DNA of 32,221 bases from Promethearchaeota archaeon. Lineage in GTDB: Archaea > Asgardarchaeota > Lokiarchaeia > Sigyniarchaeales > SOKP01. Shown one piece after another: positions 1 through 32,221 of the stretch. The stretch is from the NCBI GenBank assembly GCA_019894975.1, contig JAGXNO010000041.1, forward strand, positions 1 through 32,221, read 5' to 3'. How positions within the stretch are numbered: the first letter of the stretch is position 1; each line of letters opens with the position of its first letter. The notes beneath the pieces were generated by a model. That model did not search any database, was not told where the DNA came from, and worked only from the letters and a program-made list of their open reading frames with translations. The position numbers and the translations under genes are program-made.

Positions 1-1114
1 GTGCATCAGCATCAAGAACGTATGACTTCTTATCTGAATTTAATTTCTCTATTAAATTTATTAGTAAATTTTCAGATTCTTTTTGCACACCCAAGCCTGG
101 ACCGATAACTATAGCATTTGACCATTCAATTAATTCTGAGATCTCATCATATGATTTTATATCCAACCATTTCCCCGGGCTTGTTCTTACAATTATGTTA
201 GGAGAAAAATTTCTTATTACATCACCGACGACCTCAGGAACATATGTTATAACCAAATCTAATCCAAAATTAATCCCAGCTATCGAAGTATAAGCAGGAG
301 CACCAGAATAATTTATGGATCCTCCAATAACGAGCATTCTTCCAAAATTTCCCTTATGATTATCAACATCTCTAATTTTTAAGGTAGGGATTAAATCACC
401 AGTTCCCACAAATATAGTAGCTTCATAAGGAATTCCAATGGATCTAGTTACAATTTCATCAATATATTCACTATTAGTATCTAAACCTTTCTTAATTCGA
501 TGAAGTGATATAACTAAATCTGCTCTCACAGCTTTATGAAGGACTTCACCGGTATTCGGGTTCATTCCGGAAGGTAGATCAATTGATACAACTTTTACTC
601 CCCTTTCTCTTCTTAATCTATTGATTACATCGATAGCGGTTGATATTGGTTCTCTAATTTCTCCTGATACTCCTGTTCCTAATAACCCATCTATAATGAG
701 ACCTAAATCTTTGCTATTTTCACTCAACAATCTTATTTGTTCAATTTCAGTAGAGTCACGAATGATTAAGGTCTTAACCAAATGGTTTATATTGTTCCTA
801 ATTACTTTCCAATTAAACTGTGAGGCATGAGTTCTAATTTTTTCAGGACTTCCCACCAAAATTACTAAGGATTTAATATTAAATGCAGCTAATTGTCTTG
901 CTACTGCAAATCCATCTCCTCCATTATTTCCTGTCCCACAAAAAATTGCAACTGTAGATTTATCTTTGAGATTATATCTTTTTATAATTTCATCAGCAAT
1001 ACAATATCCGGCACATTCCATCAAATGAATTAAAGGAATTCCTAACCACTGGGCATTATTATCGGCAATAGCAACATCTTCAGCCGAAATTTTTTCAGAA
1101 TTAAATCTTTCCAT
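1..1114 (-). CDS. nnr: Bifunctional NAD(P)H-hydrate epimerase/dehydratase (YjeF_N + carbohydrate-kinase-like domain), 3' end runs off the window
   Basis: Not in the ORF track. Manual translation from ATG at 1114 gives MERFNSEKISAEDVAIADNNAQWLGIPLIHLMECAG...CGTGNNGGDG...IIDGLLGTG...SIDLPSG...HKGNFGRMLVIGGSINYSGAP...VIGPGLG...VLDADA, the canonical NnrE then NnrD motifs. Confidence 0.93.
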   Translation of the reverse strand, partial: MERFNSEKISAEDVAIADNNAQWLGIPLIHLMECAGYCIADEIIKRYNLKDKSTVAIFCGTGNNGGDGFAVARQLAAFNIKSLVILVGSPEKIRTHASQFNWKVIRNNINHLVKTLIIRDSTEIEQIRLLSENSKDLGLIIDGLLGTGVSGEIREPISTAIDVINRLRRERGVKVVSIDLPSGMNPNTGEVLHKAVRADLVISLHRIKKGLDTNSEYIDEIVTRSIGIPYEATIFVGTGDLIPTLKIRDVDNHKGNFGRMLVIGGSINYSGAPAYTSIAGINFGLDLVITYVPEVVGDVIRNFSPNIIVRTSPGKWLDIKSYDEISELIEWSNAIVIGPGLGVQKESENLLINLIEKLNSDKKSYVLDADA

Positions 1115-1197
1115 AACAATTAAACTTAGGAATCTGAACTAAAAAATATTATTTAATTAGAAGGATTATACTTCTTCAAAATTATACACTTTTAAAA

Positions 1198-2463
1198 ATG
1201 GATTTTAAAATGGATGCTCTGAAAGAAGATATTGATGAAGCTAAAAATAGACTGGAAGCCTGGTGGGACCATGAAATAATTGATCGTCCTGTTATTTCAT
1301 ACTATTTTCCTCGTAATGAACTGTCAATTGCGGCATTCATAGATATTATTTTTTTTAACTGGTACTTAGCTAAAAATCCTGATGGAATAGAAAAAGCAGT
1401 CACTAGTTTCGAATCACGAGCACAACACTTAAATTATGGTGGAGAAAGTATTCCCTCTTTTATTCCTTATTATGGTGCAGGAATTATCGCAGCAGTTTTT
1501 GGGGCTGTCTCGAAATTTCAATCTCAAACTGTTTGGTTAAGCCGACCTACGTCTCCAAATGATATAGTTGCATTACTTGAAAATGTCAAGTTAAACGCTG
1601 ATAATCTATGGTACTCTCGATTACTACGAATAACTGAACACGCTGCCAAACAATCTCATGGCAACTATCAAGTTTCAGTTACCGATTTAGGGGGAATTTT
1701 AGACATTTTATCCTCTTTCCTTGGCCCTAAAGAGGTAATACTAACAATGAAGCGACGTCCTGACATTATTGATACCTGTCGAGAAATTTTATTGGAGAAA
1801 ACTCTGAAGATCTATGATGACCTTCAAAATATAATTAGTAAATATAATGATGGATGTAATGCATGGCTCAATGTTTGGAATAAAAAACGATGGTACCCCA
1901 TCCAATGTGATTTTTGTGCAATGCTCAATCCTACATGGTTTAAACGATTTGCCTTGCCAGATATTATCGCTCAAGCAGCTCATATGGATTATTCAATATA
2001 CCATTTAGATGGTCCTAATGCTTTAGTACATTTGGATGATTTGCTTTCTATACCAGAGCTTACAGGAATACAATGGGTTCCTGGGGATGGTAGAGAACCT
2101 ATGGGTCATGAGAAGTGGTATCCCGTATATAAAAAAATTCAAGCGGTAGGGAAAAATATTGTTAATACCGTAACACCTGCCCGTCTTTCCACGATGTATC
2201 GAAATTTTGATCCTAAAGGATTATTTCTTCGATCAGTGTTTTTTGATAAGGATTTTACAGACTTTTATTTACCAACTTTTATAGCTGGGGATGGAGGAAG
2301 GATTATAGAAAAAGGAATAGAATGGGGAGAAAATAAAAATCTTATGAGTAAAACAGATTTTAATACCTTTATACAGAACAATGAAATGCAAATTGAAAAC
2401 ATGAATCTTGATAAATTACATCAAGAAATCAACCGAAAATTAAAGAAAAATAAAAAGGAGTGA
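1198..2463 (+). CDS. Uroporphyrinogen decarboxylase/methyltransferase-like (URO-D superfamily) TIM-barrel protein
   Basis: N-terminal AWWDHEIIDRP, TDLGGILDILSS, IQCDFCAMLNP, YHLDGP, IQWVPG motifs typical of uncharacterised UroD/MtaA-like proteins of anaerobes. Confidence 0.7.
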   Translation: MDFKMDALKEDIDEAKNRLEAWWDHEIIDRPVISYYFPRNELSIAAFIDIIFFNWYLAKNPDGIEKAVTSFESRAQHLNYGGESIPSFIPYYGAGIIAAVFGAVSKFQSQTVWLSRPTSPNDIVALLENVKLNADNLWYSRLLRITEHAAKQSHGNYQVSVTDLGGILDILSSFLGPKEVILTMKRRPDIIDTCREILLEKTLKIYDDLQNIISKYNDGCNAWLNVWNKKRWYPIQCDFCAMLNPTWFKRFALPDIIAQAAHMDYSIYHLDGPNALVHLDDLLSIPELTGIQWVPGDGREPMGHEKWYPVYKKIQAVGKNIVNTVTPARLSTMYRNFDPKGLFLRSVFFDKDFTDFYLPTFIAGDGGRIIEKGIEWGENKNLMSKTDFNTFIQNNEMQIENMNLDKLHQEINRKLKKNKKE

Positions 2464-3647
2464 GGATAGGAATCATGTCAGATTTAGATTTAAATGATTA
2501 TGTGAAATCCATACATGATGATATAATAACTCTCGACGCTCACCTTGATATTGAAGTAACATTCCTCACGCCTGAAAAAGCAGATGAGATCGAATATGAA
2601 AAATTTGCAAGTTTGAAGAAGATGGATGATGGACGTCTTGATGGTGCCTTTTTTGCCGCCTATGTTCAGCAAGGGGCATTAACGGATCTCGGATATAGAA
2701 AGGCTTTCAACACAGTGGCTAAAAAGATTGATCAAATCCATCAAACTCATAATAGCATGATTGATAAAGTTGGAATAGCATATCATCCTAAAGATGTATT
2801 TTCAATAAATAAAACTGGCAAAAAATTTGCCATCATTGCGATTGAAAACGGTTATGCTATTGGAGACGAAATATTGAACATTGAAAGATTCTTTAAAATG
2901 GGTGTTCTATACATTACTTTATCCCATATTGGTCATAATCAGATATGTGATTCTAATCTCAACCCACAAGGATCAGATACCTTTCACAACGGACTTAGCA
3001 ATTTTGGTAAGGAAGTAGTTCTAGAAATGAATAGGCTTGGTATGATAATTGATGTTGCTCACATATCTAAACAATCAGTTTTGGATGTAATTTCCCTTTC
3101 TAAAGTCCCTGTGTTGTGTTCTCATTGTGGTATAAAATCAATAGGTGGTGTGGGGAATGTGTGGGATGACGAACAACTTGATGCCTTAAAAACAAATGGC
3201 GGGGTAATTAATATAGTTGGATTAAATAGAGCAATCAAATCAGTATCGGAAGAAAAATTACATGAAATCGACAACCTTAGAGAAGAATTTAAATTTCCTA
3301 TTGAATTTTGGGCTTTTTTTAATGCTTTTGATATCGCTCCTGAAGATAAACGTTCAGCTTATTATCAAAAATTAAGTGAAATAGATAAAAAATATCCAAA
3401 TGCAAATGTCCATGACTACGTTGATCATATCGATTATGTTGTATCCCGAATTGGTATCGATTTTGTTGGGATAAGTTCTGATTTTTATGAACATACATAC
3501 TGTCTTGATGGATGGAAAGATGTAAGTGAAAATTTAAATGTTACCAGAGAACTGTTAAATAGAGGTTATTCTAAAAAGGATATTGAGAAAGTTTGGAGTG
3601 GCAATATCATAGAAACATGGAAAAGAGTAGAAGAAGGGGCATCATAG
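2460..3647 (+). CDS. Membrane/renal dipeptidase family (peptidase M19); start may be the ATG at 2475
   Basis: DAHLD metal motif, IENG, YITLSH.GHNQICDS, GLSNFGKEVVLEMNRLGMIIDVAH, CSH, DHIDYVV..IGIDFVGISSDF. Confidence 0.9.
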   Translation: MRIGIMSDLDLNDYVKSIHDDIITLDAHLDIEVTFLTPEKADEIEYEKFASLKKMDDGRLDGAFFAAYVQQGALTDLGYRKAFNTVAKKIDQIHQTHNSMIDKVGIAYHPKDVFSINKTGKKFAIIAIENGYAIGDEILNIERFFKMGVLYITLSHIGHNQICDSNLNPQGSDTFHNGLSNFGKEVVLEMNRLGMIIDVAHISKQSVLDVISLSKVPVLCSHCGIKSIGGVGNVWDDEQLDALKTNGGVINIVGLNRAIKSVSEEKLHEIDNLREEFKFPIEFWAFFNAFDIAPEDKRSAYYQKLSEIDKKYPNANVHDYVDHIDYVVSRIGIDFVGISSDFYEHTYCLDGWKDVSENLNVTRELLNRGYSKKDIEKVWSGNIIETWKRVEEGAS

Positions 3648-3682
3648 AATTAATAAAACCTTGATTTAACAGTTAAACCATC

Positions 3683-3766
3683 AATTCCAATTTTATAATA
3701 CAAATTTTAAACTCTAAAATTATTCCTTTCTATCTGTAACCAAATGTTCTTTACTCCAATTTTTAT
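3683..3766 (-). pseudogene. Degenerate C-terminal fragment of a GNAT acetyltransferase paralogous to 14683-15468
   Basis: Minus-strand frame reads IKIGVKNIWLQIERNNFRV*NLYYKIGI versus IKEAVKNIWLQVEINNKKALNLYYKIAM in the intact GNAT. In-frame TAA replaces a Leu codon, and no intact upstream frame is present. Confidence 0.75.
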
Positions 3767-3990
3767 TTTCCTCCTTTTATACAACTTTGGCATAGTTTTG
3801 AATTTCTTTTTTCTCACGGGATAAAGCGGAACTTTGGATAAAATATATATGGGTTTTGTGATGAACAAACATTGTTAACTATTACCATAATAAATCCAAA
3901 AAACTTTGGTTAGAAGTTAAAAAACATGTGTTTGGTCATTGGGATTCCTAACAATCTAATATAAAAAAAATAATATTTTTAATCTGTATC

Positions 3991-6900
3991 ATGATAAAAA
4001 AAAAAAGATCTTCTCGACTACCATTTTTTAAATCAAAAAGGTTGCAGAAAACCTTCTTCATATTTTTAATTATAATTAGTTCTGCTTCATCCTCATTTAT
4101 TTATAATAATCTTCTGAATATTTTTCAAAGTAACGAAATACGGGGAGATCACCTGATTAAAACATCTTCGGCTCCCGTTATTTCAGTCAATTCACCCGCA
4201 AATTATACATTATATGGGAAAATCGCACCAAACTTTTCTATTACCATTACTGGGGGACCAGGTAACTATTCTTGGTATGAATTCTTAGAAACTGGTGAAA
4301 ATTCTACTCTTTTCGAATTGAGTGGACTTTTAAATGAGGATGTTAATGAAACTTTTGATCAAAATTTATGGGATAACTTAAGTAATGGAACTGTTACTAT
4401 TAGATTCTATGCAAATGATTCTTCAAATGCAATTGGTTATATTGATGCCATTATTAGACTTGATATAATTGCGCCTGGAACTCCAAACTCTTTAGCAGCT
4501 ACACCCTCGTTATGGACTAATCTTAACAGTTTTAATATAACATGGTCAAATCCCTCTGAACCTTCTGGCATAGTAGGTGCCTATTATAAATTAGATGAAG
4601 CTCCAATGGCAGATGATGATGGAACTTATGTTGCAGGGATGGATATTGAGTCTATTCTAAATGTTTCAGTATCAACGGAAGGGAAACATGATATTTACGT
4701 ATGGTTAGTGGATACTGTTGGAAATGTTGATTATAACACCTATGCCTCAACAGAATTAAAATTGGATAGTGAAGATCCTATAAAACCAACCTCACTAGTA
4801 GCAACACCATCTTCCTGGACCAATCTTGATAGTTTTAATATAACATGGTCAAATCCGTCTGATACATCAGGAATAGTTGGTGCGTATTATAAATTGGATG
4901 CTACACCTATTACTGATGATGATGGGGCCTATGTTGCGGGATCAGATATCGAATCATTGATAGATATCCAAGTATCAGCAGAAGGTATGCATGATATTTA
5001 TGTATGGTTGGTCGATGATGCAGGAAATATTAATTACAGTGCTTATGAATCAGCGCAATTGTATTTAGATTCTAATAATCCTAATACACCAAGTATGTTA
5101 GAAGCAACACCATCGTCTTGGACTAGCCTTGATAGTTTTAATATAACATGGATAAATCCTTCTGACACATCAGGAATAGTTGGTGCGTACTATAAATTGG
5201 ATGCTACACCTATTGCCGATGATGATGGGACCTATATTGCGGGATCAGATATCGAATCGATATTAGGTATTCAAGTATCAACAGAAGGTATGCATGATAT
5301 TTATGTATGGTTGATCGATGATGCAAATAATATTAACTATAGTGCCTATGAATCGACGCAATTATACTTAGACTCATTTGCCCCTACTGCACCAAGTATG
5401 TTAGAAGCAACACCATCCTCCTGGACCAATCTTGATAGTTTTAATATAACATGGTCAAATCCGTCAGATACATCAGGAATAGTTGGTGCGTACTATAAAT
5501 TGGATGCTGCACCCATTGCTGATGATGATGGGACTTATGTTGCGGGATCAGATATCGAATCATTGATAGATATCCAAGTATCAACAGAAGGCATACATGA
5601 TATTTATGTATGGTTGGTCGATGATGTAAATAATATTAACTATAGTGCCTACGAATCGACGCAATTATACTTAGACTCATTTGCCCCTACTGCACCAAGT
5701 ATGTTAGAAGCAATACCATCCTCCTGGACCAATCTTGATAGTTTTAATATAACATGGATAAATCCTTCTGATACATCAGGAATCGTTGGTGCATACTATA
5801 AATTGGATGCTACCCCTATTGCCGATGATGATGGGACCTATGTTGCGGGATCAGATATCGAATCGATATTAGATATCCAAGTATCAACAGAAGGTATGCA
5901 TGATATTTATGTATGGTTGGTCGATAATGTAAATAATGTTAACTATAGTGCCTACGAGTCGACACAACTATTTTTAGATACGACAGATCCTTCTAAAGTG
6001 AGCTCTTTAGTAGCCAATCCTGTTTCATGGACGAACATTGACAGTTTTAATGTAACTTGGTCAAATCCCTCAGACACATCAGGAGTAATCGGTGCGTACT
6101 ATAAATTAGATGCTGCTCCTATTGCAGATGATGATGGTACTTATGTAGCAGGAACAGATATCGAATCATTGATAGATATCCAAGTATCAACAGAAGGTAT
6201 GCATGATATTTATGTATGGTTGGTCGATGATGCAAATAATATTAACTATAGTGCCTACGAATCAACACAATTATATCTTGATACCATACAACCAATTATA
6301 ATTGATTCTCAACCAGGAGATGATGGATTGCGTGACTCTGGAGGTACAACATATAATATTGACTTTTCGGATAACACTCCTTCATCAAATTTAGATTATG
6401 CCCAATATAGAATTACTACTGAAGCGGCACAAGGAGGAGTTGTTTTGAAAGACTGGACGAATATTTTTACATATCTTGGAACCACAGATTATACCATGGA
6501 TTGGTCAATTGATTTTAGTGTCTGTCAAGAGGGGATAAATTTTGTATCAGTACGAGTCTATGACATGGTAGGAAATATTGCTCTCTTAAATGATGCTTTT
6601 TATGTAAAAAAAGATACAATTGATCCAACTGTTATAGTTAATTCTCCTTTAAATAATACATATTGGAATACACCTCCTCCGATCAATATAACTGTTTTTG
6701 AACCAAATGCAGGATCTTCAACATACACTATACCCGGGACCCCACTACTACCTAATTGGTTAGATAACAACACAGAAGAACTATTAGATGGAGATACATG
6801 GGATATTTTACCTCAAGGACAATTTCAGATTGTTATTACGAGTTTTGATAGTCTAGGGCATGAGACTACGGTTGTTTTAACGCTATACAAAGATACTAAT

Positions 6901-9900
6901 GCACCGATTTTGTCTATTAATACTCCCACAAATAATACGTATTGGAATTTACGTCCTTCTTTTAATCTTACCGCGTTTGATCCAAATTTTGATTCTATTT
7001 GGTATAGTGTTAATAATATAAATATAACCATGTCAAATAACACTCTGGAACAATTGAATTTATCAATTTGGAATTCACTTCCTGGGGAAGGGGATTTCCA
7101 AGTTCAATTTTATGCGAATGACACCTTTGGTCATATAAATGACACATTCATACTAACACTCTATAAAGATATAACAACTCCAGATTTAATTATAAATTCT
7201 CCATATAATGACACCTATTGGAAATTTCCCCCAACCATCAGAGTTACAGTGACAGATTCTTATCTTCATACATTATGGTATCAAGTTGGAACTACTAATG
7301 TGGTTTTAGCAAATAATACTGATCAACCGTTAGATACTAGCATATGGGATCTTTTACCAGAAGAAGATGGATTTGAAATTCAATTTTATGCTAATGACTC
7401 TTCTGGGAATTTAAATGATATCTATATATTAAAACTCTATAAAGATGTTAGAAATCCCTCAATATCCATTGATAGTCCGAAAACAAACGGATTGTACGGA
7501 GATATTGCACCAAATTTTTATATTTCTATAATTGAAGATAATTTAAACCAGACTTGGTATACCTTAGATAACGGAACGACAAATTATATATTTTCAGGAT
7601 TAAGTGGACTAATAAACCAAACAGAATGGGATAATTTTGGTAATGGGAATGTAACAATCGGGTTTTATGCTAATGATACTTTGGGTAATCTAGGTTTTAA
7701 GGAAGTTACGGTTAGAAAAAACATAGACGCTCCAATTATCACTATAATCTCACCCGATGAAAATGATTTATTTGGTGTTGAAGCTCCAAATTTTACAATT
7801 TATAAATCAGGACTTGTATTAAACACTACCTGGTATACATTAGATGGTGGATTGACTAATTATACTTTTTATGGATTAAATGGAACAATAAATCAAACTG
7901 CTTGGGATCTTTTTGATTTTGAAAATGTCATTTTAATCTTTTACATAAATGATTCCCTTGGAAAAATAGGTTTTGATGAGGTGACAATTAGAAAAGATCC
8001 TGATCCCCCAGAAATTACAATTGATTTCATAAGCCCTGACAAAAATGATGAGTATTGTTCTGAGGCACCAGAGTTTAGAGTATATGTAAATGAACCAAAC
8101 CTTCAAAGGATATGGTATAGAGTGGGGATTACAGAGATATTGATATTAAGTAATACAGATATTACGCTTAATGGCTCAATTTGGGATGTCCTTCCTCAAG
8201 GGAAGTTTATAATCGAGATTTTCGCGGAAGATAAACTAGGATATATAAATGATCCTCTTAATTTGACTTTTTATAAAGACACTCTTGCCCCCCTATTAAT
8301 TGTAAATGCCCCATATGATCAGACTTACTATAATTCCCCCCCAGCGATTAACATCACTGTTTTTGACCCAAATTTTAACTCCCTTACTTATACTGTTGTA
8401 GGACATCTTCCAGGGAATAACTGGTTAGAAAATAATACTGCAGAATTAATAAATATAGATATATGGGATGATCTACCTCAAGGAGAGTTTCTTGTCAGTA
8501 TTACAGCTTACGATGAATTTGGTCATCTTAATGACACTTATATTTTGACATTATACAAAGATACTTTAGCACCGGTATTAGAAATCATTTTACCTGAGGG
8601 ATATTCGTCTTATAATTCTCCACCTCTTTTTAAGATAACTTCTGACGATCCTAATCTTCAATCTATGTGGTATAAAGTAGATGGGTCAATTTCAATTGAT
8701 TTCTTTAACAATACTGAACAAATACTCGATTCTTCAATATGGGATAGCATAACTGAAGGAGATTTTACTATAGAATTTTATGCTAATGATAGTTTTGGGT
8801 ATACTTGTCTTGCTGTAAATATAACTCTAAATAAAGATATAACAATACCTACCATAACTATCATTTCTCCAAATAACAATACTTACTATTCTGCGTCACC
8901 TAGTATGAATATATTAGCATCTGATGTAAATCTTGATAGTATTTGGTATAGTGTCATGGGTACTAAAATAATTCTTCTCTCTGGTCCAGAACCGCTAGAT
9001 ACAAATATTTGGGATAATTTACCTCAAGGAGAATTTCAAGTTCTAATTTTTGCAAACGATTCTGCAGGAAATTTAAATAATTCTTATACTCTTACTCTCT
9101 ATAAAGATACATTAGCACCATTAATAACTGTCAATTCACCCTACAACAATACCTATTGGAATTCAAGACCAATTCTTAATATAACGGCAATTGATCCGAA
9201 TTTATTATCACTTAGTTATAAAGTACTTGAATATTCATTAGTATTGCCAAACAATATAGATGTGTTATTGAATTCTTTTGTTTGGTCTCAAGTATCAGAA
9301 GGGACGTTTATTATAGAGATTATTGCAGAAGATTCTCTTGGTAATATAAATAATTCCGTGAAAATTACATTAGTTAAAGATACTTATGCACCAGAGATAA
9401 ATATTAGTTTACCTCAACCAAATGAACTATTTGGGGCTATTGCGCCAAATTTTGAAATTTCTATGATCGAACCTTATCTCAATAGTACGTGGTATACTCT
9501 AATTGGTGAATCGCAAAGTTTTGTATTTAACAGTTCTACCGGGACAATTAACCAAACAGAATGGGATAAATTTGGTAATGGAACTGTCACTATTCGGTTT
9601 ATGGCAAATGATCTAGCAGGGAATTTAGGTTACAAAGATATTACCGTAAGAAAAAATATTTTTGCTCCTATTATCACTATCAGTTCTCCTGGACATGATG
9701 ATATATTTGGGATAAATTCCCCTGATTTTGTAATATATAAATCTGGATCTGAAATTCAAGAAACGTGGTATACATTAGATAATGGTTTAACGAATTACAC
9801 ATTTTCAGGATTAAGTGGATTCATTAATCAAACCGCATGGGATAATTTTGGTTATGAAAGCGTCACCATTAAGTTTTATCTCAATGATTCAATAGGAAAG

Positions 9901-10701
9901 ATTGGATATGATGAGGTGCTAGTAAATAAAGACCCAAATCCACCAACAATCATTGTGAATTCTCCTCTTAATCAAACGTATTATGCTTCCGCGCCATTTA
10001 TTAATATTACAATTATAGAACCAAATTTACATAGAGTTTGGTATGTAGTCAATTCTATAATAATTGATATAACAGATAATTTCACACAAAATTTTGACTC
10101 TTTTATATGGAATAATTTATCTCAAGGATTATTTATAGTGAAACTTTATGCTAATGACACTTTAGGTAATCTGAATAATTTATTTGAGCTATCTCTATTG
10201 AAAGATACTATAGGACCCAATATCACAATACTTCTACCACATGAAAATCAGAAGGTTGATAGAAATAATCCTTTTTTTGAACTTATTCTTTTTGATATAA
10301 ATGATATAGATCTCTCTTGGTACACTATTGAAGGAAGTCCCCCCATTCCATTTACGGGTACTATAGGCAGAATTGATAAGGATCTATGGGAAAATATTTG
10401 GGATAACCTAACCAGAGGAGCTAGCATGACCATTAGATTCTATTCATCTGATAAACTTGGAAATATAAATTACAAGGATATTACTGTGATCAAATATCAA
10501 CCCGTTGGTGATATTATCTCTAATCCAATAGGATTTATTTCATCAACTGTAGGTGTTATGGCAATGATTCCCATTACCGTGAAATTAACTAGAAGCCGGT
10601 ATTACGAGAAATTAAACAAGAAGGAGAAAAGTAAGCTTAAAAAAGTTTTAGTTGCTGCTTTTCTCACATTATCTGTAACAGCTATATTTTTTGCTTTTTA
10701 G
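3991..10701 (+). CDS. Giant cell-surface glycoprotein/adhesin-like protein with tandem Ig/FnIII-like domains, N-terminal signal/anchor and C-terminal two-helix membrane anchor
   Basis: Basic + hydrophobic N-terminus; six 101-aa repeats; about 15 ~90-aa repeats (P.I.I.SP...Y....P.....WY...W..L..G...I..YAND..GN); many N-x-S/T sequons; two hydrophobic C-terminal segments around a Lys-rich linker. Confidence 0.85.
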   Translation: MIKKKRSSRLPFFKSKRLQKTFFIFLIIISSASSSFIYNNLLNIFQSNEIRGDHLIKTSSAPVISVNSPANYTLYGKIAPNFSITITGGPGNYSWYEFLETGENSTLFELSGLLNEDVNETFDQNLWDNLSNGTVTIRFYANDSSNAIGYIDAIIRLDIIAPGTPNSLAATPSLWTNLNSFNITWSNPSEPSGIVGAYYKLDEAPMADDDGTYVAGMDIESILNVSVSTEGKHDIYVWLVDTVGNVDYNTYASTELKLDSEDPIKPTSLVATPSSWTNLDSFNITWSNPSDTSGIVGAYYKLDATPITDDDGAYVAGSDIESLIDIQVSAEGMHDIYVWLVDDAGNINYSAYESAQLYLDSNNPNTPSMLEATPSSWTSLDSFNITWINPSDTSGIVGAYYKLDATPIADDDGTYIAGSDIESILGIQVSTEGMHDIYVWLIDDANNINYSAYESTQLYLDSFAPTAPSMLEATPSSWTNLDSFNITWSNPSDTSGIVGAYYKLDAAPIADDDGTYVAGSDIESLIDIQVSTEGIHDIYVWLVDDVNNINYSAYESTQLYLDSFAPTAPSMLEAIPSSWTNLDSFNITWINPSDTSGIVGAYYKLDATPIADDDGTYVAGSDIESILDIQVSTEGMHDIYVWLVDNVNNVNYSAYESTQLFLDTTDPSKVSSLVANPVSWTNIDSFNVTWSNPSDTSGVIGAYYKLDAAPIADDDGTYVAGTDIESLIDIQVSTEGMHDIYVWLVDDANNINYSAYESTQLYLDTIQPIIIDSQPGDDGLRDSGGTTYNIDFSDNTPSSNLDYAQYRITTEAAQGGVVLKDWTNIFTYLGTTDYTMDWSIDFSVCQEGINFVSVRVYDMVGNIALLNDAFYVKKDTIDPTVIVNSPLNNTYWNTPPPINITVFEPNAGSSTYTIPGTPLLPNWLDNNTEELLDGDTWDILPQGQFQIVITSFDSLGHETTVVLTLYKDTNAPILSINTPTNNTYWNLRPSFNLTAFDPNFDSIWYSVNNINITMSNNTLEQLNLSIWNSLPGEGDFQVQFYANDTFGHINDTFILTLYKDITTPDLIINSPYNDTYWKFPPTIRVTVTDSYLHTLWYQVGTTNVVLANNTDQPLDTSIWDLLPEEDGFEIQFYANDSSGNLNDIYILKLYKDVRNPSISIDSPKTNGLYGDIAPNFYISIIEDNLNQTWYTLDNGTTNYIFSGLSGLINQTEWDNFGNGNVTIGFYANDTLGNLGFKEVTVRKNIDAPIITIISPDENDLFGVEAPNFTIYKSGLVLNTTWYTLDGGLTNYTFYGLNGTINQTAWDLFDFENVILIFYINDSLGKIGFDEVTIRKDPDPPEITIDFISPDKNDEYCSEAPEFRVYVNEPNLQRIWYRVGITEILILSNTDITLNGSIWDVLPQGKFIIEIFAEDKLGYINDPLNLTFYKDTLAPLLIVNAPYDQTYYNSPPAINITVFDPNFNSLTYTVVGHLPGNNWLENNTAELINIDIWDDLPQGEFLVSITAYDEFGHLNDTYILTLYKDTLAPVLEIILPEGYSSYNSPPLFKITSDDPNLQSMWYKVDGSISIDFFNNTEQILDSSIWDSITEGDFTIEFYANDSFGYTCLAVNITLNKDITIPTITIISPNNNTYYSASPSMNILASDVNLDSIWYSVMGTKIILLSGPEPLDTNIWDNLPQGEFQVLIFANDSAGNLNNSYTLTLYKDTLAPLITVNSPYNNTYWNSRPILNITAIDPNLLSLSYKVLEYSLVLPNNIDVLLNSFVWSQVSEGTFIIEIIAEDSLGNINNSVKITLVKDTYAPEINISLPQPNELFGAIAPNFEISMIEPYLNSTWYTLIGESQSFVFNSSTGTINQTEWDKFGNGTVTIRFMANDLAGNLGYKDITVRKNIFAPIITISSPGHDDIFGINSPDFVIYKSGSEIQETWYTLDNGLTNYTFSGLSGFINQTAWDNFGYESVTIKFYLNDSIGKIGYDEVLVNKDPNPPTIIVNSPLNQTYYASAPFINITIIEPNLHRVWYVVNSIIIDITDNFTQNFDSFIWNNLSQGLFIVKLYANDTLGNLNNLFELSLLKDTIGPNITILLPHENQKVDRNNPFFELILFDINDIDLSWYTIEGSPPIPFTGTIGRIDKDLWENIWDNLTRGASMTIRFYSSDKLGNINYKDITVIKYQPVGDIISNPIGFISSTVGVMAMIPITVKLTRSRYYEKLNKKEKSKLKKVLVAAFLTLSVTAIFFAF
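4462..6279 (+). repeat. Six tandem intragenic 303-bp (101-aa) repeats
   Basis: Equivalent codons recur at 4501, 4804, 5107, 5410, 5713, 6016 (exact 303-bp period). Inner copies are near-identical at DNA level (..SFNITWSNPSDTSGIVGAYYKLDA.P.ADDDGTYVAGSDIES..). Confidence 0.97.
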
Positions 10702-10739
10702 TGTTACTATTAATTTTTTGAGATCTTGGTAGATCTCTC

Positions 10740-11711
10740 TTATTTCTTTGAGTGCTTTAAAATAAGTTGATATTCATAGAAATCTAGTTTTTTTCCAGAC
10801 TTTTGTTTCTCTAATGCGATTTCTAATTTTTTTTGTTCAAGTCTTTTAACTTTCTTTTTCTTTTTAATAAGAGCTTTAACATCTGATGTTTTTAACACTT
10901 TTGGTCTCAAGAAACTTTTTGTTTTATTTGATAAATCGTCTAATAACACTTTTCTGTTGAGGTTCATCAATTTTAGGAAAAGTTGGTGGAATCCTTCTGC
11001 AGACGTTTTATTTTCTATTAATTCATTTTCTATTTCTTGCTTAGCTTTTTCAAATCCTTTTGCTTTCTTACATAAATCCAGTAATTTCTTATGAGTCATT
11101 AACCTTTTTCTAGATAAATCATATAAATTTTCATAAATTTCAGTTAGAGTGTTCTCAAGGTCTTTAATTTTTCTTTGAGTACTAAAATAATCACTACTCT
11201 GTAATTTTTTTAGTTGTGTTTGCTCTAATTGTGTTAGGTTATTCTTTTTTTTTTTTTTATCTGTTTCTAAATCCCTAAGCTGTTCAATAATTTCATTTTC
11301 CTCTTCAATATCTAAAATTTGCTCTTCAAGTTTTTGATTCAAATATACTATTTTATTCTCAATATCTTCAAGAGATTTCTTCGTGTAATCAACTAAGACT
11401 AAAGCATTTTCATTTATTTGTGGTTTTGGAAAATTTTCTATCTTTTTACTAAGATGACTCCAATGTCGTTCATATTCGATTTTTTTATGTTTCAAATTTG
11501 CTATTTTTATATTATAGTCATAACGCTTTTTAGAGTAAAACTTTCTCGCATCAATTAATGTGTTGTAGATTTCGGAATCAAAACTCTGAAAGCTGATAAT
11601 ATAATTTTTGAGTTTGCTATTTAGCTGTTCCTTCTCAAGCACAAATTCTTTAACTTTTTTTTGCGCTTCCTTTAGATGATGATCAAAATTAAAATCTTTT
11701 TCGTCACTCAT
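10740..11711 (-). CDS. Long coiled-coil protein, COG1340-like archaeal family
   Basis: K/E/L-rich heptads throughout. C-terminal LEIALEKQKSGKKLDFYEYQLIL resembles the G(E/K)KL tail of COG1340-type archaeal coiled-coil proteins (recalled). Confidence 0.65.
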   Translation of the reverse strand: MSDEKDFNFDHHLKEAQKKVKEFVLEKEQLNSKLKNYIISFQSFDSEIYNTLIDARKFYSKKRYDYNIKIANLKHKKIEYERHWSHLSKKIENFPKPQINENALVLVDYTKKSLEDIENKIVYLNQKLEEQILDIEEENEIIEQLRDLETDKKKKKNNLTQLEQTQLKKLQSSDYFSTQRKIKDLENTLTEIYENLYDLSRKRLMTHKKLLDLCKKAKGFEKAKQEIENELIENKTSAEGFHQLFLKLMNLNRKVLLDDLSNKTKSFLRPKVLKTSDVKALIKKKKKVKRLEQKKLEIALEKQKSGKKLDFYEYQLILKHSKK

Positions 11712-12070
11712 TTAGAAATATACTTATAATTAATTTTTTAATCACATGAAATTACATTAAATTGTTGAAATACCATGAAATAATTATTCGCTATTGCTTA
11801 AATTTTTTATATTTTATAGGCTTAAGTTTTTTATAGCTTATAACTTGCTTAAAATTCTTATTGTTGCGCCTTGAAGGGTAGTAGCAACAGGATTTTATGT
11901 TTTTACCTGTTTTTTTTAGAATTTATATAAAACAAAAGCTTTCTTTATTTTATCACTAGAAAATCAAATTTTACTATGAAATTAGGATTTTCCATTTAAA
12001 CAAATGTGTCGGAAGATGATGACTCAAGTTTTAAATAAAACATTGAATTATAAATTATAGGTATATATAT

Positions 12071-14083
12071 ATGACTTCCATATTGAACGTATCTAATAGT
12101 ATTGGAAAAAGGAATACACTAAGATTGAGGGAAATAGGAATCGACTCTATAGAAAAATTAGCATCCTCAAGCGTAGAAGATTTACTTGTAATAGATGGTA
12201 TTGGAGTTTCAACTGCTAAAACTTATATTCAGTTTGCGAAGAAGCATCTTCAACGAATTGATGCAAGATCAAAAGTATACAGTATAATTAACAAAGGGAG
12301 TGCATCAGAAGAATCAAGATCGGGAGATAACCCAATTAGATTGCAACAATTTGAAAAGAAAAGAGTGTCTATCAGCTCAATAAAAAAAATTGCTTCTTCT
12401 AGTATTGAAGAGTTGTTGAAAACAAACGGTATAGATACTGCAAAAGCACAAAAGTATATCGAGATTGCAAAAAAGTATCTAGTAAGTATGAGGAAAGAAG
12501 AATTAGCAAATAAAGGAACACGATCATCTTTAAAACAACAAGATCAACCTTTGGGTTTTGTAAAATTTGACTCTAAAAGTTCTATACCGAAAATGGAACC
12601 AATTGCATCAAACAAACAAAAAGAAGACTCCACTATTGAAAGACCGCAGCAAACAATAAAGAAGCCAACACTTAACATTAAAGCCCTTAAGAAACCAACT
12701 CTTGACATAAAACTGACTGAAAAACCATTACAGAGAAAGGAAGTAAAACCAAAATTAGTAAAAGTAAATGTTGATACAAAAAAACAACCAGAAACGCAAA
12801 CTTTTTTCCCACTACCAACAATGCAAAAGATACGTTTCTTACACTTTAGTATTAAAAAATTAGAAAAAATCTTAGAGAGAAATGAAGACTTTTCCTTCTC
12901 AGAACTTAATAATGTTATAGAATACATAAAAAATCTTAACGTTAACTATAAAACCCAAAGCCAAATTAAGATCTTTAAAGAATTAGATATCACTCCCTCA
13001 TTTTATGATCCCATTGCGAGAAAAGAGATAAAAATATGGGATTTGATTTATGAATGTTCAAGAGCACTTTGGATTTCAGCAAAAGCATACTCTTATCTCT
13101 CTGCCAAATTCGAAGCAGAAAATGTAATGGAAAAAGCAATAGTGGCGATGGTTGAGTGTAGTAAAATGTTTAAAACTGCCGCATATTTTAGCGCTGCTTG
13201 CACTCGCCAAGAAGATAAAGGGATAGCATTATCTGTTAATAGTCTTGAAATGAATTCAGAGGAAGCTCGTATACTTGCTCAAAACTTAGCTACTATCAGT
13301 GAAGAAAAGAAGGGAAATTTCTCGATGGCCTCTCATTTATCTGCAGGATTAAGTGCACTTACTAAAAGATTGGCATTTCTAAGAAAATATAACATAAAAA
13401 AGGAATATCAATTTAAAGCTCAGCATAATTATGATATTGGAAGAGCTTGTAATTTAAAAGCCAAATATCTATTAAAAGCGTCTCCTGAAGGAGAAAATGA
13501 AGAAAAAATCGAAAAATTACAGAAAAAGGCAAATTTCTATTATATAAATGCTGAAGAAATATGGGAAACTATGCTAAATAAATTTGAGAACCTTACCGAT
13601 ATTGAAAAGGAAAGTTTACGAACCAATTTGTCTATAGTAAATAATAATATTATAGAAAATGATGTTGAGACAATTAATGATGCAGAAGCTCTAGAAATAC
13701 AAGATCCAGAACCCCTTATTATAATTCCAGAAAACTTAGCACCATTTATTCCACGAACTACCAATTTCCTTACAAAGTATAAGCAGGCTGATCTTAACTT
13801 TGACGCATATTTACGTTATAAAAATTTAATGTCTGAAGTTGCAATTGATTCAAATAAAATCGAAGAATTAAAAAATAGTAAAGCGGGTATTGGTCGAACG
13901 TTAAAACAATTAAAAATCTTGTATGATAATAATGATATTGATATTAACAGCTTTACTGAACTATTTGAAAAGTACTCAATTAAACTTGAAGGAATTGAGG
14001 CTGCAATTCAAAACTTGAAAAATCCTAAAATTAAAAGTAAAGGATCAGAAGAGCAGAAACATATTCTTAAAACAATTATGTAA
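12071..14083 (+). CDS. Multidomain protein: two helix-hairpin-helix (HHH_5/Rad51-N-like) modules, K/P-rich linker, putative Bro1-like domain, putative steadiness-box/CdvA-like C-terminal helical hairpin
   Basis: LREIGIDSIEKLASSSVEDLLVIDGIGVSTAK and its repeat (HhH, confident). FYDP..IWDLIYECSRALW..AYSYLSA..LS..SL..ILAQ..MASHLSAG..IENDVETI (Bro1-like, by eye). AGIGRTLKQLKILYDNNDIDINSFTELFEKYSIK (SB-like, by eye). Confidence 0.6.
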   Translation: MTSILNVSNSIGKRNTLRLREIGIDSIEKLASSSVEDLLVIDGIGVSTAKTYIQFAKKHLQRIDARSKVYSIINKGSASEESRSGDNPIRLQQFEKKRVSISSIKKIASSSIEELLKTNGIDTAKAQKYIEIAKKYLVSMRKEELANKGTRSSLKQQDQPLGFVKFDSKSSIPKMEPIASNKQKEDSTIERPQQTIKKPTLNIKALKKPTLDIKLTEKPLQRKEVKPKLVKVNVDTKKQPETQTFFPLPTMQKIRFLHFSIKKLEKILERNEDFSFSELNNVIEYIKNLNVNYKTQSQIKIFKELDITPSFYDPIARKEIKIWDLIYECSRALWISAKAYSYLSAKFEAENVMEKAIVAMVECSKMFKTAAYFSAACTRQEDKGIALSVNSLEMNSEEARILAQNLATISEEKKGNFSMASHLSAGLSALTKRLAFLRKYNIKKEYQFKAQHNYDIGRACNLKAKYLLKASPEGENEEKIEKLQKKANFYYINAEEIWETMLNKFENLTDIEKESLRTNLSIVNNNIIENDVETINDAEALEIQDPEPLIIIPENLAPFIPRTTNFLTKYKQADLNFDAYLRYKNLMSEVAIDSNKIEELKNSKAGIGRTLKQLKILYDNNDIDINSFTELFEKYSIKLEGIEAAIQNLKNPKIKSKGSEEQKHILKTIM

Positions 14084-14096
14084 TTAAGAATGTCGG

Positions 14097-14636
14097 GTGC
14101 TTACTATTATCACTAACTTGAAAGATGTTGCTAAGAAAACAATTTTTAATTCTAAATTGATTGAGATAGTTAAAAAAGCGATTTTCTACCTCATTCTAGG
14201 AACCATCATTTTGATTTTCATTTTTAATCAATTAGTAGGTGTATTGCTAGCTGGTTCTTTTTTCATCATATACATCATTTATTACTTGTTTACTCTTTCT
14301 TCTAAGAGAAGAGTTCTAAAATTAATGCAAGAATATTTAATCATAAATGATATAGAAGTTGCGGAAAAGTTAAAACGTCCCATAGATGATATTAGAAAGA
14401 TATTATCCTCATTATCTAAAAATCAGAAAAAAAAAACATGGTTATTAGTCTTTTTGAATAAACGATATCTATTTCTAAACGAAATAGGGGTAGAAAAGTT
14501 CAAAGAATACTATAGTAAAGGCTATAATGAGAAAAAGATTTTAGAAAATTTACAGAAAGACATGAAAATAAGATCCAGGGCTGAGATTAATGCAATCATA
14601 ACTACTCTAATTAATAATGAAAGGCTTAGCAACTAA
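14097..14636 (+). CDS. Membrane protein with two TM helices and a C-terminal winged-helix/PCI-like domain
   Basis: Two adjacent hydrophobic segments, then INDIEVAEKLKRPIDDIRKILSSL (HTH) and beta-wing WLLVFLNKRYLF. Starts 13 bp after the previous stop. Confidence 0.6.
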   Translation: MLTIITNLKDVAKKTIFNSKLIEIVKKAIFYLILGTIILIFIFNQLVGVLLAGSFFIIYIIYYLFTLSSKRRVLKLMQEYLIINDIEVAEKLKRPIDDIRKILSSLSKNQKKKTWLLVFLNKRYLFLNEIGVEKFKEYYSKGYNEKKILENLQKDMKIRSRAEINAIITTLINNERLSN

Positions 14637-14682
14637 CTAAAGACAATATATTGAAAATTAGAAAGTCAAGATAAGAATTTTC

Positions 14683-15468
14683 TCATTGATCTCTTTTCAT
14701 ATAAAAGTAATTGTATAGCTTCCTCATAGCAATTTTGTAATATAGGTTTAGAGCTTTCTTATTATTGATTTCTACTTGTAGCCAAATGTTTTTTACCGCT
14801 TCTTTAATTGCCCATTTATCAATGAGTTTAACTAACATTGAAGAGGCAACTCTTTGTCTTCTATAATTGGGATGAACAAAAACATCTCCTATATACATAT
14901 ATCCTTGAGGGACTAACACTGCTAAAAGTGTTCCGATGATTACATTCTTGCATTTCGTTAGCATATAACATTTTTTGGGAATTAAAATTCTTTGATTAAT
15001 TTCTTGAATGATCCTCTGCTCCTCTTCGTTCCTTTTTGAAAACTTAGCTAAAAAACCTGAGATCTCTTCATTCCGAGAACCAAAAATGTAATATTCAAAA
15101 TCTTCATTTATACTCTCATTTTGAAGGTCTTCAATTTTTATCCCTAAAGCACTAGTGTGATCATATGTGTGATATCCTCGTTCCAATAATTTAGCTTTAA
15201 GGTTTTTCGGTTCATGAAACTCGGGTATTGTAAAAACAGGCGGTAATTTATGCACATTATATGCCTTTTCAACTAAATCGATATCACTACCAAGATCTTT
15301 TTGTGCACCTGTGTATCCTACAGGAAACACAGAATTAGCTCGAGATGTAACGCCAACAGTAAAACGTAAAACCCATCCGTTTAAAAAATAATAATGTTTT
15401 GCTGGCCATGAATTCATTAAAAATTCTTGAAATTGCCGTACTTTCTTTTTTGATTTTATTCTGATCAT
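14683..15468 (-). CDS. GNAT family N-acetyltransferase
   Basis: WP....GWVLRF..GVTSRANSV N-domain; VFVHPNYRRQRVA acetyl-CoA motif A; WLQVEINNKKALNLY motif B. Confidence 0.9.
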   Translation of the reverse strand: MIRIKSKKKVRQFQEFLMNSWPAKHYYFLNGWVLRFTVGVTSRANSVFPVGYTGAQKDLGSDIDLVEKAYNVHKLPPVFTIPEFHEPKNLKAKLLERGYHTYDHTSALGIKIEDLQNESINEDFEYYIFGSRNEEISGFLAKFSKRNEEEQRIIQEINQRILIPKKCYMLTKCKNVIIGTLLAVLVPQGYMYIGDVFVHPNYRRQRVASSMLVKLIDKWAIKEAVKNIWLQVEINNKKALNLYYKIAMRKLYNYFYMKRDQ

Positions 15469-15660
15469 AGTTTTGCTGATTTATTCTGAACCATTTAGTT
15501 ACCAATTAATCAATATATATGAATTTTTTAAATTGGATATTAATAAGGTCTAATAATTAAACAGATGAATTAGATAAAAAATATAAATATTTTTAAAGAG
15601 ATATGTTGAATCAATATTAAAGAAATTCAAATTTACTAATTAAAAAGATAGGCGAGAAAT

Positions 15661-16185
15661 TTGGGATCTAAAAAAAGCAGACCTACACTAGGAGTTATAA
15701 TATTTTTGATTCTGGGATTTTTGCATATCCTTCTTCCAGTGTGGGGTATAGTAGTTCCTGATATTATGGCATCGTTCTTTTGGTACTGGGGTTTTTATAT
15801 TGCAGGTGGTGGTGGCACTTTTGATACAGGGATTATATCAAATGAGGAGTGGCTATCCGCAGGTAGAACCGCAATGATATTAATGATAATTTGTTATGTA
15901 ATCCTAACAATAACCTTTATCATAGTCAAAATTAAGAAGACATTTAAAACTGAGAAGAACCTAAATATCTTTGGAATTATCTGGTTAATATTGGGAATCA
16001 TCTTGCTGATTGCGCCATCAATATACTTAGCAGCAGTAGGTGATTCACCATTTGATGAATATTCTTGGGGAGTAGGAATATTTTTCTCATACGGACTAGC
16101 ATGCGTTCCTCTTCTCCTCGGAATTTTTGTTCTTTATAGTCAGATGAAGGGAGAGAAGGTAAGACCTGAAGTTACGCAAATTTAA
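15661..16185 (+). CDS. Hypothetical integral membrane protein (about 4 TM)
   Basis: Four hydrophobic segments, TTG start, T-rich run after the stop. Confidence 0.7.
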   Translation: MGSKKSRPTLGVIIFLILGFLHILLPVWGIVVPDIMASFFWYWGFYIAGGGGTFDTGIISNEEWLSAGRTAMILMIICYVILTITFIIVKIKKTFKTEKNLNIFGIIWLILGIILLIAPSIYLAAVGDSPFDEYSWGVGIFFSYGLACVPLLLGIFVLYSQMKGEKVRPEVTQI

Positions 16186-16278
16186 ATTTTAACAAGACAA
16201 AAAACAAAATTTAAATCTCTTTTTTTTTATTCTAATTTGTTGAAAATACACTATTTCGTTTAATTAAGATAAAAGGAG

Positions 16279-16417
16279 TGCCGGTGGAGGGGATCTCACA
16301 GGTAAAGCGCTTATCTTTACCATTTTGAGCCCTCGACCTCCAGAGTACATCCGGTCTGACCCATTATTTCAGAAGGATTATGAGTCTGGTGCTATAACCA
16401 AGCTAAGCCACACCGGC
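16279..16417 (-). tRNA. tRNA-Met(CAT), elongator type, with two introns (anticodon loop 16345-16377, 33 nt; T-loop 59/60 16293-16323, 31 nt)
   Basis: Acceptor GCCGGTG/CACCGGC+A73, anticodon stem CCAGA/TCTGG with CTCATAA loop, T-stem GAGGG/CCCTC. Removing both introns leaves 75 nt. G1-C72 and no GGG/CCC anticodon stem argue against initiator; the GCC start argues against Ile2. Confidence 0.9.
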
Positions 16418-16434
16418 ATAATTTAATCAAATTT

Positions 16435-16537
16435 AGCCTCCGGCGGGAATTTCCGAGTAAAAGGATCCTCTTATCTCTTTTGAACCCGCGGCCTTTGCCT
16501 TACCAAGGCAATGCTCTACCACCTAAGCCACGGAGGC
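16435..16537 (-). tRNA. tRNA-Thr(GGT) with a 30-nt T-loop (59/60) intron at 16449-16478
   Basis: Acceptor GCCTCCG/CGGAGGC+U73, D-arm GCTT AGGTGGTA GAGC, anticodon arm TTGCC TTGGTAA GGCAA, T-stem GCGGG/CCCGC. Intron removal restores TTCAAAT and 73 nt. Confidence 0.93.
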
Positions 16538-16664
16538 ATAATTAAACTTCTAACAAACTAAGTAATTAAAGTTAAATTAAAAATTTTATTACGAAATAAG
16601 TTTTTTTCACTTATAAAATGTAGTAAGTGATGTCGTTAAAATAATATAGAAATAATTGTTCAAC

Positions 16665-17480
16665 TTATATTTTCGATGCTTTTAACGTAAAGAAAAGAGG
16701 GATCTCAGCTTTTTGATTTTTCAGTTTATAATATCCATTAGAATCTTGTTCTGAAAATGAATATACTTGAAATGGTAGGTATGGATGCTCATTAAAGAAA
16801 TCAATTTTTAAACCTGCTTGTATTAATGAATTGATAATATCTGATAAGCTGTGTTCCCACTCATATTCTTTAAGGGGTTTCATATGAGGTTTATTAGATG
16901 CGTAAGAACCTTCAACAGTATCTTCCATTGGTTCCGCACTATGAAAATAATTGTATCTAAGTTGTAATTCCTCTGGATGTTCATTATCAAACATTTTTGA
17001 GAAAGGATGACCGTCAGCAATATAGAAAAATCCTCCTGGTTTTAAGAAATGAGCAATAATTTCAGCCCATTTTCTAAGATCGTTTAACCAGCACAATACT
17101 CCTATAGATGTATATATTATATCGAACTTCTCAGAAAGCACATTTGGTAAATCATAAAGGTTTGATCGAATAAATTTTCCAGAAAGATTAGCTTTTTCCG
17201 TTAAAACTTTCGCTAGTCTTATTGCCTCACCTGAAAAATCAATACCTGTAACTATTGCCCCCTCTCGTTCCCAGGAAAGTGTATCTAATCCAAAATGACA
17301 TTGAAGATGTAGCAACTTCTTACCTTTAACACTACCAATATCATTTAATTCATACTGTTTTAGGGTAGTCTTTCCTTCAAGAAATGAGTTAACACTATAA
17401 AATTCACTTTCATTATGGAAATGTTCTTTTGCAAATTCATCCCACATCTTTTGATTTGCTTTAAAATATTTATCATTCAC
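16665..17480 (-). CDS. Class I SAM-dependent methyltransferase
   Basis: LLHLQCHFGLDTLS motif I variant, TGIDFS, FDIIYTSIGVLCWL, LKPGGFFYIADGHP. Confidence 0.9.
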   Translation of the reverse strand: MNDKYFKANQKMWDEFAKEHFHNESEFYSVNSFLEGKTTLKQYELNDIGSVKGKKLLHLQCHFGLDTLSWEREGAIVTGIDFSGEAIRLAKVLTEKANLSGKFIRSNLYDLPNVLSEKFDIIYTSIGVLCWLNDLRKWAEIIAHFLKPGGFFYIADGHPFSKMFDNEHPEELQLRYNYFHSAEPMEDTVEGSYASNKPHMKPLKEYEWEHSLSDIINSLIQAGLKIDFFNEHPYLPFQVYSFSEQDSNGYYKLKNQKAEIPLFFTLKASKI

Positions 17481-17606
17481 TTAGGAAACCTGCGAAAAAT
17501 ATCAATACTTATGATTATTAAGAATTCATTTAATAAATATTTTTAAAACAGTTTCTTATATGCAAGATAATTTTATAAAAAAAAAGGAGATAAAAGATTA
17601 AATTAT

Positions 17607-18284
17607 TTACAAATTGGCTGTAAGTAATAATCCTAGTGTAATATAGAATTGGGCTAAGATGTATGTAGTCATGATGATAAGTCTTGCGTTGGTAAACTCT
17701 CCCGCCCATTTATTTACTGCAATGCAAGCATCTGAGAATATAAAAGAAATTGAACCGACATATACTAAGACAAACGGTAAGCCTGCAAATTCTGCCAATC
17801 TGAAGATGGCTGCGATATGCATTAATAGAATAGCTCCTAAATATACTAATACGGGAATTTTCATGTCTTCTGTCTTTTTAATGAATCTTGGTACTGTAAA
17901 TACTAGTATCAAAATTGCTGGACCAAGCAGAAAGAATCCCCATGAAGTAAAATTGGTAATATCTGATATAGATAAGAAAAATGATATAATGTAGAACAGC
18001 TGGTTAATTAAAAAGGCAACCATCCCGAATAAAAACCATTTTTCTTCATTTTCAAGCATCAAGAAAATATCGCCCGCACACCCACCAATTAACGCGACGA
18101 TTATTAACCAGTCGACATTGTTTATTGATGTTGTTTCGATTACTCCAAAAGTATAAAATAATATCAGTAAGGGCATCAAAAGTGGCTTAGTTAAATATTC
18201 AATTTTTTTAATGTCTTTATATTCACTAAAGATTTCTATTCCCGCGAAAATGAAGAATAGAACCAAAAAAATGTATTCAATCAT
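17607..18284 (-). CDS. YhhN/TMEM86 family lysoplasmalogenase-like membrane protein
   Basis: TKPLLMP, AGDIFLM, FLFGMVAF, PVLVY, SFIFSDACIA, IMTTYILAQ. Confidence 0.88.
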   Translation of the reverse strand: MIEYIFLVLFFIFAGIEIFSEYKDIKKIEYLTKPLLMPLLILFYTFGVIETTSINNVDWLIIVALIGGCAGDIFLMLENEEKWFLFGMVAFLINQLFYIISFFLSISDITNFTSWGFFLLGPAILILVFTVPRFIKKTEDMKIPVLVYLGAILLMHIAAIFRLAEFAGLPFVLVYVGSISFIFSDACIAVNKWAGEFTNARLIIMTTYILAQFYITLGLLLTANL

Positions 18285-18484
18285 AGTTTTTCATTGAAGA
18301 GATATGTTTTTAATGATATTCATTTAATTAAAAGAAATTTAAATAATTTTGGTATACTTGGTGATATCTTTGTTATTCTGCTTTTCTCAGCTTTTCTCAA
18401 CACAAATTCATATTCTCCAATAAGAAATTTTAAAAATACTTTTTCTTTTACTGTTATAATTTAAAATTATTCAATTAGATTAGT

Positions 18485-19402
18485 ATGCAATTTGGAGCAC
18501 AATTAGTTAATTATTCTACTACTTGGAAAGATACACTTTCGACAATTAAGGTAGTTGAATCGGGGCGTTGGCACAGTCTCTGGTACTCAGATCATTTCTT
18601 TACACCAGTACCTGGATCAGGTCTTGAATCTGAAGAAGCCCTCGAAGGTTGGTCATTGATTACTGCTACCGCTGCCGTTACAAAGCGTCTTCGACTAGGT
18701 ATACTCGTCACAGGCAATAATTACCGAAATCCCGCGTTAATTGCCAAGATGTCAGCCACAGTGGACCAAATTTCTAATGGTCGTCTTATCCTTGGTATCG
18801 GTGCCGGGTGGTACAAGCGTGAGCATGAAGCTTTCGGATGGGAGTTTCCAGGAGTTCGTGAGAGATGTGATCGTCTAGAGGAGGCTTTGGAGTTGATCAA
18901 AAAGCTGTTTAACGCGAAAGGACCTGTTGATTATAACGGTCGTTATTACAAGCTTAATAAGGCATCCTTTTCACCTGCGTGTATTCAGAAACCGCATGTT
19001 CCAATTATGGTTGGTGGTAATGGTGAGAAAAGGACGCTTCGTACACTCGCTCGATTCGGTGATATTTGTAATATAGATTTTAATAATCCTGGATCTCCAG
19101 AAATCTTTAAGCATAAATTAGAAGTACTGGAACGTCATTGTGAAGAATTTGGTCGAGATTCTTCCGAGATTAAAAAAACGATGCTAATTCCCTTTCATCT
19201 TGAAAACAACGAAGAAAAAGCCACCCAACTTCGCAAACAGCGTGGTGATTGGGTCTTAATTGGTACAAAATCATTTATTATTGACCGCATTCAACAGTAT
19301 AAAGACGCAGGTGTCGAAGAAATCATGTTTGGAGGTGTACCAGCCAAACCACAAATATATGAACGTATTAATGATGAAATTCTATCAGCTTTCAATAAAT
19401 AA
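18485..19402 (+). CDS. LLM-class (luciferase-like), probably F420-dependent oxidoreductase
   Basis: LWYSDHF, LEGWS..TA.AAVTKRLRLGILVTGNNYRNPALIAKMSATVDQISNGRLILGIGAGW...EH..FG, PIMVGGNGEKRTL. Confidence 0.92.
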   Translation: MQFGAQLVNYSTTWKDTLSTIKVVESGRWHSLWYSDHFFTPVPGSGLESEEALEGWSLITATAAVTKRLRLGILVTGNNYRNPALIAKMSATVDQISNGRLILGIGAGWYKREHEAFGWEFPGVRERCDRLEEALELIKKLFNAKGPVDYNGRYYKLNKASFSPACIQKPHVPIMVGGNGEKRTLRTLARFGDICNIDFNNPGSPEIFKHKLEVLERHCEEFGRDSSEIKKTMLIPFHLENNEEKATQLRKQRGDWVLIGTKSFIIDRIQQYKDAGVEEIMFGGVPAKPQIYERINDEILSAFNK

Positions 19403-19499
19403 AACGTAATTAATAATTATCTCTATATTTTTACAATTTAATAAAATCTTTCTTATCTAGTCTCACTAATTCACTATTATAATAATCGTTTTATCCATA

Positions 19500-19568
19500 G
19501 AAAGATTTAAATATAAAGTGACTTTGTTCTAGATCGAACAGTTCGATATCGAACAATCGAAATCGAAA
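19500..19568 (+). promoter_or_regulatory. BRE/TATA-like promoter followed by three tandem 14-bp palindromic operator sites
   Basis: GAAAGA-TTTAAATATA (19500-19515), then GTTCTAGATCGAAC (19526-39), perfect palindrome GTTCGATATCGAAC (19541-54) and AATCGAAATCGAAA (19555-68). Confidence 0.75.
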
Positions 19569-19591
19569 CATTAAAAATGGAGGAATAAAGC

Positions 19592-19738
19592 ATGGATACA
19601 ACGTCTTTTTATTTTGAAACCTATAATTTCAAATGCAGAAAACACGTTAAATCTAGTCGAAGTGAGGAAATTAGTGAAAAGATTACTTCTGAAAAAATTT
19701 ATTCCGAATTAAAAAATATCGGTGAAAATGATAAATAA
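19592..19738 (+). CDS. Small ORF (48 aa) heading the flavin-reductase operon; possible gene remnant
   Basis: MDTTSFYFETYNFKCRKHVKSSRSEEISEKITSEKIYSELKNIGENDK*, preceded by GGAGG; its stop overlaps the start region of the next gene. Confidence 0.45.
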   Translation: MDTTSFYFETYNFKCRKHVKSSRSEEISEKITSEKIYSELKNIGENDK

Positions 19739-20303
19739 AATAAAGACTGGATGGAAGTTGCCAATATTACCTTTACCTGTATGCTTGTTAGGAGCACATG
19801 TTAATGATAAACCCAATTTCAATACTATTGTGTGGTTTAACATGTTGCATGATAATCCCCCTTTAATTGGCGTTGCGATGTCTAAAAGACATTATACTAA
19901 TCAAGGTATTAAGGAAAATAAAACATTCAGTATTAATATCCCCACAAGCGATATGGTCACTGTAACAGATTATTGTGGCTTGCATTCTGGTTCGAAAGTT
20001 GATAAATCCAAAGAATTCGAGCTTTTTTATGGAGATCTCAAGACAGCTCCAATGATAAAAGAATGTAGTGTAAATATTGAGTGTAGCCTATACAATACCA
20101 TTGAATTTAAGAATACTGAGTTATTTGTAGGTGAAATAACTGAGATATATACTGATGAAAAATACGTAAAAGATAAGGAAGCTGATGTAAATAATTTCGA
20201 TTCTTTTATGTTTTTAATGCCTAATGGTCCATATTTAAAACTTGGGGATTATCTTGCTAAAGCTTATAATGTAGGTAAAAGTTATAATCCTAAAAATGAA
20301 TAA
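19722..20303 (+). CDS. Flavin reductase-like (flavoredoxin) FMN-binding protein
   Basis: PLPVCLLGA...KPNF.TI.W, HYTNQGIKENKTFSINIP, DYCGLHSGSKVDKS, APMIKEC..NIEC. Confidence 0.9.
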   Translation: MKMINKIKTGWKLPILPLPVCLLGAHVNDKPNFNTIVWFNMLHDNPPLIGVAMSKRHYTNQGIKENKTFSINIPTSDMVTVTDYCGLHSGSKVDKSKEFELFYGDLKTAPMIKECSVNIECSLYNTIEFKNTELFVGEITEIYTDEKYVKDKEADVNNFDSFMFLMPNGPYLKLGDYLAKAYNVGKSYNPKNE

Positions 20304-20338
20304 AAATATAAAAAAAGAGTTAAAGGAGGAATTAAAAT

Positions 20339-20677
20339 ATGGAAGAAATTATTGCCTATTGTGGGCTTAATTGTTCCGCATACCCTGCATATATTGCTAC
20401 CCAAAAAGATGATTATGAAGAAATTAAAAAAGTTGCAGAGCAGTGGTCAAATGAGTCAATGTCATTTAAACCAGAAGATATATATTGTGATGGGTGTAAT
20501 TCGGATGAGAGAGTTTTTAGTTGGTGTAAGGATTGCCCAACAAGGAACTGTTGTAGGGAACACCAACTTGAAAATTGTGCTTACTGCACAGATTATTTCT
20601 GTGATAACTTAAAGAAGACTTTTGGCATGGATCCTACTGCTAAAGAAAGATTAGATGATATTAGAAAGAACTTATAA
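20339..20677 (+). CDS. DUF3795 family Cys-rich protein
   Basis: IAYCGLNC, CDGC, C..CP.R.CC, NCAYC.DYFC; GGAGG RBS upstream. Confidence 0.82.
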   Translation: MEEIIAYCGLNCSAYPAYIATQKDDYEEIKKVAEQWSNESMSFKPEDIYCDGCNSDERVFSWCKDCPTRNCCREHQLENCAYCTDYFCDNLKKTFGMDPTAKERLDDIRKNL

Positions 20678-20698
20678 AATTAAAACTACTTAAAGGAG

Positions 20699-21175
20699 AT
20701 GTTTATGGAATTAGAAGAAGTTAAAGATATAAGTTTGGAATTAATAGAGACATCTAAAGCCGCTTATTTAACAACTATTGACTCTGAAGGATATCCAATA
20801 ACGAGAGCCATGTTTAATTTAAGGAATAAAGAGCAATTTCCAGAATTTTCGGATTTTTTTGCAGAACAAGAAAATGAGTTTATGATCTTTATTTCTACAA
20901 ATACATCATCATCGAAAGTGGAGCATATTAAGAAAAATCCTAAAATTTCTGTGTATTTCTGTGATCCCGAAGAGTTTAAAGGAGTTATGTTTGGAGGTGA
21001 AGCAGAAATCATTGTTGATCCAAAAATAAAAAAGAATATTTGGTTAGATTGGTGGACAAGATATTATCCTGATGGATTAGAAGATCCGGATTATACATTG
21101 TTTAAGTTACATCCAAAAAATGCAAGATTTTACTATAAATTAACTCAAGTTCATTTTGTCCCAGGAGAAGAATAA
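20699..21175 (+). CDS. Pyridoxamine 5'-phosphate oxidase-like FMN-binding protein (general stress protein 26 type)
   Basis: AYLTTIDSEGYPITRAM, STNTSSSKVEHIKKNPKISVYF, YYPDGLEDPDY. Confidence 0.88.
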   Translation: MFMELEEVKDISLELIETSKAAYLTTIDSEGYPITRAMFNLRNKEQFPEFSDFFAEQENEFMIFISTNTSSSKVEHIKKNPKISVYFCDPEEFKGVMFGGEAEIIVDPKIKKNIWLDWWTRYYPDGLEDPDYTLFKLHPKNARFYYKLTQVHFVPGEE

Positions 21176-21642
21176 TGGCAAATATGAGGGAGGGAGGATT
21201 TTTGATTTCAAAGATTCAGAAATTATCTAGTAGGATCTTTGCAAAATTACTGCGAGAATATAAAGCGGTTGAAATAACTCCTGCTCAAGGTAGGGTTATG
21301 TTTCCACTCTGGAATTCAAATAAGGATAAATTATCCTTCCACGAATTATTAAAAATAACCTCATTAAGTAAAGCCACTTTATCTCATTTGTTAGACAACC
21401 TTGAAAAGTCTGGACATATAAAACGAATCCCACCTCGAGGAGATGAAGATAAACGAACTGTATATATTAAACTAACAGAAGAAGATAAAGAGCTCCAGGA
21501 AAAATATGTTGAAGTATCTAATCAAATGAAAGATCTTTTTTATAAAGGATTCACTGAAGAGGATATTGATGAGTTCGAAGAATATTTAAAACGACTATTA
21601 GATAACTTGACGGATTATAATGAAGAAAGAGAATCACAATAA
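21175..21642 (+). CDS. MarR family transcriptional regulator
   Basis: ITPAQGRVMFPLW, LSKATLSHLLDNLEKSGHIKR, DKRTVYIKLT; coupled to the previous stop (TAATG). Confidence 0.93.
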   Translation: MANMREGGFLISKIQKLSSRIFAKLLREYKAVEITPAQGRVMFPLWNSNKDKLSFHELLKITSLSKATLSHLLDNLEKSGHIKRIPPRGDEDKRTVYIKLTEEDKELQEKYVEVSNQMKDLFYKGFTEEDIDEFEEYLKRLLDNLTDYNEERESQ

Positions 21643-21658
21643 AGAAATTATTTAGTTA

Positions 21659-21671
21659 GTTTTTTTTTTTT
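21659..21671 (+). terminator. Oligo-T archaeal terminator after marR
   Basis: Run of about 13 T shortly after the stop, between convergent genes. Confidence 0.5.
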
Positions 21672-21700
21672 AAAATCTATTTAATTTTTTCAACACGATC

Positions 21701-22612
21701 TCACTTATTATTTCTAGATATTTTAGGCATATATATTTTTACTCTCGAAAAATGAATTTGAGGAAAGGAAATCTTTGGTAAAATCATCTGAGTGGTAAAT
21801 AATCTATTTGATATGGTTTCATGATTAATTTTTGCGTTAAAAGTCTTATCTTCTTCTAAATTACCAACAAAAATAATCTTTTCATCATCATGGCTCTCTT
21901 GTTGAGGAAGAATATATTGATCTTCAACAGATTCTTTATTACTAACTATTTCATTTTCAATAGATTTAATGAATTCTACAGATTGGAATTTTTTTTCATT
22001 AAGGATTATGCTAAATTGCTCTCTAAAATTCTCAATATTGTCGAATTCTTGAAATTTTTCATACTCAAATACCCATCCTGTATCAACATCATATAACATA
22101 CCTGTAATAGTCAAATCTTCTTTATGAACTCGTAATCTTTTTATATTTGCTAGTTGTTGTTTGATATTTTTCAACTCGTCAGTAAACGGTTTGAAGAAAT
22201 TTTTAATCTGAGAGAAGATATCTAATGATTCTTTTGACCTTGGTGTAAAAAATTCATAGGGAATTTTCTTTCTTAGCTCCAACATCTTAATTTTTGTCAT
22301 TCCACAGTCTAAATGGCCTAAAATTATAATATGCTTAATATTATATTGATAAACAGCTAGAAGTATTGATCTCAGAGCATCTGAAGTAATTAAATTTCCA
22401 GCATTCCTTAAGATGAAGACATCTCCAGGATTTAGTTGAAAAACTCGATGAACATCTATTCTAGGGTCCATACAAGTAAGAATTAAAACAGGATATTTTG
22501 GAATTTTATCATTAACTTCAATATTCTCTAAGCCCTGCAATATCTTCCATTGATACCGTAAATTTCCATTTATTAGTACATTTTCAATATTATCAATCAT
22601 ACCTCTTTCCAC
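21701..22612 (-). CDS. Beta-class carbonic anhydrase with about 100-aa C-terminal extension
   Basis: LTCMDPR, LRNAGN, GHLDCGM zinc-ligand motifs, GMLYDVDTG. Confidence 0.9.
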   Translation of the reverse strand: MERGMIDNIENVLINGNLRYQWKILQGLENIEVNDKIPKYPVLILTCMDPRIDVHRVFQLNPGDVFILRNAGNLITSDALRSILLAVYQYNIKHIIILGHLDCGMTKIKMLELRKKIPYEFFTPRSKESLDIFSQIKNFFKPFTDELKNIKQQLANIKRLRVHKEDLTITGMLYDVDTGWVFEYEKFQEFDNIENFREQFSIILNEKKFQSVEFIKSIENEIVSNKESVEDQYILPQQESHDDEKIIFVGNLEEDKTFNAKINHETISNRLFTTQMILPKISFPQIHFSRVKIYMPKISRNNK

Positions 22613-22679
22613 ATCTCATTTTTAATCTCCTCATAAATTCCTAAAGAATTTTAAAAAAAATATTAAAATGAAAAAAATA

Positions 22680-23846
22680 TTATTTTTTAACTAAAATTTC
22701 TTTAATTTTCTCAGCTCCACCATTGCCAAAAAATTCCTTAATTTTATCAGAATACTCGGGTAAAAGTTGTAAGAACGGCATAATCGCTTTTGAAAGTGAT
22801 GAGAATACATCATTTCCATCACCCATGATAAACATTTTATCCGGTTTTATATGTTTAAATATTTCAGGTAAGATGTTTGTTAACTGAACCGCTAAGAATC
22901 TCTCATCTGCGCTACCCATAGCTTCTACTTGTTTCATAAACCCTTCAGCTTGGGCGAGCATTTGTTGTTTTATATTCTCAGATTCACCTTCAGCTTGAGC
23001 TATTAACCTACGTTTTATTTGTTGAGCATCAGCATCAGCTTCAATAATTTTCTTTCGTCTATCACCATCAGCTTCAATTATCTTACGTTCTCTTTCTTGT
23101 TCTGCAATAGCTATTTCTTTTTCCTTCCTACGTATTTCAATCTCCCTTTCAACAGACTGTTCTTGAATTCCTAATTCATTTTTAACATCTAATTCTCTTA
23201 ATCTTGATTCTCTTTCTGCTTCAGCTTTTGCTATTCTAGCTTTTCTATGTTCCTCAGCTTGTTTAGATGCTTCCATATTCTTTTTAAGCTCTGGTTCACC
23301 AATAATAACTTCTATTATTTCTAAAGATTCGATCACTATGCCCCAATCAGATGTTAATTCATGTAAATCTTTTTCAACATGATCAATTATCTCTCTTCTT
23401 TCTCTAATGATCTTTTCCAGTGGCATATTAGCACATGTAGTACGAATAATCGCTTCGGTTGCGCCTTTTAATATTTTCTCAACATAATTATCATCTCTCA
23501 TATTCCATGAGACCGCACTGAAAGCTTTTTCTGGATCAATCACCTTCCAAATCAACAATCCCTCGATCTCAATGTTTTGATATTCGCTTGAGACTACCTG
23601 TTCATGAGCTTCAACTAAAGTTTGAATACTAGTAGTAGGAATAACGATATACTCATCTATCAATGGAAGTAAAACTATACTTCCACCCAATCCTGCATGT
23701 TTAACTTTACCATTACGTAAATGGATAACAAACTGGTTTGTTTTAAACTTTCTATATCGTGCGGCGAAAAAGATTACAAACAGGAATATTACAATACCAA
23801 TTGAAACCCCTATCCCTACAAATAAGGGGTTTATTTCAAATATCAA
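22680..23846 (-). CDS. SPFH/flotillin family membrane scaffold protein
   Basis: N-terminal TM, SPFH core (AIIRTTCANMPLEKIIRER...WGIVIESLEI), then A/E-rich coiled coil (AEAERE, EADADA, AQAEG). Confidence 0.9.
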   Translation of the reverse strand: MIFEINPLFVGIGVSIGIVIFLFVIFFAARYRKFKTNQFVIHLRNGKVKHAGLGGSIVLLPLIDEYIVIPTTSIQTLVEAHEQVVSSEYQNIEIEGLLIWKVIDPEKAFSAVSWNMRDDNYVEKILKGATEAIIRTTCANMPLEKIIRERREIIDHVEKDLHELTSDWGIVIESLEIIEVIIGEPELKKNMEASKQAEEHRKARIAKAEAERESRLRELDVKNELGIQEQSVEREIEIRRKEKEIAIAEQERERKIIEADGDRRKKIIEADADAQQIKRRLIAQAEGESENIKQQMLAQAEGFMKQVEAMGSADERFLAVQLTNILPEIFKHIKPDKMFIMGDGNDVFSSLSKAIMPFLQLLPEYSDKIKEFFGNGGAEKIKEILVKK

Positions 23847-23951
23847 TCTTCTTTTCTTCCCTCCTTTTTTTTATTTTGTTAAATCCTTTATTATTTTTGT
23901 TTAAATCTCAAAATTCCATTACACACTCTTTTAACCAAATACAATTTATAA

Positions 23952-24881
23952 TTAGTTTAATCTCTTCTTGCTTCTAATTGACTTCAAGCTATTATCAACT
24001 AATAATAAACCGTTTTTGACACTACAAATGTAAACGTGATCCCCCCTATCAAAAACCATTTCTTCTCTTAGAGGTTTAACGTGTAATCGTTCAAATTTCA
24101 TTGGTGTATTAGAAGGTACCTTAATCACTCCCCCCCTATCGTCAACCTTTAAAAGTACTTCCCCTTTAATCCCGATTAAATTCATTGTAGAAGAAATCCT
24201 GTAATATCGCGATTTTGCCAATATTTTCCATAAGAAATTGATAAATTTTACTGAAAGATATGAAATCATAGGAGAGGCAAAAAATATTATATATTTATGA
24301 TCTACCCCTAATAGATAATATAGAGTCAGCCCTGAAATCCCATAAACTAAAAATGCAGTTGAAAATAAAAACATAATAGGAGCAGGAGTAGTAGTGGATA
24401 TAAAATCCGAGTCAAACTCACCCTCCGTATCGATCTCTAATTCAGAATCCACATCAACTCCTGCATCCACATCTACATCTCCTTCAACATCAACAGCGTC
24501 TACATCGATTTCTGCCTCTATATCATAATCAACGTCAACATCACTATCAATATCAATTTCAGCATCAACATCGGCGTCAATATCTATTTCACTATCGATG
24601 TCTATATCACTGTCAATATCTATATCTACTTCAGCATCCAATTCGCCCGTTCCCATTATATTTGATTCCATTTGAGCTAGAAAAGTTGAAATTATTGATA
24701 AAACTAAACCCCCTATAAAAAAGCCTAAACATAGGCTTATAAAAATATCATAAAAATTAGTAAAGAAAAAACCAATTGATGTCATTAATAACCCAATAAC
24801 AACGATTAAAGATACAGCAATACTGTCTTTTTTCTTCCAATGAACGTATGTTAATACTCTATAGGGTCTTTTTTGCGTCAT
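23952..24881 (-). CDS. YqiJ/NfeD-like flotillin partner with long acidic alternating repeat and C-terminal OB fold
   Basis: TM segments, (D/E)-x repeat, APIMFLFSTAFLVYGISG, then LIGIKGEV...GVIKV...FDRGDHVYI..V....LLV; directly upstream of the SPFH gene. Confidence 0.8.
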   Translation of the reverse strand: MTQKRPYRVLTYVHWKKKDSIAVSLIVVIGLLMTSIGFFFTNFYDIFISLCLGFFIGGLVLSIISTFLAQMESNIMGTGELDAEVDIDIDSDIDIDSEIDIDADVDAEIDIDSDVDVDYDIEAEIDVDAVDVEGDVDVDAGVDVDSELEIDTEGEFDSDFISTTTPAPIMFLFSTAFLVYGISGLTLYYLLGVDHKYIIFFASPMISYLSVKFINFLWKILAKSRYYRISSTMNLIGIKGEVLLKVDDRGGVIKVPSNTPMKFERLHVKPLREEMVFDRGDHVYICSVKNGLLLVDNSLKSIRSKKRLN

Positions 24882-24921
24882 TTAGGTATTATTATATCAT
24901 TTCTACTTATAAAATTAATAA

Positions 24922-25374
24922 CTAAAATTTTGTACCACACATATGACAAAATACAGCATTCAAATCCTTTTTAGCACCACAATATTGACAGTAATTGACT
25001 ACCACTTCTACATTGACTTCTTTATCATGAACGTCCTTAGTGGGACTTTTAAATGCTGATGCTTTATAAGGGTTTATAGGAACGATCGGTTTTTCAAAAG
25101 GAATTTGTTTTCTATACATATTTCCATTTCTAGAATTATTATGAGGTTTACTCATTGTTACTGCACCAGCAGCTAAGATAATTGCAAAAAATATCATAAA
25201 ACCTCCAATCCAAAAAACTATACTAAAATTGAATCCAAAAAACCACGAACGGTTGAAAAACAAGAAAAACATAATTCCAAAGACTAAAAAAATGAGTAAA
25301 CCAGCTATCGCTGCTCCAGAACCAGTTCTACGACAGTTCTTTCTACTTGCTACAATGGGGATTACATATGCCAT
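24922..25374 (-). CDS. Two-TM membrane protein with C-terminal zinc ribbon
   Basis: Two hydrophobic helices; YCQYCG..(x8)..FCHMCG at the C-terminus. Confidence 0.85.
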   Translation of the reverse strand: MAYVIPIVASRKNCRRTGSGAAIAGLLIFLVFGIMFFLFFNRSWFFGFNFSIVFWIGGFMIFFAIILAAGAVTMSKPHNNSRNGNMYRKQIPFEKPIVPINPYKASAFKSPTKDVHDKEVNVEVVVNYCQYCGAKKDLNAVFCHMCGTKF

Positions 25375-25414
25375 TTTTTCTTATCTCTTCTTTTTTTGTA
25401 ATTAAAAGTATTTT

Positions 25415-25552
25415 TTATATAGAACGACCGATACTCCCATTTGTTCTGAGAGTTATATATTTGTCTAAATTCTGCCAATTTTTTTTATCAACACATTGCC
25501 TATGATGCTTTCTTTTCTGAAATTTATTACAAATTGGTTTTATTTTTTTCAT
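25415..25552 (-). CDS. Unannotated basic micropeptide (45 aa), paralog of 25577-25747
   Basis: MKKIKPICNKFQKRKHHRQCVDKKNWQNLDKYITLRTNGSIGRSI*; shares HR-x(1-2)-C-x5-W-x3-DKY with its neighbour. Confidence 0.55.
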   Translation of the reverse strand: MKKIKPICNKFQKRKHHRQCVDKKNWQNLDKYITLRTNGSIGRSI

Positions 25553-25576
25553 TTGTAATTAAAACCTTTTTTATTA

Positions 25577-25747
25577 TTATGGATGTTGATCTAAATTTTT
25601 ATTCAGTATTTTGAATTCCCCAAATGATACGATATTGGGGTTAAACGATATAGCAGGGGAGTCAAATGTATATTTATCCGCAACCTTCCAAACTGCATTT
25701 TTATGACATTCGGCTCTATGGAACTTTTTTTTCTTCTTTTTCTTCAT
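25577..25747 (-). CDS. Unannotated basic micropeptide (56 aa), paralog of 25415-25552
   Basis: MKKKKKKKFHRAECHKNAVWKVADKYTFDSPAISFNPNIVSFGEFKILNKNLDQHP*. Confidence 0.55.
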   Translation of the reverse strand: MKKKKKKKFHRAECHKNAVWKVADKYTFDSPAISFNPNIVSFGEFKILNKNLDQHP

Positions 25748-25801
25748 TTTCTTATATTTTAATATATTTTTTTATATTTTTTTTACCTACAATATATATT
25801 C

Positions 25802-26027
25802 ATATACTTATATATTTAAATGTTATGATCAGTTTCTAATTTCAGACAAAAAAACAGAAAACAGCGATATTCCAACTATAGAGATATATATAAGTATATA
25901 TAGAATTAAAGAAAGATTAAAAATAGGAAGACTATTAAATATATATCCTTATATATTAACAGAAACATTTTTTAATGCCAATTATTCATTTAATAAATAG
26001 GATTAAAGTTAATAAATATAAAGATAT
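25802..26027. promoter_or_regulatory. Repeated 14-bp motif ATATACTTATATAT in alternating orientation in the divergent promoter region
   Basis: 25802-15 (+), exact reverse complement at 25886-99, 1-mismatch copy 25943-56 (+), 3-mismatch reverse copy 26014-27. The AT-rich background lowers confidence. Confidence 0.45.
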
Positions 26028-26068
26028 ATAATCAAATTGAGACATAGGTAAAAATAAATATACTGGGG

Positions 26069-26815
26069 ATGATTCTAATCGCAAATGAAAACGACAAACC
26101 TGACGATAAAAACGAGGTTAAAAACTCCGAGCATAAAGATAAACCTATTTATGTTAAAGTGAGTGATGAAACAAGAGGTTTAATTGATAAATACAAAGTA
26201 CAAGGTACTACTATCTCTGATCTTATTAGAAATGCTATTAAGTGCTACGATGATTTCAACTCAATCTCACCTGAAATTCATGCTACTATTGAAAAATACA
26301 GAGAGAACAGTGAATCTGATATCTCTTTCATCGAACGTGCAATTAGATATTTTGGGGACCAAAAAAATATAGATAGAGATTTATGGATTCGTGCCAGAGA
26401 TGAAATGAAAATGATGTTGATTGGAAAAACTACCTTTAATCAATTGATTGCTGCTGCTGAAGCCCCGCAAGACAGTTTGGAAAAACCATGGCATAAAAAT
26501 GTAGCTATCGATATAATTCTTTGGTATAATGAAGCAAAACCACTTAAAAGTCTTTCAATAGAAGAAATTATTAGTACAATACAAAAAATGTGGGTGGTTG
26601 CGAACTATTTCCATACAATTGATGTTGTTAAAGCAGGTGAAGATGAATTTCATGTACTCTTCAGGCATAGACAAAATAAACGTTATAGCTCTTATTGGTT
26701 AGGTTATTTCACAGAATTATTTGCCTCAGATGAAATCTCCTTTAAATGTACTGTTGAAGGCCATAGTTTTGATGAGTCTTTATCACTGATAATTAAAATA
26801 GGTTATAAAAAATAA
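26069..26815 (+). CDS. Putative transcription regulator: two tandem ribbon-helix-helix modules plus C-terminal V4R/HNOX-like ligand-binding domain
   Basis: PIYVKVSDETRGLIDKYK.QGTTISDLIRNAI and SISPEIHATIEKYRENSESDISFIERAIRYF (beta-alpha-alpha x2); alpha/beta C-terminal domain (by eye). Confidence 0.6.
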   Translation: MILIANENDKPDDKNEVKNSEHKDKPIYVKVSDETRGLIDKYKVQGTTISDLIRNAIKCYDDFNSISPEIHATIEKYRENSESDISFIERAIRYFGDQKNIDRDLWIRARDEMKMMLIGKTTFNQLIAAAEAPQDSLEKPWHKNVAIDIILWYNEAKPLKSLSIEEIISTIQKMWVVANYFHTIDVVKAGEDEFHVLFRHRQNKRYSSYWLGYFTELFASDEISFKCTVEGHSFDESLSLIIKIGYKK

Positions 26816-26842
26816 AAAATAAAATTTTAAAATCTCTTATTT

Positions 26843-27412
26843 TTAAATTTGAGTGAATAAAGTTTCCAATTCCTCTCTTTCTCCATCATATTCATAAGCA
26901 TTAAACCAATCCCATATTTTTAGTGCAAAATCTATGAAAGCGTGTCCTTGAGCAGTAATTATATTTCCATCTTGAACAATTCGAGATTCTACATACGTTT
27001 TTCGAGGAAAGGGATCTGGGTCATTATTTTCCTCATAGATTTGAGGTGTTTGGGATGTTGTATAATTTTTATCTTTTAAAATACCCGCTTTTGCTAAAAA
27101 TTCGGGTCCCGCACAGATTGCAGCGATCAGTTTTTTTTCTTTATTAAGCTGTTTAATCAGTTTTTGAAGTTCTGGTTTCATTTCTCTTTCTGAACCCCCT
27201 GGAATTAAAAGACCATCAATATCATCTGTTTGAGTAATTTCAGAAACAGTCTTATCAGGGAAGATTGTTAATCCCCCTGAAGTTTTTAAGGGTAATGTAT
27301 CGTATGCAATATACACAACTTCCAGTTCTTCAGAACTATTCAAGCCTGAACACGCAAGAACCGTTTCAAAATCGGCAATACCATCATATAAATAACATAA
27401 TATTGTTTTCAC
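26843..27412 (-). CDS. DJ-1/PfpI family protein
   Basis: ADFE, TSGGL, LLIPGG, IAAICAGPEFLAKAGIL, DGNIITAQG. Confidence 0.92.
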   Translation of the reverse strand: MKTILCYLYDGIADFETVLACSGLNSSEELEVVYIAYDTLPLKTSGGLTIFPDKTVSEITQTDDIDGLLIPGGSEREMKPELQKLIKQLNKEKKLIAAICAGPEFLAKAGILKDKNYTTSQTPQIYEENNDPDPFPRKTYVESRIVQDGNIITAQGHAFIDFALKIWDWFNAYEYDGEREELETLFTQI

Positions 27413-27445
27413 ATCAAATCACAATCTTACTTTTAATATACTTTC

Positions 27446-28270
27446 CTAACTAAAATTATTCCAAAATTTTTCTGAAGGGTGGATAATTTCCTTCACTTTT
27501 CGCTCATCATGATAGCAAAAATCACAATAATCGTCTCCCTGCATTATAGTTTTAGTTCTCGTGAGATTAAAATCTGGATTCAAATTCTTTACCTGAAATA
27601 GGTCTTGATAACACATCATAGAATAACAAATTTCTTTATCACAATCCTGCAATACTTCAGCCCATCTGCATTTTCTAACTTTATACACAATTTTCTCATC
27701 ATTACATAACTTCAAAATACCATCATGAGTTTGCCACATCATTGTAGTATTTTTCAACGTGTTTACATAATCTTTTAAAGACTCAATAAAATTAGCGGAA
27801 TTACTTCTTGATTCAATAGTAGCTCTTATATAATTCTGTATTAAATTGATTACTTCTTCTCGGGACATAGCTGCTAGCATCGAGTTTGCTTGTAAATAAT
27901 CGAATAAGATGTAACCTTTAACAAGATCTAAGACATCAACAATTATTTCTTCTTTTAAAGGTTTTTTTTTGTATTTGGGATAATTCAACAAATCCAATAA
28001 TGTGTTGATAATCATATTATAAAATACTGGATTATTCTGTAGGATATTAAATTCTGCTTCAACCTGAATTCCGAAATCCTCTACATCTTTAGACTGGGAA
28101 ATTGCTTCTTCAATTATTGCATTGACTAGATCTCCCTTTTCTTTCTTAATATAATTCAAGAAATCCTCAAATCCTTCTAAACTATTAACAATGAAATCCA
28201 TTATATTAACTTTAATTGTAGCCTTTTCATCACACTGGAATTCTAATGTTTCTATATTATTATCATCCAT
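27446..28270 (-). CDS. L-2-amino-thiazoline-4-carboxylic acid hydrolase-like (ATC_hydrolase) domain protein
   Basis: C-terminal KCRWAE...MCYQD...LTRTKTIMQGDDYCDFCY motif. Confidence 0.82.
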   Translation of the reverse strand: MDDNNIETLEFQCDEKATIKVNIMDFIVNSLEGFEDFLNYIKKEKGDLVNAIIEEAISQSKDVEDFGIQVEAEFNILQNNPVFYNMIINTLLDLLNYPKYKKKPLKEEIIVDVLDLVKGYILFDYLQANSMLAAMSREEVINLIQNYIRATIESRSNSANFIESLKDYVNTLKNTTMMWQTHDGILKLCNDEKIVYKVRKCRWAEVLQDCDKEICYSMMCYQDLFQVKNLNPDFNLTRTKTIMQGDDYCDFCYHDERKVKEIIHPSEKFWNNFS

Positions 28271-28339
28271 CGTATTTACAACTCCGAGTAAAGTTTCTAT
28301 TATAAGAATAAGTAATTATAAAAAAAAGATTAAGGAATT

Positions 28340-30892
28340 TTAGGATTCTTGACCCAATTCTTTGAGCTTATTCATGTGGAACTCAATCTCTTCAATCCAT
28401 TCTTTTTTATTTTTAATATGACAGAAGCAGTATCTTACTATTTTTCTAGCTTTTTGGAAGCTTTCTTTTGCTTCTGGATAATTTCCAAGCTTTTCATAGC
28501 ATTTCCCTAAACCTACATAAGATGCAGGAACGAACCAACCATTTGGTTCAGTTTTGATTGCTTTTTTATATTTTTTAATTGCTTTTTCATACTCTCCAGT
28601 AATCACCAGAATTTCTCCATATGAATCAAAAAAATTACCCTCTTGTGGAAAATTTTCAGTGAGCGCTTTAATAGTTTCAATAGCGGCAATCTCATTCTCC
28701 TCATCTTCAACTCCCATCTCTTTCTTTTGTTTATAGATATAGGCATGCCAGTATGCTTTATTATTAAAAAATTCAACATAATCCGGATAAGTTTTTGTCA
28801 ATTCGGTAATGATTTCTAATCCAGATTCATAGTCACCCTGCATTTTATAAAGATAAGCTTTTTGCATTAAAAGGTTTTTTCGATTATCAGGATGTCGCTC
28901 CATCGCCTCCTCCAATACTTCAAAAGCTTCCTCATATCTTTTTAACTCTGCAAGGATTTTTAATTTATAATAATATAAGTCAACTACCTCATCAGTCATC
29001 TCCATTGCTATTTCAATTTCTTCAAGCGCTTCTTCATACTTTTGCATTTGCTCCAATATTGTTGATTTAAATTGATAATATCGGGCCATATTAGATATGC
29101 TAGAATCGGTTCTAATTGCCTCATCTATTAAATCTAAAACGTAATCATCATTTACTTCCCCAACTTCAAAATCGTAGATTTTACTATATCCATATACTAA
29201 TGCTTTTGCAGCGAGTGAAATCGGATGATCCGGATAAAATTCAAACATATCTTCTACAATTTCTAAAGCCTCACTAGCTTTACCCAAGGCTGTGTATGAA
29301 GACACTAATATAAACGATGAGGATAAGTAAATTCCTTCATCCTCTTTATATTTCTCATACTCTATTACATCATCAATTAATTTTATTGCTTCAGTATAAC
29401 GGTTTATCTGGCAAAGAACCCTTGCTTTAAATAGCATAAATTCTTTACTCCTTAGACCACCATTAATCTTAGAATTAACATAATTTAAGGCTTTTTTATA
29501 TTGCATCTTATCTTCCAGCCTTTTCTTTCCTTCCTTAATTGCTGAAGCAGTACTAGGAATCGTATAATACTCTTCGAGTATGTCAAAAATTTGGGGAGAA
29601 ATGTAATAATTTTCTTGTGTTTCATCAAAGTCTTTAAGTACTTCGGTTGTAGCACTGTAATATTGAAATTCCTGCCAAATAGTCCCCTCTAATTTATCAG
29701 TAATATCTTCTAATCTCTTCTGAGTTTCCATTTTATAAGCAAGGTATTTTATATAATCAGGTAGAAATTCTCTCAATGGACCTTTTAAACTGACATCAAA
29801 TAAGATGTCGCAGATCTCATTCAATATGGCTTCAACTGTAGACTCTAAGGTTAAGGGAAGAGTCTCCATATCGTTTTTTTCATACAACTTATTTAAATAT
29901 GTAAACTTTGTGATATAATCTTCAGTAATGGCGCTTAAGACCTTCTCAAGCTTTTCATTTGCCTGAAAAAAATAAGTTTTATCTTCACCTGGATCCAATT
30001 TAAAGAATTTTGTAGTATAAACACCTTTTTCAGTAATTTTGCGGATATTGAACTCTAGATCCAATTTGTCAACCTTATATTTTTCTGAAAATTCGTCTGT
30101 TGATATATAAGAAGGATATTGATTTGGATGATTCATAGAAAGATAAAGCAGGATCTTATTGAATTGATCTTCTGTATCAATTGAGCCCTTTAATTTCTCA
30201 AAAGGTAAAGTTAAGACATTGTTTAAAAACCGAAATTTGACGTCAGAATTGACAATGTCATACTTCTCGAAAAATCCTATTGTTTTCATCGTAATCTCTT
30301 CGATCCGCTTACTTTCTTCATTAAGGATTGATTGTCTGTCTAAATCATATGTTCTCAACATTCGTGCATATTCTGCTTTACCAATCCGGGTAATCCGATA
30401 CTCCTTTTCATCATTCTTCTGTATCACTTCTCTATGCAATAATGATTTAATACTTTTCGACAATGAGGATTGATTTATTGAAAGTGGCTCCTCCAGGAAA
30501 TCTGACCACTTCAAAAAATTGTTGTTATATGCCATCCATAAAATCCAATGCTCATATTCCCTTCTGTCCGTTAACGCCTTAGGAGGATAATTTAACCTTC
30601 GTTTCTTATCCTTTGTTTGTGATAGTTCATTATATCTGATTTCACCACTCGCCGTTATTTTGTATACCCCCCTCTTCACTTTCTCAATATAACCTTCATC
30701 TTGGAGTTCTTTTAGATAATTTGATAAGGTAGATTGAGGGATATTAAGAGGGTCTTCTTTAAAATGAGCCCATTCGACACTTTCGTTGTTTTTTAACATC
30801 CAAAGGATAACATGCTCGACATTTTTGCGAAGACCAAATGTTTGCTTTGTAATCTCCTCAGGTGGTAAATTCAGTTCTGATACTCTACTCAT
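28340..30892 (-). CDS. Putative regulator with two tandem winged-HTH modules and C-terminal TPR array
   Basis: EHVILWML..NN...W..F.EDPL.IPQSTLS..L..L...G.I.K...G.Y.IT repeated as EHWILWM..NN...W..F.EEPL.INQSSLS..; TPR motifs (YEEALEEIE.A, FDSYGEIL..TGEYEKAIK.Y.KA, YVGLGKCYEKLGNYPEAKE.F). Confidence 0.85.
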   Translation of the reverse strand: MSRVSELNLPPEEITKQTFGLRKNVEHVILWMLKNNESVEWAHFKEDPLNIPQSTLSNYLKELQDEGYIEKVKRGVYKITASGEIRYNELSQTKDKKRRLNYPPKALTDRREYEHWILWMAYNNNFLKWSDFLEEPLSINQSSLSKSIKSLLHREVIQKNDEKEYRITRIGKAEYARMLRTYDLDRQSILNEESKRIEEITMKTIGFFEKYDIVNSDVKFRFLNNVLTLPFEKLKGSIDTEDQFNKILLYLSMNHPNQYPSYISTDEFSEKYKVDKLDLEFNIRKITEKGVYTTKFFKLDPGEDKTYFFQANEKLEKVLSAITEDYITKFTYLNKLYEKNDMETLPLTLESTVEAILNEICDILFDVSLKGPLREFLPDYIKYLAYKMETQKRLEDITDKLEGTIWQEFQYYSATTEVLKDFDETQENYYISPQIFDILEEYYTIPSTASAIKEGKKRLEDKMQYKKALNYVNSKINGGLRSKEFMLFKARVLCQINRYTEAIKLIDDVIEYEKYKEDEGIYLSSSFILVSSYTALGKASEALEIVEDMFEFYPDHPISLAAKALVYGYSKIYDFEVGEVNDDYVLDLIDEAIRTDSSISNMARYYQFKSTILEQMQKYEEALEEIEIAMEMTDEVVDLYYYKLKILAELKRYEEAFEVLEEAMERHPDNRKNLLMQKAYLYKMQGDYESGLEIITELTKTYPDYVEFFNNKAYWHAYIYKQKKEMGVEDEENEIAAIETIKALTENFPQEGNFFDSYGEILVITGEYEKAIKKYKKAIKTEPNGWFVPASYVGLGKCYEKLGNYPEAKESFQKARKIVRYCFCHIKNKKEWIEEIEFHMNKLKELGQES

Positions 30893-30983
30893 AAATTTTC
30901 ACTTAAAACTTGCTTTAAAGTTCTTTATTTTTGTGAATTGTCCTACAATATATGTATAATCCAACTCTTATTTAAGGTTTCTC

Positions 30984-31060
30984 GTTCAATTTGGTGTTTG
31001 AACTCCAATTGAAGTACAAACTACAATTGAACTTTATGTAATTAAACTATATATTGAAGT
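30984..31060. promoter_or_regulatory. Four copies of an AACT-n2-AATTGAA(G/C)T-like motif between the wHTH-TPR gene and divergent small ORFs
   Basis: AACTCCAATTGAAGT (31001-15), AACTACAATTGAACT (31019-33), AACTATATATTGAAGT (31045-60), inverted GTTCAATTTGGTGTT (30984-98). Confidence 0.6.
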
Positions 31061-31109
31061 AATTCTTAGTAATTATTAGAACAAAAAGAAAAAAAAGTGA
31101 GTAAAAAAA

Positions 31110-31361
31110 ATGGAACAACTACAAGAAATGGATTTAAACGATCTTAGTGTGCCTGAGTGCGAGAAGATCGAAGTCTGTATAGAATGTGAAGCGAAAGCAA
31201 AAGAGCCAGTGCGGGAAAAAGAGGTTCATAGAGTTCCAATTAAGAATCGGTTATCAAAGTTATTTAAGAAATCAAAGTATAACGCAAAGTATATGGAACA
31301 AGTAATTCCCATCCAACGATTAGAACGTGAGCGAATTCACAGGAATTACGGAATATATTAG
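31110..31361 (+). CDS. Small hypothetical protein (83 aa), acidic N-half with CxxC, basic C-half
   Basis: ORF track; first gene downstream of the repeated motifs, A-rich leader with GTGAG. Confidence 0.65.
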   Translation: MEQLQEMDLNDLSVPECEKIEVCIECEAKAKEPVREKEVHRVPIKNRLSKLFKKSKYNAKYMEQVIPIQRLERERIHRNYGIY

Positions 31362-31451
31362 AGGTTTAAATAAAACTTTTTTAATATAATTAGTAAGTAG
31401 AACAAAAAAACAATCAAAAAACAAACAAAAAACAAGAAAGAGGTTAAAAAA

Positions 31452-31523
31452 ATGTCAAGAAAACTGATGGATAGAAGAGAAATAATCATTATCAGGAACA
31501 TGTATTACCGCAATCGTTATTAA
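31452..31523 (+). CDS. Unannotated micropeptide (23 aa) MSRKLMDRREIIIIRNMYYRNRY
   Basis: GAGGT SD-like sequence upstream, leader duplicated from that of 31110, T-rich terminator-like run after the stop. Confidence 0.45.
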   Translation: MSRKLMDRREIIIIRNMYYRNRY

Positions 31524-31758
31524 ATATTTTTTCCTTTTTTAATTATCATGCTAACAAGAACTAAATCATCACATCATCATCAATCATTACATCACGAGCA
31601 ATTTTTTATCAACTCATAGAACCAGAAGTAAGTAAGACCATTTTCCATAATGGATTCACATCGGGGGTGAGGGAGTGATTTTAATCCTCCCGAACTTTCC
31701 TACTTATAGAAATTCCAATTAAACAAAAAAAAAGCACTAAAAATAAAAAATAAAGGGA

Positions 31759-31941
31759 GTGAAAGGAATGGGGTATGACAAGTTTGTATTTACGGGGTAT
31801 GCGAAATGTCCATGTTGTCAGACAGGTATGATTATGATCGACAATAAAGTGGTGAGCTGTCCCGTGTGTGAACTGAAGCGGGAAGAAAAGGCCCAGAAGC
31901 TCGGAAAAGGAACGCCTGTTTCGCAGGCAATATTAATCTAA
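31759..31941 (+). CDS. Small zinc-finger protein (CPCC...CPVC); likely start at ATG 31768
   Basis: KCPCCQTG-x-SCPVCE; GGGAGTGA SD-like element upstream. Confidence 0.7.
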   Translation: MKGMGYDKFVFTGYAKCPCCQTGMIMIDNKVVSCPVCELKREEKAQKLGKGTPVSQAILI

Positions 31942-32146
31942 ATTTTTTTTTAAATTATACATTTTTACAATTTTCTTATATTGAGATTTGCCTTCTAAAT
32001 CTAACCAGTAATCTCCTCTTTTCTCATCATCACTAATACTAAAATGATGGCTTGGGAAGGAAAGAAGGGAATAATTTTTATGACTTATTTTAAAATCATA
32101 CTGTGTTTCTATATGTAAATCGTTATAAGTGGTAACTCCGTTATAG

Positions 32147-32221
32147 GTGGCATTACTGCTCTTTATGTGGGGAAAAATTAGAAACGGGTATAAAATTTTG
32201 CCCAAATTGTGGTAGTAACAT
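32147..32221 (+). pseudogene. 5' end of a zinc-ribbon protein gene with an apparent 1-nt frameshift after the GTG start (or a sequencing error); runs off the window
   Basis: Frame from 32151 reads HYCSLCGEKLETGIKFCPNCGSN but has an in-frame stop at 32133 and no start. Deleting one T in GTGGCATTACTGC gives MAYCSLCG. Confidence 0.55.

Follow-up and report, generated by a model that had tools for sequence, protein, structure and literature searches.

The gene at positions 12071-14083 of the window (the whole 32,221-nucleotide stretch of DNA analysed here, from a Lokiarchaeial contig) was best explained as encoding a modular adaptor, P0001, composed of a basic helix-hairpin-helix (HhH) head, a Bro1 fold and a hairpin of the ESCRT-I steadiness-box (SB) type, and accompanied by a downstream gene for a partner with two transmembrane helices (2-TM); for this whole explanation, mechanism included, we put the probability at about 0.5. 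The open reading frame starts with ATG and encodes 670 aa. A word-based search recovered 417 homologues at E<=1e-3 and, among the matches listed, these shared 55-95% identity across 96-100% of the length; the reading frame is a genuine conserved gene and no chance ORF. In public records the homologues were named only "helix-hairpin-helix domain-containing protein" or "hypothetical", and the only Pfam family found in P0001 was HHH_5, as the first-pass annotation had forecast for automated annotation. The motifs quoted there (PSFYDP, IWDLIYECSRALW, AYSYLSA, ILAQ, MASHLSA and ENDVETI) were all located in the translation, as was the hairpin stretch AGIGRTLKQLKILYDNNDIDINSFTELFEKYSIK at aa 605-638, and its by-eye domain calls hold because the fold, profile and Pfam HHH_5 evidence agree. 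Full-text searches of the openly available literature, including the main papers on Asgard ESCRT and on structure-based ESPs, gave no description of this fusion or family. Assembled contigs of a 93-97% identical relative in two metatranscriptome libraries covered most of the gene, and one of them bridged the junction between the Bro1-like gene and the gene downstream, which is a weak hint of expression and no proof of transcription or of a single transcript. The features are as follows:

12071..14083, forward strand: entire gene of P0001 (670 aa; HhH head, basic linker, Bro1-like domain and SB-like hairpin), from the ORF list and translation
12101..12241, forward strand: (HhH)2 module 1, aa 11-57, Pfam HHH_5 above cut-off
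12353..12490, forward strand: second, degenerate HhH module, aa ~95-140, second HHH_5 stretch
12491..12781, forward strand: Lys/Pro-rich low-complexity linker, aa 141-237, with a KKPTL(N/D)IK repeat, from the sequence
12782..13756, forward strand: predicted Bro1-fold domain, aa 238-562, from the AlphaFold2 model, Foldseek, VIA, ESM Atlas and the Pfam match of a distant homologue
13757..13822, forward strand: connector after the Bro1-like domain, aa 563-584, low-confidence and partly helical in the model
13823..14032, forward strand: SB-like helical hairpin, aa ~585-654, from the AlphaFold2 helices and hhalign
14097..14636, forward strand: partner gene for a 179-aa protein (P0176) with two predicted transmembrane helices and a cytoplasmic tandem winged helix, from the AlphaFold2 model and fold search

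Bro1-like domain and C-terminal hairpin

An AlphaFold2 model of aa 235-670 (pLDDT 83.6), built on a shallow alignment of 24 sequences, contained an all-helical solenoid with one small beta-hairpin at aa ~248-562, followed by an extended conserved segment and then by a two-helix hairpin. This extended segment, DPEPLIIIPENLAPFIPRTT (aa 545-564), is nearly invariant, forms the end of the Bro1-like domain and precedes the connector. When the model was searched against the PDB with Foldseek, the top 21 matches were all Bro1 domains (E 7e-6 to 3e-4). A fold comparison with the Bro1 domain of ALIX, a check that the first-pass annotation had proposed, was also made with VIA and placed the solved Bro1 domains of ALIX, HD-PTP, BROX and yeast Bro1 on top, with Z 20.3-21.9 and rmsd 4.0-4.8 Å over 279-300 residues (model 4..328 against Bro1 chain ~22..348); the next-best fold had Z 11.9 and the highest TPR-type match lay ~10 Z units below the Bro1 domains, helical repeats being a class that readily reaches middling Z scores in such comparisons. 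In ESM Atlas, the language-model feature neighbours of the domain were BRO1 clusters in 24 of 30 cases, and the independent model held there reached TM 0.67-0.70 against PTPN23, BRO1 and rhophilin clusters.

At the sequence level the evidence came through a distant stand-alone homologue, P0155, which matched the Bro1-like domain of P0001 at E 7e-20 and Pfam BRO1 at E 3.2e-8 (33.3 bits, 1.8 bits under the gathering score of 35.1), and whose subfamily profile retrieved the P0001 family over its full length at E 1e-45 to 1e-62. Pfam BRO1 (PF03097) itself gave no match to P0001, either at E<=1 or in a check run extended to E<=10, and none at E<=10 in the whole genome; Pfam scans of two 24-member alignment sets yielded one BRO1 match each, in both cases P0155. 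Nothing significant for Bro1 was retrieved in PDB sequence searches with phmmer and hmmsearch using P0001, P0155 and profiles A3 and A4. Taken together, the computations indicated that the ~325-aa domain adopts, as modelled, a Bro1 fold and is homologous to the Bro1 domains of ALIX, Bro1, HD-PTP and BROX.

The likeness to ALIX/PDCD6IP (2oew, 3c3o), yeast Bro1 (1zb1), HD-PTP/PTPN23 (3rau, 5mk0, 5mk2) and BROX (3r9m, 3um3) lies in the predicted fold over ~280-300 residues (Z 20-22), with the same helix order, a small beta-hairpin close to the N-terminus and a C-terminal segment that is extended, whereas sequence identity is just 10-13% and PF03097 misses P0001. The V domain, proline-rich region, PTP, PDZ and CAAX of the eukaryotic proteins are absent from P0001, which has the HhH head and the SB-like hairpin instead, and we know of no eukaryote with this architecture. 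Bro1 domains hold the C-terminal helix of CHMP4/Snf7-type ESCRT-III in a conserved hydrophobic pocket on their concave face. The family-invariant residues of the P0001 domain include R400, Q404, G426, L427, R433 and W498 and lie on central helices; they may be equivalent to ALIX F199, I212 and L216, and by analogy the domain may bind ESCRT-III. The genome's own ESCRT-IIIB is absent from the assembly (tblastn found nothing, and contig C153 breaks off within Vps4), so the last 69 residues of an ESCRT-IIIB from the same genus (A6), a protein that in this genus ends ...DEKIAELEKELNRLKSDE, were used for a complex prediction with the Bro1-like domain (A3, residues 8-340), which, run without controls, returned "no answer" with a score of 0.00 and speaks neither for nor against binding.

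The C-terminal stretch was modelled as two helices (aa 594-619 and 625-650, pLDDT 86-89) forming an antiparallel hairpin. Its alleged likeness to the steadiness box was upheld by hhalign: against 23 Asgard Vps23_core (PF09454) sequences the probability was 95.6% (E 1.1e-8, 70 columns), it stayed at 94.9% without same-lineage sequences and at 94.7% and 90.1% with other subfamily alignments, and it was 45% from an alignment of long forms only, whereas the signal was gone in the controls (reversed, shuffled and ESCRT-III including ESCRT-IIIB; 0.2-1.2%). PF09454 gave no match to P0001 even at E<=10, and for a distant subfamily HMMER weakly matched the SB of yeast Vps23 (2f66, 2caz; E 0.6-0.9) in the same place. 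The profile comparison thus assigns the predicted hairpin to the ESCRT-I steadiness-box (Vps23-core/CdvA) type. With the Vps23/TSG101 core it shares the ~60-70-aa helical hairpin and the pattern EL...K..I...L..L...(F/Y)(D/E)..(D/E)I....(F/Y)T.L(F/Y).KY...L, whereas P0001 is without the UEV, the coiled-coil stalk and the Vps28 domain of ESCRT-I proteins. The Znr_CC_PH_SB protein of the same genome, P0179, is likewise long and multidomain and carries its hairpin at the C-terminus; Znr_CC_PH_SB (asCOG cog.011556; Makarova et al. 2024, PMC10936438) is one of the Asgard SB proteins. Steadiness boxes assemble with hairpins of the Vps28/Vps37/Mvb12 type into the ESCRT-I headpiece, and the P0001 hairpin may do likewise; weak SHOCT-type likeness in distant members leaves room for a simpler role in oligomerisation.

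Downstream partner gene, distribution and genomic context

The gene for P0176 begins 13 nt past the stop codon of the P0001 gene. In its AlphaFold2 model (pLDDT 88.6) a transmembrane hairpin was followed by a winged helix and three helices, the predicted cytoplasmic part being aa ~78-179, and the best fold matches were the tandem winged-helix domains of SelB (Z 8-10.4); no winged helix of ESCRT-II, CdvB or LEM2 appeared among the top 50 fold matches, though a relationship to these may exist. In 24 of 29 other long-form loci the next gene downstream was a P0176 homologue, an arrangement that also occurred in divergent members.

A survey of Asgard genomes gave the Bro1-like family a range that was not Asgard-wide and was essentially one Lokiarchaeia family: it was present in 127 of the 134 genomes of that family (f1) and in 1 of 14 of f3, with hardly any members in the rest of the phylum. 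The 2-TM winged-helix family had the same narrow phyletic range (102/105 in f1 and 1/9 in f3). Since the Bro1-like family is missing from nearly all other ESCRT-bearing Asgard lineages, including a sister family with single-contig genomes (4.4 and 6.0 Mb), it cannot belong to the core of the ESCRT machinery. Nearly all genomes of the same Lokiarchaeial family also had a shorter protein (~410 aa) made up of Bro1 and hairpin, of which the form with the fused HhH is a lineage-specific paralogue. The short paralogue and distant relatives had a conserved neighbourhood of their own, with a divergent ATP-grasp ligase and two unknown proteins, to which an Arf-like GTPase was added in the distant relatives.

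No ESCRT genes were found in the window, beside the gene, its paralogue or five distant relatives, or at any locus examined. ESCRT-IIIA (P0181), Vps4, Vps25 and an SB protein were encoded on other contigs of this genome, which together with its relatives encodes ESCRT-III A and B, Vps4, Vps25 and the SB protein. This context would suit a Bro1-fold scaffold outside ESCRT, a reading that we consider possible but doubtful, in which P0001 and its 2-TM partner would tether DNA or nucleoprotein to the membrane, whether to anchor or segregate the chromosome, to take up DNA or to serve a mobile element, with the solenoid and the hairpin as a scaffold for binding or oligomerisation. Besides the lack of ESCRT genes nearby, it draws on the un-ESCRT-like neighbourhood of the short paralogue, on a fixed partner that is a membrane winged-helix protein with its best fold matches in the nucleic-acid-binding winged helices of SelB, and on a range that is narrow despite the Asgard-wide presence of ESCRT. 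Yet all the Bro1 domains known to us are linked to ESCRT-III, and the same chain has an ESCRT-I SB-like hairpin, two ESCRT-type modules in one protein being hardly a matter of chance. Against this reading stands, too, that Asgard ESCRT genes are known to be often dispersed (PMC9192718).

HhH head, basic linker and remaining alternatives

Of the two HhH modules claimed by the first-pass annotation, one was found to be canonical and the other degenerate. Pfam HHH_5 matched P0001 in two stretches (E 9.2e-10, 39.3 bits against a gathering cut-off of 27), the best being aa 11-57 with a GhG hairpin (GIG at aa 43-45). The second module, at aa ~95-140, showed the conserved pattern ASSS..E(D/E)L...GI...A.(K/R)YI.IA, and weak matches were obtained to UPF0758_N and HhH-GPD at aa 94-164 and to the HhH of DNA polymerase beta at profile positions 100-148. 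The Lys/Pro-rich linker proposed to be disordered and to repeat KKPTL(N/D)IK does carry such a repeat, IKKPTLNIKALKKPTLDIK, at aa ~196-214; its length varies and repeat expansions occurred in homologues, e.g. P0038. All this part of the protein was basic: aa 1-75 had pI 9.9 and net charge +5, the HhH modules pI 9.7-9.9, the linker (aa 146-244) pI 10.1 and net charge +12, and aa 1-244 net charge +21, while each of the 20 homologues aligned carried a net charge between +11 and +44 on its N-terminal ~240 aa. These charges (pI 9.7-10.1, net +21 over aa 1-244) suggest that the head may bind DNA without sequence specificity.

Searched against the PDB, the HhH family profile matched NusA AR2 best (E 7e-6), followed by the N-terminal domains of RadA/Rad51 (E 2e-4 to 4e-3), over aa ~5-60. 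The NusA AR1/AR2 repeats bind protein rather than DNA, so DNA binding by the head is not assured. In an alternative reading the ESCRT adaptor would have no affinity for DNA: its (HhH)2 would act as protein-protein modules in the manner of NusA AR1/AR2 and its linker would bind acidic membrane lipids, and P0001 would serve ESCRT-III as a membrane or cargo adaptor and not tether the chromosome; the degenerate second module and the ability of Lys-rich disordered linkers to bind membranes speak for it together with the NusA match. We regard it as improbable: the NusA repeats are acidic, whereas the P0001 modules and the N-terminal part of all the aligned homologues are basic, and the profile also matched the N-terminal domains of RadA/Rad51, which contact DNA. 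The P0001 head is attached to neither a recombinase nor NusA.

It is very improbable that the Bro1 and SB likeness is convergent or a modelling artefact, in the form of a generic TPR-like solenoid with a SHOCT-type or coiled-coil oligomerisation motif, for although the folding alignment was shallow, the identity low, middling Z easily reached by helical repeats and weak MIT, TPR and SHOCT matches present in Pfam scans of some family members, Z ~21 extended over nearly the entire Bro1 domain against Z<=12 for TPR folds, two independent predictors (AlphaFold2 and ESM Atlas) concurred, the clear homologue P0155 matched Pfam BRO1 at the sequence level and the hairpin signal was lost in the reversed and shuffled controls.

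Proposed tether and its significance

In the adaptor reading, the basic HhH head would hold nucleic acid, probably dsDNA, by its backbone and irrespective of sequence, the Bro1 domain would dock an ESCRT-III subunit by its C-terminal helix, the hairpin would pair with other SB hairpins of the cell (Vps28, free SB protein, Znr_CC_PH_SB) or with itself, and the 2-TM winged-helix partner would anchor the assembly at the membrane. The net outcome would be DNA coupled to ESCRT-III membrane remodelling, e.g. at division. The function of a DNA-tethered ESCRT adaptor, as first put forward, does not yet follow from the domain calls.

The proposed logic resembles that of CdvA in Crenarchaeota and of LEM2-CHMP7 in eukaryotes. 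CdvA binds DNA and membrane and recruits the ESCRT-III homologue CdvB, and an SB-like hairpin has been noted in it (Makarova et al. 2024, PMC10936438). By analogy, P0001 would likewise bind nucleic acid, bear a hairpin and bring ESCRT-III to the membrane, a winged helix again being involved in the contact; its domains differ, however, CdvA combining a PRC barrel with an E3B peptide and having neither Bro1 nor HhH, and the winged helix sits on CdvB in the CdvA/CdvB pair and on the separate 2-TM protein P0176 here. LEM2/Heh1, a 2-TM protein of the inner nuclear membrane, has a helix-extension-helix head that binds chromatin and a winged helix that together with CHMP7 nucleates ESCRT-III. The gene pair described here would offer an equal parts list, namely a DNA-binding-type helical head, two transmembrane helices, a winged helix and a putative ESCRT-III-docking module, but the parts are divided over two proteins, the head is HhH and not LEM/HeH, the docking module is Bro1-like and not an ESCRT-II/III hybrid, and the winged helix of P0176 is closest to SelB, with none from ESCRT-II or LEM2 in the top list.

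Bro1/ALIX is among the conserved upstream recruiters of ESCRT-III in eukaryotes. The Bro1 domain, the docking module of ALIX/Bro1 for ESCRT-III, has been reported as not identifiable in Asgard archaea, and earlier Asgard "Bro1" matches, entered with a different Pfam number, were short proteins of Hodarchaeales, Njordarchaeales and Thorarchaeia (PMC10307638). A full-length Bro1-fold domain in Lokiarchaeia would supply a missing piece of the Asgard ESCRT parts list, and provides a clonable candidate for the long-open question of how archaeal ESCRT-III is targeted and possibly coupled to the chromosome. Its confinement to one family raises the question of whether it is an ancient component that other lineages have lost, was acquired from eukaryotes or arose locally. 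More tentative is the proposition that P0001 is a true archaeal ESCRT-III adaptor of the Bro1/ALIX lineage, with Bro1, SB and DNA-binding head in one chain, which with its winged-helix partner forms a chromatin-to-membrane ESCRT-III tether in Asgard division. If this were true, one chain would unite both eukaryotic routes to ESCRT-III, the Bro1 domain and the ESCRT-I-type steadiness box, and would have either foreshadowed in prokaryotes or invented independently the logic of ALIX in abscission and of LEM2-CHMP7 at the nuclear envelope.

The gene and its Bro1-like domain

The gene under study lies in an AT-rich window (27-36% G+C):

12071-14083, + strand: open reading frame with an ATG start, encoding P0001 (670 aa)

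Each feature that the first-pass annotation had listed for this reading frame was found in the translation, and the helical-domain motifs and the aa 605-638 segment agree with P0001 as quoted there. A word-based search returned 417 homologues. Among the 120 matches listed, identity to P0001 was 55-95% and query coverage 81-100% (mostly 96-100%), all were from Asgard metagenome bins, and the only public names were 'helix-hairpin-helix domain-containing protein' or 'hypothetical protein'. This is a real gene, and its family is far more conserved over the last 430 residues than in the head.

A Bro1 domain had been proposed from motifs compared by eye. Pfam BRO1 did not match P0001, and searching the entire genome with this model gave zero matches up to E<=10; the proposal was upheld instead by fold and by a distant homologue. 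An exhaustive HMMER search of 1.84 billion cluster representatives with aa 235-670 of P0001 retrieved only 55 clusters, including three stand-alone proteins of about 400 aa (P0150, P0155 and P0160; 24-27% identity, E 1e-15 to 5e-27). P0155 matched Pfam BRO1 with E 3.2e-8 and 33.3 bits (cut-off 35.1), its aa 9-182 corresponding to profile positions 33-208 of 385. When P0150, P0155 and P0160 were combined into a profile, it recovered the P0001 family over its full length (E 1e-45 to 1e-62), and the homology link is therefore firm.

The same region was folded from a 24-sequence alignment (pLDDT 83.6, pTM 0.71). All 21 Foldseek matches of this model in the PDB at E<=1e-3 were Bro1 domains (yeast Bro1, HD-PTP, BROX and ALIX), below which the scores fell steeply to designed helical repeats. 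VIA-align superposed the model on Bro1 domains with Z 20.3-21.9 and rmsd 4.0-4.8 A over 279-300 aligned residues, pairing model residues 4 to 328 with chain residues of about 22 to 348, nearly the entire domain; the best unrelated fold was the SRP68 RNA-binding domain (Z 11.9), followed by TPR proteins. Independent support came from the ESM Atlas, in which BRO1 accounted for 24 of the 30 named clusters closest to P0001 in language-model features (score 0.92), and whose own model of P0001 resembled the PTPN23, BRO1-domain and rhophilin clusters (TM 0.67-0.70). Residues ~238-562 are thus very probably a genuine, highly diverged Bro1 domain.

The C-terminal hairpin

The segment that had been aligned by eye with the TSG101/Vps23 steadiness box (SB) forms a two-helix hairpin in the predicted model. 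Pfam Vps23_core did not match P0001, and its sole match in this genome, below threshold, was P0179, which is encoded near an ESCRT-III gene:

L036:7019-9043 (contig C131), + strand: P0179 (674 aa), with Zn-ribbons, PH, a Q/N-rich linker and a C-terminal SB (Vps23_core 18-23 bits)
L036:10245-10898, - strand: P0181, A-type ESCRT-III two genes from P0179, its C-terminus MIM1-like in appearance

The alignment was nevertheless borne out when 23 Asgard segments found phylum-wide by Vps23_core (the SB set) were compared by hhalign with the P0001-family alignment (A3), controls included.

Table. hhalign probabilities for the SB set
A3, aa ~585-654: 95.6% (E 1.1e-8, 70 columns)
Next-best local alignment in A3: 0.2%
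Control, A3 columns reversed: 1.2%
Control, ESCRT-IIIB alignment: 0.4%
Control, hairpin columns shuffled (n = 20): 0.2% each
SB set minus two same-lineage proteins: 94.9%
Short-form alignment: 94.7%
P0150, P0155 and P0160: 90.1%
Long-form-only alignment (low diversity), same place: 45%

The profile of the three distant relatives also matched, weakly and at the same position, the yeast Vps23 SB in the solved ESCRT-I core (2f66, 2caz; E 0.6-0.9). Since distant family members show weak SHOCT-type matches, the hairpin may have a simpler oligomerisation role. P0179 is a candidate partner for the P0001 hairpin and appears to be a member of the Znr_CC_PH_SB family described by Makarova et al. 2024.

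Two forms of the family and a conserved gene pair

Whole-genome searches placed the Bro1-like family in 127 of the 134 genomes of one GTDB family, with one weak occurrence in 14 genomes of its sister family within the order (which includes single-contig genomes of 4.4 and 6.0 Mb) and near-absence elsewhere in the phylum. Almost all genomes of the GTDB family carry a short form of about 410 aa, comprising the Bro1-like domain and hairpin only; a subset carries the HhH-fused long form (~670 aa), with frequent tandem duplicates. The short paralogue of this genome is:

C89:16554-17777 (L035:9552-10781), - strand: P0180 (409 aa)

It is transcribed divergently from an ATP-grasp ligase (preATP-grasp_3 and ATP-grasp_3), after which come two unknown proteins (~211 and ~142 aa). 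The P0155 and P0160 loci have the same four-gene arrangement, the P0150 locus agrees with it in gene order (by gene calls), and all three additionally contain an Arf-like GTPase. Given this common neighbourhood, the short form is probably older and the P0001 gene a derived fusion.

The long form is followed by a second gene:

14097-14636, + strand: P0176 (179 aa), beginning 13 nt downstream of the P0001 gene

P0176 is modelled (pLDDT 88.6) as a hairpin of transmembrane helices, one winged helix and three further helices, and its cytoplasmic part matches the fold of the SelB tandem winged helices (Z 8-10.4). The range of this two-transmembrane winged-helix family matches that of the Bro1-like family (102/105 genomes, versus 1/9 in the sister family). 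Of 29 other long-form loci, 24 have a homologue immediately downstream in the same orientation, the remaining five being truncated contigs or tandem long-form copies; homologues are also found downstream of family members at only 38-45% identity. Sister-genus loci (L017, L021, L024, L023, L029, L027, L033 and L034) often carry the HhH-Bro1-like gene in tandem duplicate; in L023 and L029 a two-transmembrane winged-helix gene lies on the upstream side of the examined copy, and so behind the gene before it. Most genomes hold a further two-transmembrane winged-helix paralogue, unlinked to any Bro1-like gene.

Contigs of a 93-97% identical relative from two metatranscriptome libraries span most of the P0001 gene, a weak hint of expression. 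A 267-nt sediment-metatranscriptome contig from a close relative (6 differences) covers window positions 13985-14251, with the stop of the P0001 gene and the start of the P0176 gene; it is compatible with co-transcription, without proving it.

Proposed function and alternatives

On computational evidence, P0001 has a four-module architecture and its gene forms a conserved pair with that of P0176. In the proposed mechanism, to which we give a probability of roughly 0.5, the pair would recruit ESCRT-III between DNA and membrane: the basic HhH head would bind nucleic acid, the Bro1 domain would dock the C-terminal helix of an ESCRT-III, the hairpin would pair with other SB hairpins or with itself, and P0176 would provide the membrane anchor. 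In its logic such a recruiter would be analogous to CdvA and to LEM2-CHMP7.

A DNA-membrane tether unrelated to ESCRT, merely using the Bro1 and SB folds, is somewhat unlikely. No ESCRT genes were found within the window, whose other genes encode a 2236-aa repeat protein, a GNAT acetyltransferase, a methyltransferase, YhhN and flavin enzymes; against such a tether, ESCRT-III C-terminal helix docking is, to our knowledge, the sole known activity of the Bro1 fold. ESCRT components are encoded elsewhere in the genome, P0179 and P0181 among them, together with:

C153:92863-94269: Vps25 and a C-terminal fragment of Vps4, cut off by the extreme contig end

In relatives, a B-type ESCRT-III gene is transcribed divergently from Vps4, beside a small GTPase; its absence here reflects a gap in the assembly rather than gene loss. 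Upstream of the P0001 gene lie:

3991-10701, + strand: the 2236-aa reading frame, whose sole matches (Ig-like, PKD and Y_Y_Y repeats) are scattered and below threshold, probably encoding a large surface or adhesion protein
10740-11711, - strand: a 323-aa reading frame with no Pfam family and a weak HepT-like match (E 0.03)

The latter is dissimilar to the upstream genes of two divergent long-form relatives, and is thus outside any conserved unit.

An ESCRT adaptor without DNA binding is less probable still, and here the head bears on the question. The two HhH modules described earlier were recovered as two Pfam HHH_5 stretches (E 9.2e-10, above cut-off; best at aa 11-57), with weaker HhH-type matches at about aa 94-164, and the linker does contain the reported repeat, IKKPTLNIKALKKPTLDIK. 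A profile of the first 150 residues of the family matched NusA AR2 (E 7e-6), the N-terminal (HhH)2 domains of RadA and Rad51 (E 2e-4 to 4e-3) and Hel308 domain 5. As NusA acidic repeats bind proteins, DNA binding does not follow from the (HhH)2 fold by itself. Both P0001 HhH modules are basic (pI 9.7-9.9), as is the linker (pI 10.1), and the N-terminal ~240 residues carry a net charge of +11 to +44 in 20 of 20 aligned homologues, a charge compatible with polyanion binding. In one homologue, P0038, the linker is lengthened by roughly ten tandem repeats of a KAQRKPKIDE-like decapeptide; linker length can thus vary freely with the charge preserved.

That the Bro1 and SB likeness arose by convergence or artefact is very improbable beside the profile and fold matches.

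The Bro1 domain had been reported to be unidentifiable in Asgard archaea. 'Bro1' best-domain matches have been tabulated in Hodarchaeales, Njordarchaeales and Thorarchaeia, as short proteins under PF18097, none of them Lokiarchaeial (Eme et al. 2023, PMC10307638). Two recent structure-based surveys of Asgard proteins make no mention of Bro1 or ALIX, at least in their main texts, other Asgard-ESCRT papers refer to ALIX only as eukaryotic background, and no description of the P0001 family was found in the searchable literature. For a Bro1-domain protein, P0001 is unprecedented in its architecture and comes from a domain of life where it was not expected.
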